A stretch of DNA of 64,000 nucleotides from the NCBI GenBank assembly GCA_963843145.1, contig CAWJJC010000027.1, positions 64,001 to 128,000 on the forward strand, read 5' to 3'. A program made the translations under genes and the position numbers. This stretch comes from an uncultured delta proteobacterium. Its GTDB lineage: Bacteria; Desulfobacterota; RBG-13-43-22. The notes below the pieces were generated by a model. The model did not search any database, had not been told where the DNA came from, and saw only the letters and a program-made list of their open reading frames with translations. Below, piece after piece: positions 1 through 64,000 of this stretch; position 1 is the stretch's first letter; each line of letters opens with the position of its first letter.

Positions 1-149
1 TCGATACTATTGTGGAGGCGATAGTCCGACTTTCGGACCTGCTCACGGACTTTCCCCAAATTGCCGAAATCGATATCAATCCCCTTATGGTTTATGAAGC
101 TGGAAGCGGGGGCCAAGTCTTGGATGCCCGCATGGTCTTGGAAAAATAG
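1..149 (+). CDS. 3' end of an ADP-forming acyl-CoA synthetase (ATP-grasp domain), partial
   Basis: Manual translation from position 3 gives DTIVEAIVRLSDLLTDFPQIAEIDINPLMVYEAGSGGQVLDARMVLEK*. The E-x-D-I-N-P-L ... LDAR pattern is typical of this C-terminus. Confidence 0.8.
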   Translation, partial: DTIVEAIVRLSDLLTDFPQIAEIDINPLMVYEAGSGGQVLDARMVLEK

Positions 150-215
150 GGTTGGGTAGAGTGGAACGAAATTCAACAAAAGACATGGCAGCTACCTGAC
201 GGACCCCTGAAAATT

Positions 216-256
216 TGAACATCGAACATCGAACGTCCAACATCGAACATCAAATG
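216..256. repeat. Heptamer tandem repeat (GAACATC/GAACGTC units)
   Basis: tgaacatcgaacatcgaacgtccaacatcgaacatcaaatg. Same family as 5291-5366. Confidence 0.8.
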
Positions 257-266
257 TGGGAGGTGC

Positions 267-2456
267 ATGCCCCTGCCCCCCGAAAGAAACAGCGTCAGCC
301 TCGAAGGTCATGTGGAACGGATCACCTACAACGACCAGGATAGCCACTTCACCATTGCCAAGCTGAAGTTGAAAGGCCAGCGGGAGCTGGTCACCGTAAT
401 CGGCAATCTGATGTCGGTCGGTCTGGGGGAACGATTAAAAATTCAGGGGGTATATGAACGCCACCCCAAGTACGGACTGCAGGTGCGGGTGGAAAGCTAT
501 GAATCGCTGGCCCCGGCCACGGAGATTGGTATTGAGAGGTATCTGGGTTCCGGTTTGATCAAAGGGATAGGACCGGAAATGGCTAAACGCATCGTCGGTC
601 GTTTTGGTCTCAAGACCCTGGAGATTCTTGATAAAAACCCCGGACAATTGTCCCTGGTGGGGGGGATTGGGCCCAAAAGGGTTGCCCAGCTCAAAAAGTC
701 CTGGGAAGCGCAAAAAGACGTCCGCCAGATCATGATTTTTTTGCAGGGACATGGGATCACCACCGGGCTGGCCTCCAAGATATTCAAACATTATGGACGA
801 GAGGCCATCACCCGGATCCAGGAAAATCCCTTTGATCTGGCCGGAGACCTCTTCGGGGTCGGGTTCATTACCGCCGACCGCTTGGCGGAAAAACTGGGGA
901 TGGCCAGGGAGGCTCCGCAAAGAGTGGAAGCCGGGATAGCCTATCTGTTACAGCAGAAGGCGGAAGAAGGCCATACCGGCTATCCCGAGGAGGACCTGGT
1001 TCGACAGGCCGCCGAACTGCTGAAAGTCGAGGCTGACCGGGTTGACCGGGCGCTAAAAGACTTGCTTAAGCGGCAGCAGCTCCGAATAAGGCCGGATCCG
1101 GAAGGGCCGTCGCTCATTTTTTTACCCTATTTGAGTCATTGTGAGGAGGGCCTGGCCCGTCGAATCGAGGAGTTTTTGTCTCAAAAACTTCGTCTGCCGG
1201 GCGGTCGGATCCGACAAGCGGCGGGGGTGGAGCAATCGCTCGGACTCCACCTGGCCGGCCGGCAGGAGGAGGCCTTCGAAAAAGCCCTGACCCAAAAACT
1301 GCTGATCATCACCGGAGGGCCGGGAACCGGGAAAACCACTCTGGTGCGATCGATCCTGGAGGCTTTCCGGCGATCTGAGCTGAAAAGCATTTTGATGGCC
1401 CCCACGGGACGGGCAGCCAAAAGGCTCTCCGAGGTTACGCACTACCCGGCCGCCACCATCCACCGCACCCTGGGCTACAGCCCCCGCCAAAAATGCTTTA
1501 CCAGAGACAGAAGCCATCCCCTGGAAGCGGATCTGATCATCGTCGATGAAGCCTCGATGATCGATACGGTCCTGATGTATCACCTGCTCAAGGCCGTACC
1601 GGATCGGGCGGTGCTGATCCTGGTGGGAGACGTTTACCAGTTGCCCTCGGTCGGCCCGGGTCAGGTCCTGGCCGATTTGATCGAATCCCGTCGGATCCCG
1701 GTGGTGGAATTGGACCATATTTTCCGCCAGGCCGAAGGCAGCCTGATCGTCGCCAATGCCCATCGCATCCACCAGGGAGAGCTGCCGCTGATTCCGGCGG
1801 AAACGCGGGAAAAAGATCAGGAATTCTATTTCATTCACCAGGAGGACCCGGAAAAGGCGGCCCGCTGGATCCTGGAACTGGTGGGAAAAAAAATTCCGGA
1901 CCGTTATGCCCTGGATCCTTTCGGAGAAATTCAGGTGCTGACGCCCATGTACAAGGGGGCCGTAGGCGCCGAATATTTGAATCACTTGCTGCAGGAGGGC
2001 TTAAATCCCGGAACGGTGGGGCTACAGCGGGGGCCCCGCTTCTATAAGGTAGGCGACAAGGTGATGCAGGTGCGCAATAATTACGACCGGGAGGTCTTTA
2101 ACGGGGATCTGGGAAGGATCGCCAAGATCGATCAGGCACAGCAGGAGATCATGGTGAATTTTGAAGGCCAGTTCGTAACCTATGATTTCAGCGACCTGGA
2201 CGAATTGACCTTGGCCTATGCCATCTCCGTTCATAAATCTCAGGGGAGTGAATATCCGGCCGTCGTCCTGCCGGTAATGACCCAGCATTATATCCTGCTG
2301 CAGCGGAACCTGATCTACACCGCCGTTACCCGGGCCAAACGCTTGATCGTCCTCATCGGCACCAAGAAGGCCCTGGCCATGGGCATCCGAAACAACAAAA
2401 CCCAGGCCCGTCATACCGCCCTCCGGGAACGGTTAAGCCGGGGGGCTGATGGTTAA
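267..2456 (+). CDS. recD2: ATP-dependent RecD2-like SF1B DNA helicase
   Basis: N-terminal OB/HhH region (GIGP motifs), Walker A GGPGTGKT, APTGRAA, VDEASM, GDxxQLPSVG, LAYAISVHKSQGSE, YTAVTRA. Confidence 0.95.
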   Translation: MPLPPERNSVSLEGHVERITYNDQDSHFTIAKLKLKGQRELVTVIGNLMSVGLGERLKIQGVYERHPKYGLQVRVESYESLAPATEIGIERYLGSGLIKGIGPEMAKRIVGRFGLKTLEILDKNPGQLSLVGGIGPKRVAQLKKSWEAQKDVRQIMIFLQGHGITTGLASKIFKHYGREAITRIQENPFDLAGDLFGVGFITADRLAEKLGMAREAPQRVEAGIAYLLQQKAEEGHTGYPEEDLVRQAAELLKVEADRVDRALKDLLKRQQLRIRPDPEGPSLIFLPYLSHCEEGLARRIEEFLSQKLRLPGGRIRQAAGVEQSLGLHLAGRQEEAFEKALTQKLLIITGGPGTGKTTLVRSILEAFRRSELKSILMAPTGRAAKRLSEVTHYPAATIHRTLGYSPRQKCFTRDRSHPLEADLIIVDEASMIDTVLMYHLLKAVPDRAVLILVGDVYQLPSVGPGQVLADLIESRRIPVVELDHIFRQAEGSLIVANAHRIHQGELPLIPAETREKDQEFYFIHQEDPEKAARWILELVGKKIPDRYALDPFGEIQVLTPMYKGAVGAEYLNHLLQEGLNPGTVGLQRGPRFYKVGDKVMQVRNNYDREVFNGDLGRIAKIDQAQQEIMVNFEGQFVTYDFSDLDELTLAYAISVHKSQGSEYPAVVLPVMTQHYILLQRNLIYTAVTRAKRLIVLIGTKKALAMGIRNNKTQARHTALRERLSRGADG

Positions 2457-2509
2457 TACGAAAATAGACCCTTTGACCAGAAACACGGCCAATAATCAAT
2501 AATCATCAC

Positions 2510-2583
2510 CGTAGCCTTACCTTGGAGGTGTAGGGAAGCTTATTCCTCACTCCACCGGCCGGCGGGGTCGCCGGCCCTACGAA
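2510..2583. repeat. REP-like element, partial copy of the 7032-7160 element
   Basis: cgtagccttaccttgga...ggccggcggggtcgccggccctacgaa closely matches 7087-7160. Confidence 0.8.
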
Positions 2584-2599
2584 GACAAATACTTGGAAT

Positions 2600-2637
2600 A
2601 TTCTTATGCTTCGGGGTGCCTCCCCCGGGCATGAGGG
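2600..2637 (-). repeat. Dispersed ~40-bp repeat (cccatgcc...ggcaccccgaagcatgaaaa family)
   Basis: The reverse complement resembles 24724-24764, 24958-24995 and 47651-47691. Confidence 0.6.
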
Positions 2638-2785
2638 ATAATCTATGATTTTATCTCTTACGATCTGACCCCGGAAAAGTTTTCTATCGTAGCCATAATG
2701 GCGAACTCCCGCCTAGGCGATCGAAGAATGGTGAATCTCCTTTTAGAACCAATGTACCTTATAACCGTTGGGCTCATGGCCAGTC

Positions 2786-2814
2786 TTGACGTACGACATA
2801 ATGTGATGTATAAT
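2786..2814 (+). promoter_or_regulatory. Sigma70-type promoter of vapBC
   Basis: TTGACG-17 nt-TATAAT, about 30 nt before the vapB start. A short palindrome (acataatgt) in the spacer could be an autoregulatory operator. Confidence 0.7.
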
Positions 2815-2846
2815 AATCTAAAAATATATGCAAATTGGAGCATACA

Positions 2847-3065
2847 ATGAGGACTACTATCAATGTCAAAGATGATCTTTTAGATGCGCTCATGGAGCGC
2901 ACTCAGATTCGAAGCAAAACTAAGGCCATCGAAAAGGCAATTCATGAATATTTGGAAAAAAAAGCCATCGAAGACCTGATTGCTTTGAGCGGACAAATTC
3001 ACATTGACTTGGATTGGCAAAAAGAAGAGGAAAGGGAACTTAATGAATACCGGGATCGTGGTTGA
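2847..3065 (+). CDS. vapB: VapB-family antitoxin
   Basis: MRTTINVKDDLLDALME...KTKAIEKAIHEY, an RHH-like VapB pattern. GGAG RBS at 2837. Overlaps the PIN toxin gene. Confidence 0.85.
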   Translation: MRTTINVKDDLLDALMERTQIRSKTKAIEKAIHEYLEKKAIEDLIALSGQIHIDLDWQKEEERELNEYRDRG

Positions 3066-3444
3066 CACTTCGGTCTGGATTGATTTTTTCAACCAACCCC
3101 ATTCATCGGTTACCCTTCATCTGCAGACCTTGCTCCGAAATCGCCAGGTGGTTTTAGTGGGGATGGTCCTGGCAGAGATTCTGCAGGGGATAAGAAATCC
3201 GGAAGAAGCCAGGCGGGTCCGGGAAAGTCTAGAACCCTTGCCTTTCCTGGAAACCACCCGGGAAATATGGCAAAAGGCCGGAGAGCTTTCGGCCCAATTG
3301 CGGCGAAAAGGATTAACCCTCCCCCTTTCCGACCTGATAATTGCTGCCACGGCCCTCCAGAAGGAGGTTGCGGTGTTTACCTTGGACCCGCATTTTAAGA
3401 AAGTCCCGGCTTTGAAATTGTATGTACCCCCCAAGGCGGGTTAA
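3043..3444 (+). CDS. vapC: VapC PIN-domain toxin
   Basis: VVDTSVWIDF, AEILQG, SDLIIAATA and TLDPHF carry the PIN acidic residues. Start taken at ATG 3043. Confidence 0.9.
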   Translation: MNTGIVVDTSVWIDFFNQPHSSVTLHLQTLLRNRQVVLVGMVLAEILQGIRNPEEARRVRESLEPLPFLETTREIWQKAGELSAQLRRKGLTLPLSDLIIAATALQKEVAVFTLDPHFKKVPALKLYVPPKAG

Positions 3445-3503
3445 TCCAGGCTCTATCCCGCCTCTGAGATCAGGCCAATGAGAGGTCATGGCCGCCCGCC
3501 CTT

Positions 3504-3610
3504 CTAAGGCATCAAATCCTTCAACACCAGCGGCAAATGGATAGTGTAGCTGTTGGATATCGTGACCACGAACACGCCGCCGCCATATGTTCCCGCATAG
3601 AGGGTGTCCA
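3504..3610 (-). pseudogene. 3' relic of a secreted beta-propeller (BNR-like) protein ending in a YLP-type motif
   Basis: DTLYAGTYGGGVFVVTISNSYTIHLPLVLK. LYAGTxGGGVF is a typical propeller blade end. The upstream sequence does not look protein-like. Confidence 0.55.
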
Positions 3611-3676
3611 AATGAACGGCCTGAGCCCTTTGACTTCGCCTCCCCAGGCGGCTGGCGCGGATAAATCTCCAAGCGG

Positions 3677-5194
3677 TCAAGGTTTTTTGAAATCGAAGCC
3701 CCGATAGCGGGAACAATGAACAATATGAAACGTTCGTAAGGGATACTTTCCGCGGTAGACAGTGAACGGTTCGAGCGATTCCACTTTTTCGAAAAAACGG
3801 CTTAAGAGATCGGAGCTTTCATAAGAATAATTTTCAAATGAACTCCAGACAAAAAGGGCATCCTTTCCCTTGAGCGGCGCCGGGTCGAACCAGAAATCGT
3901 AGGCCAGGGCCTTTTTACCCAAAGCCGTTTGGGCATACACGGGGGGATGTCCTTTCAATTCGAACCATAACTCCGAAGCCGTCTTATGCCCCCAGGCCAG
4001 GATAAAGGGCGGTTGGTCCGAACCGCTTTCCTTTTGGATCGTTTGTTGAACTTTCTGCAGGTGACCGGCCAACTCCCGCCAACCGGTCAGGGTGTCCATG
4101 GAGCCGGAAACCTTGATTTGAGGGACAAAGGGCCAGAGGTATAGGACAATAAAAAACACCCCCACCGTCACCCAGGTCCAGGCCGCCAGCCCCCGGTAGA
4201 CCCACTTCCAGGAGAAGGTTCTTTCCTGGTAATAGTGCATCATCAGAATTATCAAGGGCAGGTACGCCGGAATCAGCCAGTTTATCTTGACCCATTCCCG
4301 CGTGGCCACCAGGGTGAACAGTCCGATCATGGGCAGGCTCAAGAATAAGAGGAAATTTTCCCTCCAGCCTGGCCGTTGGAAAATTCGTTTGACCGCTAGT
4401 CCCAAGGTGACCGCCATTCCGGCAAAGACCAGGGGCGTGAGGACACCCGCCTGGGAGGCCAGAAAGGCGCCCAACTCTCTGGGAGAAAATTTGCCCAGCT
4501 CCCGGGCACGGTCGGTGGACTGGAAGGCGAAGGAGGCCCAATCGTGGCCCGCATTCCAGAGGATGACCGGGGAAAAAATAAGCGCCGCCAGGACCCAGCC
4601 CCCATAGAGCTCCCAGCGTTTCAGGTGGCGCCGCTGGTCCGGAGTCAAAAGTAAAAAAAAGAGCAGGGAGGCCGGCAACAATACGGCCGTGTATTTCGAT
4701 AATAGGGCCAATCCCAGAGAAATTCCGGATAAAAGGTGATACCCGAAACGGTTTTTTTGGATCGCTCGCAGGGTCAGGAACGCGGACAGCGTCCAGAAAA
4801 ACACCAGGGGGACATCCGGGGTAATAATCAAAGCGTTTATGGCGTAAGAGGGCAGTAAGGCGGCTAGCACCCCGGCCCGGAATCCGACCCGAGAATCAAA
4901 CAGTTCTTTTCCCAGATAATAGGCCAGCAGGGAAAAACCAAAGGAGAAGAGCAGGGCGCTTATGCGAATGACCACCGCCTGATCGCCCAGGAAATGGGTG
5001 AAAACCCCGATGAGGTAAGCGGTCAGGGGAGGGTGATCAAAATAGCTCCAGGCCGGATGAAGGGAAAAGACCCAGTAATAGGCCTCCTGAGGACTCAGCG
5101 GCAGGAGGGCGGCCATTGCCAATCGCCCCCCCAGGACCAGGGTCAGCAGGAGGAGAAGCCTCTTCAGGTAGTACTGGTTTTCCGGTGTGGGCAT
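3677..5194 (-). CDS. GT-C glycosyltransferase (GT39/ArnT, PMT_2-like)
   Basis: Multi-TM protein with PQEAYYW, YFDHPPL, TPDVPL and LLSKYT motifs. Confidence 0.85.
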   Translation of the reverse strand: MPTPENQYYLKRLLLLLTLVLGGRLAMAALLPLSPQEAYYWVFSLHPAWSYFDHPPLTAYLIGVFTHFLGDQAVVIRISALLFSFGFSLLAYYLGKELFDSRVGFRAGVLAALLPSYAINALIITPDVPLVFFWTLSAFLTLRAIQKNRFGYHLLSGISLGLALLSKYTAVLLPASLLFFLLLTPDQRRHLKRWELYGGWVLAALIFSPVILWNAGHDWASFAFQSTDRARELGKFSPRELGAFLASQAGVLTPLVFAGMAVTLGLAVKRIFQRPGWRENFLLFLSLPMIGLFTLVATREWVKINWLIPAYLPLIILMMHYYQERTFSWKWVYRGLAAWTWVTVGVFFIVLYLWPFVPQIKVSGSMDTLTGWRELAGHLQKVQQTIQKESGSDQPPFILAWGHKTASELWFELKGHPPVYAQTALGKKALAYDFWFDPAPLKGKDALFVWSSFENYSYESSDLLSRFFEKVESLEPFTVYRGKYPLRTFHIVHCSRYRGFDFKKP

Positions 5195-5290
5195 CGGTCT
5201 TGGATGCTAATGGATCTTGAGCGGCGGTGCAACACAATTTGTGGCTTCACTCTTTAAGATGAAATATCCTATGGCTGTTTTTATACTGAT

Positions 5291-5366
5291 TGAACGTCCA
5301 ACATCGAATGAAAAATATACCTCCATTACAACCTTCGATGTTGGACGTTCGATGTTTGATGTTCAT
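5291..5366. repeat. Heptamer-based inverted repeat
   Basis: gaacgtccaacatcgaa (5292-5308) and its exact reverse complement ttcgatgttggacgttc (5334-5350), in a divergent promoter region. Confidence 0.8.
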
Positions 5367-5437
5367 ATTTTTGTAAAATAACTTGCCTCATAGAAACAAG
5401 TGTAGAACCCTCTCCGATTCTGGTATAAACTCCAATC

Positions 5438-6193
5438 ATGGAATTGCCGGCGGCCGACAAAAAGATATTTAAAAAGTTGGGTCGCGCCATTCGTCACTAT
5501 GAATTGATCGATGGGGGAGAACGCATCGCCGTAGCGGTTTCCGGGGGAAAGGACAGCCTCTCCCTCTTATGGCTGCTGCGGGAACGTCTCCGTTGGATCC
5601 CCAAACCCTATGAACTGATCGCCGTTCATCTGGATATGGGTTTTTCCGGTACCCGACCCCAAGCGGTTGAAGCCTTCTGCCGGAGTCTGGAAATACCTTT
5701 CCATTTTGAACAGACCGATTATGGAATTCAAGCCCATGGTCCTGAAAACCGCGAGAACCCCTGTTTCCTTTGCGCCCGTCTGCGTCGCCGGCGCTTGTTT
5801 GAAATGGCCCATACCTTGGGCTGTTCCAAGCTGGCCTTGGGACATAACCAGGACGATATCATTGAAACCTTCTTCCTGAACATGTTTTTCGGAGGCCAAA
5901 TCAGTACCATGGTCCCCCGTCAAGTCCTGTTTCAGGGGGCTTTGACGCTGATCCGGCCGCTGACCCTGCTCGGGGAACGGGAGATCAAGGGGTTGGTCCA
6001 AAGACGGACCTGGCCGGAAATTATCAATCCCTGCCCCAGCGCCGGCCGGTCTTCCCGCGAGCAGCTCAAAAAAATGCTGACCGATGCCTACGTCCACAAC
6101 CCAAAGATCAAAGGCAATATTTTTAATGCCCTGAGTAATATCCGAACCGACTATTTGTTGCCGCCGATTCCGAGAGGAAAAAGGCGAACGTGA
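5438..6193 (+). CDS. ttcA: tRNA 2-thiocytidine biosynthesis protein TtcA
   Basis: PP-loop SGGKDS, CFLC, GHNQDD, LIRPL and CP motifs. Confidence 0.85.
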   Translation: MELPAADKKIFKKLGRAIRHYELIDGGERIAVAVSGGKDSLSLLWLLRERLRWIPKPYELIAVHLDMGFSGTRPQAVEAFCRSLEIPFHFEQTDYGIQAHGPENRENPCFLCARLRRRRLFEMAHTLGCSKLALGHNQDDIIETFFLNMFFGGQISTMVPRQVLFQGALTLIRPLTLLGEREIKGLVQRRTWPEIINPCPSAGRSSREQLKKMLTDAYVHNPKIKGNIFNALSNIRTDYLLPPIPRGKRRT

Positions 6194-6206
6194 AAGGGAA
6201 TTTTAA

Positions 6207-6545
6207 TTGAAGTCTTCAAAAGACTCCTGGGAATTGGACCCGGAGGTAGAGCGGCTGCGGAAGATATTTAGTTTGCTGGAAGCCCGGCAGGCCGGGGTAT
6301 TGGTCCGCCTGGCCATCCCGGCCTTTGATCCCCGGGTTCGCCCGGCCCGGGAGCTCGCCCGGCGGCTCTGGGAACGGGCTTGGGCCCGAGCCCATTACCG
6401 GGGATCCGAGCTGAAGCAAACCCAGATCGCCGATCTTTATGAATACGCCCTCGTCCGGGCTTTTAAAGAACAAGGGGTCGGCCCTCCGATCCCCATGGAT
6501 TGGCCCGAAGACGATATCCGCGAGCTGCTGGAGGATGTTTTCTGA
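6207..6545 (+). CDS. Hypothetical protein
   Basis: 112-aa ORF directly after ttcA. Its TGA overlaps the next ATG. Confidence 0.6.
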   Translation: MKSSKDSWELDPEVERLRKIFSLLEARQAGVLVRLAIPAFDPRVRPARELARRLWERAWARAHYRGSELKQTQIADLYEYALVRAFKEQGVGPPIPMDWPEDDIRELLEDVF

Positions 6546-6880
6546 TGATTTATCTGCGACTCTTCGGGCGCTGCCGGATTTATCATGATCCTGTCAGCCC
6601 GGTTTTAGCTGCGCCGGCCCAGATCGGCTGGGAGGCCTGGTTTCGAACCATCGATCTGGTCACACCCCGTCGATTAAAGGGACGGGAATTGCTGGATCGC
6701 ACCCGGGGCTGGTGGACCGTCGAGCCCGACGAGGTGGCCGAAGTGGTAGCGCCCTTCGGACGCCTGGTGGTTGGGGAAAAAGGGGAGTTATTTGTTGAGT
6801 TGACGGACTAAGCCGTTGCGGAATCCCTGAAAAAGGCCCTGGCGGAACGATTTAAGGATCAGGTCCTGCTGGCGCCTTAA
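6545..6880 (+). CDS. Hypothetical protein with an internal in-frame TAA (6809-6811)
   Basis: MIYLRLFGRC...ELTD*AVAESLKKALAERFKDQVLLAP*. Protein-like sequence continues in frame past the stop. Confidence 0.55.
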
Positions 6881-6911
6881 GAGGTAAATAAACTCGGGCT
6901 ACAAAGTATTC

Positions 6912-6952
6912 ATTAATAGTTAATAATGAACAATTGATTATTAATTATTAAT
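6912..6952. repeat. AT-rich heptamer palindrome (AATAATC/GATTATT family)
   Basis: attaatagttaataatgaacaattgattattaattattaat. Related copies at about 2490, 15125, 16671, 22541, 25032, 40903 and 47566. Confidence 0.75.
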
Positions 6953-7031
6953 GTCATCCGGTTAGGCTTAAATTTGCCCCTCTATTTTTAGACCTCGGGA
7001 TACCCGCCCGCGGGCGTGTTGGTTTAGTTTC

Positions 7032-7160
7032 TCGTAGGGGCGGCGACCCCGCCGCCCAACCCGGAGCCGGATTTAGCCACTGTCGTCGTAGCCTTACCTT
7101 GGATGTACTGCGAACCTTATCCCTCACCCAGATGGCCGGCGGGGTCGCCGGCCCTACGAA
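7032..7160. repeat. GTAG-type REP doublet (REPIN-like)
   Basis: Left unit tcgtaggggcggcgaccccgccgccc and inverted right unit ggccggcggggtcgccggccctacga, each with an internal hairpin. Confidence 0.75.
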
Positions 7161-8767
7161 AAACTGAGAGACAAAATTCTCCCCCACCCATAATTTCCTA
7201 CTTCGTGGAAGCCCGCCTCGATCCTGGTTACTCCGACGGGGCAGGCAATAGTTTCGGGGTTTCCTGGTTCCAACTGAAAGAAGGCCATATCCGTGGCCAT
7301 TTCTTCCGCTCCTTCGGCGTTTTTCTGGGTCACACCCTCGATCTGGACTATAGCCTGGCTGACTTGATCAAGCCCCTGGGACTGTTCCTGACTGGCCTCG
7401 GAAATCTCACTGATCAGACTCTTCGCCTTTTGAGTCCCGGTCAAAATCCGATCAAAAAGTTCGCCGGTCTTCTTGACCATTCCTGATCCTTGCTCGATCT
7501 TGCTGATGGTGTTTTTTATCAGATCGGCCGTATTTTTCGAGGCCTCAGTCGATTTCAGGGCCAGGCTCCGCACCTCATTGGCCACTACGGCGAATCCGGC
7601 GCCCGCCTCCCCGGCCCGAGCGGCCTCAACGGCGGCATTCAAGGCCAGCAGGTTGGTTTGAAAGGCGATTTCATCGATCGTCTTGATGATTTTTCCGATC
7701 TCCAGACCCGCCTCCGAAATGTGTTTCATGGAAAGGCCCAGATCCTGCATACTATGATCGGCCTGTTCGACCAATCCGGTGTTCTCAATGATCAGCCGGT
7801 CGGCGAAACGGGCATTTTCGGCATTTTGTTTGGTCATGGAGGCGATTTCGTTGATCGAGGCCGAGGTTTCTTCGAAGGCGCTGGCCTGGCTGGAAGATCC
7901 GTCCGCCACCTGGCGGGAGAGGTGCATCACTTTTTGAATCACCCGGCGCAATTGGCCGGTCATTTGAGTGAAAGACCGGTTCAGTTGACCTACCTCGTCC
8001 TCTGTGGTCTGCTGGTCTTGCCCCCCGGCGGATAAATCCCCTTGGGCCAATTGTTCGGCCCTTGCGGCCACCACCCGGATCGGCTGAACGACGTATCGGT
8101 TCGTCAGAAAAAACACCAGCACGATAATGCCGACGATGCCCAGCCCGCCAAAGAGCAATCCCAACAATCGGGTCCGATTCAAGGCCGAGACCACTTGCTC
8201 ACTGGACTGCCTGACCAGCAATCCTCCCAGAACCGAATGGCTTTGTCCGTGGCAGTGATAGCAGGCCGGCTTATTCTGGATCGGCTGGACCACGGAAAAA
8301 AACGGCTGCCCCCCCACCGTTTCTTCAAACCCCGCGTCCTGGGCGGTCCCGTCTTTCAAAACTTTCTTTACGGTCGAAAGGCCCCGGGGATTGGCGACAA
8401 AATTGCTCAGCGATTGATCGATCATGGCTTTTTCGGTGGCAAAGGAGACCTTCTGATCAAAATCAAAAACAAAGACCTGAATGGCCTTCATCTTTTCCTG
8501 CATCTGGGAGAGTTGGTTTTTTACGGTTTCATTATCACCCCTGGAAAGGGGATAGATGATCCCGTTGAATACCGATCCGCCCAGCAGGTCGCCCGACCGT
8601 TTCAATTGCGTACGGATACTGTTTTCCTGCCCGGTTATGAGGACGTAAAGGAGGAGGCCCACCACCAACACGGTAATGACCGACAAAGTCAGCAGCAATT
8701 TCATTTGCAAACTGGAGGCTATTTTCTTGAGACCGGGCAGATGAAAGCGTTTATCGGGATTGAACAT
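7154..8767 (-). CDS. Methyl-accepting chemotaxis protein with a periplasmic c-type heme motif
   Basis: Two TM helices, HAMP, signalling hairpin [35 protein letters not shown] lies in the periplasmic sensor. Confidence 0.92.
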
Positions 8768-8769
8768 GG

Positions 8770-9261
8770 TTAGTGCGCTCCGGCATGGATTAATGGTTTG
8801 AATTTAAACGATTGAATCCGCTGACTGGTGTGGCACTCTTCACAAACCTTCAGGTCCATTTTCCGGCGGATTTTTTTACCATTTTGGGCGTCGGCGTGAT
8901 CGCCACCGGGACCATGGCAGACCTCGCACCCGGCGTTTTTCAGTTCCGGGCTCTTGACCGGGTCCTGAAACCCGCCCGGTTTTCCGTATCCAGTGGTATG
9001 GCACTTGTAGCAGTTCTGGATTTCTTGGGCGGAAAGTCCTTTTTTCATTTTTTCAATGCTCTGAAAAGAATGCGCTTTTTTGGAATATTTTGTAAAATTA
9101 TCGAATTGTTCGCTATGGCAGCCCCCACACGTTTCCGATCCCACGTAGCGATTGATTTTTTCTTCAGTCCGGCCCGGAGCACTCAAGAAGGCCAGGAGGC
9201 CCAAAAGGAGCAGGCCCCATAGCGTCCGAGTGATCCTTTTTCTGATTACCGCGTGAACCAT
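8770..9261 (-). CDS. Periplasmic tetraheme cytochrome c (c554-like family)
   Basis: Signal peptide, [24 protein letters not shown] and CEECH. Confidence 0.88.
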
Positions 9262-9581
9262 CCACTCCCTCCATTGAAAAGGTTTTACCGGATTATCGAC
9301 TTGTAATTGGCGAATATTAAATTTTTTTCTTTGAATTCAGTCTATTCGAACATTTTTGGAGTAAGTCGCAATAGGCCGAGCGGAAAAATTATTGGCTCTT
9401 CGGCTGCAGAAGTGATAGGTTATTAAAGGTCGAATCAAGGGGAAGGGCCTGGATTCGGGACACCGGCTCGCTACTTGCCGGGGTGGGTATCGCCAGACCT
9501 TAATAAAATTTTGCCTTGAGTCGTCTGGCGAAAGCCGGAGGCCGGGAATTAATGGGCGAAACGCCTGAAGGGGGAAAATCG

Positions 9582-9803
9582 ATGAAAGAAAAGGTCCAGG
9601 AAGCGCTGAATAAAGTCCGGCCGCAGTTACAGGCCGATGGCGGAGACGTGGAATTGGTGGAGGTCACCGAGGGGGGCCTGGTAAAGGTGCGATTAACCGG
9701 GGCCTGCAAGGGTTGCCCCATGTCCCAAATGACCCTGAAAATGGGGATTGAGAAATTCTTAAGACAGCAGGTCCCGGAAGTGACGGTGGTGGAGGCGGTC
9801 TGA
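9582..9803 (+). CDS. NifU C-terminal-domain (Nfu-type) Fe-S carrier
   Basis: [14 protein letters not shown]...[11 protein letters not shown]. Start taken at ATG 9582. Confidence 0.92.
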
Positions 9804-9856
9804 AGGCCGGAGGAAGTGTTTCCACGCGCCGGTGACCTGCCCCCCCCTCCCACCTC

Positions 9857-10807
9857 TCAATTATTGAAAATCAGTGGATACCAGATGGTATAGAGGCATT
9901 TGAAGTAACCGCTCCAGTCAATCGTATCGGCGTCGACGGCCTTTACCAGTTTAATCGCCAAATCCTTGGTGTCGGGGCGGATACGGAGTATGAATTCACT
10001 CATCCCGATCGGATTGGCGGGGTTTCCCCAATCATAGGTGTACCCCAACCGGGTCCACGGGTCTCCCCAGCCGCTCGGGTCTTCACCCTCGCGATGGTAG
10101 ATGGTCTCGGCCCGATCCATAAACCATTGTTTGAAGGTTTTCGGGGGCAGCCAGGAGGCCTCCAAAAAAAGCGCGGTGTCGTTGATTTGGATAAAAGGAT
10201 TGCCGTCCTGGGGAAAGGTCCAGTTTCCTGGCCCAATTTGTCTGGCCAGCATGGCTTCATGGTCGTTGGCTTCGGGGTCCGGACTGGGTCGAAAGAGATC
10301 GGAAGGGGAGACCCACATTTCCAGAAAGACATCGAAAGGATAGGCCGGGTTAAGGCCCATCAATTGGCGGACCCGTTCTTTGGTGGGGGGACAGGTTTGC
10401 CCCATGAAAAAATTTTTAAGCTCCGGGACGACGGTGACCCAGAGGCTTTTGGTCAGATGATATTCCGGATCGTTCAGGTGGGAGGCGTAGTAATTCTGGT
10501 AGCTGGCCCGGGACATAAAGGCGCCCACCAGGATACGGGATTGTCCTGGCACGCCTTCCCAAACGATTTCCCCGCCGTGTAACCGTTCATGATTGATCGG
10601 GTCCCAACTTGGAAGAACGGCCAGGAGCTTCGTGCTGATTTTATCCTGGCTGGCGGTTTCCGTTGCCGCCAGAGCGTCGTAATAAGCCTTTTTATCGGCC
10701 GGGGAGACTTCCAGGCCCCAGACCGGTGTGAGAAGAATCCCCGTCAGCCAAAAAAAGAAGCCCAAGAGGAGCATTCCTCTTGAACTACACTTAAAGCGGG
10801 TCGCCAT
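9857..10807 (-). CDS. Exported hypothetical protein ending in a YLP-like motif
   Basis: Signal peptide, GAGG RBS, PWTRLGYTYDWG block, C-terminus YTIWYPLIFNN. Confidence 0.75.
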   Translation of the reverse strand: MATRFKCSSRGMLLLGFFFWLTGILLTPVWGLEVSPADKKAYYDALAATETASQDKISTKLLAVLPSWDPINHERLHGGEIVWEGVPGQSRILVGAFMSRASYQNYYASHLNDPEYHLTKSLWVTVVPELKNFFMGQTCPPTKERVRQLMGLNPAYPFDVFLEMWVSPSDLFRPSPDPEANDHEAMLARQIGPGNWTFPQDGNPFIQINDTALFLEASWLPPKTFKQWFMDRAETIYHREGEDPSGWGDPWTRLGYTYDWGNPANPIGMSEFILRIRPDTKDLAIKLVKAVDADTIDWSGYFKCLYTIWYPLIFNN

Positions 10808-10976
10808 ATCCTTTTCCTCCTAGAAGATCCCGAACTGGTTTTTCTGCCTGATAGTATATCGGCAGAAAGGGCTTGAGGTTTAGAAACCGCTCCTGAGGGG
10901 CAAGGCCACGATTCAAAGGGCAAAAAATGGAGAAAGAAACGGCCATATCTGGTCTAATTCTCAACTTTTTTTCTTC

Positions 10977-11006
10977 TTGACCCTCGTTTCCTTCTCATTA
11001 TATGAT
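10977..11006 (+). promoter_or_regulatory. Possible sigma70 promoter of the dndC-SBD-HNH gene
   Basis: TTGACC-18 nt-TATGAT in an AT-rich region about 70 nt before the start. Confidence 0.35.
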
Positions 11007-11064
11007 TCCACAGAAAAATGAAATATTTATCAAAAACGCTTTTCATCTCCATAAGTAGAATGGG

Positions 11065-13287
11065 TTGCTAAAACTTATGACTTATAGAGATATCAGAGAT
11101 TTCCTAAGCCAGCTTTACTTGGAGGACGACCGTCCGTGGCTGGTGGGGTTCAGTGGCGGCAAGGACAGTACCATGCTTGCATCACTGGTGTTTAACGCCG
11201 TCCTATCCGTCCCTGATGGGCAACGAAAAAAACCAGTATCCGTTCTCTGCACCAACACGGGCGTAGAAATCCCGGCAATTGTTGAAATGGTCGAAGGCAC
11301 GTTGGCGCGGATGCGCAAGTTTTCTCAACAGAACGACCTTAATATCCAGGTCAACCTTCTTAAGCCGCCGCCCGAACAATCATTTTGGGTGAACGTCATC
11401 GGTCGTGGTTACCCGCCACCTAACCGGACCTTCCGCTGGTGCACGCAGCGCCTGAAGATTGACCCTGTCAACGTCTTCATGAACCAGCGGCTCGGTCATT
11501 GGGGGGAAGCAATCCTGCACCTGGGTGCCCGTCGGGCAGAAAGTACCACCCGGGCACAAACGATGGCAGGTCGCCAAACCCGCAAAGGCCTTATTCGTCA
11601 CCCCGACCTGCCGCGCGTCTGGGTGTCCAACCCAATCGAATTCCTTACCACTGAGGAAGTATGGGCATACCTATTACAGAAATCCACCCCTTGGGGAAAC
11701 GATAATCGATCACTTTATAAGCTCTACAACAATGCCTCCAACGGGGAATGTCCTATACAGATTGATACCAGCACCCCGGCCTGCGGTCACTCCCGCTTCG
11801 GCTGTTGGACCTGCACCGTCGTTGACCGCGACAAAGCCAGCGAAGGCCTGCTCGCCGCTGGCGATGAACGGATGGAGCACTTGATTGAGTTTCGCGAAAC
11901 ACTCCTTGAATTCCGTAACCCCGATAATGGTTGGCGCGACATCCGGCGAATGAATGGGAATGATGGCCCCGGCCCACTTCGCATCAAAGGTCGTCGGGAA
12001 TTATTAAAACGCCTGCTTTACCTCCAGGAAAAAACGGGTTTGAAACTCATCACGCCGGAAGAACTCCTTCTTATTCAACAATTTTGGAAAGCAGCCCGAG
12101 ATCCCGATGATGGTCGGGGCGTTGCCCGCATTGTTAATAAACAAAGAGGTGTTGTCATGAACACGGACCTCAAAGAACTGAATCGGCTTCGTGAAATGGA
12201 AGAGGAAGTAACAAGAATGCTGTGTGTCCGCGCGGATACTTTACGCCGCATGCTTGCCAAGGTGGAAGAATACAGCGAAAGCCACCGTGCCCATGGACTG
12301 CCGGATGATCTTCTCAATATTTTAAAAGATGATCTTTATATAAATGCCGCTCAGGAAATAAATTCTCCTCACATTAACCCGATGGTCAACGACCAAGAGT
12401 ACTGGTTACATAAACTCGCAACGTTACGGATTGACCGTGCGCGGGGAAATCCGGCGCCCCACAAGCCACTTCTCCTGCTGGTCATTATCGAGATGGCAGA
12501 GAAGGGCGAGATCCAGAGCCGTGAAATTACTCTCTCTCCTGATTTTGCTTTCAGGTTCACTATGTATTGGTCTGTTGTAGCCCATCGTCGCAAGCAGCCA
12601 CCCGAAGTGCGGCTCCCTTTTCACCACCTTGGATCATCTGGAATATGGCAACCCTTCACGGCAGAAGGAAAACCTTCGCCAGATAAAAAATTGACCACAA
12701 TGATTAGACTTAACCCAGCATTCTTCGATTGTCTTGCTGATCAGAAATTTCGTGATCAAGCGCGAAGAGTACTGATTGAAACGGAACCATATTTCTTGCC
12801 TGAAGAAAGAGCAGCACTATACGGCGTGCTTAAGATCAAACCGACTGCACCCGAAATTCATGAAAACCAAGAATTGTACAAAAAAAGCGTTCAAAAGGGG
12901 CGCGACGCTCGCTTTCGAATTGAGGTGGTTCTCGCCTACAAACACACCTGTGGCCTTACAGGTTATAGGATGACCACTCTTGAGATGGAGAGCATTGTGG
13001 ATGCGGCGCATATTCAAGAGTTTCGTGACTCCAGCAACAATGATCCCCGCAACGGGATAGCACTTTCAAAGAATGCGCACTGGCAGTTTGATCGAGGTCT
13101 TTGGTCGTTGAACGATGATTACCGTGTTCTCGTGAACAGAGAAAAGTTTATCGAAGACGGAGTGCCGGGACAACGACTTGCAGATTTTGAGGGGAGAAGG
13201 ATTTTTTTACCAAGCGATCCAAAGTATTGGCCAGAGCACACTTATCTAGATTGGCATCGCAAGCGGCACGGTTTCCCACCAAGGTGA
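11065..13287 (+). CDS. dndC: DndC-type DNA phosphorothioation sulfurtransferase fused to an SBD sulfur-binding domain and an HNH endonuclease
   Basis: N-terminal part: WLVGFSGGKDS, NTGVE, GRGYPPP, FRWCTQRLKIDP, GARRAES, GECP, CGHSRFGCWTCTVV (DndC). C-terminal part: APHKPLLLL...PFHHL (SBD), then RFRIEVVLAY..CGLTG..DAAHI..RNGIAL..AHWQFDRG (HNH_2). Likely start is ATG 11077. Confidence 0.88.
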   Translation: MLKLMTYRDIRDFLSQLYLEDDRPWLVGFSGGKDSTMLASLVFNAVLSVPDGQRKKPVSVLCTNTGVEIPAIVEMVEGTLARMRKFSQQNDLNIQVNLLKPPPEQSFWVNVIGRGYPPPNRTFRWCTQRLKIDPVNVFMNQRLGHWGEAILHLGARRAESTTRAQTMAGRQTRKGLIRHPDLPRVWVSNPIEFLTTEEVWAYLLQKSTPWGNDNRSLYKLYNNASNGECPIQIDTSTPACGHSRFGCWTCTVVDRDKASEGLLAAGDERMEHLIEFRETLLEFRNPDNGWRDIRRMNGNDGPGPLRIKGRRELLKRLLYLQEKTGLKLITPEELLLIQQFWKAARDPDDGRGVARIVNKQRGVVMNTDLKELNRLREMEEEVTRMLCVRADTLRRMLAKVEEYSESHRAHGLPDDLLNILKDDLYINAAQEINSPHINPMVNDQEYWLHKLATLRIDRARGNPAPHKPLLLLVIIEMAEKGEIQSREITLSPDFAFRFTMYWSVVAHRRKQPPEVRLPFHHLGSSGIWQPFTAEGKPSPDKKLTTMIRLNPAFFDCLADQKFRDQARRVLIETEPYFLPEERAALYGVLKIKPTAPEIHENQELYKKSVQKGRDARFRIEVVLAYKHTCGLTGYRMTTLEMESIVDAAHIQEFRDSSNNDPRNGIALSKNAHWQFDRGLWSLNDDYRVLVNREKFIEDGVPGQRLADFEGRRIFLPSDPKYWPEHTYLDWHRKRHGFPPR

Positions 13288-13317
13288 TAGTTAATTCAAT
13301 CCCCCTGTAACCCTCTG

Positions 13318-14470
13318 TTACGGCGTGAATTCGCGGTCCCAGAGGGCATCGAGGAAAAGGCGGTAGGGGAGTATTCGGACTGCCCCCACCTGCCGCGGTC
13401 GATTCTCCAGACTGACACAGAGAAAAGCGCTTAAGGTTTTTCTCTTCCGCTAGGGCGTTCAGAGATTTAAGGTCCTGAATGGTTACGGTTTTCTTGGCTT
13501 TGATTTCTATGGCGGTGTGATCGCCCAGGATGAAATCGACCTCGAATCCTGAGTTGGAACGCCAATAGTTGACCGGCTCACCGGAGAGATAGTCCCGGTA
13601 ACTCAGCAGCTCATGAAGAATCCAGGTCTCAAAGGCAAGCCCGAACTCGGGTGTGCCTGGTTTGACCAAGCGGCCCTGTAAGGCTGAAGCTACGCCGACA
13701 TCGAAGAAATAGTACTTGGAAGACGTCAGTGGCTTACGTTTGTGGGAATGGCGCCAAGCCGGGACTTCGTGCAGGAGCAGGGTATCCTTTAATATTTCGA
13801 AATACTCATAGACCGTGGTGCGGGGTACTTGGGCATCATTGGAAACATTGGTGTAGTTGACGACCGTCGCATTACACAGAGCGGCTACGTGCAGGAATCG
13901 GCTGAAGGCGGGAACGTTTCGAGTCGCCCCTTCCGCAACGATTTCCTGTTGCAGATAGGTGCCGGTATACGCGTCCAGATCCGCTTGGGGATCGTCGGAG
14001 AAATAGACCGAAGGCAGTAAACCTCGGGCAATGGCCTTTCCCAGATCGAAACGCGTCCCCAATTCCCGATAGGTCAAGGGATGCAGGTATCGGGTACGAG
14101 CGCGACCACCGAGCAGGTTAACGCCACCTCGCCTCAATTTACGGGCACTGGAGCCTGTTAACAGAAATCGAATCCGTCGTTTCTCGATAAGGCGGTGGAC
14201 GGCGTGGAGAAGGTCAGGAAGAGGATGGACTTCTCAATAACCACTACCTTATTTTCTGGTGACAGTTGCTCTTCCAGAAGACCGGGATTTCGACTGAGGG
14301 CCAGGTAAACGGAACTATCGAGTAGATCGTACAATTGGATCCCGGAAAACAACCGGTGAATCAGGAAGGTCTTGCCGGTCTGACGTGGTCCGAAAAGAAA
14401 ATGTGATTTCGTTCCCATCCAGCCGACAAGGTCAGGAAGACGATTGATGGCCGGCGGCTCGTGGCCCTTT
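13318..14470 (-). pseudogene. AAA+ ATPase (AAA_14/DUF4143 family), two frameshifts
   Basis: GPRQTGKT Walker A, TGSSARKL, LLGGRA, KYYFFDVG, EVDFI..AIEIK. A base is missing in the Walker B codons (~14235) and there is an extra base at ~13423. The corrected frame ends LDALWDREFTP* at 13318. Start uncertain. Confidence 0.8.
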
Positions 14471-14571
14471 TTCAGGTTGTGACGCTTTATCGTCAAATAG
14501 TATGTCAAATGACGAAACCGTCGTCAATAAAAAACATCCAGGGGGACTGTTCAGGACTTTGGGCAAGTTGT

Positions 14572-15042
14572 TCACCGGTGATACTTCTCGCCGGCCTGAA
14601 CGGTCAGGTAGCGGTAGAGCTGTTCGCTGAAGAGCAGGGCGCTCATCTCATGGGTCAGGGTCAGGGAAGAAAGGGAAAGTACGTGATGGGCCTGGGTCAA
14701 CACCTGCGGGGAAAGGCCCAATGGGCCCCCAATACAAAAAAAGGCTTTTTTGATTCCCTGGCGCCCCAAATCGGTCAGAAAATCGAACCACTGTTCCGAG
14801 GCCAACGACTTTCCTCGTTGGTCTAAAGCCACCCGGTAGCCGTCGTCGGGGATTTTATCCAGTATCCTATCTCCCTCTTTCTGCCTGATCAAGGTCTCGT
14901 TGCAGCCGGTGCTGATTTTCTCTTCCTTAACCGGGATGACTGAAAATTCGGTGTAGCGGGTAATGCGCCGTCGGTAGAGGTCCATTCCCTCTACAATAAA
15001 AGGCGCCTTGATTTTTCCCACGGTGACCAGAATATACTTCAT
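14572..15042 (-). CDS. rlmH: 23S rRNA m3-pseudouridine1915 methyltransferase RlmH
   Basis: MKYILVTVGK, LDQRGK, FCIGGPLG, SLSSLTLTHEM, EQLYR, YHR. Start taken at ATG 15042. Confidence 0.93.
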   Translation of the reverse strand: MKYILVTVGKIKAPFIVEGMDLYRRRITRYTEFSVIPVKEEKISTGCNETLIRQKEGDRILDKIPDDGYRVALDQRGKSLASEQWFDFLTDLGRQGIKKAFFCIGGPLGLSPQVLTQAHHVLSLSSLTLTHEMSALLFSEQLYRYLTVQAGEKYHR

Positions 15043-15177
15043 GGTTGACCAATCCCGCCTAACGGCATAAAAAGGGAGTCCGGCTTTAGTACGAAAATAG
15101 ACTCTATGACCTGCAACACGGCCAATAAGCAATCATCAATTGATAATTAACAATGATTATTGCTATTAATATCCTGG

Positions 15178-16650
15178 TTACATTTTCAACAGCTTGGCCA
15201 CCTGAAGGGCGGCGGACTCGATAAACCGCCCGTATTCCCGGTCTGAACTGCCGGAGGGCAGGGGAGTGTTCACGCTGACCGGGTAATTTTGCAGCCTTTT
15301 TTGGGGATGAATCCCGAAGGCCGGAGGGAAACTGTTTTCAAAATACATATCCTGAAACCCCGAGAATTTGAGGGCATGGGCCGTGGCGTCCAGAATGGCC
15401 GTTTCCCGGCGGGTAATCTTTTTTTCCTTCAGGGCCTGCGCCAAGCCGGCCAGGCTCTCTCCGCCCTGGGTGCAGGCGATGTGCCCGTTGCGGTTGGCGG
15501 TCAGCATGGAGTCCATGATGGACTGTTCGCTGACCTCGACCACAAAGACCTTTTGACGATCCTGGGTTTGGTTGTATTGTTCCACCAGTTGAACTACTCG
15601 GGGCATGGATACCGGGTTGCCGATCATGGCGGCCTGAGCGACACTGGGTTTTACCTTAACCGGCCTAAAGACCCTTTTTTGGGGTGAAGGCTCCAGGTAA
15701 TAGCGGTAAACCGGGTTGGCGTGGCGTGATTGAACCCCGATAACCTTGGGCAAGGCCGAGATGAGTCCGTAGCGATACAGTTTTAGAAACCCGGAGAGGA
15801 TAGCGGTAATGTTGCCCGCGTTGCCGATGGGGACTAGTAAGACCAGCCCCTCCAGATGATAATTCAAGGCCTGGGCAATTTCAAAGGCATAGGACTCCTG
15901 CCCCAGTATCCGCCAGGCGTTTTTGGAATTTAACAGGGCCACCGGGTAATGGTCGGATAGGTACTCCACCACTTTCATGCAGTCGTCGAAGACCCCCGGG
16001 ATTTCAATGACCGTGGCCCCGCTGCCCAGGGGTTGGGACAATTGCTGGGGGGTAACCTTTCCCTGGGGTAATAAGACGGCGGAACGGACGGAATCTCCCA
16101 GATAGGCGGCATAGAGAGCGGCGGAGGCCGAAGTGTCTCCGGTCGAAGCGCAGATGGATAAAACCCCCTTCACCTTTTTTTCCTGAATGAGAAAGTTCAG
16201 ATAACTAAGGGCGCAGGCCATGCCCCGGTCTTTGAACGAGGCGCTGGGATTTTGACCGTCATTTTTGTAATAAAAATCCAGGCCGATCTCCCGGGTCAGA
16301 CCGGGATTGGCTTTGATGAGGGGGGTATGGCCTTCTCCCAGATAAAGGATGGCCGACAGGGGGATCACCGGGGCGATCAGCTCATGAAAACAAAAAATCC
16401 CTCGGAGCGCCGGTTCGGTTACCATGCGCCGATAATCGAATACCCTTTGCCAATGGGTCCCGGAGCGGGAGGTCAGCGCCCGATCGTCCCGGTTTTCAAT
16501 CAACAAAACCCCTCCGCAGGTTGGACAGGTGTACAGCAGCGTTTCGATGGCCTGATTCCCGCCGCAGTTTAAACAGTTATACTCCAATCGCCCGCCAACC
16601 TTCGGCAACAAATGGGGTTGTATTTTTTTTGGGAAGGCCTGAAGTTCCAT
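15178..16650 (-). CDS. thrC: Threonine synthase
   Basis: N-terminal CxxC pairs, LGEGHTPL, NPSASFKDRGM, ASTGDTSAS, VPIGNAGN. Confidence 0.92.
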   Translation of the reverse strand: MELQAFPKKIQPHLLPKVGGRLEYNCLNCGGNQAIETLLYTCPTCGGVLLIENRDDRALTSRSGTHWQRVFDYRRMVTEPALRGIFCFHELIAPVIPLSAILYLGEGHTPLIKANPGLTREIGLDFYYKNDGQNPSASFKDRGMACALSYLNFLIQEKKVKGVLSICASTGDTSASAALYAAYLGDSVRSAVLLPQGKVTPQQLSQPLGSGATVIEIPGVFDDCMKVVEYLSDHYPVALLNSKNAWRILGQESYAFEIAQALNYHLEGLVLLVPIGNAGNITAILSGFLKLYRYGLISALPKVIGVQSRHANPVYRYYLEPSPQKRVFRPVKVKPSVAQAAMIGNPVSMPRVVQLVEQYNQTQDRQKVFVVEVSEQSIMDSMLTANRNGHIACTQGGESLAGLAQALKEKKITRRETAILDATAHALKFSGFQDMYFENSFPPAFGIHPQKRLQNYPVSVNTPLPSGSSDREYGRFIESAALQVAKLLKM

Positions 16651-16967
16651 AAAGGCTCCTTTAAGTAGAACATTAAGTATTAATAATTAACAATTGATTA
16701 TTAATTATTAAGTTTGTGTTTAGGACAAAGCTGAAGGACTCACAAAAAGTCGATCAGATCAAGTTTTTCATTCTGAGCGATAGCTAAGGAGCAATTTTTA
16801 TCAGCTACTTGAGATATCTTTCATGGATTTTACCCTAAATATTCAGGTTTCGTTGGTCTTCGCCAGGGGTCTGGGCGTTTAGTCGAGATTATTTTTTTTT
16901 ATGATATTAGGGGCAAATAGGGTAGGGTGTCAAATTAAAATAAAAATACCGGGGATTATAAAGGATT

Positions 16968-17606
16968 ATGACAGTCAATAAAATTAACTTGAAAGCTATT
17001 TTATTTGATATGGATGGGGTTTTAGTGGATAGCATGAGTTATCACATGCAATCATGGAAGCAACTACTTGAAAATGATGGTATATTTATAACAGAAGGAT
17101 TTATCTACGAACATGAAGGTGCCATGGGACTGGATATCATCGAGAATTTGTTCCAGAAGACCGGGCGGCCCATCGATTCGAATCGGATCCTGGAAATCTA
17201 CGATCGGCAAAATCGAATCTTCCGGGAAGAGTACCTCAGTAAGGTCCGTCTTTATCCCGAGGCCTTGACTTTGATCGAGGGATTTCAACGGCAAGGATTG
17301 CGCCTGGGATTAGTGACCAGTTCCCGGATGAATCTGGTTGAACAAATATGGGCGGGCCATCGATACCGCGATTATTTTGAAACGATCGTCACCGCCGACG
17401 ATGTAAAACGGTTCAAACCAAATCCCGATCCTTACCTAAAGGCGTTGGAAAAATTGAAGCAGGATCCGGAAAGCTGCCTGGTCGTAGAAAATGCCCCGGC
17501 GGGCATCCAGTCGGCCAAGGCAGCCGGCCTGACCTGTTATGCCGTCGCCTCCACCTCTGCCCGCCCCCGTACCTCCGGGCCTCGGACCGTATTTTTCCCA
17601 GCTTAA
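16968..17606 (+). CDS. HAD-superfamily phosphatase (beta-PGM-like); C-terminus probably distorted by indels
   Basis: FDMDGVLVDS, VTSS, KPNPDPY, VENAPAGIQSA. Confidence 0.88.
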   Translation: MTVNKINLKAILFDMDGVLVDSMSYHMQSWKQLLENDGIFITEGFIYEHEGAMGLDIIENLFQKTGRPIDSNRILEIYDRQNRIFREEYLSKVRLYPEALTLIEGFQRQGLRLGLVTSSRMNLVEQIWAGHRYRDYFETIVTADDVKRFKPNPDPYLKALEKLKQDPESCLVVENAPAGIQSAKAAGLTCYAVASTSARPRTSGPRTVFFPA

Positions 17607-17698
17607 GGTCCTTGGCCGATCCATTTAATTTTGTTTTGACTATCTAAATGTCTGATAAGATATATTATGTAAACTAAATAGGAAAAAAATAAAAGGAA

Positions 17699-18730
17699 TT
17701 ATCTAAATATGGCTTCTACGAATTCCCGCGGGTTGAATGGCTGCAAATCGTCCACTTGTTCCCCTATCCCGATCTGAGAAATGGGAATCTTTAGTTCCTG
17801 GCTGATCCCCACCACAATCCCTCCCTTGGCGGTGCCGTCTAACTTTGTTAAAATAAGACCAGTGACCGCTATCGCCTCATTAAAGATCCTGGCTTGCGAA
17901 ATGGCATTCTGCCCCATAGTGGCATCCAGGACCAGTAAGGTCTGGTGAGGCCCTTCCGGGAATTCTTTTTGAATGGTTCGGTGAATCTTCTTTAATTCCT
18001 CCATTAAGTTCACTCGAGTGTGGAGTCGTCCGGCGGTATCGATCAGCACGATATCGATTCCCCGGGCTCTGGCTGCCTGAAGCGCGTCATAAACCACGGC
18101 GGAGGGATCCGAGCCTTCTTTCTGGCGAATGATTTCCGCTTGAGAGCGTTTGGCCCAGATCTCCAACTGTTCTCCAGCCGCTGCCCGGAAGGTATCCCCG
18201 GCTACCAGCATAACTTTTTTCCCGGCCATCCGGTATTGGTGCGCCAGTTTGCCGATCGTGGTGGTCTTGCCGACCCCGTTGACACCGATCACTAATATAA
18301 TTAAAGGCTTAGATACATGATTGCTGGGTGGAATCGTCGCTTCCAGAAAACGTAATATTTCCTCCTGGAGGGTTTCTCTGAGGCGTTCCGGGTTGTCCAA
18401 TTCCCGGCGTTTGACTTTTTGCTGGACCAAAGCGATCAGCGCCTGGGTGGTATCGACCCCTAAATCCGAGGTGATTAGAATCTCTTCCAGTTCGTCCAAC
18501 AGATCGTCATCAATCTCTTTTTTCCCCAGAACCAATTGATCGACTCGTCCGACAAACGATTCCCGGGTCTTGGTTAAACGTTCCTTAAGTCGGTGAAAAA
18601 ATCCCTGGCGATTCCCCTGGGGCTCTTCAGCTTGACTTATTGCTTCCCCGGAGGCCGGGTTCTTTTCGGACGATCCGTTGGGTAAACCCTCCGGAAGTTC
18701 ATCTTCTTTCTTGTGAAACCATTTCAACAT
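17699..18730 (-). CDS. ftsY: SRP receptor FtsY
   Basis: GVNGVGKTTTIGKLA, DTFRAAA, DTAGR, TKLDGTAKGG. Confidence 0.96.
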   Translation of the reverse strand: MLKWFHKKEDELPEGLPNGSSEKNPASGEAISQAEEPQGNRQGFFHRLKERLTKTRESFVGRVDQLVLGKKEIDDDLLDELEEILITSDLGVDTTQALIALVQQKVKRRELDNPERLRETLQEEILRFLEATIPPSNHVSKPLIILVIGVNGVGKTTTIGKLAHQYRMAGKKVMLVAGDTFRAAAGEQLEIWAKRSQAEIIRQKEGSDPSAVVYDALQAARARGIDIVLIDTAGRLHTRVNLMEELKKIHRTIQKEFPEGPHQTLLVLDATMGQNAISQARIFNEAIAVTGLILTKLDGTAKGGIVVGISQELKIPISQIGIGEQVDDLQPFNPREFVEAIFR

Positions 18731-18731
18731 A

Positions 18732-21700
18732 TTAATTTAACACATTATCGAGACGGACGGATACCAATTTAGAAATGCCCGGTTGTTCCATGGTAACCCC
18801 ATAGAGAGCGTCAGCCATCTCCATGATCCTCCGGTTGTGGGTGATGAGAATGATCTGAGAGTTATCTACCAGACCGTGGACGAATTTTTTAAAGCGCTCC
18901 ACATTGGCCTCGTCCAGGAAGGCGTCAATTTCATCCAGCAGGCAGAAAGGACTCGGCTTAACCAGATAGATGGAGAAAACCAGGGCCAGGGCCGTCAAGG
19001 CTTTTTCTCCGCCCGAGAGCAACCCCATGCTGGTCAAGCGTTTTCCGGGGGGATGAATAATAATGTCTATTCCGGATTCCAGCGGGTCCTCTTCATTCAC
19101 CAGCGAAAGCTTAGCCGTACCGCCGCCGAACAATACGGGGAAGACCAGTTCCATCTTTTCCTGTATGGCTCTAAAAGTCGACAAAAACAAGTCTTTAGAG
19201 GTGGCATTAATTTTTTGGATGGCCCTTTTCAGGGAATCGATCGATTTCAGCAAATCCTCTTCCTGGGACTGGTAAAAATCATGGCGCTCCTTGAAGGCCT
19301 GGAATTCTTCAATGGCCGTCAAGTTAACCTCTCCGATTTGTTCTATTTTACCTTTCAGTTCTTGTCTTTTCTGCGAGAGGACCGCAAAATCTTCCTCGCT
19401 GGGTCGCGGCCTTTCCAGGATCTCCTCCAGTTCACACCCGAACTGTTCCCGGGTTTTCTCTTTCAAGTGTTCCAGTTTAAGCGCCCCTTGGGCGGCCTGC
19501 AACTGCAATTCATGGTGCCGGGCTTCCAGTTCGCCGATTTGGGATCGTTTATCCCGGGAATCGGTCTCCACCCGATCTTTCTCCTGTTGGTCCTTTTCCC
19601 AAGTCTGCTTCGCCGTCTGGATCAGGGTTTCCAGCCTTTCTAATTCGGTCTGGGAAAGGAGCAGAGCGTCCTGGGTTTCGGCCATTTTGATTTCGAGATC
19701 CTCTCGACGCCGGTCTCCGGCGGACAGCCGATCCGTTAATCGCTGCCGCCGGCTTTGCCTGTCCGCCAGGGCTTCCTGCAGACTGGCCGCTTCTTTGGAG
19801 AGGTGATCCCCTTTTTCTTTGAGGACCGAATACTCGGTGCTGATCCGGGTTAAGACCTCCCGGGCCTCCTCCAAGTTTTTCTCCAGCCGTTTACCCGTTT
19901 CTTCTTCGCCCTGGAGCCTGCTTTTCAGGACGGCGACTTCCTCGTTCAGGGTTTCTTCCTGGGTTCGGTGAATTTCCTCCTCGGAATTTTCAGAAGCCAC
20001 CAGGGACCGGGTTTCTTCTTCTTCGATGGCAATCAGGGTTAGACGGCGTTGCAGGGGTTTGGCCTCTTCCTGATAACCGAACTGGATTTTTTCCAGCTCT
20101 GATTTTCTTTTTTCCGATTCCCGAATTTGGGACGCCAGTTCGGCCAGTTGTTCTTCCAGATCCCGCAGGGCTTCGGCTTGGCCCGCCAAGGCTGCTCGTT
20201 TTTCCCGAACCTGGATTTCCCCGTCTCGAATCTGCCGTTCCAGACGACGGATCAGATTTTTTTGAAAAAGGATCCCGGATTCCGTTTTTCCGGAACTGCC
20301 TCCGGAGATCACTCCGAGGCGACTGATCACATCACCTTCCGGCGTAACCAGCGCGTTTCTCCCTCCCCGTTCTTCCCAAAGCTTCAACCCCTGATCCAGG
20401 TCGGGAACCAGTAGAAACTCACCCAAGAGGTGCTGCACCCAGGATTGCAGTTCAGCTTTCACGACCACTTTGGAGATTAAAGGCTGAAACCCATTGCCCG
20501 GAAAAACGGGGTCAGCGCCTTCCTCCGCCTCGGCCGGCTGGGATTGATTCAACAAGAGAAAAGTGGCCTTTCCGGCCTGGGCGCCTCTGAGTTGCCGGAT
20601 GCCCTCCAGCGCTTCCCCCTGATCTTGAACGATGACGGCTTGCAGGCTTTCTCCCAGGGCCGCTTCCACGGCGGCTTCGTACCCGGGTTCGGTCTCTATC
20701 CCCTCGGCCAGCAGGCGAACCCGCTTCTTTCCTTCTTCGTCTCCGGTCGGGTGCTTGCGCTGCAGCAGGGAACGGACGCCGTTCTGATAACTCTGATAAT
20801 TATCCCGAATCTGCTGGAGGTTTTTGATTTGTCCCTGATCCTGGAGAAGAAGCCGTTCCAGTTCCTGGAGCTCCCCTTCGATCTCTTTGCGGATTTCAAC
20901 CTGCTCCCCCTGCCCTACTCGTTTTTGCTCCAGATCCGCTCGCAGGTCTTCGATGGTTTTTTGTTCTCGATTGATTTTTTCGGTCGCTTCCGTGGAAAGG
21001 CGATTCAGGTGTTCCCGGCGTTCGTTCAACTGGTCGCGTTCTTCCTCCTGCCGGGCCAGACGAAGATTTCGATCTTCTCGGAGTTTGATCAGTCCCAGTC
21101 GAAGATTACGAATCCGGGTCTGCTCCGACAAGGAATTCAGCAGGTGATCTTTGTTGCTTTCCAATTCCTGCTGATGGGAATGGTGTTCGCTTTTCAAGCG
21201 ATTCACCGTCCCCTCCTGAAGGGTTACCCGTTCTTGTTCTTGCTGCAACCGTTCTTTAAAGGACTGCAAGGCTTCCTTCAGGGTCTGCGCTTCGATCTCT
21301 TTGTCCTGAAGCCAAGCTTGGATTTCCTTAAGCTCCTGCCCGGTCTCCAAACGTTCCCGTTCCAAGTCTCCCAGTTCCCGTTGAAGCTGTTGGAGGAAGC
21401 TTTCCTGTTTTTCCCGGGACCCTTTTTGCTGATAGTACTGTTCCTGGAGGACTTTTAAACTCCGATCGGTTTCGCCAAGCTGCGTTTGAATCTGCTGAAG
21501 GCGATTTTGAATGGCCGTCATTTCATCTTTCGAGGTCTGCAATTGTCCCTGCTGAAGATCCAATTCCCGTTCCAGCCGGGCTTTTTCTTCCTGGATCTCA
21601 CCATAATCCCGGAGGGTCAGTGTCAGCTCGATTTCCTTCAAGGCCAGCCGGGCTTCCTTGAACCGTTCGGCCTTTTTGGCCTGACGGTAAAGGGAATTCA

Positions 21701-22313
21701 TTTGCCGTTTGACTTCGGCGATCACGTCCCCGACCCGTAACATATTTTGCTGGGTTGACTCCAGCTTACGCAGGGTTTCCTGTTTTCGGTGTTTATATTT
21801 AGAGATGCCGGCGGCTTCTTCGATCCAGTGCCGGCGGTCCTCCGGTTTAGAATCGATAATCGCCCCTACCCGACCCTGTTCAATAACGGCGTACGCCCGG
21901 CTGCCTACTCCGGTGCCCATAAACAGGTGGGATATGTCTTTCAAGCGGCAGTTTTGATTGTTGATGGCGTATTCGCTTTCCCCGTCTCGGAAAAGCCGCC
22001 GGGTAATGACCACTTCGCTGAAGCCGGCCATTTCCGGGGGAAAGGAGCCATTGTCATTGTCCAGGACCAGGGACACCTCGGCCATGCCGACCGAAGATTT
22101 GCCGTTGGAACCGGCGAAGATGACATCCTCCATCCCTTTTCCCCGAAGCTGTCTAGGGCTTTGTTCCCCCATGACCCATTTGATGGCGTCCACGATATTG
22201 CTTTTGCCGCAACCGTTGGGCCCAACCACCCCGCTGATCCCCTTGGGGAAAGGGATGATCGTTTTTTCGGGGAAAGACTTAAAACCGTTCAATTCAAGGC
22301 GTTTGATTCTCAT
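18732..22313 (-). CDS. smc: Chromosome segregation protein SMC
   Basis: GFKSF, GPNGCGKSN, coiled coils with a hinge, LSGGE, LLDEIDAFLD. Confidence 0.96.
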   Translation of the reverse strand: MRIKRLELNGFKSFPEKTIIPFPKGISGVVGPNGCGKSNIVDAIKWVMGEQSPRQLRGKGMEDVIFAGSNGKSSVGMAEVSLVLDNDNGSFPPEMAGFSEVVITRRLFRDGESEYAINNQNCRLKDISHLFMGTGVGSRAYAVIEQGRVGAIIDSKPEDRRHWIEEAAGISKYKHRKQETLRKLESTQQNMLRVGDVIAEVKRQMNSLYRQAKKAERFKEARLALKEIELTLTLRDYGEIQEEKARLERELDLQQGQLQTSKDEMTAIQNRLQQIQTQLGETDRSLKVLQEQYYQQKGSREKQESFLQQLQRELGDLERERLETGQELKEIQAWLQDKEIEAQTLKEALQSFKERLQQEQERVTLQEGTVNRLKSEHHSHQQELESNKDHLLNSLSEQTRIRNLRLGLIKLREDRNLRLARQEEERDQLNERREHLNRLSTEATEKINREQKTIEDLRADLEQKRVGQGEQVEIRKEIEGELQELERLLLQDQGQIKNLQQIRDNYQSYQNGVRSLLQRKHPTGDEEGKKRVRLLAEGIETEPGYEAAVEAALGESLQAVIVQDQGEALEGIRQLRGAQAGKATFLLLNQSQPAEAEEGADPVFPGNGFQPLISKVVVKAELQSWVQHLLGEFLLVPDLDQGLKLWEERGGRNALVTPEGDVISRLGVISGGSSGKTESGILFQKNLIRRLERQIRDGEIQVREKRAALAGQAEALRDLEEQLAELASQIRESEKRKSELEKIQFGYQEEAKPLQRRLTLIAIEEEETRSLVASENSEEEIHRTQEETLNEEVAVLKSRLQGEEETGKRLEKNLEEAREVLTRISTEYSVLKEKGDHLSKEAASLQEALADRQSRRQRLTDRLSAGDRRREDLEIKMAETQDALLLSQTELERLETLIQTAKQTWEKDQQEKDRVETDSRDKRSQIGELEARHHELQLQAAQGALKLEHLKEKTREQFGCELEEILERPRPSEEDFAVLSQKRQELKGKIEQIGEVNLTAIEEFQAFKERHDFYQSQEEDLLKSIDSLKRAIQKINATSKDLFLSTFRAIQEKMELVFPVLFGGGTAKLSLVNEEDPLESGIDIIIHPPGKRLTSMGLLSGGEKALTALALVFSIYLVKPSPFCLLDEIDAFLDEANVERFKKFVHGLVDNSQIILITHNRRIMEMADALYGVTMEQPGISKLVSVRLDNVLN

Positions 22314-22357
22314 GGAGGCTATTGTAACGGGAGCAATCCGGAGATGTAAAGAAAAAA

Positions 22358-22404
22358 ATACTATAAGGGGTATTAGGATAAACCTAGGCTACCATATATA
22401 GTAG
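22358..22404. promoter_or_regulatory. Tandem NrdR-box-like palindromes upstream of smc
   Basis: atactataaggggtat (22358-22373) and ctaccatatatagtag (22389-22404), offset by 31 bp. Confidence 0.6.
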
Positions 22405-22625
22405 TCGTTCTGGGGGGTTCTCCAGGAGGGGCAAGGATCGAGCATGGGGAAGGGGAGGCCATTACTCCCCCCTCCCGATGTCCGGGCGGGCACTCCTTGG
22501 ACTCAAAATAAAGGGGCATGCATATTCCTAACTTGTTGACTTTAATAATCAATAATCAATTATTCCTTGTCAATTAACAATTGATTATTGATTATTGGCT
22601 CTGGTACAGGTTTAGGCGTTTACTT

Positions 22626-24698
22626 TTACATTAATGAAAACAAGGCAAAACGATTAAAAAGGGAGGTCAATCCCAAGAGCAGGGCCAAGCGGTTGTTTTT
22701 TATTTTTTCGTCCGGAGCCATGACCAAGACCTGCTCAAAGAACCGGTCTATATAGGGTCTTAACTTTGCAAGATCTTGTAAATATTCATTGTAATGTCTA
22801 TTTTCGATAAGTTGATTTAAGTTTTGTTTGTTTTCTTTTATTTTTTCATATAATTGAATTTCTGCTTCTTCTTGAAATAAATTCTCCCCAACGGCTCCTA
22901 TCAAAGTGTAATCAATACCTTTAAGTATATTTAACGCTCTCTTACATCCGATAGTTAATGAAGAAAATTCGATATTATTTTGAAATTGACTTAAGGCCCG
23001 GCTACGAAGCCGAACCTCGTTCAGGTCATGCCAGCCGGCGGCCAGGACGGCTTCGACTACTTCTTTTTTGTGTCCTTCGGAAGTTAATAAATATTCCAGG
23101 CGCAGGGCGAAAAAATCTAAAAGGTTTTCTTTGACCCTTCCGGGTTCCAGGACCGAATTCGCGGGGTAAAGGGAGAGCGCCTGGTCCAGCGCCTTTCCCA
23201 AGGAAAAACCATAGTCCCTGGCCCAGGTGATCAGGATGATCCCCTGAGCCTGACGGCGCAGGGCATAAGGATCGGCCGACCCGCTGGGAATCTGGTTTAA
23301 ACTGAAGAAGCCGGCCAGGGTATCCAATCGGTCGGCCAAACCGACCAAAGCCCCGGTATCTGAAGCGGGAGGGGGGTCCTGGGCGGATAGCGGAAGGTAG
23401 TGCTCAAAAATGCCCTGAGCAACTTCGGGGTCTTCTCCTGCCAGCCGGGCATACTCGCGGCCCATAACGCCCTGCAGACTGGGAAACTCTCCGACCATGT
23501 GGCTGGTGAGGTCGGCCTTGGCCAGCCGCGCGCACCGTTTGACCAGGGCTTCTTTTTCCGGGACCAGAAGCCGGGCCAAATAGGCGGCCAGTTCGGTTAC
23601 CCGTTCCACCTTTTCATAAGAAGTGCCCAATTGGGAATGAAAAATGACTCCCCGGAGCCGTTCAACTTTTCCTTCCAGAGGTTGCTTGGTGTCCTCCTGA
23701 TAAAAAAAACGGGCATCGGAAAGGCGGGCACGAAGGACCTTTTCATGGCCGCGAATGACCCGCTGTTCGTCTGTAACCTGAGTATTGTTGACGGCAATAA
23801 ACCGGTTGATCAGCTTATCCCCTTCGTTGACCAGGGGAAAATAACGCTGGTGCTCTTTCATGGAGGTCACTAGAACCTCGGCGGGAAGCTTAAGAAAATC
23901 CGGATCGAATTGTCCGGTAACGGGCACCGGCCACTCCACCAGGTTGGTTACTTCTTCCAAAAGCTGTTGATCGATCAGGACACGCCCCCCGACCCGGCGG
24001 GCCTGGGATTCCAATTCCCTGGATAAAATGGACCTTCGTTCCTGGGGGTCGACGACCACTTTCCCGGAAAGGAGGCGCTCCGGATAATCACCGGCCTTGG
24101 TCAGGGAAAGGGGCCCGGGGGCCATGAACCGGTGCCCATAGGTTTGGCGGCCGCTGGCGATTCCCTCCAGACTGAAGGGGATCACCTCGGCGCCGTAGAG
24201 GGCCGCTATCCAATGGATGGGACGGGCAAAGCGCAGGCTCGACCTGCCCCAACGCATGTTTTTAGGAAAAGTTAAATCCAGGATAAGTTGCGGAAGCAAT
24301 TCGGGTAGAACGACGGAGGCGCCACGACCGCTGATTTTCTTCTTCAACCCCAAATAAACCCCCTTGGGGGTTTCCAGGAGGCTGAGATCCTCCACGGAAA
24401 CTCCTTTGGCCCGGGCGAACCCCAGGGCCACTTTGGTCGGATGCCCATCGTCTCCGAAGGCCGCCGAACGGGGTGGGCCGATTATAATTTCCTCCTGGTC
24501 GGACTGAATCGGTTCCAGTTCGAAAACCAACAGGGCCAGCCTCCGGGGGGTGCCGAAGGTCTTTATTTCCCGAAAAGGCAAGCGGGCCTGCTGAAGTCGT
24601 TCCTCCGCCAGCCGCCGGAGGGATTCCAAGGCCCCGAGAATAAAGCGGGCGGGAATTTCTTCGGTGCCGATTTCCAATAGCAGATCTTGAGCCATCAT
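22626..24698 (-). CDS. glyS: Glycine--tRNA ligase beta subunit
   Basis: LLEIGTEEIPA, TPRRL, MRWG, FARPIHW, GHRF, ARLSDARFF, GSADPYALRR, NNRL. Confidence 0.95.
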   Translation of the reverse strand: MMAQDLLLEIGTEEIPARFILGALESLRRLAEERLQQARLPFREIKTFGTPRRLALLVFELEPIQSDQEEIIIGPPRSAAFGDDGHPTKVALGFARAKGVSVEDLSLLETPKGVYLGLKKKISGRGASVVLPELLPQLILDLTFPKNMRWGRSSLRFARPIHWIAALYGAEVIPFSLEGIASGRQTYGHRFMAPGPLSLTKAGDYPERLLSGKVVVDPQERRSILSRELESQARRVGGRVLIDQQLLEEVTNLVEWPVPVTGQFDPDFLKLPAEVLVTSMKEHQRYFPLVNEGDKLINRFIAVNNTQVTDEQRVIRGHEKVLRARLSDARFFYQEDTKQPLEGKVERLRGVIFHSQLGTSYEKVERVTELAAYLARLLVPEKEALVKRCARLAKADLTSHMVGEFPSLQGVMGREYARLAGEDPEVAQGIFEHYLPLSAQDPPPASDTGALVGLADRLDTLAGFFSLNQIPSGSADPYALRRQAQGIILITWARDYGFSLGKALDQALSLYPANSVLEPGRVKENLLDFFALRLEYLLTSEGHKKEVVEAVLAAGWHDLNEVRLRSRALSQFQNNIEFSSLTIGCKRALNILKGIDYTLIGAVGENLFQEEAEIQLYEKIKENKQNLNQLIENRHYNEYLQDLAKLRPYIDRFFEQVLVMAPDEKIKNNRLALLLGLTSLFNRFALFSLM

Positions 24699-24723
24699 CT
24701 TCTCTTCTTCCTGAATTTTCATT

Positions 24724-24995
24724 TAACTCCCAGGCCCGGAGCGGGCACCCCGAAGGATGAAAATTTATGTTCATTCAATTTGTTAGGTCGTCATTCCGGC
24801 GAACGCCCTTCGGCTAGCTCAGGGCCATGAGCATTGTCGAATGGCCGGAATCCAGGGCAGTGAAGGTCCTGGGTCCTCTGGATCCCGGATCGAGTCCGGG
24901 ATGACGGCAAAAACAAAACGCCTAAAAAGCGGTGGTCGATTCTTATTTAAAGACTAAACCCGCCGGCTACGCGGGACACCCGCGAAGCAGGAAAA
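24724..24995. repeat. Cluster of intergenic repeats: two ggcacccc-gaagcatgaaaa-type copies flanking a CGTC-type palindrome (24789-24906) that contains a nested hairpin element
   Basis: cgtcattccggcgaa[cgcccttcggctagctcagggccatgagcattgtcgaatg]gccggaatccag...ctggatcccggatcgagtccgggatgacg. Confidence 0.7.
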
Positions 24996-25074
24996 CAAAA
25001 GGGGCGAGAGAACAGCTTAACCGAGCGATACTAATAATTAATAATCAATAATCAATAATTAATTGTTAATTAAT

Positions 25075-25570
25075 CGTCAGGGGCTGACTCATCGTCGAAC
25101 AGGGCGATATGAAGCCAAAGGGAAGCCCTATCCGAAACTTCCTTCGCTGCTACCGAATCAAACCCATCAGGGTGATTGGGTCGGTCCGTGTTATCTAAAG
25201 GACCCCCTACGCTTTTATAGCCTCAATATAGTCGATACGGCTACGGAACGTTGTGGACTACACCCTTCGGTCTCCAAGGCGGGCCAGCAGGTTATAGACG
25301 CCATCTGGGCGATTTGGAAACGTCTGGGGATACCGGACAACCTTCAGATCGAAAATGAAATGTCCTTTTAGGGCAGTCCTGTCCACCCTCGTGGTATGGG
25401 GCTGCTGATCCGGTTGTGCTTGCATAACGGAGTCGAACCGTGGTTCATACCCATGGGGGAACCCTGGCGCAATGGGATCGTGGAGAAGTTCAACGACCGT
25501 TACGAACAACGGTTTCTCAACAAGATCACCATGGGCAAGATCCCGGAGCTGCTCTCCGGATCCCTGGCTG
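25075..25570 (+). mobile_element. Transposase remnant (rve/DDE integrase core, IS481/IS3-like)
   Basis: HQGDWVGP..FYSLNIVD...WKRLGIPDNLQIEN..F*G...FIPMGEPWRNGIVEKFN. In-frame TAG at 25369, both ends missing. Confidence 0.75.
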
Positions 25571-25579
25571 AATTAATTA

Positions 25580-26458
25580 TTAGGATGACTCCTCAAGCAA
25601 GGGAAACCCCAGGGCCTCTCTCAACGCCAGATAGGACTGAGCTACCAGGCGGGCCATGTCCCGAACCCGGGCGATATAGCCGGTCCTCTCGGTAACGCTG
25701 ATCGCACCCCGGGCCTCCAGGATATTAAAGGCATGGGAACACTTTAAACAAAAATCGTAGGCCGGCAAGGGCAATTTCAAGTTCACCAGACGGTGGCATT
25801 CCTGTTCGTAGGATCGAAAACTTTCCCGGAGTTGTTCCACGTCGGCCTGGTCAAAATTATAGGTGGAAAATTCAACTTCCGATCGGTGATGGACTTCGCG
25901 GTACGTCACCTCGCGGTTCCACTTTAAATCGTAGACATTATCCACCTCCTGGAGATACATGGCGATCCGTTCCAGACCGTAGGTCAATTCCACTGAAATG
26001 GGGGCCAGGTCGATCCCCCCGCATTGTTGAAAGTAGGTGAATTGGGTGATCTCCATGCCGTCCAGCCAGACCTCCCAACCCAACCCCCAGGCCCCCAGGG
26101 TGGGTGATTCCCAATCGTCCTCCACAAAACGCAGGTCATGGTCTAAGGCCCGGATGCCAAAACTCTCCAGGCTTTTCAAGTAAAGGTCCTGCACTTCCAG
26201 CGGTGAAGGTTTGAGGAGTACCTGATACTGGTAATAGTGCTGCAAGCGGTTGGGATTTTCCCCGTAACGGCCGTCGGTCGGACGGCGGGAAGGCTGCACA
26301 TAAGCCGCCTTCCAGGGTTCGGGTCCCAGAGACCTTAGAAAGGTGGCCGGGTGAAAGGTACCGGCCCCGACTTCCACATCATAAGGTTGCAGGAGCAGAC
26401 AACCCTGGTCCGCCCAATACCGGTTTAGCGATTGAATAAGATCCTGAAAGGTCAGCAC
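25580..26458 (-). CDS. glyQ: Glycine--tRNA ligase alpha subunit
   Basis: [39 protein letters not shown]. Confidence 0.97.
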
Positions 26459-26476
26459 GCTACCTCCTTAAACGGT

Positions 26477-27238
26477 CTAGCGGTAGGGTTCCTGGATTTG
26501 CCGGAGGACCCGGGCAGAGCCCAGCTCCCGGCCCAGAACCTGATAACGAAATTTTTCCAACAGCGTTTCAATCTCCGCCCGGGTTCCGGTGGTAAACCGC
26601 AGGCGCAGGGCCTGACGCAGTTCCATCCGGTTCGCCTGTCGTAAACTTTGGAGGGCCCCCGGCGACAACGATATTCCGCTCTGTCCGTCGGTGCATTCCC
26701 GGCACTGCAGCCTTCCCGGGCCCGGCAAAAATACGGCCTTTTGCATCTCCGCTCCCCTTTTCCCACAGGCTTGGCAGGCTTCAAAAGAGAGTCCGTAGCC
26801 CGCCAATTGGAGCAGCTTCAACTGAAAAAGCGGGCCAATTTCCGGATCCCCTTTTTCCCGATCCAGAATTTCCAAGGTGTCGCGCAACAGCGCATAGGTC
26901 GGCTGGTTGGGGTCTTTCACCGGGACCAGTTCCTGGATCAATTCACAGGCGAAGGCCGCCAACCCCCATTTTCGGAAATCGCTGCGGATTCCGTTAAAAG
27001 GTTCGATCAATTCACCGGAATCGATTCGCATCCAAACATTGGAGGGTTTTTCAAAAAGTTCCAATCGGGACCGGCTGAGCGGCTCCAGGCAGTGGATGAA
27101 ACGTTTTTTACTTTTCTTGGCCCCTTTGGCGATTCCTTTTAACCGCCCCAGCGAGGGACAGAGAAAGTCTACCAGCAGATCCGACTCACCAGCCGGTTTT
27201 TGCTGGAGGACAATGACCTCGCTGGACAGGGCGGGCAT
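26477..27238 (-). CDS. recO: DNA repair protein RecO
   Basis: GESDLLV, AKGAKKSKKRF, zinc-finger CxxC pairs, recO-glyQ synteny. Start taken at ATG 27238. Confidence 0.9.
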   Translation of the reverse strand: MPALSSEVIVLQQKPAGESDLLVDFLCPSLGRLKGIAKGAKKSKKRFIHCLEPLSRSRLELFEKPSNVWMRIDSGELIEPFNGIRSDFRKWGLAAFACELIQELVPVKDPNQPTYALLRDTLEILDREKGDPEIGPLFQLKLLQLAGYGLSFEACQACGKRGAEMQKAVFLPGPGRLQCRECTDGQSGISLSPGALQSLRQANRMELRQALRLRFTTGTRAEIETLLEKFRYQVLGRELGSARVLRQIQEPYR

Positions 27239-27287
27239 GATTCGATTCCTACATTCCTTTTCAGCCAAAAATTTCCAAAATTTTTGG

Positions 27288-28580
27288 CTAGGGGTAAATC
27301 CGATACAGGGTTCGGGGAAAGGGAATGGTCTCCCGGACATGTTTCAACCCGCAAAGCCAAGCCACCATCCGTTCCAAACCCATCCCGAATCCCCCGTGCG
27401 GAACCGAGCCAAAGCGGCGAAGATCCAAATACCAACCCAAGTCCGATTCTGAAAGGCCGTGTTCGGCCAGGCGTTGAGACAAGCGTCCCGCGTCTTCCTC
27501 CCGCTGTGAGCCACCCACTACTTCCCCGTATCCTTCCGGGGCCAGGAGATCCATATTTAAAACCAGCCGATCATCCAGGGGATCTCGTTTCATATAAAAG
27601 GCTTTACAGGCCGCCGGGTAGCGGTGAATAAAAAGGGGCTGCTCATAACAACGGGAAAGTTCCGTCTCATCGTCCGCGCCCAGATCCTCCCCAAAGGCCA
27701 CGGCTATTCCTTTATCCCGCAAGGTCTTCAGCGCCTCCTGATAGGTCAGGCGAGGAAAGGGGCGGGTAATCTTTTCCAGGGGCTCCACTTGGCGTTCCAA
27801 TTGCTGGAGCTCCTCCCGGCGGGTCAAAAGCAATCGAGTCACCAGGAAACAGACCATTTCTTCCACCAGTTCCATCAGTTCTTCCAACTGGGCAAAAGCC
27901 ATTTCCGGTTCCACCATCCAGAATTCGGTCAGATGGCGTCGGGTTTTCGATTTTTCCGCTCGAAAAGCCGGGCCGAAACAATAGACCTTTCCAAAAGCCA
28001 TGGCCCCGGCTTCCATATACAGTTGGCCGCTTTGCGACAAATAGGCCGGGCCCAGATCAAAGTACCGCGTTTCAAAAAGAGTGCTGGTGCCTTCGCAGGC
28101 CGCTCCGGTCAGGATCGGGGCCGTCAGTTCAATGAACCCCCGGTCGTTTAAGAAATCCCGAATGGCTCGAGAAATTTCATGCCGGATTTTTAGAATGGCC
28201 TGCTGGCGGGAAGAGCGCAGCCAAAGATGACGATGCTCCATTAGGAAGGCCGTGCCGTGGTCCTTGGGGGTAATGGGGTAATCCTGGGCCCGTTGAAAAA
28301 TGGTAAGATCCTGGATTTCCATTTCCACCCCTCCCGGGGCTCGCGGGTCGGCCCGCAGAATCCCGGTGAGCCGCAAGGAGGATTCAATGGTCAGTTGATC
28401 AAAAATTTGGATGATTTCGGGCGCCGCCTGTTCGGTCACCAATACCCCCTGCAATAATCCGCTGCCGTCCCGCAAAACCAGAAAACGGACTCGGCCGCTG
28501 GATCGTTTATGGGTCACCCAACCTTGAACAGTGACGGTTTGATTCAGGTATTGCGGTCCCTGGCGGATGGAAATGATCAT
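27288..28580 (-). CDS. asnS: Asparagine--tRNA ligase
   Basis: OB fold with [49 protein letters not shown]. Confidence 0.92.
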
Positions 28581-28594
28581 GGTGGAGAGATTCT

Positions 28595-29626
28595 TTAGAG
28601 CAGGATCTGGATGGAGGTACGTTCCCGCAATTTGAGCAGCCACTGCCCGGCCCGAGCCTCGACCTCCTCCTGATAAAGCATTTCCTGAATCTTGTCCCGG
28701 ACCTCTTCGAGGCCTTGGGCTTGGGTGGTCTCCCGTTTCACCAATTGAACCAGCCGCCAGCCTTCGGGGAGGCTCAGCACCGGGGTGGTTTCGCCGGGTT
28801 TAAGGGGAGCCAGGGCTTGCGCTAAAGAGGAATCGATCTCCGACAAGGGGAAAAAACCCAAATCCCCCCCCTGGGGGGCGGAAGCATCCCGGGAGAATTT
28901 CTGGGCCAGGGAGGCGAAAGGTTCCCCTTGCCGGAGGAGAGCGGCGATTTCCTCGATTCGGGCTTTGGCGGCCTCCGGGCTGGGATAATCGGCGTTTAAG
29001 ATGGTGATCTGGGCCAAATGGAGCCGCTCCCCCCCTTCAAATTTGGATCTATTTTTCTGGTAGTAGGCGTCGATTTGGTCCTTGGAAAAAATGAGTTTAC
29101 TGCCGACCTCGCGACTGATCAGCTTGAAACGTAAAATCTGATCTTTCAGCCGCGCGCGCAGATCCGTCTCCTTCAGCCCCTCCCGAGCCAGAGCGGCGTC
29201 GAATTCCTGATCGCTTTTCATCCCCTGATCCTGCCGAATCCGGGCGATGGCCTTATCTATTTCTTCCTTGCTGACCTGCAGATTGAGTTTCCGGATCTGG
29301 ACGGCCAATAATTTTTCGTCGATTAGTTGGAAGAGGACCTGTTTTTGGATCTCCGGGTTGTTGGGCGTTCCGGGGGGCAGGACCTCGGCCATCTTTTTTT
29401 CCAATTCCAGCCAGGTAATAATTTCGTTGTTGACCACCGCCACTATGCGATCGGCCACCTCGGCCCGCACGGCGACCGGTGAACCCCACAAAATCAGAAA
29501 AGCCGCGGTCAGGGAGCAGACCGCGAGGATATTGCTTTTCCGTCGGAATCGCAAAAAAGAAGGCCCTGCCGACCAGGGCCTTCCCCAGGTCGACTGTCTG
29601 AACCGGCAACTAATCAGCAATTTCAT
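28595..29626 (-). CDS. SurA-like parvulin peptidyl-prolyl isomerase
   Basis: [13 protein letters not shown] (SurA N-domain) and [18 protein letters not shown] (rotamase). Start uncertain. Confidence 0.88.
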
Positions 29627-30245
29627 AACCCGCCTTTTTTAGTTCCGCGATGGCCTCTTCCCGCTGTCCGGATTTGATCCGGATATAAACGCGCAACAGG
29701 TCCGTGGTCCTCCGCGGCAAAGAAAACATACTAATAATATTGATCCCCACTTTTTCCACCAGCGTGACGATTTTTCCAAAGGTCCCCGGTTGCAGGTCCA
29801 CGTTTTCCAGGGAGATGATCTCTTTTCTGGCCTCGGTCCCGAAAAGCTGGATCATGGCCCGAGCGATCTGGGTCTCGGTGATAATGCCCACCAACTGGCC
29901 CTGTTCATTCACTACCGGGAAGCCCCCGATCCCTTGTTCTACGCCCCGGACAATGGCTTCAATCACGGTATCTTCCGGGGAGACCGTGATCACCTTCTTT
30001 TTCATTAAGTCTTTGACCTTGATCTTCATGATCAGGTAATTCAATTCATGAATGCTCAAGGAACTGGCGGAGGAAGGGGCGGCCTCGATGAGGTTGCGAA
30101 AGGTCACCATCCCCACCAATTTGCCTTTGTCGACCACCGGAAGTCGTCGGATTTTATTTTCTTTCATGATTTTCTGAGCTTCCACGGCCGAGGTCTCCGG
30201 GGAAACCGTAATGGGGTCTTTGGTCATCCAGTGTTTTACCTTCAT
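29610..30245 (-). CDS. CBS-pair plus ACT domain protein (AcuB-like)
   Basis: Two CBS repeats (IRRLPVVD..LVGMVT and FPVVN..LVGIIT) and a C-terminal ACT-like segment. Confidence 0.85.
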   Translation of the reverse strand: MKVKHWMTKDPITVSPETSAVEAQKIMKENKIRRLPVVDKGKLVGMVTFRNLIEAAPSSASSLSIHELNYLIMKIKVKDLMKKKVITVSPEDTVIEAIVRGVEQGIGGFPVVNEQGQLVGIITETQIARAMIQLFGTEARKEIISLENVDLQPGTFGKIVTLVEKVGINIISMFSLPRRTTDLLRVYIRIKSGQREEAIAELKKAGYEIAD

Positions 30246-30419
30246 CTGCTCCCTCCTTGGCGTCGTATCAGTTTAATCCGCGGGACTATTACAACTTTCC
30301 TTGAATTTTCTTTTAGTTATTAACAAAAAACCTGATGGGGGTCAATAAAAATAACCGAAAATGGAGCGTTAACGACCCTCTCCCTGAGACCCGGGCGGCC
30401 ACGGAGAAGTGATTTCCGA

Positions 30420-31067
30420 TCAAACCGCATAAAATTTGACGGCCGGCAATTCGATACAGGTTAAACGGTTTCCGTAGACCGCTCCCGTATCAATTCCGAT
30501 TCGTTGGTTATGGATAAAGGGTTGAGGGAAGGGGGTATGTCCAAATACAATCTTCTTTCCAAAATCATAATCGGAATAGAAGAATTCTTCTCGAATCCAA
30601 ATTAAATCGAAAAGGTCCTGGTTCTCCAGGGGGATGCCGTTGCGCAACCCGGCATGGACAAAGACATATTCCTCCCATTCAAAATAGGGCAACAGGGATC
30701 GATAAAAGGCCTGGTGGGCGGCGGGCATCCAGGGTTCAGTCGCTCCCGGCAGGCCGGCGGATTGTGATCCCAGATAACTGCGCAGCGTTTTTTCTCCGCC
30801 GTTATAGAGAAAAGCATCGCTGTTCCGTCCGTCGAGGTATTCCAAAAGCATCTGTTCATGGTTGCCCAACAGAAAGATCGATTCCGGGAGTCGAAGTTTT
30901 AAGTCAACCAGGTAATCCACCACCTCCCGGGAGTGAGCGCCCCGGTCGATGTAATCTCCGATGAAAACCAACAGGTCCTGATCCGGATTGATTTTTATCA
31001 GGTTCATCAGGGGGACTAACTTATCCAGACAACCGTGGATGTCCCCAATGGCGAAGACGCGTTCCAT
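30420..31067 (-). CDS. Calcineurin-like metallophosphoesterase (PphA-like Ser/Thr phosphatase)
   Basis: GDIHG, GDYIDRG, GNHE, FVHAG, FGHTP, IDTGA. Confidence 0.92.
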   Translation of the reverse strand: MERVFAIGDIHGCLDKLVPLMNLIKINPDQDLLVFIGDYIDRGAHSREVVDYLVDLKLRLPESIFLLGNHEQMLLEYLDGRNSDAFLYNGGEKTLRSYLGSQSAGLPGATEPWMPAAHQAFYRSLLPYFEWEEYVFVHAGLRNGIPLENQDLFDLIWIREEFFYSDYDFGKKIVFGHTPFPQPFIHNQRIGIDTGAVYGNRLTCIELPAVKFYAV

Positions 31068-31247
31068 AGGGACTAATTTATCACAACTTGCCGAGCCGGA
31101 AAAGAGTAAAGGTCTTTTTCCTTTTTTATTAATAAGTTAATGGAATAAAAGCCGACCTTTTTGGTTGATTTTTATTTTCAAGGGATTATAATCGGTCCCG
31201 TTCACTTACCGGAACTCCTTATTGGTCAGAGGATTGGAGGATGTTGA

Positions 31248-32357
31248 ATGGGCAAGGGCAAGATCAGGACGGCTATCTGCGGTTTAGGAAATTGTGCCAG
31301 CGCTCTGATTCAAGGCATCGAATACTATCGTCATAATCCTACGGTTCATCTGGGGTTGATGCATAAAAACCTGGGAGGTTACGATCCGGAGGACATCGAG
31401 GTCGTAGCCGCCTTTGACATTGATCGCCGTAAAGTGGGCCGCCCGCTCCAGGAAGCCGTTTTCGCCCTCCCGAACTGCGTCTTTCCCATCTGGAAAGACC
31501 TTCCCGATTACGGCATTACGGTTCAAATGGGACCTCTTTTGGATGGAGTGGCCCCGCATATGCTGGAATATCCGCCGGAGCGGACCTTTCTGCCGGCTGA
31601 AGAACAACCGGTGGAGGTCGAAAGGGTCCTGAGGGAAACCCGGACCGATATTTTAGTCAATTATCTGCCGGTGGGTTCCCGTGAGGCCACCCGTTATTAT
31701 GCCCGTTGCTGTTTGGCGGCCGGGGTCAGTTTGGTCAACTGCATTCCTGAATTTATTGCCTCTAGTCCGGAATGGGCCCAAATGTTTGAGCAAAAAGGGA
31801 TCCCCCTGGTGGGAGACGATATTAAATCTCAGGTGGGAGCGACCATCATTCACCGGATTCTGGCCCATCTTTTTGAAGAGCGGGGCGCCCGGATCCTGCG
31901 GACCTACCAACTGAATACCGGTGGGAATACGGATTTCCTGAATATGCTGGAACGATCCCGTTTAAAAAACAAAAAGATATCCAAAACCGAAGCGGTGCAA
32001 TCCCAACTGAGCACTCCGCTGGCCGAAGAAGATATCCACATCGGCCCTTCCGATTACGTCCCCTGGCAGGGGGATAATAAGGTTTGTTTCCTCCGCCTGG
32101 AAGCCGCCAATTTTTGCGGGGTACCCTTTGAATTGGAGGCCCGCTTGTCGGTTCAGGATTCTCCCAACAGCGCCGGGGTAGTCATCGATGCCGTCCGCTA
32201 CTGCCGGCTGGCCAGGGACCGGGGAGAGGCCGGCGTTTTACTGCCGGCCGCCGCCTATTTTATGAAGCATCCACCCCTCCAGTTAGAGGAAGCGGAGGCG
32301 CGACGGCAGATGGAAGAATACTTGGCCAGGGACTTCACGATTGCTCCGGGAAAGTAA
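31248..32357 (+). CDS. ino1: myo-inositol-1-phosphate synthase
   Basis: GLGNCASAL, NYLPVGS, GDDIKSQVGAT, YQLNTGGNTDF, DSPNSAG. Confidence 0.93.
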   Translation: MGKGKIRTAICGLGNCASALIQGIEYYRHNPTVHLGLMHKNLGGYDPEDIEVVAAFDIDRRKVGRPLQEAVFALPNCVFPIWKDLPDYGITVQMGPLLDGVAPHMLEYPPERTFLPAEEQPVEVERVLRETRTDILVNYLPVGSREATRYYARCCLAAGVSLVNCIPEFIASSPEWAQMFEQKGIPLVGDDIKSQVGATIIHRILAHLFEERGARILRTYQLNTGGNTDFLNMLERSRLKNKKISKTEAVQSQLSTPLAEEDIHIGPSDYVPWQGDNKVCFLRLEAANFCGVPFELEARLSVQDSPNSAGVVIDAVRYCRLARDRGEAGVLLPAAAYFMKHPPLQLEEAEARRQMEEYLARDFTIAPGK

Positions 32358-32985
32358 ACTGGGTCGACTCTATTTGCACTGGGTGGAAGCCTGCCCGACC
32401 GCCCTGCTCCACCGTTCCGTCTTCCAACCCAACCACCTGACTTATTCAGCCCTCTTATTCAGTATCCTGGTTATTCCGGCCTTCATCCATTCCTTCTGGC
32501 TGGGAGGTCTGACCATATTAGTCGCCGGGGTCCTGGATACCTTGGACGGGGCGCTGGCCCGAAAAACGGGTCGAACCTCCCTTTCCGGGGCTTTCCTGGA
32601 TTCCGTTTTAGATCGCTACGGCGATTTTTTTATTTACCTGGGTCTCTGGGCGGCCGTGGTCATCCGGGTGCCCCGCCTTTTTTTAGGGGTTACCCTTTTA
32701 ATATTTTTCTGCATCCAGGGTTCGTTCATGGTCAGCTATGCTCGGGCCCGGGGAGAAGGACTGGGGGTGTCGACCTCCGTAGGACTCTTCGGCCGGGCTG
32801 AACGACTGGTTACCCTGGGAGTGGGCTCGATAGTCAACGACCTGTTGCCTTTGGTCTGGCCCCAGCGGCCCTGGCTGGAGCAACAGGGATTCATTTTAGG
32901 AGTCCTCCTGCTGTTGGCCTTGGGCGTTCATCTTTCAGCCCTCCAACGAATCGTCACCCTCACCGGGCGTTTGAAGGGTGATTGA
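32341..32985 (+). CDS. CDP-alcohol phosphatidyltransferase (PIP synthase-like)
   Basis: PNxLT, DTLDGALAR..GAFLDSVLDRYGD, SYARARGE, RAER. Confidence 0.9.
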   Translation: MLRESKLGRLYLHWVEACPTALLHRSVFQPNHLTYSALLFSILVIPAFIHSFWLGGLTILVAGVLDTLDGALARKTGRTSLSGAFLDSVLDRYGDFFIYLGLWAAVVIRVPRLFLGVTLLIFFCIQGSFMVSYARARGEGLGVSTSVGLFGRAERLVTLGVGSIVNDLLPLVWPQRPWLEQQGFILGVLLLLALGVHLSALQRIVTLTGRLKGD

Positions 32986-33343
32986 CGATAGCGGTAATGA
33001 AATAAGGGCCTCCTTTCCCGAAGGATCGGGGCAGAAGAAATTTCCTGAGCGGTCCAGGCCGCTCGACCTGAATCCTGTTCCGGGGTTTCTCCCCTTATAT
33101 GTCACAAAAGACATAACTTGTTAAACTTTCATGATAATTTTCTATTGCAAATGCCTTTTTATTCCGCTATATCATCAATATCATCTTTGTAAAATCAAAT
33201 CATAATTCTCTGTTTAAATCAATAGACTGAACGATAGGAGGTGAGACCAGTCCTGACGTTTAGACCGCTTTGCTTTGTTCATTGCAGTTAGCGATCAACC
33301 CAAAATCCAACCAGTAAACAAGAAAGGAAGGTGAGTGAATATT

Positions 33344-36300
33344 ATGGGCGTAACCCGAAGGGATTTTATTAAGATTAGTGGTGCCGGCGCTGCCGGACTG
33401 GTCCTGACCCAATTGGGTTTTGACCTTTCACCCATCGAAATCTATGCCCAGGAATTCAAACTCAAAGGGGCCAAGGAGACCACCAGCATCTGCTGCTACT
33501 GTTCGGTCGGCTGCGGGATCATCGTGCACACCGATAGCCAGGGCAAGGTCATCAACATGGAAGGTGATCCCGACCACCCCATCAGTGAGGGAGCCCTTTG
33601 CGCCAAAGGGGCCGCCTCCTATCAGATCGCGGTCAACGAGAACCGGCTGAAAAAGGTCCGCTACCGGGCCCCTTACAGCGACAAATGGAAAGAAGTCTCC
33701 TGGGACTGGGCCCTGGACAAGATGGCGGCCAATATCAAAAAAAGCCGCGACGCCAGCTTTGTGGAGAAAAACGCCGCCGGCCAGGTGGTCAATCGGACCA
33801 ACGGCATCGCCTCCGTGGGCAGCGCTGCCCTGGACAACGAGGAATGCTGGCTGTTCCAGAAATTCCTGAGGTCGCTGGGGCTGGTGTATATCGAGCACCA
33901 GGCCCGTATCTGACACAGCGCTACGGTAGCGGCTCTGGGAGAGTCGTTCGGACGCGGTGCCATGACCAATCATTATATCGATTTCCGGAATTCCGATGTC
34001 ATCCTCAACATGGGCGGGAATGTGGCCGAAAACCACCCGGTTTCCTTCAAATGGATTCAGGCCGCCAAGGAGAAGGGATCGGTTTTCATTCACGTCGATC
34101 CCCGTTTTACCCGGACCTCCACCAAGGCCGATATCTATGCCCCCTTACGTTCCGGAACGGATATCGCCTTTTTGGGAGGCATGATCAAATATATCCTGGA
34201 CAACAAACTGTATGACGAATTTTACCTGGCCAACTATACCAATGCCTCCCTCCTCGTGAATCCCAAGTTCGGCTTCAACGACGGCCTTTTCTCCGGGTAC
34301 GATTCCGCCAAGCGGGCTTATGATAAATCCACCTGGTCCCTGGAAAAAGACGAGAAGGGCATCCCCAAGCAGGACTTGACGCTGCAGAACGAGCACAGCG
34401 TCTTCCAGCTTCTAAAGAAACACTATGCCCGTTACACCCTGGAGAAGGTGTCGGAGATCACCGGGACCCCCAAAGAAGATCTGATGAAAGTTTACCAAAC
34501 CTACGGATCCACCGGGACCCCCGATAAATCGGCGACCATTCTCTACGCCATGGGCTGGACCCAGCACACCGTGGGCACCCAGAACATCCGGGCCATGTCC
34601 ATTATTCAGCTCCTGCTGGGCAACATCGGGATCGCCGGCGGCGGGGTCAACGCCCTGCGCGGCGAATCCAACGTCCAGGGCTCCACGGATCATTGTCTGC
34701 TCTTCCACATCATCCCCGGCTATCTGCCCACCCCTCGAGCCAAGCTGGCGACGCTGGCCGATTACAACAAAACCACCCCGACCACCAAGGATCCCCGCAG
34801 CGCCAACTGGTGGCAGAACCGGCCCAAGTACATGGCCAGTCTCCTGAAATCTTTTTACGGGGCCAAGGCCACCAAGGAAAACGAATTCGGTTACGCCTGG
34901 CTTCCCAAGCTGGAGGACACCCAAAACGCCTCCTGGCTGATCCTTTTCGATGAAATGTACAAGGGGGCCTTTACCGGGTTCTTCGCCTGGGGGATGAACC
35001 CGGCCTGTTCCGGCGCCAACGCGGGCAAGGTGCGGGAGGCTCTGGGCAAGCTGGACTGGATGGTCAACGTCAACCTCTTCGACAGCGAAACCGGCTCCTT
35101 CTGGAAGGGCCCGGGCGTAAACCCCAAGAAGATCAAGACCGAGGTCTTCCAGCTTCCCGCGGCGGCTTTTATGGAAAAGGAAGGCAGCATCAGCAACAGC
35201 GGCCGCTGGTCCCAGTGGCGCTATAAGGCCGCCAAAGCCCCCGGAGAGGCCAGGCCGGATGCGGAAATCATCTATGAACTGTTTAAAAAAGTCCGGGCCC
35301 TCTACGAAAAAGGCCCAGGGGCCCCGGCCGGCCCCATTTTGAATCTGAAATGGGACTATGAAACCAACGGGCATTTTGATATCCACCAGGTGGCCAAAGA
35401 GATTAACGGGATTGACCTGACCACCGGAAAAATGGTGGACAATTTCACCAAACTGAAGGACGACGGGACCACCGCCTGTGGAAACTGGCTTTATTCCGGC
35501 AGCTATACCGAAGCCGGCAACATGATGGCCCGGCGTAAAAAAGGCGATCCCACCGGCTTGGGCCTCTATCCGGAATGGTCCTGGTGCTGGCCCCTCAACC
35601 GGCGGATTATTTATAACCGGGCTTCGGTGGATCTGGAAGGAAATCCCCGCAATCCGAAGCGGGCGCTGGTCAAATGGAACGCCGAGACCAAGAAATGGGT
35701 CGGCGATGTGCCGGACGGCGGCTGGCCTCCCATGGATAAGACGGGTTTCTACCCCTTTATCATGAAACCGGACGGGGTGGCTTCAGTCTTCGGTCCCGGG
35801 CTGGCCGACGGGCCTTTCCCCGAGCACTACGAACCGTTGGAATGTCCCATCGACAAAAACCTGATGTCCGGTCAGATGATCAACCCGGTCGTCAAAATTT
35901 TCAAGGAGGGCCTGGATAAATTCTCCTCCTGCGATCCCAAGTTTCCGCTGGTCTGTACCACTTACCGGGTAACCGAACACTGGCAGACCGGAGTCTTGAG
36001 CCGCTGGCTGCCCTGGTTGATCGAAGCCGAACCGCAAATGTTCGTGGAAATGAGCCAGGAGTTGGCCAAACTGAAGGCGATCAAGAACGGGGAACGGGTC
36101 CTGGTCTCCAGCCCCCGTGGGCAAGTAGAAGCCGTGGCCATTGTGACCTTCCGCTTGAAACCTTTTCTGATCGCCGGCCAGACCATTCATCAGATCGGAC
36201 TGCCCTGGCATTACGGCTGGCTCCACCCCAAGAACGGCGGAGACAGCGCCAACCTGCTGACCCCGACGGTGGGCGATCCCAATACCATGATCCCTGAATC

Positions 36301-36367
36301 CAAGGCCTTCATGGCCAATGTAACCAAGTTAGCCAAACAACCGGCCCACAAGGCCAAGAAGGCATAA
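33344..36367 (+). CDS. fdhA: Selenocysteine-containing periplasmic formate dehydrogenase alpha subunit (FdnG type)
   Basis: Tat signal TRRDFIK and Fe-S motif CCYCSVGC. HQARI-UGA-HS at 33911 joins ORFs 33335..33913 and 33962..36367 in frame. LRGESNVQG is present. Confidence 0.95.
33911..33950 (+). promoter_or_regulatory. Sec codon and bacterial SECIS hairpin
   Basis: TGA is followed by a stem agcggctct/agagtcgtt (33928-33948) with a G-rich apical loop. Confidence 0.85.
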
Positions 36368-36382
36368 GGGAGGTGAACCCGA

Positions 36383-37141
36383 ATGGCAGATAAATCTTTC
36401 TTTGTAGATACATCCAAATGTACGGCCTGCCGGGGGTGCCAGGTGGCCTGCAAACAATGGAACAAACTGGGGACCGAATACACGGTCAACCGGGGGAGTC
36501 ACCAAAACCCGCCGGATCTGTCTTCCACCTGCTACAAGCTCGTTCACTTTAACGAGGCCGAAGTGGCCGGCCGGCCGGTCTGGTTATTCTTTCCGGAACA
36601 ATGCCGCCATTGTGTGGAACCGCCCTGCAAAGAGGCGGCCGATGCCCAGATCAAAGACGCCATCCTCAAGGACGAGGCCACCGGCGCCGTCATTTATACG
36701 GATAAAACCAAAAAGCTCAAGGCCAAAGACATCCTGGATGCCTGCCCGTACAATATCCCCCGGGTGGACAAGAAAACCAAACTCCTGGTTAAATGCACCA
36801 TGTGCTTTGACCGGGTGAAAATCGGGATGCTCCCAGCCTGCGTCAAGACCTGCCCCACCGGGGCCATGAGCTTCGGTGACCGGAATGAAATATTGGACAA
36901 GGCCCAGAAACGTTTGGCCGAGGTGAAGAAAAAATTTCCTCAGGCCAGCCTCTTGGATCCCGACGATCTTCGGACCGTCTACCTGGTCCTGGAAGACCGA
37001 AAACTATACTATAAGTTTGCTTCAGCCGAAGGACGGGGAATCACCCGCCAAGCGGCGTTGCGAAGATTGTTTAAACCCTTGACGACGGTAGCAGCGGCTA
37101 CGGCGGTTTTCGGAGGAATGGTTCAGGATACCCACCGCTAA
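36383..37141 (+). CDS. fdhB: Formate dehydrogenase iron-sulfur beta subunit
   Basis: CTACRGCQVAC, CRHCVEPPC, ACPY, KCTMC..R, PACVKTCP. Confidence 0.92.
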   Translation: MADKSFFVDTSKCTACRGCQVACKQWNKLGTEYTVNRGSHQNPPDLSSTCYKLVHFNEAEVAGRPVWLFFPEQCRHCVEPPCKEAADAQIKDAILKDEATGAVIYTDKTKKLKAKDILDACPYNIPRVDKKTKLLVKCTMCFDRVKIGMLPACVKTCPTGAMSFGDRNEILDKAQKRLAEVKKKFPQASLLDPDDLRTVYLVLEDRKLYYKFASAEGRGITRQAALRRLFKPLTTVAAATAVFGGMVQDTHR

Positions 37142-37173
37142 GCCGGCTGTCTACGGTTAACCTTAACTCCTCC

Positions 37174-37204
37174 AAGGGCCGATGTTCGCATCGGCCCTTT
37201 TTTT
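37174..37204 (+). terminator. Rho-independent terminator after fdhAB
   Basis: aagggccgatg-ttcg-catcggccctt followed by a T run. Confidence 0.9.
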
Positions 37205-37296
37205 ATCGGATTTTGGGTTTCTTTTTTAGACCGATTGGGTTACACTCGGAAACATTCGAATTATTTCGATGCTACCTTGATGCTTGGGAGGATACT

Positions 37297-38094
37297 ATGC
37301 GGTTTGATCAACGGCTGGTCGTCTGTTTTACAATGCTTCTGATGGGTTGTTTTCTGGTGGGCGCCGTCCAGGCGTCAGCCCAATGTCCCCCTCCCGATAA
37401 AGTTCAGGCTTCCTTGAAAAAGCTCTTTCCCAACGTGGAACTGGGCGCCATTCAACCCAGCGAAGTCAAAGGACTTTGTCAGGTACAGGTCAAGCTGGGG
37501 GGCCAAATCCGTCTCCTTTATGCGGACGGCCAGGGGGATTTTTTTCTGCTCGGCAATCTGATAGAGACCAAGAGCGGACGCAACCTGACCATGGAGGCCA
37601 CGCAGCTTTTAAACCGCATGGGGGCCGATGATCTCCATCAATTGGAGGCCTTAACCGCCTTTTCCCACGGAAAGGGCGATAAAGTCCTCTATTTCGTTAC
37701 CGACCCACAATGCCCCTATTGCAAGCAGGCGGAAGCTATTATTAAGAAGATCGGCGATAAAGGGGAGCTAACGGTTCGCTATATCTTCTTTCCGCTCCCC
37801 AGCCATAAAGGCGCCAAGGAACAATGTATCTCGATTATCTGCGACAAGAAAGGCTTGGAAGGCCTGGAAAAGGGCTATAAATCAGAGAACCAGTGCGCTG
37901 AAGGGGTAAAAAAAGTGGACGAGAGTCTGGCTTTTTTGCACAAGAAAGGGATTGCTTCCACCCCGACTTTTATTTTTTCCGATGGAATCGTTCATTCCGG
38001 ATTGATGCCGGAAGAGACCCTGCGCCAGCGGTTGGGCCTCCCTCCGGCCGGTCCTAAAACGGAAATTAAAACTCCCGGACCGATCAAAAAATAA
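37297..38094 (+). CDS. DsbC-family thiol:disulfide isomerase
   Basis: Signal peptide, DsbC N-terminal domain, TDPQCPYC, FPL, STPT. GGAGG RBS before ATG 37297. Confidence 0.88.
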   Translation: MRFDQRLVVCFTMLLMGCFLVGAVQASAQCPPPDKVQASLKKLFPNVELGAIQPSEVKGLCQVQVKLGGQIRLLYADGQGDFFLLGNLIETKSGRNLTMEATQLLNRMGADDLHQLEALTAFSHGKGDKVLYFVTDPQCPYCKQAEAIIKKIGDKGELTVRYIFFPLPSHKGAKEQCISIICDKKGLEGLEKGYKSENQCAEGVKKVDESLAFLHKKGIASTPTFIFSDGIVHSGLMPEETLRQRLGLPPAGPKTEIKTPGPIKK

Positions 38095-38154
38095 CTGATT
38101 GCCTTGTTCGATATTCTGCGGTTCAAAAACTAACTGCCGGCCATAGTACGGGAT

Positions 38155-38949
38155 TTACCTTCTAGGCGGTGGTGGGGCATATCCCCGGTTATCATCCCAG
38201 AAACGGTTCCGGGGGTGCGGGGGGCGGCAGTCGATGATTCCTTTGCGGCAAAGGGTCTCGCGCCACTCATATTTCAGAAAATGCCTTTCCGCGGCCACCG
38301 GCTCCGGTTCAAAATCCACCCGGATGACCGGGGAATATTTTTCTTCCCCATAACCGGTTCCCGGTTGGGCCTCCGTCCGGGGCCTCATGGCCTGGGGAGC
38401 GCTTTGTCCGGGCATTTCTTTCCTGTCTTGATGCCCATAGGTCCCCCCGCGTTCATAGACCGGCGGTTCCGGCGGTCTTTTTTCCGGAAAAACCGCCACG
38501 GCGATGACCCCCATGGCGGAATAATCTCCCCAGGCGCCGGCATAGGAGCCACCGGCCTCGGTAAAGTAAAAGGTGTTCACCTGGTTATTCGAACTGCGCC
38601 ATCCGTCATAATACCCCCAGCCCTGCGGATCGAGGATGTACATGCGTTCCTGGGGCTGCAGAAAAGACTTTTTCCCGGAAATAATGTTGCGCCCATCGAC
38701 GGCGATGACCAACCCTACCCGATAGGGGGTGTGATTTTTAACTCGGATACTGTACCGTTCCCCCCGGATGGCTTCCAGATAAGCTCGATAGGTATTCGGT
38801 TGCCCGGAGTCCACCGGATATAGTGGCAGACCGGGTCCCTGCTCGGTGACCACACTAACATCCAGCAGAGGGGAGTACGCCAGAAGGGTTCCCGAGGACA
38901 GCAGCAAAGCTAACCAGACGATAAACACAACTATTTTTTTCATATACAT
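38155..38949 (-). CDS. Exported hypothetical protein
   Basis: Signal peptide, GAGGAGG RBS, GERYSIRVKN..VIAVDGRNIISG..GWR..FYFT..GVIAVAVF blocks. Confidence 0.75.
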   Translation of the reverse strand: MYMKKIVVFIVWLALLLSSGTLLAYSPLLDVSVVTEQGPGLPLYPVDSGQPNTYRAYLEAIRGERYSIRVKNHTPYRVGLVIAVDGRNIISGKKSFLQPQERMYILDPQGWGYYDGWRSSNNQVNTFYFTEAGGSYAGAWGDYSAMGVIAVAVFPEKRPPEPPVYERGGTYGHQDRKEMPGQSAPQAMRPRTEAQPGTGYGEEKYSPVIRVDFEPEPVAAERHFLKYEWRETLCRKGIIDCRPPHPRNRFWDDNRGYAPPPPRR

Positions 38950-39071
38950 CCTCCTCTTCGAATAATTAACCCTTTAGACCGCATGATTTTCCTAAAGTTA
39001 AAAAAGAGGTTGTTCGCCCTTTTGGGTGGGTGGCCACAATAGGTAGTAGCTTAGACTGAATTCGGGCCTCC

Positions 39072-39286
39072 GTGGCCGCCGGGTCTCGGCGAAAGGGTTT
39101 TCCACCTTGCTTTTTAGGTTCTAACCCGGCCCCTATGTTTTCAAATCTTCCAGGAGGCAGGGCCAGCCTGGGAGGCGCCAAGAAATACGGGGTTTGGGCC
39201 TGCTTTAAATAAACTTAAACACTTAGGCCCGGATTCGAAGTCCGGAGTACCTTTGGAAAACCCTTTCACCGAGACCCGGCGGCCAT
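39072..39286. repeat. 215-bp element bounded by 33-bp inverted repeats (REPIN/MITE-like)
   Basis: gtggccgccgggtctcggcgaaagggttttcca (39072-39104) vs tggaaaaccctttcaccgagacccggcggccat (39254-39286), 31/33 complementary. Partial copy at ~30376-30406. Confidence 0.75.
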
Positions 39287-39444
39287 ACCAGATCTGGGGG
39301 CTACCCACCCAAAAGGGCGAAGCGTCAAAAAAAATTTCTCGGTCTCCAATGAGGGTCCCATACCGACCGGACCCGATTATGGTTGAAGTGCCGGTCCCTA
39401 ACGTGGTAATTATTGAAGTATAAATTATTTTCGGATTGGAATCC

Positions 39445-40875
39445 ATGCGTAATCTTTCCCTCTTGGCCGACATGTACGAATTAACCATGCTGGGTGGGTA
39501 TATCGCCAGCGGCAAAGAGAATCAACAGGCCAACTTCGATTATTTTTTTCGGAAAGTTCCGGATGCCGGCGGATATTGCGTTACGGCGGGCCTGGAACAG
39601 TTGATCGATTATATTCAACATATCCATTTTTCCGCGCGCGATTTGGCCTATCTGGAAGGGCTCGCCATTTTCCCGGAGAAGGTGCTCTCCTACCTGGAAA
39701 ATTTTCATTTCGCCGGGGACCTCTATGCCATTCCCGAGGGCACTTTAGTCTTTCCCGGGGAACCCATTATCCGGGTAACCGCCTCCCTGCCCGAGGCCCA
39801 ATTTATCGAATCGGCCCTTCTAAATATCATGAATTTTCAGACCCTCATCGCCACTAAAGCCGCCCGGGTCTGCATCGCCGCCGAGGGGGACCCGGTGGTG
39901 GAATTCGGACTTCGCCGAGCCCATGGTCCGGATGCCGCCCTGGGGGCCGCACGGGCGGCCTTTATCGGCGGCGCCCAGGGGACCTCCAATGTTCTGGCCG
40001 GCAAGCTGTTCGGAATCCCGGTCCGGGGGACCCTGGCCCACAGTTGGGTGGAATCCTTTCCGTCCGAACTGGAGGCTTTCAGGACCTATTGCCGCCTCTA
40101 CCCCGAGGCCAGTCTCTTGTTGGTGGACACCTATGATACGCTGAAAAGCGGGGTGCCCAACGCCATTAAGGTGGGAATAGAAATGCGGTCCCAGGGCCGG
40201 GGAGAGCTGAGCGGTATCCGTCTGGACAGTGGGGACCTGGCCTATCTCAGCCAGGAAGCCCGAAAAATGTTGGATAAAGAAGGCTTCCAGCAGACCAAGA
40301 TTTTTGCATCCAGCGATTTGGACGAATGGATCATCGAAAGCATCAAGAAACAGGGCGGTCGAATCGACACCTGGGGTGTGGGGACTAAACTGGTGACCGC
40401 CTACTCCAACCCGGCCCTGGGCGGCGTTTATAAACTGACCGGCATCGAAGAAGCGGGTCGAATGGTCCCCAAAATAAAAAGGTCCGACAATCCTGAAAAA
40501 GTGACCAACCCCGGGATGAAGAAAGTTATTCGCTTTTTTGATCCTAATGGTTTCATGCGGGGGGACGTGATGTTCCTGGAGGGAGAAGTGCCGGAATCCA
40601 AGGCGCTCCGGGTCTACCATCCCACCATTCCCCATCTCCGCAAAATGTACCCGGCTCGATTTTTACGTTCCGAATTATTGGTCCCGATTTTCAAAAAAGG
40701 GGCCTTGGTTTACTCAAGGCCCTCCCTGCCGGAAATCCAGAAAAACACACACCGCAATTTAGACCGGTTGGGACCGGAACATAAACGTTTCCAAAACCCT
40801 CATATTTATCATATCAGCCTTAGCCAAAAGCTGCTGCGGACCAAACAGACGTTGCTTAAACAAACGTTCCAGTAA
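39445..40875 (+). CDS. pncB: Nicotinate phosphoribosyltransferase
   Basis: DMYELTM, EFGLRRAHG, GTLAHSW, LVDTYDT, IRLDSGDL, GVGTKL, GGVYKL. Confidence 0.94.
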   Translation: MRNLSLLADMYELTMLGGYIASGKENQQANFDYFFRKVPDAGGYCVTAGLEQLIDYIQHIHFSARDLAYLEGLAIFPEKVLSYLENFHFAGDLYAIPEGTLVFPGEPIIRVTASLPEAQFIESALLNIMNFQTLIATKAARVCIAAEGDPVVEFGLRRAHGPDAALGAARAAFIGGAQGTSNVLAGKLFGIPVRGTLAHSWVESFPSELEAFRTYCRLYPEASLLLVDTYDTLKSGVPNAIKVGIEMRSQGRGELSGIRLDSGDLAYLSQEARKMLDKEGFQQTKIFASSDLDEWIIESIKKQGGRIDTWGVGTKLVTAYSNPALGGVYKLTGIEEAGRMVPKIKRSDNPEKVTNPGMKKVIRFFDPNGFMRGDVMFLEGEVPESKALRVYHPTIPHLRKMYPARFLRSELLVPIFKKGALVYSRPSLPEIQKNTHRNLDRLGPEHKRFQNPHIYHISLSQKLLRTKQTLLKQTFQ

Positions 40876-40980
40876 AACCTAAGGTTTTGGAGAGTTTTCA
40901 GCTGTCAATTGTCAATTATCAATTGATTATTGATTATTGATTATTGGCCTTTTTGCAGGTCACCGAGGCTTATTTACAAC

Positions 40981-41469
40981 CTAAAACGTTCGGGAACAGG
41001 CGATCGTTTCGTGCTCTTTCCCTCTAACGGAGAGGATGGGCACCGGACAACGGCGAAAAACCTTTTCCGCTGTGGATCCAAAAAGGGTGTTGGCGATATT
41101 GGTTCGCCCTTTGGTCCCCATGACCACCAGATCTACTCCCTGATCCTTGACGATTTCCAGAAGCTCCACCCAGGGAACGCCGACCCGGAAGACCCGGACC
41201 ACCCGCAGATCCTGACAACTGCTTTCTTTCAACAGTTGGTCGGTTTCGGCATCTCGATTGCGCTTCTGATCGGCGATATATTTTTCCACGGTAACCCCGA
41301 TACCTTCCACCTCTACTTTGCGGATGGCTTCCACGTCCCGTTGGTTGAGGACATTGGCCACTACCAGAACGGCGTTTACGGAGCTGGCTAAAAGGGCCGC
41401 GTACTTAAGAGTAGCCTTGGAATAATCGGAGAAATCAACAGCCGCCATAATTTTATTAATCGGTCCCAT
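40981..41469 (-). CDS. Universal stress protein
   Basis: [31 protein letters not shown]. Confidence 0.92.
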
Positions 41470-41555
41470 AAAACCCTCCTTGATTTATTTAATATGACGT
41501 TTCGCCCTTTTGGATGGTTATCCCCCATATCTGGTATGGCCACGAAGGCCCTATC

Positions 41556-42044
41556 TCAGACTGAGCTGCTAAACTCTGAGCCGGGCATGAATTTGGGGGG
41601 AAATGACTCGCCAGGGCCCAGGGATAAACCCGGCAGGACCATCAAAGTGGCCGTGCCGTGGGCCAGAAGGCGACCCTCCTGATCATGGATCTCGGATTGC
41701 CCCAGGGCTAAGGTTTTTCCCAATTTAAGGCATTGCCCCTTAGCCACCATCTTTCCTTTGAGCGTTGGGGAAAGGTAGTTGAGTTTCATTTCCACGGTGG
41801 TCAACCCCAGACCCTCATCCAGTAAAGGGTAGACCGCCCAGAAGGCGGAGGCGTCAATCAGGGAGGAAAAAACACCGCCATGTACCATTCCAAAAGGCTG
41901 AAGGTGTTTCTCCCCCAGGGAGACCTCCAGCAGTGAAGTCCCTTCTCCCAATTCGATGATCGACATGGAGATTAATTGAAAATAAGGACACTGGTTTACC
42001 GTCCGGCAAACCGCGGTTACATAATCCGGATTGAGTCGTTTCAT
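41556..42044 (-). CDS. PaaI-family thioesterase
   Basis: HLQPFGMVHGGVFSSLID and TVEMKLNYL. Confidence 0.9.
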   Translation of the reverse strand: MKRLNPDYVTAVCRTVNQCPYFQLISMSIIELGEGTSLLEVSLGEKHLQPFGMVHGGVFSSLIDASAFWAVYPLLDEGLGLTTVEMKLNYLSPTLKGKMVAKGQCLKLGKTLALGQSEIHDQEGRLLAHGTATLMVLPGLSLGPGESFPPKFMPGSEFSSSV

Positions 42045-42152
42045 CCCCTTCCTCTTTCTTTCCTGGCTGTCTTGTTTATAGTCAATCCCCTCGATTTTTA
42101 AAAGAAAAAAATGCGAATCCAGACTAACTCAAAGGCCCGGGAAGGAACGAAT

Positions 42153-43154
42153 TCATCGATTTCTAGTCGTCGCTTCCCCCGGTATCAGCGGCCAGGGCTT
42201 TCCCAGTCTGAAAGCCTTCTCAATGTTCCCTTCCCGGATAAAATCGTCCTTCACGAGCAAATAATTGCCTTTCACTATTTCCCCCGGGTCGAGACAGGCC
42301 GCGGAGAGTATTTGTTCCAGACCCAATCCGGCCTTTTTGAAAAGCGCCATTTCCTCCAGGAAGGAACAACCCGGCGAGACCCCCGGCGAACCGCTGTCGG
42401 TGCCGACTACCAGACGAACCCCCAATTGGGCCGCCCGGAATATTGATTCCAGGTGCGCTTCCACGATTTTTTCCAGCGCGCCTTTCTGTTCCGCGGGGAG
42501 ACCGTTTTTTAAATGGGCCAAGGCATACAGGGTGGGGGTCCAATGAATGTCTTTTTCTTTTAAAAGGTGGAGCGTTTCTTCGGAAATAAAAAAACCGTGC
42601 TGAATAGAGGAAATCGGAAAAGAGGCCGCCTCCCGAATGGCCTGGTCGGAATTTACGTGGCAATGAACGGGCAATCCGTATTGGCTGGCCTCTTCGACGA
42701 GGCAACGGAATTCCTCCCGGGTAAATCCTCCGGAGGTGATTCGCCCGAGATTTTTCAAGGATACGATCCCCGATTGAACCACCTTCACCAAGTCGCCCCC
42801 CTCCTGAAAAATGTCGGCGACCGCCTGCCGGATTTCTTTTATTCCCTCCACCCCTCGGCCTAAAAAACCTCCATACAAACCTTTCTTGTGCAGGGCGTAA
42901 CCGGCGGTTTTCAGCCGGACCAAGGGGGCCTCTTGCCGGTCCAGGGCCTTTTTTAGACGAAGCCCCACTCCTTCACGGTTGCCCATATCCCAAAGGACAG
43001 AAATCCCCTGCCGGGCGTAAACCTGCAGGGTAGTTAAAGCCCCCTCAACCGCTAAAGGCGCGCCGTCTTGAAAAAAGTGAATGTGCCCGTCTCGAAAGGG
43101 CGGGATGATCCGGCAACCGGAGGGCACCGTGGAAATCTGCTCCTGGAGGTCCAC
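42153..43154 (-). CDS. Amidohydrolase-family protein
   Basis: PFRDGHIH, GGDLVK, PVHCH, SIQHG, TPTL, VGTDSG metal-binding pattern. Confidence 0.8.
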   Translation of the reverse strand: MDLQEQISTVPSGCRIIPPFRDGHIHFFQDGAPLAVEGALTTLQVYARQGISVLWDMGNREGVGLRLKKALDRQEAPLVRLKTAGYALHKKGLYGGFLGRGVEGIKEIRQAVADIFQEGGDLVKVVQSGIVSLKNLGRITSGGFTREEFRCLVEEASQYGLPVHCHVNSDQAIREAASFPISSIQHGFFISEETLHLLKEKDIHWTPTLYALAHLKNGLPAEQKGALEKIVEAHLESIFRAAQLGVRLVVGTDSGSPGVSPGCSFLEEMALFKKAGLGLEQILSAACLDPGEIVKGNYLLVKDDFIREGNIEKAFRLGKPWPLIPGEATTRNR

Positions 43155-43169
43155 TGCAGCCCGGACCGG

Positions 43170-43700
43170 TTAAGAGATTAAGCCTAAAGGAAATCCCTTA
43201 ATCAGCGGAGGACTGAGAGGATCTTCTTTATGGTCGGTTGGAGAGTTTTCGTCATCTTTTTTCCTTCTCCCGATCTTTTTCCCGGTAAGGATTTCCAAAC
43301 CCTCTTCGATTCCGGTTATGGCATAGACGTGAAATCGCCTTTTTTTGACGGCCTCGATGACTTCTTTACCGGCGGGCAGGGACAAGGCCTGGGGTTGATC
43401 GGCCAGTTGGAAGTTGTAGACGTAGCACCAATCCCGAGGTCGGCCCTTTTTCTTCGCCTCTTCCTCCACCAGGGTCCGGGTAATGTAGGTCAGGCCCGTT
43501 TTGGAAGGACCGGCAACATAGACATTAAAATCCAATCCTCCCAGGCCCATGCCGAAGGTCAGGGCCTTGACGGCCCGGTCCTGGGCCAGCACCCGTACCG
43601 GGCCGGCAGCTAGTTCGGCTGAACTCTCAAATCCCAGACTGTCCGGATCGCAGGTCTTTCGAAGTTGATCGGGGTCTAAGGGACGATATTTTTTTACCAT
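43170..43700 (-). pseudogene. Internally deleted Lon-like (LonB/LonC-type) ATP-dependent protease
   Basis: N-terminal motifs (CDP..LGF, QDRA..AL.FG, NVYVAG, DWCYVYNF..P.ALSLPAG) are joined directly to C-terminal motifs (EVIEAV...FHVYA...EGLEILTG). Confidence 0.75.
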
Positions 43701-43776
43701 CGAGGTTTTCCCTTCCTTCAGCAATCGTCGGTCTACCTCTCATAGCACAGGAGATTTTATTTTATCAAGTCCTGAT

Positions 43777-43812
43777 GCCGAGAAAAAAGTCCAAGAACGA
43801 CTTTTTTCTCGG
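43777..43812. repeat. AAAAAGTC/GACTTTTT palindrome
   Basis: ccgagaaaaaagtc-caagaac-gacttttttctcgg. Confidence 0.65.
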
Positions 43813-43815
43813 ATA

Positions 43816-43851
43816 GAAAAAGAAGGGCCGGGGTGTTAGCCCCGGCCCTTC
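43816..43851 (-). terminator. Rho-independent terminator
   Basis: The minus strand reads gaagggccggggctaacaccccggcccttc followed by ttttt, downstream of 43880..44932. Confidence 0.8.
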
Positions 43852-43879
43852 CGAGTGCGAATAAACCAAAGAGGACGGA

Positions 43880-44932
43880 TTAGAAAAGGATCCGCAACCC
43901 GCCTCCTACTCGACCGTATTTAGTCCAGTCACCAAACTGGTCAAAGGCCGACCGACCCTCGATGAAAAACTCAAAATTCGTCCCTTTGGGTTCATCGGTA
44001 ATCGGAAAGCCGATCTCCAGGATTAGATCGCCTTTAGAGTCCTCACTGGTTGCCCAGAGGCCCGCTCCCGCTCCCAGGTAAATTCTTTTTGACGGATGAT
44101 AGGTGAAAATGGCATCCGCCAGAAAGGCCGAATTGTCGTTTTCCCCTCTGATCAGCCCCGCAAACCCCGCCAGACCGGTCAAGGCCAACTGATCGGCAAA
44201 CTTATACCGATACCCTAAACGAACCATCCCGAAGGCGGAAACGTCAAATCGCATTAAAGGACCAAAATCCGCGACCAGAAATCCTTTCCTGCCCTCGACC
44301 TTGGGCTTTTCAACCGCCGCCGGGGGCGCGGGGGTTGCAGGGGTTGGAGAGGGCGCAGGGGTCGGAGGCGGGGTAACCGCTCCCGGAGGGGGTCCGGTCG
44401 CTTCTTTTGGCGGGGCGGTACCCTTGGGTTCTTCTTTGGGCGGTGGGGGAGGAGGCGCCGCCACCTTGGGGACGTCGATAACCTCTTTTAAGGAAATGTT
44501 CAAGCAGATGAGCGGAATAATGAAAACATGATCGCGTTCGCTATGCCGAACAACCAGCCGATAGGCCTGAAAGGAGGTCTTTCCGGCCCAGACGGGATCC
44601 TTTAAGACCGCAATCTTCCCCTTCTTTTTATAGATCATCCATTTAAAGGCCTCTCCGGGTTGAACGGTCACCGCTTCCGGCTTGGCGCTCTTAAGCTGTT
44701 CCATAAAAGGTTCATAAAGCTCGGGCGCTCCCGCTTTGACAAATCCAAGCTTAACGTTCTTCTTTAAACGGGAGAGGAGAGGGAAAACCGCTTCCGCCTT
44801 CAGTCCTTTCGCTTGATAAAAAGGATTTCTCCCCAATTTTTTTATCTGGGTGGCCGCAGCCAGCGGTTGAATACCCCAGGCCAGCAACAGAAATAGACCC
44901 AACCAGCCCGCCAACATACATTTCATTTTCAT
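43880..44932 (-). CDS. Exported protein with a Pro-rich linker and a probable C-terminal outer-membrane beta-barrel
   Basis: Signal peptide, basic N-domain, PPPPPP/PAPSPTP linker, amphipathic strands ending GGLRILF. Confidence 0.7.
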   Translation of the reverse strand: MKMKCMLAGWLGLFLLLAWGIQPLAAATQIKKLGRNPFYQAKGLKAEAVFPLLSRLKKNVKLGFVKAGAPELYEPFMEQLKSAKPEAVTVQPGEAFKWMIYKKKGKIAVLKDPVWAGKTSFQAYRLVVRHSERDHVFIIPLICLNISLKEVIDVPKVAAPPPPPPKEEPKGTAPPKEATGPPPGAVTPPPTPAPSPTPATPAPPAAVEKPKVEGRKGFLVADFGPLMRFDVSAFGMVRLGYRYKFADQLALTGLAGFAGLIRGENDNSAFLADAIFTYHPSKRIYLGAGAGLWATSEDSKGDLILEIGFPITDEPKGTNFEFFIEGRSAFDQFGDWTKYGRVGGGLRILF

Positions 44933-45103
44933 CTTTCTTTCCTCCTTGATTTTTCTCCATCCGTGGCCTTTATTTCTACCGTGGTAGTATTATTGAATCG
45001 CCTCCTTCGGTCAAGAACAAAAAATCCGATACTTGCAATAAACGCCCCCCCTGCCCTTCCATCCAGCAAAATCGCATCAAGACCGATGCAAGTTTCAAGC
45101 TTC

Positions 45104-45889
45104 TTACTGCCTGGCGGTTCGGAAGTGGACCGGTGGGGTCGTTTCAAAATTGGTGCGAAAAGGATTGATGTCGATCCCTCCCCGGCGGGTGTAGCGGGCA
45201 TAGACGGTCAGCTTCTCCGGGCGGCAGCGGAGCCAAAGATCCATGAAGATCTTCTCGACGCAGTTCTCATGGAAGTCCTGGTGCAACCGATAGGAAACCA
45301 GATATCTGAGAAGACCGGCTCGATCCAGGCGCGGCCCCCGGTAACGGATTTGAATAGCGGCCCAGTCCGGCTGCCCGCTGAGCGGACAATTTGTTTTTAA
45401 CAAATTTGAAACCAGGGTCTCTTCCACCACCGGGGCGCCGGCGGCGAGAAAATCCGGATTCACCCGATATTCGCTGATATCCACTTCCAGGCGGTCCAGC
45501 GATTCGCCGGGAAGCTCTTCGATTCGTTCCTGTCTGAAAAGCTCCGCTGATTTCAGGACGACTTCCACCGGGCTGCCGCAGGCTCGACTCAGATCCTGCG
45601 TAAGGATCGTCTGCAGCGATTGAGAATCTTCAATAGGGGTCTGGTTAAAGGAATTCAAATATTGTTTGAACGACTTCGATTCGATGAGCCGGGGGGAATC
45701 CGCAGGGAAATAGAAGGTCGCTAAAGCGATTTTAGGCTTCCCCTGGGGATTTATCCAAGATAGTTCGTAAGACGTCCAGACATCCATTCCCCAAAAAGGT
45801 AAAGGCTCGACGATGCCGCTTTCCTCCCGCTGCGGGCGACGGGAAATGGGGGAAAGTAACTGGGGATCGTAACGGTCTTGATAATTCAA
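45104..45889 (-). CDS. queF: NADPH-dependent 7-cyano-7-deazaguanine reductase QueF (bimodular type)
   Basis: YELSW..GKP, LIESKSFKQYLNS, NCPLSGQPDW, FHENCVE, YTRRGGIDINP. Start inferred at TTG 45889 after GGAG. Confidence 0.9.
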   Translation of the reverse strand: MNYQDRYDPQLLSPISRRPQREESGIVEPLPFWGMDVWTSYELSWINPQGKPKIALATFYFPADSPRLIESKSFKQYLNSFNQTPIEDSQSLQTILTQDLSRACGSPVEVVLKSAELFRQERIEELPGESLDRLEVDISEYRVNPDFLAAGAPVVEETLVSNLLKTNCPLSGQPDWAAIQIRYRGPRLDRAGLLRYLVSYRLHQDFHENCVEKIFMDLWLRCRPEKLTVYARYTRRGGIDINPFRTNFETTPPVHFRTARQ

Positions 45890-46175
45890 GAATACTAGCT
45901 CCCGACTAACTCTAGCCAAAAATATTTTAAATATAATCGAAGAGCGGGTTTGGCGCAATCGATCTTTCTTCAACAACCGTTCCAAGGCGTGGTGATTGAC
46001 AAACGCTTCGTACGTGATTAATGTTCCAAAATGGAACTGAGTCCTCCACAATGGTAGCGTACCTGTCTGGAAAAACATTCACTGATTTCCCTCCCGGTTT
46101 TGAAAAAAATTTGCCGGACACCTTTTTCCATAACAAATTTAAGCTCTTATAATCTTTTATGATCTAAATTCCAAG

Positions 46176-46192
46176 TTGGTATAGCTATTGCT
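46176..46192 (+). promoter_or_regulatory. Sigma54 (-24/-12) promoter of the multiheme cytochrome gene
   Basis: TTGGTATAGCTATTGCT has GG-N10-GC spacing, about 110 nt upstream of the start. Confidence 0.65.
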
Positions 46193-46303
46193 AACAATTA
46201 CTAATAGCTTTTTCTGATAAGGATAAATTTTGCTTTCCTGGGCGGGTTCACGACCTATTAATATCAACTCAAAATCCATGGTCAACGAATGAAGGAGGAG
46301 TTC

Positions 46304-47552
46304 ATGAAACGGTTAAGAACTAAAATGATCATAGGGGTGGGCATCCTCCTCCTGGCGGGGGTAATGGGCAGCCTAATCACCGGTAAAAGTCTGGCCGGTC
46401 TTTATTACCTGCCTGCGATCTTCAACGGCAATGCCAATAATAACAGCGGGTATGTGGTCCTGGCCTGGAACGATCTCGGAATGCATTGCTATAATCGGAA
46501 TTTTCAGGACCTGGGGGTCTTGCCGCCCTATAACAACCTCTGGGCCCAGGTGGTCAAGGTGGCCGATCCTCCGCAAATCATTACCACCGGCATTGAAGTG
46601 ACCTATGAATTCCCCAATAATACCGAGTCCGTCAGCAAATCCAATTTCTGGACCAACGCCCAAAAACTTTTCGGGCTGGCTGCCCCTCTTCAGCCTAATA
46701 TTGGATTAACGGGCAAAGGGTTGTCCGGGACCTTGGATCTGGATGGAGATCACTATAAGGCGGACGGAATTCCCCTGACCGAATTTCAGGATACCGCCCC
46801 CACCACCTCCTATCCCTATCAATTGGCCACCGTGATCGTCCGGGATGCCCAGACCAAGGTAGAACTGGCTCGGACCATCACGGTGGCTCCGGTTTCCACG
46901 GAAATGCACTGCGATAATTGTCACTCCAATAATGGGACCGCGAACCCCAATATTGCCACTGGCCGTGGTGGAGAACAATATTCTAACCTTGCACGACCAG
47001 AGAAATCAGGGTGATTATCCCAACGGCCACACGGGCGCTCTAATGAACCGCCGGCCGATCCTCTGCGCCGAATGCCATGCCTCCAATGTCCTAGGAAAAC
47101 CCGGTGCGGGCGACGTGCCCAGTTTTTCCAATGCCATGCACAGAAGACACAGCGGCCACGTCCCTGACACGATAAACGGCTGTTATCAATGCCACCCCGG
47201 CCCGCAAACCCAATGTTTGCGGGACACCATGTTTAAGCAAGGATTGACCTGTATCGATTGCCATGGGACTTTGGCCAAGGTCTCCCAGAATCCCAATCCC
47301 TGGCTCAATGAACCGCGGTGTGACACCTGCCATCCCTCTATCATCCAAGACCAGCCCTTATACCGCCATTCTACCGGTCACAAAGGGATTCGTTGCGCGG
47401 CCTGCCACGATAGCCCTCATGCCATTGCCCCCACCAATCAGGCTAATGACGCCATTAAATTCCTGGGCTGGCAGGGGAAAAACGGTCCCCTCAGTAAATG
47501 TACCGTTTGTCATCTCACCCAGCCGACGAGCTCCATGCCTCATGGGAAATAG
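46304..47552 (+). CDS. Multiheme c-type cytochrome (7 CxxCH), split by one indel at ~46963
   Basis: Signal peptide and LAWNDLGMHC domain, then CDNCH, CAECH, CYQCH, CIDCH, CDTCH, CAACH and CTVCH. Removing one C at ggccgtgg joins the two ORFs. Confidence 0.85.
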
Positions 47553-47761
47553 TTTTCCCCTTTACTTTAATAATCAATAATCAATTGTTAATTGACAATT
47601 GATTATTGATTATGAGCCATGGTGCGGGTTAAGGAGGTTTTTCTCGCATTAAACTCCCATGCCCGGCACGGGCGCGCCGAGGCATGAAAAAGTTCGAAGG
47701 GCGATCCCCAGGATTAAGACCGAACACAGAAAGCAATATCCCTACTAACCTACCCCACCTC

Positions 47762-47793
47762 AGGCAGGGTCGTTTTCGACCCTGCCTTTTTTT
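47762..47793 (+). terminator. Rho-independent terminator-like hairpin
   Basis: aggcagggtcg-tttt-cgaccctgcct followed by a T run. Confidence 0.8.
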
Positions 47794-47857
47794 CTTGACA
47801 GGCCTGGGAAACGATGATTTCGTGATTTAATTTTGAAACCTATTGGATTGATCCCTC

Positions 47858-48616
47858 ATGAGGTCCCCGGACATCAGCCCAGCCCCATTATTGAAAGTGA
47901 AAAATCTCTCCCGGGACTTTGGAGGCCTGCGGGCCTTGGCCTCCATTTCCTTTGAGCTGTTGCCGGAGGAAATCGTCGGCCTCATCGGACCGAATGGGGC
48001 GGGCAAGACGACCCTCTTCGCCCTGCTCAGCGGGTTTCTCACCCCTTCTGAGGGGGAGATCCTTTTTTCGGAGACATCCATTGGCGGGTGGCGTCCGGAC
48101 CGGATCTGCCACCTGGGAATGGCCCGCACCTTCCAGGTGGTCCGTCCCTTTCCGGAGATGACCGTCTATGATAATATTAAAGCCGCCGCCGTCTTCGGGA
48201 AACCGGTAAAACGTGCGGGGGCGGTAGTGGATCAGGATATCCGGGATATTTTGGAAATTACCGGCCTGGCGCCCAAAGCCGTCCAGAAATCCAGTTCCCT
48301 CAGTCTCCCGGAACGCAAGCGGCTGGAAGTGGCCCGAACGCTGGCCACCCAGCCACGGCTGCTGCTTTTGGACGAAGTCCTGGCCGGACTTAACCCCCGG
48401 GAAGTGGAAGAGGCGATCCCGCTGATCCTTTCCCTCAACAGCCAAAGAAAAATCAGCCTGCTCCTGATCGAACACAATCTGCGGGCCGTTATGGGGATTT
48501 GTCAACGCCTGTTGGTTTTGAATTTCGGTCAACTTATTTTTGACGGCCTTCCGCAGGCCGCAGTGGAGGACCTCGGGGTGATTCAGGCCTACCTGGGAGA
48601 GCAACAGGATGCTTAA
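47858..48616 (+). CDS. Branched-chain amino acid-type ABC transporter ATPase (LivG-like)
   Basis: GPNGAGKTT, ARTFQ, LLLDE, IEH, AYLG. Confidence 0.92.
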   Translation: MRSPDISPAPLLKVKNLSRDFGGLRALASISFELLPEEIVGLIGPNGAGKTTLFALLSGFLTPSEGEILFSETSIGGWRPDRICHLGMARTFQVVRPFPEMTVYDNIKAAAVFGKPVKRAGAVVDQDIRDILEITGLAPKAVQKSSSLSLPERKRLEVARTLATQPRLLLLDEVLAGLNPREVEEAIPLILSLNSQRKISLLLIEHNLRAVMGICQRLLVLNFGQLIFDGLPQAAVEDLGVIQAYLGEQQDA

Positions 48617-49316
48617 AGTCGAAAGCCTGTCGACCGGCTATGGGGACGCCCAGGTGCTGGACCGGATTTCCTTTGAGGTCCAACCGGGACTGATGACCTG
48701 CATCCTGGGCCCCAACGGGGCGGGCAAGACCACACTCCTGCGGGCCATTACCGGACTTCTTCCGGCGCAAGCCGGCCGGATACTGTTCCTGGGGAAGGAA
48801 ATTCAGGGCCAAAAAACGTACCGAATTGTGGATCTGGGGATGACGATGATCCCGGAAGGACGCCGTCTCTGGCCGCCCTTGACGGTTCAGGAAAACCTGG
48901 AACTCGGAGCCTACCGGGTCTCCGATCCGGCAGAGGTGGCTGAACGGTTGGCCTGGGTCTTTTCATTGTTTCCTCACCTGGCCACCCGCAAGCCGCAGCG
49001 TTGCGGCACCCTCTCGGGCGGGGAGCAGCAAATGGTGGCTATCGGCCGAGGATTGATGGCGGCCCCGAAGCTCTTGTTAATGGACGAACCCTCTCTGGGG
49101 CTGGCCCCGCTGATTGTCCGGGAGATGTTTGAGGCCATTAAAAAAATAGTCGCCTCGGGGACCACTGTGCTGCTGATCGAGCAAAACACCCAGGTAGCCC
49201 TTTCCGCGGCCCATTACGGCTATGTTCTGGAAAGGGGAGCGATGGTCATGGAGGGGGAGGCGGGTTCTTTACGCGAGAACGCGCATATTAAACAGGCCTA
49301 TTTGGGTCTATCATAA
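48609..49316 (+). CDS. ABC transporter ATPase (LivF-like)
   Basis: GPNGAGKTT, PEGRR, LSGGEQQM, MDEPSLGLAP. Confidence 0.92.
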   Translation: MLKVESLSTGYGDAQVLDRISFEVQPGLMTCILGPNGAGKTTLLRAITGLLPAQAGRILFLGKEIQGQKTYRIVDLGMTMIPEGRRLWPPLTVQENLELGAYRVSDPAEVAERLAWVFSLFPHLATRKPQRCGTLSGGEQQMVAIGRGLMAAPKLLLMDEPSLGLAPLIVREMFEAIKKIVASGTTVLLIEQNTQVALSAAHYGYVLERGAMVMEGEAGSLRENAHIKQAYLGLS

Positions 49317-49330
49317 AGGAGGAGATAAGA

Positions 49331-50524
49331 ATGAGAATCCATTTCACGAAGCGTTGGCTGGTAATGGGACTGATCTTGGCCCTGGGCTGGGGAACAAGCT
49401 GGGCCGCCCCGGCGATCAAGCTGGGCGCCCAGGCTCCGCAGTCAGGCAGTCTGGCGAAGCACGGCATCGAACAAATCAAAGGGATCCGTTTGGCCGCCGA
49501 AGAGTTTGAAAAGAAAACCAAGATCAAGGTTGAGCTGCTGGTTTATGACGATGAAAGCAATCCCCAGAAGGCCGTGTCGGCGGTGGAAAAATTAGCCGGC
49601 GTAGATAAGGTGCAGGCCATTGTGGGCGGTTATGGGTCCAACCTGGTTGGTCCGGCCTCGGAAGCCGCCGAACGGTATAATACCCCCTACCTTACTACCG
49701 GAGCGGTGGATACCAAGCTCACGGCCAAGAAATTCAAGAATTTCTTCCGGCTGAACAATATGCCCGGCTATGCCGCGGCACAAGCCGGAGCCATCAAAAC
49801 CCTCTTGGCGGCCAAGAAAGTCGGGGTGCTATACAACAGCCTGGCTGCTACCACGGAGATCGCCGAAGCGGTTAAAGACCAATTGCAGAAGGCCGGGGTG
49901 GAGGTTCCGGTCTTTGAAAAATTTGAAAAAGGCACCACCAACTATAAACCCATGTTGTTAAAAGTCCGGGATGCCGGCTGCGAAGTCCTGTTGGTGGAAG
50001 GCTATTTCCCGGATTACGTGGGGACCATTAAGGATGCCAAGATCCTCAACCTACCGGTCAAGGCCTATGTCGGGGCCTGGGGGATCGGCACCCCGGAATT
50101 TGTCCGGGAACTGGGGCCCATGAGCGAATATATCTACGGCACCTCGATCTGGGAGATGGGCACCGCCCCTAAGGAGGCCAAGAAGGAAGAGGCCGAGGTG
50201 GCGGCCAGCTACAAGGCAAAGTATAAGGAAGACCCTTCGTATATCGCCATGCTCGGATATCTCTCCGCCAAATACATGCTCGAGGCCATCGTACAGGGGG
50301 GCGGCAAAACCGGAAGTTACAGCCCGGAAAAAACCCGGAACGCCCTACGGGCACTGGATACGGTGAGCCCCTTAGGCCGGGTGGCTTTCGATGAGAAAGG
50401 GGACCCGCGTTTTTTCACCGCCGTCTTGTTTCAGACCCAGAAGGGGGAACAAGTAGTGGTTTATCCCAAAGATCGGGCCACGGGAAGCGTTCACTACCCG
50501 GGCGTTCCCTGGGGAGGGAAATAG
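49331..50524 (+). CDS. ABC transporter substrate-binding protein (LivK/LivJ-like)
   Basis: Signal peptide and periplasmic binding protein type 1 pattern (DDESNP, GGYGS, G.VAFD..G). Confidence 0.88.
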   Translation: MRIHFTKRWLVMGLILALGWGTSWAAPAIKLGAQAPQSGSLAKHGIEQIKGIRLAAEEFEKKTKIKVELLVYDDESNPQKAVSAVEKLAGVDKVQAIVGGYGSNLVGPASEAAERYNTPYLTTGAVDTKLTAKKFKNFFRLNNMPGYAAAQAGAIKTLLAAKKVGVLYNSLAATTEIAEAVKDQLQKAGVEVPVFEKFEKGTTNYKPMLLKVRDAGCEVLLVEGYFPDYVGTIKDAKILNLPVKAYVGAWGIGTPEFVRELGPMSEYIYGTSIWEMGTAPKEAKKEEAEVAASYKAKYKEDPSYIAMLGYLSAKYMLEAIVQGGGKTGSYSPEKTRNALRALDTVSPLGRVAFDEKGDPRFFTAVLFQTQKGEQVVVYPKDRATGSVHYPGVPWGGK

Positions 50525-50559
50525 ATCTAAAAGGCCGGTTTTGCAAAAGACCCCCCGGC

Positions 50560-50639
50560 CGTCATTGCGAGCGAAGCGAAGCAATCCCCCATAGCTGATT
50601 CTTGGGGATTGCTTCGTCGCTTCACTTCTCGCAATGACA
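50560..50639. repeat. CGTC/RPE-type palindromic element
   Basis: gtcattgcgagcgaagcgaagcaatcc...ggattgcttcgtcgcttcacttctcgcaatgac. Confidence 0.8.
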
Positions 50640-50659
50640 GACTTTTCGACTTTTTTTTG

Positions 50660-50718
50660 ATTTTGAAATTTGGTCATTTGGATTTGTTTCGGATTTTGAT
50701 ATTCGGATTTCGAATTTG
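50660..50718. repeat. Degenerate heptamer tandem repeat (TTCGGAT/TTCGAAT units)
   Basis: tttgaaatttggtcatttggatttgtttcggattttgatattcggatttcgaattt. Confidence 0.55.
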
Positions 50719-50773
50719 AACCAAGGCTTCCCTATTTTTTGATTCGTATTATGAAGGGTAAAGGACAAAAACC

Positions 50774-51646
50774 TTGATCTCCGGCGCCACTGTCATACAA
50801 TCCGTGTTGTCCGGCCTGTTGGAAGGGGGCAATTATGCCCTCTACAGCCTGGGCCTGGCCTTCGTCTTTGGCATCATGCAAATTATTAACATGGCCCACG
50901 GGGAATTCCTGGTTCTGGGTGGCTATGTCGCTTATTGGCTCCTGGTTAAAGCGGGCCTCAACCCCCTGCTCTCCCTGCCGTTCGCGGCCCTCCTGGCCGG
51001 CGGGGTTTCTTTCGCCAACTACCGTATTTTTCTTCAGCGGATTCGCACCACCGTGGAACTCAATACCCTGATCCTGACCTTCGGCATCGGGATCCTGCTC
51101 TCCAACCTTTATCTGCAGCTTTGGTCGGCAGATATCCGCAATATCAGCGTACCGTGGATGGAAAATCCTCTGGGACTGGGCGGGGTGTATATCAGCCTGG
51201 GGGAAATCATCGCCTTTCTGATCTCCTTTTTCGCGGTTCTGGCCCTCTACCTTTTCCTGCGCAGGACCAAGCTGGGGAAGGCCATTCGGATCACGGCCAT
51301 TGACCGCGACGCGGCGGCCCTGGCCGGGATCAATGTGGAAAGGGTGGACCTGCTGGCCTTCAGCATCGGGGGAGCGCTGGCCGGTTTGGGGGGGCCGTTG
51401 CTGGGCATGCTGTCTTTTGTCAGCCCGGGAACCGGCATCGGGATTACCGTCAAGGCCTTTATTCTGACCGTTTTGGCCGGGGTGGGCTCCATCCCCGGAT
51501 TGATCGTAGCCGGGATGATCCTGGGCGTGGGAGAAGCGTTGACCGTCACCTTCATCAGTTCCTCTTTCCGGGAACTTTTCGGTTTCACCCTCTTTTTGGT
51601 CATTTTACTGCTTCGGCCCTCCGGGTTGTACGGCCAGAGGGCTTAA
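50774..51646 (+). CDS. ABC transporter permease (LivH-like)
   Basis: INMAHGEF, TKLGKAIR..A.D..AA.LAGI, LLLRPSGL. Confidence 0.9.
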   Translation: MISGATVIQSVLSGLLEGGNYALYSLGLAFVFGIMQIINMAHGEFLVLGGYVAYWLLVKAGLNPLLSLPFAALLAGGVSFANYRIFLQRIRTTVELNTLILTFGIGILLSNLYLQLWSADIRNISVPWMENPLGLGGVYISLGEIIAFLISFFAVLALYLFLRRTKLGKAIRITAIDRDAAALAGINVERVDLLAFSIGGALAGLGGPLLGMLSFVSPGTGIGITVKAFILTVLAGVGSIPGLIVAGMILGVGEALTVTFISSSFRELFGFTLFLVILLLRPSGLYGQRA

Positions 51647-51659
51647 ACAATACTAATTA

Positions 51660-51825
51660 TTAACAGTCTCAGAATAGAATCGACTATCTCGAGGTTCTCT
51701 TATCGTCATTCCCGCAACGTTTCTGGGCGGGAATCCAGCCCCGGTCTGGTACGATTCTGGATCCCCGATAAAGACACTCGGGGATGACGGTCGGTGTTAT
51801 GTCGAGACAATCATGAGACCCTTAA
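51660..51825. mobile_element. MITE-like element (TTAA..GTCTCA termini) carrying a CGTC palindrome
   Basis: Left end ttaacagtctcagaatagaatcgac, right end gtcgagacaatcatgagacccttaa. Internal cgtcattcccgc...gggatgacg (51704-51789). Same termini as 58780-59100. Confidence 0.65.
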
Positions 51826-51870
51826 TAGGTATTTAGTTTAAATCCGAAATTTTGAATTTAGGAATTTTCA

Positions 51871-52842
51871 ATGACCTGGAAACCTTTAGGGGAAATCAGT
51901 GAGAAAACCGCCGCGTTCCTGACCTTCGCCCTGGTCCTGCTCCTGCCGCTGCTTCTTTCATTTAATCCCTACTACCTGAGCATTTTCATCGCCGCCCTGA
52001 TCCTGGGATCTGTTTCCCTGGCCTGGAATTTTCTAGCTGGGGTTTGCGGACAGGTTTCCTTTGGACATGCGGCTTTTTTCGGTATTGGGGCCTATACCTC
52101 CTCGCTGCTGGTGATGAAAGGCGGCTGGAACCCTCTGCTGGCCATGGTGGGAGCGGCTTTTAGTGGGGTGTTGGGTGGTTTAGTGATCGGGTTCCCGGCC
52201 TTTCGACTCCGAGGGCCTTATTTTGCTTTGTCTATTCTGGGCTTCGCGGAAGTACTCAAACTGCTCACCTTAAATCTGACCGGTTTAACCGAGGGTTCCC
52301 AGGGCCTTTTTAATATCCCTTCCCTGCCGACGATCCACTGGGGAGGCCTGACCCTTGATTTTTATATCTCCCGGACCACTAATTACTATTTGGCGGCCCT
52401 TTTGATGCTGGCGGTCTACCTGTTTCTCTACGCCCTGCGCTACTCCAACACCGGCCTGGCCATGTCGGCGGTCCACGGGGATGAGGAAACGGCCGCCGGT
52501 ATCGGGGTGCCGGTGTTTCGGACCAAACTCCTGGCTTTGTCGGTGTCCGCCTTCTGCACCGCCTTAATGGGCGCTTTCTACGCCCATTATGTCCATTTCC
52601 TGAGTCCGGATTCGGCCTTCGACGGCGCCTGGTCGGTTATGCCCATTGTGGCCTCGCTCTTTGGAGGAATGAGCACCCTCATCGGACCCAGTATCGGCGC
52701 ACTCCTGATCACCGGCCTGGATGAATTTGTTTTCAAATATTTTTTTGAGACCGGCCATAAGCTTTTTTTCGGACTCCTTTTGGCGGTGGTCATTGTCTGG
52801 GCACCCAAGGGATTGTTGGGGAAATCGATCAGAAAAGAATAG
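51871..52842 (+). CDS. ABC transporter permease (LivM-like)
   Basis: GQVSFGHAAFFGIGAY, RLRGPYFAL, PKGL. Confidence 0.9.
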   Translation: MTWKPLGEISEKTAAFLTFALVLLLPLLLSFNPYYLSIFIAALILGSVSLAWNFLAGVCGQVSFGHAAFFGIGAYTSSLLVMKGGWNPLLAMVGAAFSGVLGGLVIGFPAFRLRGPYFALSILGFAEVLKLLTLNLTGLTEGSQGLFNIPSLPTIHWGGLTLDFYISRTTNYYLAALLMLAVYLFLYALRYSNTGLAMSAVHGDEETAAGIGVPVFRTKLLALSVSAFCTALMGAFYAHYVHFLSPDSAFDGAWSVMPIVASLFGGMSTLIGPSIGALLITGLDEFVFKYFFETGHKLFFGLLLAVVIVWAPKGLLGKSIRKE

Positions 52843-52896
52843 GATTTTACACCGCAAAGATCGCTAAGGACGCAAAGAACAGAAAGGAAACCTCTT

Positions 52897-54464
52897 TTGA
52901 AACGCCCCTCCATTACCATTCCTGCCGGAATCCCTGACCTTCCCGCTTCGCCGGGCTGCCGTCTCCTTTCCGGAAAAAACAGCGGTCATTTCTCCCGAAG
53001 CGGGCGGACGGGAAGTATCCTATCGCTGGCTGGAAGACCATTCCTCCATCCTGGCGGCCTCTCTGGAACGGCTGGGGGTGGCCCCCGGAGACCGAGTGGG
53101 GCTCTGGCTCAAGAACAGCCTGGAATACATCCTGGCTTTTTACGGGATTTTAAAGGCCGGCGGAGTCGTCGTCCCCATCAGCACCCATTACCGGAGCCGG
53201 GAGGTTCTGCACCAGTTGAATACCACTGAAGCCAAAGGGTTGATCGCCCAGGCCGGTCTGCTGGGCACCCTGGAGGAGCTTTCCGCGGGGCATACGGGAC
53301 CTGGGTTTTCTAGTGACCGAAGGACAAGAAAAACCGCAATCCGGGGCCATTTCCTTTTCTTCCCTGCTTCAGGGTCCGAAAGGCCCCGACCGATCCATGG
53401 GACTTGATCCCCAGGAAACACTGGCCGTTCTTCCTTTCTCCAGCGGCACCACCGGACTGCCCAAAGGGGTGATGTTGACCCACCAAAACTTGTTGAGCAA
53501 TCTCTTCCAGGTCGTCCGGGCCCATGGGGTCCATGATGGCGATCTCTTTATCAACCAGCTCCCTTTTTTCCATATTTACGGGATGACTGTCCTCATGGGG
53601 GCCGCCATCCTGGCCGGGGCGACCCAGGTGGTAGCCAGCCGCTTCCGCCCGCTGGATGAATTTCTGGCATTATTTAAAACTTTCCGCCCTACCCTCTTCT
53701 TTACCGTCCCCCTGATCGTCCAGGAATTCTGCCAGGACCCGCAGGTCCCGACCATGGATTGGAGCCGGCTGCGCTATATCAACACCGGCGGCGCGCCCCT
53801 CTCCCCCGAGATCCAGGAACGATTCACCCGGATCACCGGGGTGCCGGTCATGCAGGGGTATGGGTTGACGGAATCCTCCCCCACCACCCATGTCAATCCC
53901 CTGGACCGGATTAAGGTGGGCTCCATCGGCTGGCCCCTGGCCAACACCGAGGACAAGATCGTCAACCCGGGGACCGGGATGGAACTCCCCCCCGGAGAGG
54001 TGGGAGAGCTCTGGGTCCGAGGCCCCCAGATAATGAAAGGCTACTACCAGGACCCGGAGTCTACGGCCCAGACCCTGGTGGACGGCTGGCTCCGAACCGG
54101 CGACCTGGCCCTGAAGGATGAAGAAGGCTATGTCTATATCGTCGACCGTCTGAAAGAATTAATCAAGTGCAAGGGCTTCCAGGTGGCCCCGGCGGAAATC
54201 GAGCATGTCCTGGTGGGACATCCGGCGGTCCAGGACGCCGCTGTCATTGCGGAAGCCCATCCGGACTTTGGCGAGGTCCCGGTGGCCTATGTGGTCCTGC
54301 GGTCCGAGGCCGAATGCACCGCGGAAGACCTGATCGAATACGCCGCCAATGGCCTGGCCAAGTACAAACGACTTGCCCGCGTGGTATTCATCGACGCCAT
54401 CCCCCGCAGCCCTTCCGGCAAAATTCTCCGCCGCGTGCTAAAGAACGGTCATACCTCAAGCTGA
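52897..54464 (+). CDS. AMP-dependent acyl/aryl-CoA ligase, split by two +1 indels
   Basis: FSSGTTGLPKG, QGYGLTE, WLRTGD, DRLKELIK, SGKILRR. Removing single Gs at ~52927 and ~53288 gives one continuous protein. Confidence 0.85.
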
Positions 54465-54923
54465 ACAGATTAATACGATTGGAATGGTAAGGGTTCGGTG
54501 ATCCGTGGTGAGGGCTTCTTCCTGAAGTCTTGTTTTTGAAATTTGGTCCAACCTGCAAGATTTCTAACTCTAATTGTTGGCGTCCATCCCCAATTAAATG
54601 GCCCCCCAAGGATAAGAAACCCTATTTACTTTTCTTAGAATTGTGTATATTTCTTTGAATTCCAAGGCCAATTCAATCAGGTAACCCGTCATCCAGTTTC
54701 GCCCCTATCCCTATAAAGAGGCACCAGATGGGAGATTTAAGGAAACCCCATTTCTAAACCGAGAGTAAGAACCCTTACGTCCCGAAGAGCTAGTCCGCAG
54801 GGGTTCCCCCTCCCAGGGAGGGTTTATATGGTGGCAGATAAGGGGGGGGAGAGTTTGGAAGAGATGGAAAAGGCTAAGGGAATACGAAAATCTAAATATA
54901 AAATAGCACAAAGGAGGGGCACG

Positions 54924-55844
54924 ATGAGCAACCAGAGCAGGTGGGCAGGCATTGTAATGGGGGTGGTCATGGGGTTGTTGTTTTCGGGAGTCGTCGTATT
55001 GGCAGGGAACCTGGAACCCAGCGGGGGGCCGACTCAAGCCGGTTCGCAGATGTACACCATTGAGCAAATCTATGAACGGCTGAATACCGGCGCGGCGGGG
55101 AGCAAGATGACGTACTTCACCGAGCCAAGCAGCGGGCCAGCGGGTACGGGCCGCACCCTGGTTGAAATCATGGAGAAATTGCCGGCCCTAGATGATGACA
55201 ACGGCGCCGGTCCGGCCAACGTAGCCGAAGGAAAGACATACTGGGGGCTCACCAGCGGACAGTGGGGATTGAAGTCCGGTTCAATGTTGCCTACGGTTGG
55301 GGTTTCCAGGACCGGGCAGACCACGGGGTATGGACCAGGAGATGACGGCGACCTCCAAAAAGGTGTGGTCTGGCCGAATCCAAGATTTACGGATAACAAT
55401 AATAATGGGACGGTAACCGATAACCTGACCGGTCTGATCTGGCTGAAGAATGCTAATTGCATGGATATGGTGGGGGGAATAGCTAAAAGCTCAGGGAGGC
55501 TTACTTGGGCCGATGCGCTGACCTGGTCCAATAATTTGGCAACCGGAAACTGCGGCCTCACTGATGGTTCGACTGCCGGCCAATGGCGGCTGCCGAATGT
55601 GCGTGAAATGCAGAGTCTGCCTGATTATGGTTTTTTTAGTCCGGCTTTGTGCAACACGGATGGATCAGCAAAGTGGTCGGAGGGTGCTCCGTTTACGGGC
55701 GTTCAGTCGGATTACTACTGGTCGAGCACTACGTTCGCGAGCAGTACGAACACCGCGTGGCACGTGGACCTGAGCGCCGGCGGCGTGTATCAAAACGATA
55801 AGAATGTTACGGACCTCGTGTGGCCCGTCCGCGGCGGACAATGA
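54924..55844 (+). CDS. Secreted DUF1566 (Lcl C-terminal) domain protein
   Basis: AGGAGG RBS, signal peptide, TGQT..Y..GDDG, GTVTDNLTGLIW, WRLPN..E, YWSST, VWPVRGG. Confidence 0.88.
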   Translation: MSNQSRWAGIVMGVVMGLLFSGVVVLAGNLEPSGGPTQAGSQMYTIEQIYERLNTGAAGSKMTYFTEPSSGPAGTGRTLVEIMEKLPALDDDNGAGPANVAEGKTYWGLTSGQWGLKSGSMLPTVGVSRTGQTTGYGPGDDGDLQKGVVWPNPRFTDNNNNGTVTDNLTGLIWLKNANCMDMVGGIAKSSGRLTWADALTWSNNLATGNCGLTDGSTAGQWRLPNVREMQSLPDYGFFSPALCNTDGSAKWSEGAPFTGVQSDYYWSSTTFASSTNTAWHVDLSAGGVYQNDKNVTDLVWPVRGGQ

Positions 55845-55892
55845 AGATAATTGGGTTATTTGATCTTTTATGGGAGTGCAGGGGGGCATGCC

Positions 55893-55917
55893 CCCGCCCG
55901 CTGGGCGGGATTTTTTT
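55893..55917 (+). terminator. Rho-independent terminator
   Basis: cccgccc-gct-gggcggg-a followed by a T run. Confidence 0.65.
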
Positions 55918-56038
55918 GGAGTTAAGGCATGGTGTTCTCACAGAAGTTAGCTGATCAGTACCGCGAGTTGAAGAGCGCGGTGGCGGCTTGAAGTTGCAGA
56001 TGTAAATATCGACAAACCATAGCAAGGGAGGTTTTTAC

Positions 56039-56587
56039 ATGATCTACACAACACCGAAACCGATATGGCCAGTAGCGTTGTTCGCGGCCGTTGTCCTGGC
56101 CCTGCTGGGTATGTACCAGATAGGTTCAGCCGCGAGTATGGACCCTACGGCCAAATGGGCCTGGAGTACGAATGCGAGCTGGATCGATTTCAACCCCACC
56201 GTCGGTGGAGAGGTAGCCGTGTATGGGGATCACCTGGAAGGGTACATCTGGGCCGAGAACGTCGGCTGGATTCGGCTGGGAACTCATACCAGCGGCAGCC
56301 CCTATACCTATGGCAACACCGATGCCACCAATTACGGGGTCAACCGCGATTCCAGTGGCAGTTTGTTAGGCTATGCCTGGGGCGCCAATGTGGGCTGGAT
56401 CAACTTTGCCCCCACCGGAGGCGGGGTGACCATCGACCCGCAGACCGGTGCCTTTGCCGGTTACGCCTGGGGGGAGAACGTGGGCTGGATCAGTCTCAAG
56501 GGGGGCAGCGGACCCACGGCCTACGGGGTGGTCACCGATTTTCGTAATTTCCAAATCTATCTGCCATTGGTTCTGAGACCGTCGTGA
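56039..56587 (+). CDS. Secreted protein with repeated G-Y-A-W-x-E-N-V-G-W-I motifs and a C-terminal YLPLVLR
   Basis: GGAGG RBS, signal peptide, four WAW/YIW/YAW...WI repeats, ends FQIYLPLVLRPS. Confidence 0.8.
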   Translation: MIYTTPKPIWPVALFAAVVLALLGMYQIGSAASMDPTAKWAWSTNASWIDFNPTVGGEVAVYGDHLEGYIWAENVGWIRLGTHTSGSPYTYGNTDATNYGVNRDSSGSLLGYAWGANVGWINFAPTGGGVTIDPQTGAFAGYAWGENVGWISLKGGSGPTAYGVVTDFRNFQIYLPLVLRPS

Positions 56588-56622
56588 GAATTTAGCGGGA
56601 AACACCTATTGAACCACTCAGA

Positions 56623-56659
56623 GAAGAGGGCAGGATTCAGAAATGGCCCTGCCCTCTTT
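56623..56659 (+). terminator. Terminator-like hairpin
   Basis: aagagggcagg...cctgccctcttt. Confidence 0.55.
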
Positions 56660-57146
56660 GTACAGTTCGATCGGTAATCGTTATCAAGTTGGCAGGAGAT
56701 TTAAACCATAGGCGGACAAATAAGAGACTCACACCCAAACCCAAAACCCTCGAACTTCAGATAGACTACTCGGATTCCCAGCTTCCTTTCTACGAGGATG
56801 CCTTTGACCTGGATTTTGGGGTTTCCGCGGCTCCATCGGCTCCCTGAGCTAAGAGGTCCGCCGGAGGCCCAGGGTGTATACCATTTTTCGTAGTCGCCCC
56901 CCTCGTTTTCCCTTTTCCCAACAACGGGCAACGTCCAAGCCTCCAACCCCCCTTTTTTTTCGGAAGACCCCCATTGTACCCTTGCTTTGGACCCAATTTT
57001 CTTATTGACCCGGTATTATTATTATTTTAAACTCTTTCCAGCTAAAAGAAACTTCTTATCATTGAGACAGACGAATTCTTCAAGGGGATGAAGGCAATTC
57101 CCACGGAATGCCCATCCCCGATTCTTTCTTACGAGGAGCAAAGGAC

Positions 57147-58234
57147 ATGCGTCACCATCGATTGGCGGATTGGTTCAGATCAAGTTCAGGTTGGGCGCGC
57201 AAGCAAGCCCTCAGGCGCCCGAATCCAATCATGAAAACCGGGCTGCGCGCAGCGATGATTCTACTTACATTCGTCTTGGTACAGAACATGGTACCCGCGC
57301 AGGTCGCGGCGGCTCCCAGTCTTGTGCTAATTGCTCAGAGCGATTCGATGGTGGCGGTGGTTGGAACGACGAACGTGAACGACCAAAATTTCGGGGGAGT
57401 CTCCCTCGCGTGTCCTGCGGGCAAGGTGGCGGTCGGGGGCGGGATAGACCCCAGTAATGTACTCACCGAGTTTGTCACTTCTTCCGGTCCGACGTGGGGG
57501 GGGTAACCGGCTCCTCTTGCAGCCCGTGGGCGCCAATCCGGCTCCCGACGGTTGGGAGGCATACATTAGAAACGACTCTGGCGCCACGGCGCCGGTCAAC
57601 GTCGCCGTGATCTGTGTGACTAGTTCTTCGGTAAGCAGTGTTGTTGGAACGACGAACGTGAACGACGGCGATTATGGTGTGGTTTCCCTCGCCTGCCCTG
57701 CGGGCCAGGTGGCGGTTGGAGGCGGGATAGACCCCAGTAATGTGTTCACCGAGTATGTCACTTCTTCCGGTCCGACGTGGGGGGGTAACCGGCTCCTCAT
57801 GCAACCCGTTGGCGCCAATCCGGCTCCCGACGGTTGGCAGGCAAGCATTTTTAACTTCTCTGGTACCAGGGCGCCGGTCAAGGCCGCCGTCATCTGTGTG
57901 ACTAGTTCCTCGGTAAGCAGTGTCGTTGGAACGGCCAATGCGAACGACCACACTTTTGGTGTGGTTTCCCTCGCATGCCCTGCGGGCCAAGTGGCGGTTG
58001 GCGGCGGGATAGACGCCCAGGGTTTGTTGGAGGAGCATGTCACTTCTTCCGGTCCGACGTGGGGGGGCAACCAGCTCCACTTGCAGCCCGTGGGCGCCAA
58101 TCCGGCTCCGACGGTTGGCAGGCAAGCATTCTCAACGGTCTGCCCCGCCGCCGTTCAACGTCGCCGTGATCTGTATGCCAGCAGCGAATTCGACAGCGGC
58201 GCAATCTATCTTCTTGCCGTTGATCGTGAGATAA
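57147..58234 (+). CDS. Secreted protein with three 94-aa tandem repeats (CPAG..AVGGG) and a C-terminal IFLPLIVR; frameshifted
   Basis: DNA repeat units start at 57360, 57643 and 57925 (periods 283 and 282 bp). Unit 1 has G8 where the other units have G7, and unit 3 lacks a C at ~58108. Confidence 0.75.
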
Positions 58235-58304
58235 AGACTGGAGTACCCTTCTGTACAAGATACGGCTGGTAAATGCACGTCTAGACCTTATCTAATGTAC
58301 AAAC

Positions 58305-58351
58305 AACAAAAGGAGAGAGAAGATTATGTCTTCTCTCTCCTTTTTTTGTTT
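58305..58351 (+). terminator. Rho-independent terminator (possibly bidirectional)
   Basis: aaaaggagagagaaga-ttatg-tcttctctctcctttt. Confidence 0.85.
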
Positions 58352-58441
58352 CTTGGAATAGATGAGTGCGACAAGGGTTACTTGCTGTTTGGCGGTTCTG
58401 CCCCCCGTGAGCGTGTCTTTTGTTTAGAATAGCTTTGCCAA

Positions 58442-58650
58442 AAGGTAAAATCACTCCCGATCATATTCACCTGCTGAAATCCTGGAAGCATTTCGGATTC
58501 AGGTCTTTTGCGGCCCCCGCATCCTGCCCAGAAAAAGCTGCCATGGCCTCCGGCTCGTAAAGGCATGCCTACGCCTCGGAGAGAAAACCTGGCCCGCTAT
58601 ATCATCCGGGCTTCTTTCTCTCAGGAACGAATGACCTATCTGCCGGAACC
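58442..58650 (+). mobile_element. IS91-family (Y2) transposase remnant
   Basis: Fragments GKITPDHIHLLKSWKH-GF-VFCGPRILP and ENLARYIIRASFSQERMTYLPE, with indels and a short inserted hairpin. Confidence 0.7.
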
Positions 58651-58779
58651 TGTCGAGAGGTAAAGGCAATTTAGGCAGGATGTCGGCGCCTGCTCCCTTG
58701 AATCCTAATTTTTAGGCCTTGGGACGCCAAGGAAAATTTCAATATAAATTCTGCGACGGCTTCTGAAAACCGGGACTTA

Positions 58780-59100
58780 TTAACGGTCTCAAAATAATAT
58801 TGACTGGATTCTTTAACGCTGCCAAGTCACAACCAAAGAAAAAAGACGACCTCTCACAGAGTGCACAGAGATCGCAGAGAAATATTATTTATGATTGCCG
58901 CTGAGAGGCCGGCAATCATAAAAAGTCTCCCGCTCCGCGAATAAGACCCCGCCGGAGGCGTGAGTTGTTTTGAAAAATCGGCGTCTCAGCGATATTTCAA
59001 AAAAGAGATTCGTCTTTCTCTGCGCTCTCGGCGAACTCGAGCGAAGCGGGCGAGAGATAAAAAGAACAACCCGTGTATAGACAATTATGAGACTATTTAA
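58780..59100. mobile_element. MITE-like element (TTAA..GTCTCA termini) with nonamer-repeat cargo
   Basis: Left end ttaacggtctcaaaataatattgac, right end gtatagacaattatgagactatttaa. Internal cacagagtgcacagagatcgcagaga, tctctgcg.. and atgattgccg..cggcaatcat palindromes. Confidence 0.65.
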
Positions 59101-59302
59101 AAGTGTCCTGTTCCTTCTTTCTATAATTCAAACAGCTTTAAACTCAACAGGCGAGCACTGTGCAAGATTCGCAGAATGATGACCCTGGAACAATCGATTC
59201 TGAAAACGGTAACCATAATCGGACGGACGGTCTGGTGCATTTGTCTAAAGGCGAAATATAAATTTTAACTTATTCCGTAAATAGTGTTAGAATGATTTTA
59301 TT

Positions 59303-59896
59303 GTGCGTCATTGGCTGATAACAGCAATCCTTATCTGCCTGTTTTTCCCTGAAACCGGCTGGTCGGACATCTATTACTGGATAGATGGCCAGGGAATTCA
59401 GAACTATACCGGGAACCTGGAGAGCGTTCCCGAAAAGTACCGTTCACAAGCGCAACTGCTTTCTCTTCCGCCGGCGCCGCCGGCTCCCCCTGAACTGGCC
59501 CCGAGCCCACCCAACCGGGGCACGACGAGAATCCCCTTCACCCCCGGCTCTCCTGTTTTGGTGCAAGCCAAAATCAACGGCATCGGACCCATCACGCTTA
59601 TACTGGATACCGGTGCGGAGGGTACTATAATTTCACCTTCGGTCCTGACCCGGTTAGGTCGCGCCCCTGAAAATGGGCCGCCCCTTACCTTGAAAGGCGT
59701 GACGGGAATGGGTTATGCGAGTAGAGTCTGGGTTGATTTCATCGAAGTCGGTGATACCAAAGTAGGTCCCCTGCTGATTGCCGTTTATGAGGCTGACCTG
59801 AGAGGAGCCGAAGGTTTACTGGGCCGGGACTTTCTATCCCACCTAAAGGTAACTATTGACTCCAAGGAAAAAGTGGTTACGCTGTCGCCTAATTGA
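59303..59896 (+). CDS. Secreted DUF4124-like plus retropepsin-like aspartyl protease
   Basis: Signal peptide, IYYWIDGQG...Y, LILDTGA, GLLGRDFL. Confidence 0.85.
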   Translation: MRHWLITAILICLFFPETGWSDIYYWIDGQGIQNYTGNLESVPEKYRSQAQLLSLPPAPPAPPELAPSPPNRGTTRIPFTPGSPVLVQAKINGIGPITLILDTGAEGTIISPSVLTRLGRAPENGPPLTLKGVTGMGYASRVWVDFIEVGDTKVGPLLIAVYEADLRGAEGLLGRDFLSHLKVTIDSKEKVVTLSPN

Positions 59897-60010
59897 GGGC
59901 AGGGGGCAACGAAACGGGAAAAGGACTGTCCGCAAACCGCGGGATCGGCACCCCTTTTTCCGAAAGGTGCATTTCATCTAGCCTTTTATTCTATTGAGGA
60001 GGGAACGAGC

Positions 60011-61054
60011 GTGGAAGAAAAAATGCGTGTCATGAACGAAAAACCGCGCAATGCGGAAACCCCGATTCAATATCTTCGTTCGTGGATTACGGCCAATGCC
60101 GTCTTCTTCGACCGCAATCAGGGTGAAATCCCTGAGAAACCGGTAGCCCTCTCGGAGTGGGAGCTTGTCATCGAGGGGGAAGTGGAAGAGCCTCTCCGCG
60201 TCAATTTCGACCAGATCTACCGAATGCCCAAGACCATCGTCGCGAACACGCTGGAATGTTCAGGAAACAGCCGGTCACTTCTGGAAGAAAAGGCCGCGGG
60301 AAATCCCTGGACCATCGGCGGTGTTGGAAATGCCGTCTGGGGCGGAGTCTGGCTCAGGGATCTTTTAAACCAAAGTGGTTTAAAAAGGGGCGCGCAACAG
60401 GTGGCCTTCGAAGGGTTGGATAAACCCCTGGGCGGCAAACAGGTAAAATTCATCCGCAGCATCCCGATCGAGAAGGCCATGTCATCAACCCTCCTGGCCT
60501 ACGAGATGAACGGCGAACCACTGCCGCTGAAACACGGGTTCCCTTTAAGGGCCCTGGCCTTGGGCTGGACTGGCGCCAACTGTGTGAAGTGGCTTTCCAA
60601 AGTCACGGTCTTGGACCGGCCCTTGGAAGGGTTTTTCATGGACCAAGTCTATCGGGTGTTTCCAAAGGGAGAAGATCCCAAATCCGGTGAGGTGGTAACC
60701 GGCCTGAAACTGAAGTCCATCATCACCCAACCGGTCAAAGGAGAGCACCTTCCCCCGGGGATGGTGACCATCCTGGGAGCGGCCTATGCCGGACCGATCG
60801 ATGTGGAAGGGGTTGACGTGTCGGTGGACGGCGGGCAAACGTGGAACCGGGCCGCCTTTATCGGTCCGCACGAGCCGTTTGCCTGGCGGCAATGGCAGTA
60901 CTTGTGGGAAGTGGATAAAGAGGGCGAATATACCATCATGTCCCGTGCTATTGACGCGGAGGGACGTCAACAGCCCCTGAACGCGCAGTGGAATGTCTTG
61001 GGATACGGCAACAACGGGGTAATGGAGCATGCGGTCACCATGCATATCGTCTGA
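60011..61054 (+). CDS. Sulfite oxidase-family molybdopterin oxidoreductase
   Basis: LECSGN, NAVWGGVWL, RSIP, LAYEMNGEPL..HGFPLR, VKWL, and a C-terminal dimerisation domain. No signal peptide seen. Confidence 0.9.
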   Translation: MEEKMRVMNEKPRNAETPIQYLRSWITANAVFFDRNQGEIPEKPVALSEWELVIEGEVEEPLRVNFDQIYRMPKTIVANTLECSGNSRSLLEEKAAGNPWTIGGVGNAVWGGVWLRDLLNQSGLKRGAQQVAFEGLDKPLGGKQVKFIRSIPIEKAMSSTLLAYEMNGEPLPLKHGFPLRALALGWTGANCVKWLSKVTVLDRPLEGFFMDQVYRVFPKGEDPKSGEVVTGLKLKSIITQPVKGEHLPPGMVTILGAAYAGPIDVEGVDVSVDGGQTWNRAAFIGPHEPFAWRQWQYLWEVDKEGEYTIMSRAIDAEGRQQPLNAQWNVLGYGNNGVMEHAVTMHIV

Positions 61055-61123
61055 GGGTGCAATTGGAATTTCCTATTGTTCTTTTGCATTCACTAACCGG
61101 GGGCCAACCAAGCTATTCTGCTG

Positions 61124-61918
61124 ATGTCGTCAACGGTAGTCCCGACCAAAACCCAGATGGTCGACAGCGCCGGCGGCCGGAGCCAACTCGCCCAGCTCAC
61201 CACCAGCGGCTTGGTACTCCTGGTGCTTCTCTTCTTGACCGCCCCGCTGGCCTACCTGCCGGAGGCGGTCCTCTCCGCGATCGTCTTTCTCATCGGTCTG
61301 GAACTGATCGATGTCCAAGGTATGCGCAAGATCTTCGCCGAGCGACCCTGGGAGTTTTGGGTAGCGCTGATCACGGCCGCGGTTGTGGTCATTGTGGGGG
61401 TCGAGCAGAGCATTCTCCTGGCGATAGTCTTGTCGCTCGTGGTGCATACGCGCCATGGCTATCAGGTGAACAACATGGTGATTGTTCATGACCAGACACT
61501 CGGCTGGCGGCAGCAGCAGATTAACCTCCCGGAACAGGCCGCACCCGGTCTCATGATTTACCGGTTCATGCACAATATGTACTACGCCAATATCGAGGTA
61601 CTCCATAATGAGGTCGTCGGACTGGCCAGAGGCGCGCAGCCTCCCTTATCATGGTTCTGCATCGATGCCGCGGCGGTCAACGATGTGGACTTCACGGCGG
61701 CCGAAGCATTGCGCTCAATTCACGGCATCCTGAAATCGCTGGGGATCAAACTCGTCTTTTGCCAACTTGTCGAGGAAGTCCGCCGGGAATTTGACCGATC
61801 CCAGCTCACCGAGCTGTTCGGCCGGGATGCTTTTTTTGAAACCCCCAACGCGGTGTTAAACGCCTTTGTCGAGAAGGACCACCTCTGGATCGACAACCGC
61901 GATATAATTACGGAATAA
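61124..61918 (+). pseudogene. 5'-truncated SulP anion permease (last TMs plus STAS)
   Basis: VVNGSPTKT (after correcting one indel), GGRSQLA, LPEAVLSAIV, STAS YYAN..DVDFTA. The N-terminal half is absent and there is no RBS. Confidence 0.75.
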
Positions 61919-62085
61919 TTAGCCTGATAAGGTCAAGTTAGTAGCGGCTGACCTCCCTCTCGCCGGGTTCCGGATATAAATACAGTCTTTCCCTTCATAC
62001 AATTACAGCCTTTACCTTATTCTTTTATTTACTATCTTTAGTTAAATAGTTAAAATTATAATAAAGTTGTTATCCCTGTGGGTAA

Positions 62086-64000
62086 TTGGAGAAATTTAAA
62101 ATGAAAAAGATCAGGATGTTTAGGGAGGGGATGACCTCTTTTTCGGTGGATTTCAGCCGTAGGACCAGGGCCTCCTCCCGTAGGAGTCTAATCTTCGTAA
62201 TGGCCCCTCTCAGGACGTGTTTGATCGCCTTCAGCCTGATCCTCACCCTGCTTCCAGCGGCGAAAACGTCTGCTCAGCCGGTCCCGGCGCCGGTCGGAAA
62301 CAAAAGTCCAATGACTTCGGCTGAACCCCGGCCGCGATCCCTGGGCGCGGCCGGCTGTCAGTGGACCTACTATCCGATTTCCGGCGGTCAGCTCCAACCG
62401 GAGCAGCCGCTCTTTAACGATCCCGATAATACGCCCCTCATCAATCTGAGCCTGGGCAATATGTTTAAAGGAAAATCCACCCACTTAAACAGCACCGGCT
62501 CAACGGATTTCGACGGCGACAACAAGACCGACGTCTTCCGCACCCTGCCGCGCTCCGACGGCAACCTGCAATGGCAATACTCCAGCGGCGGTGCCGGTCC
62601 CTGGCAGGACCTGGCCTATGCCAGCAATACCCTGCCGGCTTCGGCGTTGCAGTTTGGTGATTTCAATGGCGACAGCAAGACAGATGTCTTCGCCAGCTAT
62701 TATGACACTGCCCCAACCTATCATTGGCTGTACTCCCCCAGCGGGACGGACAGCTTCGTCACCCTGAATACTTCGACTATTCTTCGCGGATCGCCTGGCA
62801 CTCGGCGATTTCAACGGCGACGGCAAAACGGACGTTTTCACCGCCACGCTACAGAACAATGTCTACCAATGGGGCTACTTCCCCGGCGGGAACGGCGGTA
62901 TGGTGCAACTGGCCTTTGCAGCGACCGATCCGTCGTTGCTGCGCTTTGGCGATTTCGACGGCGACGGCAAGACCGACGTTTTCGCGGCTACCCAGCAGGC
63001 CGACGGTTCAACCCAATGGCTGTATTCCAGCGGGGGGGCAACCAGTTACACCAACTCTGACTACGACCACCGTGCCTTACTCGGAGCTGAAATTCGGCGA
63101 CTTCGACGGCGACGGCAAGACCGATGTGCTGGCCGCGCTGCCCCAGGCCGATGGCGGCCTGCAGGTGGTCTACTGGCCGGGCGGGCTCGGCCCGGCGGTC
63201 ACCTTGGGATACATCCCGGCGCCCGCCCCCGCGCTGCGGGTGGGGGACTTCAACGGCGACGGCATCTCCGACCTGCTGGCGCTGCGCTGCGGAATGCCGG
63301 GGCCGCTGGCTTTCGGTCCGCGGCAAACCCTGGCGACGTCCGGTTATGGCACGTTTTATAAGACCCTGACCGGGGACGTCAACGGCGATGGCCGGCCCGA
63401 CGTGATTTTGATCTCGACTTGCCAGAACCCCAACCCCTTTGGAATATGCGCCACCCACCACCTCCAGGTCGGCGTGGCGCTGGGTACGCCCGCCCATACC
63501 GACACCCTGGTGGCGCCGCAGCAGTTGGGGGCCGATAGCCTGGACTTCACCTATTACAAGGTTCTGGCCGGCGATTTCGACGGCGATGGGAAAACCGACC
63601 TGGCGCTGATCAATGGCACTCCCACCAGCCTGACGATCTATGTGGCCCGCTCCAATGGCGATGGGAGTTTCACACTGGGTTCCCCGCAGACCTTCACAGG
63701 AGAAAACTGGTCCATACTTCAACCCCATCGTGGGCGATTTCAACGGCGACGGCAAAGCCGACCTGGCCTTCACGACGGTTTGCAATACGGTTCCTTGCAA
63801 GCCGGCAGTTGTACTGATGGGGATAATAACGCCGTGTATGTGGCCACTTCCACCGGCGCCGGGACCTTTACCCTGGGCGCCCGTCAGGACCTGGGCCCGG
63901 CCAACGGGTGGGTCGACTTCTATGCCTTCGCCGGCGATTTCAACGGCGATGGGAAAACCGACCTGGTCTTCAACTCCACCTGCCAGAAGAAGAATTACAT
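62086..64000 (+). CDS. Secreted FG-GAP/VCBS repeat protein, several frameshifts, runs off the window
   Basis: Repeated GDFDGDGKTD/GDFNGDG motifs across shifting frames and an N-terminal hydrophobic segment. Start uncertain. Confidence 0.8.

What the first reader, a model, noticed from the sequence alone, without database searches (positions are those of the whole stretch)
11065..13287. Single-gene fusion of a phosphorothioation writer (DndC) with a PT reader-nuclease (SBD-HNH)
Seen: one uninterrupted 740-codon ORF. About the first 425 aa carry the DndC motifs (PP-loop SGGKDS, GYPPP, RWCT.RLKI.P, GECP, SRFGCWTC). About the last 300 aa carry an SBD signature (APHKPLLLL...PFHHL) and an HNH_2 domain with H-N-H intact (AAHI/RNG/AHW). 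Established: DndC is the Fe-S, adenylating subunit of DNA phosphorothioation, and SBD-HNH enzymes (ScoMcrA/SprMcrA type) recognise and cut PT DNA, so the two activities are normally antagonistic. Inference: this may be an undescribed one-component defence system. It could tag and cut invading DNA, act as an abortive-infection switch, or use SBD binding to self PT marks to restrain the nuclease.
Basis: partly seen in the sequence, partly recalled or inferred. Interest (0 to 1): 0.92.

Follow-up and report, generated by a model that had tools for sequence, protein, structure and literature searches.

The report
One-off fusion of dndC and SBD-HNH
The 740-codon gene is real in this assembly, but it is a one-off frameshift join of two neighbouring genes, a DNA-sulfur writer and a sulfur-reading nuclease, which are separate genes in every clean relative examined.

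Summary
The ORF at 11065-13287 is open. Its N-half is a bona fide DndC and its C-half is an SBD-HNH nuclease, with catalytic and sulfur-pocket residues intact.

The single-chain form looks unique. dndC ends at a stop before the SBD-HNH start in 14 of 14 intact genome loci and 43 of 44 metagenome junctions. The exception, L119, is riddled with frameshifts. Two searches of billions of proteins found no protein spanning both halves.

The ancestral stop (TAA 12375-12377) and the usual stop + 4 nt + ATG geometry are still present, out of frame. A net 1-nt loss (equivalently +2) a few bases upstream made the join. A same-genus genome keeps a 61-nt scar of the cassette with the stop in frame. No read covers the junction, so I cannot separate a real mutation from an assembly error.

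What is conserved is a two-gene, apparently translationally coupled dndC/SBD-HNH cassette spread across many phyla. Ten of 10 carrier genomes searched lack a DndE match and any full-length or above-cut-off DndD match. SBD-type HNH nucleases beside dnd genes are already in print. The DndD/E-less two-gene cassette was not found in the papers I searched.

The "one-component system" reading is not supported.

The parts
10889..11076 (+). Upstream region specific to the cassette. It is absent from the same-genus genome G006 and holds a sigma-70-like site at 10977-11006.
   Evidence: G006's left flank stops matching at 10888. The promoter-like hexamers TTGACC-18-TATGAT match 10 of 12 positions. This is a consensus match only.
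11077..12372 (+). DndC part: PP-loop ATP pyrophosphatase / Fe-S sulfurtransferase of DNA phosphorothioation. Residues 5-436 of the ORF; probable start ATG 11077.
   Evidence: TIGR03183 scores 364.3 bits against a cut-off of 290.4. It is 81-92% identical to at least 120 stand-alone DndC proteins of 411-452 aa, whose C-terminal His aligns with residue 436. The PP-loop and conserved cysteines are invariant in alignment A3.
12364..12384 (+). Junction. A net -1 (equivalently +2) frameshift in the last codons of dndC. The ancestral stop TAA at 12375-12377 is now out of frame, followed by 4 nt and the SBD-HNH start ATG at 12382.
   Evidence: Sequence read. Single-gap alignments to relatives show the window 1 nt shorter there. 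Relatives have stop + 4 nt + ATG. The G006 scar keeps the His codon and TAA in frame.
12382..12870 (+). Sulfur-binding domain (SBD, a winged-helix fold). Residues 440 to about 602. Pocket residues are H466, K467, L517, P518 and H521.
   Evidence: phmmer to 8H0L gives E = 6e-7. The pocket residues of SBDHga named in PMC10602919 align to identical residues here. Foldseek's top hits are the SBDs of Hga, SprMcrA and ScoMcrA. H466, K467 and P518 are invariant in 42 homologs. The domain's end coordinate is approximate.
12949..13287 (+). HNH_2 nuclease domain (residues 629-683) plus the C-terminal tail and stop. Catalytic residues are H649, N663 and H672.
   Evidence: Pfam PF13391 scores 38.5 bits against a cut-off of 21. 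H210, N224 and H233 of alignment A2 are invariant in 42 sequences.
13318..14567 (-). Neighbouring DUF4143 ATPase gene, broken by two 1-nt indels near 13427 and 14233. It is not part of the cassette but belongs to the same variable island.
   Evidence: G006 has one intact 392-codon frame at 94% nucleotide identity. The window's copy is split, and its tail runs antisense into the HNH gene.
9857..10807 (-). 316-aa ORF with no Pfam family. It is an island gene shared with G006 but absent at this site in G005.

Best explanation
The 740-codon ORF is a lineage-specific, frameshift-born join of two adjacent genes. It is not a conserved single-chain architecture.

SHOWN:
- In relatives, dndC ends with His-stop, and 4 nt later the SBD-HNH gene starts in another frame.
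- In the window that TAA and the 4-nt spacer are still present, but a net 1-nt loss a few bases upstream puts dndC into the SBD-HNH frame. The added linker is only Ile-Asn-Pro.
- The cassette sits in a variable island. One same-genus genome has only a 61-nt scar of it, another has nothing there, and the neighbouring gene is frameshifted.
- SBD-HNH orthologs survive without the clade dndC in many genomes.

INFERRED:
- The unit that matters is the two-gene cassette. DndC, fed by a cysteine desulfurase (an adjacent DndA in many relatives, a housekeeping IscS/NifS-like enzyme here), adenylates and thiolates the DNA backbone.
- The SBD-HNH protein binds phosphorothioate (PT) in its hydrophobic pocket and cuts nearby with its HNH site, as shown for EcoWI-type enzymes.
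- Because solo SBD-HNH orthologs persist, the nuclease is probably harmless without PT. That fits a PT-dependent cutter, not a cutter of unmarked DNA.
- The paired writer must therefore mark DNA in a way its partner tolerates. My preferred reading (about 40%) is that the sequence contexts of writer and reader do not overlap, so the pair protects its own marks and excludes foreign PT systems and PT-modified phage.
- Other readings: self-marks restrain or tune the nuclease (about 25%); mark-and-cut or abortive infection (about 15%); the reduced cassette is inert (about 20%).
- If the fused protein is made, it most likely behaves like the two proteins held together by a variable tether of about 15 residues.
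For: Fusion unique:
- 14 of 14 intact adjacent pairs in genome contigs have a stop between the genes.
- Of 44 metagenome junctions, 43 are split. The one read-through (L119) has several frameshifts in both genes.
- A junction-spanning query (residues 395-600) against 5.8 billion protein clusters returned only stand-alone DndC of 411-447 aa, each covering 15-21% of the query region.
- None of the best 150 representatives of 1.84 billion proteins spans both halves. The 10 longest carry no HNH domain.

Origin:
- Junction anatomy.
- The G006 scar keeps the dndC stop in frame.
- The cassette was not found in 3 of 3 same-genus genomes. Among 17 same-family genomes, 16 have nothing and 1 has only an SBD-HNH fragment.

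Both halves intact:
-.
- The DndC half has 3 deviations at columns conserved in at least 97% of sequences, against a median of 1. Of 164 relatives, 27 have at least 3.

Cassette:
- Nucleotide homology to relatives begins at about 11076 and ends at about 13298, that is, exactly the two genes.
- No DndD hit that is full-length or above the cut-off, and no DndE hit, in 10 of 10 carrier genomes. Positive controls are.
- Solo and paired SBD-HNH sequences are interspersed on a quick tree.
Against: - No read or contig covers the junction, so an assembly error is not excluded. In that case there is no fusion at all.
- The frame is open over all 740 codons and no conserved residue is lost, so a selected, functional fusion is also not excluded.
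- The indel is not in a homopolymer. Housekeeping genes nearby show no interior frameshifts against G006, which argues against a generally error-prone assembly.
- Which way the writer and reader are coupled is inference only.
- The same DndC clade also occurs with a DndD-like ATPase in place of SBD-HNH (G177 and G136). DndC may therefore need an ATPase partner that this genome lacks.
- NF045808, the curated PT-DNA restriction endonuclease model, scores 109.6 bits, below its cut-off of 180.
Confidence: 0.8

Rival explanations
1. Assembly or sequencing error. The organism really has two genes, and a miscalled single base near 12371 removed the frame difference.
For: - The change is a net 1-nt indel, the commonest kind of assembly error.
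- All clean relatives are split.
- Three frameshifting 1-nt indels lie within 2.2 kb of this island, at about 12371, 13427 and 14233. Low or mixed coverage of a strain-variable island could produce that pattern.
- Contamination is 6.9%.
Against: - None of the three sites is a homopolymer.
- The threonine synthase, cytochrome and 316-aa genes show no interior indels against G006 at 94-96% identity.
- Clustering inside a dispensable island equally fits real decay.
Confidence: 0.3
2. A selected single-chain defence protein. Tethering writer and reader gives a new function: tag-and-cut of invading DNA, an abortive-infection switch, or self-restraint through the SBD.
For: - The frame is open with all motifs intact.
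- The partners are already co-expressed from one coupled operon.
- DndC does tolerate fusion to operon neighbours elsewhere: DndC-DndD, DndC-DndB and rhodanese-DndC.
Against: - No second clean example was found.
- The join is 3 residues made by a frameshift, with the old stop still in place.
- The island is decaying: a broken neighbour here and a scar in the sister genome.
Confidence: 0.08
3. A dead remnant. Without DndD/DndE-type partners the DndC half writes nothing, and the fused ORF is a pseudogene in the making.
For: - No DndE and no DndD-like gene in the genome.
- The same DndC clade is found with a DndD-like gene plus an ATPase in G177 and G136, and with a DndE-AAA protein in L003, L005, L006, L015 and L043.
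- dndC is damaged while SBD-HNH stays open in 7 genome loci.
- The neighbouring gene is broken.
Against: - At least 9 other genomes carry the reduced pair with both genes open. Amino-acid identity is about 85% while nucleotide identity is only 76-81%, which suggests continued purifying selection.
- A single DndC-like enzyme, TdpC, is reported to suffice for PT synthesis (statement in PMC12914056).
- There is no excess of changes at conserved DndC positions.
Confidence: 0.2

Closest known systems
EcoWI-type SBD-HNH phosphorothioate-dependent restriction endonucleases (PMC7461809)
   Same: Two-domain architecture: an N-terminal sulfur-binding winged helix plus a C-terminal HNH, about 300 aa. The sulfur-pocket His-Lys and Leu-Pro-x-x-His residues and the HNH triad are conserved.
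   Different: - It scores below the curated NF045808 cut-off (109.6 against 180).
- It lies directly after, and is apparently translationally coupled to, a dndC gene. That paper found dnd genes near fewer than 3.6% of such enzymes.
- In this window it is fused to DndC.
Dnd-locus wHTH(SBD)+SAD(SRA)+HNH nucleases described by comparative genomics (PMC10853773)
   Same: A PT-reading HNH nuclease encoded immediately downstream of Dnd modification genes and proposed as their restriction partner.
   Different: - No SRA/SAD domain was detected.
- Their survey is anchored on the DndD/CxC-DndE core, which is missing from 10 of 10 carrier genomes searched here.
TdpABC (An et al. 2025, Nat Chem Biol). 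Known here only through the citing text in PMC12914056; the paper itself is not held.
   Same: A compact PT system in which one DndC-like enzyme is said to suffice for PT synthesis.
   Different: No TdpC sequence was available, so relatedness is untested. From recall, not from any call, the Tdp restriction partners are TdpA/TdpB, not an SBD-HNH protein.
PT-sensing nucleases SspE and DndI (PMC11662687)
   Same: HNH-type nucleases that read the PT marks laid by a cognate writer. They show that writer and reader-nuclease can coexist.
   Different: They use a DUF262 NTPase sensor rather than an SBD. DndI is toxic to cells lacking PT, whereas SBD-HNH orthologs here persist without the clade dndC.
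Other DndC fusions in public protein sets
   Same: DndC joined to an operon neighbour: DndC-DndD (P0212), DndC-DndB (P0259, P0294) and rhodanese-DndC (P0255).
   Different: None carries an HNH or SBD domain. Whether those fusions recur was not examined.

Membership tests
DndC (TIGR03183) | HMM score above the curated cut-off over the full model | tested here: met
   364.3 bits against 290.4, model positions 6-446 of 447.
DndC (TIGR03183) | PP-loop SGGKDS and conserved cysteines | tested here: met
   SGGKDS lies at residues 30-35. Cysteines C122, C225, C236, C243 and C246 of A3 are invariant in 33 sequences. Which of them bind the Fe-S cluster is recalled, not tested.
Canonical dndBCDE modification operon | DndD ABC-ATPase and DndE in the genome | tested here: not met
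   In G000 the best DndD hit is 19.7 bits and there is no PF08870 hit. The pipeline does find DndD-like and DndE where they are present; DndE was detected in 3 of 5 control genomes.
Canonical dndBCDE modification operon | Cysteine desulfurase (DndA/IscS) available | tested here: inconclusive
   G000 has three IscS/NifS-like genes scoring 324-369 bits, none above the DndA cut-off of 480 and none adjacent. A DndA-like gene lies near the pair in many relatives.
SBD-HNH PT-dependent restriction endonuclease | Sulfur-binding domain with hydrophobic pocket residues | tested here: met
   8H0L at E = 6e-7. Pocket residues H25, K26, L75, P76 and H79 of SBDHga (PMC10602919) align to H466, K467, L517, P518 and H521. 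Foldseek E = 1e-5, TM-score normalised by target 0.64-0.67.
SBD-HNH PT-dependent restriction endonuclease | Intact HNH catalytic motif | tested here: met
   PF13391 scores 38.5 bits against 21. The His, Asn and His residues are invariant in 42 homologs.
SBD-HNH PT-dependent restriction endonuclease | NCBIfam NF045808 curated cut-off | tested here: not met
   109.6 bits against 180, full-length match 3-280 of 284.
SBD-HNH PT-dependent restriction endonuclease | Cleavage depends on PT in DNA | not testable with these tools
   Needs enzyme assays on PT and non-PT substrates.
ScoMcrA-type SBD-SRA-HNH | SRA/SAD domain between the SBD and the HNH | tested here: not met
   No SRA family in the Pfam scan. 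The C-half is only about 300 aa.
Conserved single-chain DndC-SBD-HNH architecture | The same in-frame fusion in independent genomes | tested here: not met
   0 of 14 genome junctions are fused. 0 clean cases among 44 metagenome junctions. No spanning protein.
TdpABC | DndC-like TdpC orthology | not tested
   The paper is not held and no TdpC sequence was available.

The most novel reading that the evidence does not exclude
The dndC/SBD-HNH pair is a self-contained, hypercompact phosphorothioate system that works without DndD/DndE. One enzyme writes PT and its coupled partner reads and cuts it. The natural fusion in this genome shows that the two can act as one polypeptide, that is, as a physical complex.
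Probability: 0.15. Interest if true: 0.75.

Novelty: new variant of a known kind. Interest (0 to 1): 0.38.

Why it matters
As a fusion it matters little. It is a single-base accident, or an assembly error, seen cleanly only once.

The cassette behind it is the more useful lead. A very conserved DndC clade (81-92% identical in at least 120 protein clusters from several phyla) is coupled to a PT-reading HNH nuclease. In 10 of 10 carrier genomes searched it lacks the DndD/DndE core that current surveys use to find dnd systems.

It poses a testable question: how do a PT writer and a nuclease of the PT-dependent type coexist in one operon? It also offers a small two-gene construct, and a natural single-gene version, with which to test whether DndC alone can thiolate DNA.

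Tried and rejected
- **L002-L005 misread as fusions.** I first took them for in-frame fusions because tblastn gave one full-length HSP. ORF maps and junction DNA showed an in-frame stop followed at once by ATG, so I rejected that.
- **Apparent DndC-tail remnants.** One search suggested such remnants upstream of solo SBD-HNH genes (L023, L025, L028, L038, L044). Translation upstream shows stops and no DndC motif, so they are spurious.
- **"This DndC clade never occurs without SBD-HNH."** I considered this and rejected it. G177 and G136 have the clade DndC (71-76% identity) followed by a DndD-like gene and an ATPase instead.
- **The "solo" label on the tree.** For the Planctomycetota rows it is too simple. 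There the SBD-HNH gene lies beside DndB, DndA and a distant DndC (39% identity). L023 has a DndA fragment next to it.
- **Reads.** The look-up of sequencing runs found no run holding half of the sampled words; the best shares were 0.24, 0.20 and 0.17. Read laying on X1-X4 placed only short contigs and none covers 12308-12391, so there is no verdict on the junction.
- **Complex prediction** (DndC alignment A3 against SBD-HNH alignment A2) returned no answer, score 0.00. That is neither support nor evidence against binding.
- **Tree.** The careful tree search did not finish in 300 s, so only the quick tree was used. One row, L041, was dropped for an internal stop.
- **Rfam** gathering scan of the whole window: 0 matches.
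- **Flanking repeats.** A repeat search over 9700-14700 found nothing that flanks the cassette.
- **Papers.** Searches found no paper in the held library describing a DndC-SBD-HNH fusion or a DndD/E-less dndC/SBD-HNH cassette. Supplementary Data S1 of PMC10853773 and Table S4 of PMC7461809 may list such loci, and I could not see them. The TdpABC paper is not held.
Full report

Window 11065-13287 (+) is one open frame of 740 codons.
- The N-half is a DndC. TIGR03183 scores 364.3 bits against a curated cut-off of 290.4 over residues 15-422. PADLOC DndC scores 402 bits. Pfam PAPS_reduct covers 27-251.
- The C-half carries Pfam HNH_2 (629-683, 38.5 bits against 21). It also makes a full-length but sub-threshold match to NCBIfam NF045808, "phosphorothioated DNA-binding restriction endonuclease" (109.6 bits against 180).
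- Residues 450-537 match the solved sulfur-binding domain of Hga (8H0L, E = 6e-7).
- An AlphaFold model of the C-half (mean pLDDT 75) finds the SBDs of Hga, SprMcrA and ScoMcrA, and the HNH enzymes TagI and ScoMcrA, as its best PDB matches.
- Relatives begin at the Met encoded at 11077, so the real start is probably there.

**The single-chain form is not found elsewhere**

- A whole-protein search of 5.8 billion protein clusters gave, as its best 120 hits, only stand-alone DndC proteins of 411-452 aa. They are 81-92% identical over the first 55-59% of the query. In the eight-sequence alignment their C-terminal His aligns with residue 436.
- A second search used only residues 395-600, which span the join, and was restricted to proteins of 407-1295 aa. 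A true fusion would have topped that list. The best hits were again stand-alone DndC of 411-447 aa, covering 15-21% of the region (489 hits among 1087 candidates).
- An exhaustive HMMER pass over 1.84 billion representatives gave 6797 hits. In the best 150, each protein's best-matching stretch lies in the DndC half or in the SBD-HNH half, never across both.
- The 10 longest of those (573-1248 aa) have no HNH domain. They are DndC-DndD, DndC-DndB and rhodanese-DndC fusions or N-terminally extended DndC.

At the DNA level, the search for related loci returned 59 genome loci.
- Fourteen hold an intact dndC directly followed by an intact SBD-HNH gene: L002-L011, L016, L020, L042 and L045. In L016 dndC is cut by the contig end.
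- In all 14 a stop codon ends dndC.
- Four of them (L002-L005) share one frame with the stop in between. That first misled me, because tblastn gave a single HSP.

Among the best 80 of 181 metagenome loci:
- 43 junctions are split.
- 27 have SBD-HNH with at least 300 nt upstream and no dndC tail.
- 8 lie at contig edges.
- 1 is irregular.
- 1 (L119) reads through. That contig has several other frameshifts in both genes, so it is not a clean second case.

**How the join arose**

In 33 of the 43 split metagenome junctions, the SBD-HNH match starts 7 nt after the first base of the stop. That is stop + 4 nt + ATG.

The window keeps exactly this geometry: CAT-TAA at 12372-12377, four bases, then ATG at 12382. 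Here, however, the TAA is out of frame. Single-gap alignments to several relatives show the window one base shorter in the codon before that His. Other alignments describe the same net shift as two extra bases. The result is a three-residue bridge (Ile-Asn-Pro) between the last DndC residue and the first Met of the nuclease.

**The sister genome gives the polarity**

The cassette was not found in 3 of 3 same-genus genomes. Sixteen of 17 same-family genomes gave no match, and the other, G021, has only an SBD-HNH fragment.

Synteny was compared:
- G005 goes straight from window 9811 to 14477.
- G007 has a different insert of about 11 kb at this site.
- G006 has flanks 94-96% identical. Between window 10888 and 13318 it has only about 90 nt. 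Of these, 61 nt match window 12370-12430 at 87%.
- That scar still reads Thr-His-TAA, then the spacer and a mutated start.

So the common ancestor had two genes with the stop in frame. G006 then lost both genes by deletion, and the G000 lineage (or its assembly) acquired the frameshift.

**Real mutation or error?**

I could not decide this.
- No public run holds half of the sampled words.
- The contigs that could be laid leave 12308-12391 uncovered.
- The adjacent DUF4143 ATPase gene carries two further 1-nt frameshifts relative to G006's intact 392-codon frame.
- The threonine synthase, cytochrome and 316-aa genes nearby have no interior indels.
- None of the three indel sites is a homopolymer.

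This pattern fits real decay of a dispensable island somewhat better than random error. My odds are about 60:40 for a real mutation.

**The cassette**

- Nucleotide similarity to relatives starts at about 11076 and ends at about 13298, that is, at the borders of the two genes.
- Nucleotide identity is 76-81% while protein identity is about 85%. The genes have therefore diverged under purifying selection rather than moved very recently.
- The carriers are labelled Thermodesulfobacteriota/"delta proteobacteria", Verrucomicrobiota, Armatimonadota, Binatia, Acidobacteriota and others.
- A DndA-like cysteine desulfurase lies downstream on the other strand in 22 loci.
- A DndE-AAA fusion protein and a DndB-like protein occur in a minority of loci: L003, L005, L006, L015, L042 and L043.
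- In L012, L013 and L015 another gene sits between the pair: an AAA_23 ATPase, a NERD nuclease and a TIR protein respectively.

Whole-genome searches covered G000 and nine other carriers.
- No DndE was found.
- No DndD hit was above the cut-off or full-length. The best is a 41-bit N-terminal piece in G003.
- The pipeline does detect these families where they exist. DndE was found in 3 of 5 control genomes and DndD-like in 2 of 2.
- G000 has three IscS/NifS-like genes elsewhere in the genome.

**Against a simple picture**

- In a sample of 400 genomes from the same phylum, the clade DndC also occurs in G177 and G136. There it is followed by a DndD-like ATPase (168-190 bits) and a further ATPase, with no SBD-HNH.
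- A distant branch of the SBD-HNH family lies inside canonical dndA/dndB/dndC clusters in Planctomycetota.
- So SBD-HNH takes the place of DndD in one operon type. DndC may need an ATPase partner that the reduced cassette lacks.

**Both halves look intact**

- H466, K467 and P518 of the sulfur pocket and H649, N663 and H672 of the HNH site are invariant in 42 homologs.
- The five pocket residues named for SBDHga (PMC10602919, passages) are identical in the window's protein by the alignment.
- The PP-loop and five cysteines are invariant in 33 DndC sequences.
- The window's DndC has 3 deviations at columns conserved in at least 97% of sequences, against a median of 1. Of 164 relatives, 27 have at least 3.

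**How it probably works (inference)**

- SBD-HNH orthologs of 62-83% identity stay open without the clade dndC in many loci.
- dndC is truncated, interrupted or frameshifted beside an open SBD-HNH in seven genome loci: L017, L018, L019, L029, L040, L031 and L034.
- Paired and unpaired forms are interspersed on a quick tree.
- A nuclease that survives loss of its writer is not one that needs self-marks to spare the host. DndI, by contrast, does need them (PMC11662687, passages).
- It fits a PT-dependent cutter of the EcoWI kind, which blocks entry of matching dnd plasmids (PMC7461809, passages).
- The coupled writer must then mark DNA in a way its partner tolerates.
- I favour non-overlapping sequence contexts, the option raised in PMC7461809. 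Self-mark restraint, the option raised in PMC10853773, is the main alternative. Mark-and-cut and an inert remnant are lesser ones.
- A complex prediction gave no answer and is not used.

**Comparison with what is known, and verdict**

- PT-reading HNH nucleases next to dnd genes are in print: 698 taxa in PMC10853773, and fewer than 3.6% of SBD-HNH homologs in PMC7461809.
- Those nucleases carry an SRA domain and sit beside a DndD/DndE core. This one has neither.
- A single DndC-like writer, TdpC, is reported to suffice in the Tdp system (text of PMC12914056). I could not test relatedness to it.
- My searches of the held library found no description of a DndC-SBD-HNH fusion or of this reduced cassette.

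The fusion is a one-off and should be scored low. The cassette is a modestly new variant of a known kind and a convenient test bed.

Noticed in passing
window 16671-16711: An AT-rich, near-palindromic element of about 40 nt, downstream of the threonine synthase gene. It recurs at 88-100% identity at dozens of places in each of the three same-genus genomes. It has no Rfam match. It could be a dispersed repeat or a binding site.
   Followed up: partly
window 9812-14476: A variable island between the cytochrome c gene cluster and rlmH. It is absent in G005, replaced by a different insert of about 11 kb in G007, and reduced in G006.
   Followed up: partly
window 13318-14567 (-): A DUF4143 ATPase gene broken by two 1-nt indels relative to an intact 392-codon ortholog in G006. 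Its shifted tail runs antisense into the end of the HNH gene, which produced spurious antisense matches.
   Followed up: yes
L015 7358-8113; L013 3425-4318; L012 7280-8440: In three relatives another gene is inserted between dndC and SBD-HNH: a CAP12/Pycsar-type TIR protein, a NERD nuclease, and an AAA_23 (DndD/SMC-head-like) ATPase.
   Followed up: no
P0212, P0259, P0294, P0255 (public proteins): Other DndC fusions exist: DndC-DndD (1248 aa), DndC-DndB (668 and 591 aa) and rhodanese-DndC (578 aa).
   Followed up: no
L003 (contig labelled Klebsiella pneumoniae MAG): Its SBD-HNH is sister to that of a Binatia MAG (L004) on the quick tree, within a clade of environmental MAG sequences. The species label of this 6.9-kb contig looks doubtful.
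   Followed up: no
L010 3650-4735 and 5961-8423: Downstream of the pair in an Armatimonadota MAG lie an AIR-synthase-related (PurM/SelD-like) protein and an 820-aa HD + N6_N4 DNA methylase protein.
   Followed up: no
window 12001-13000: The SBD-HNH half has lower G+C (48%) than the DndC half (52%) and the window as a whole (53%).
   Followed up: no
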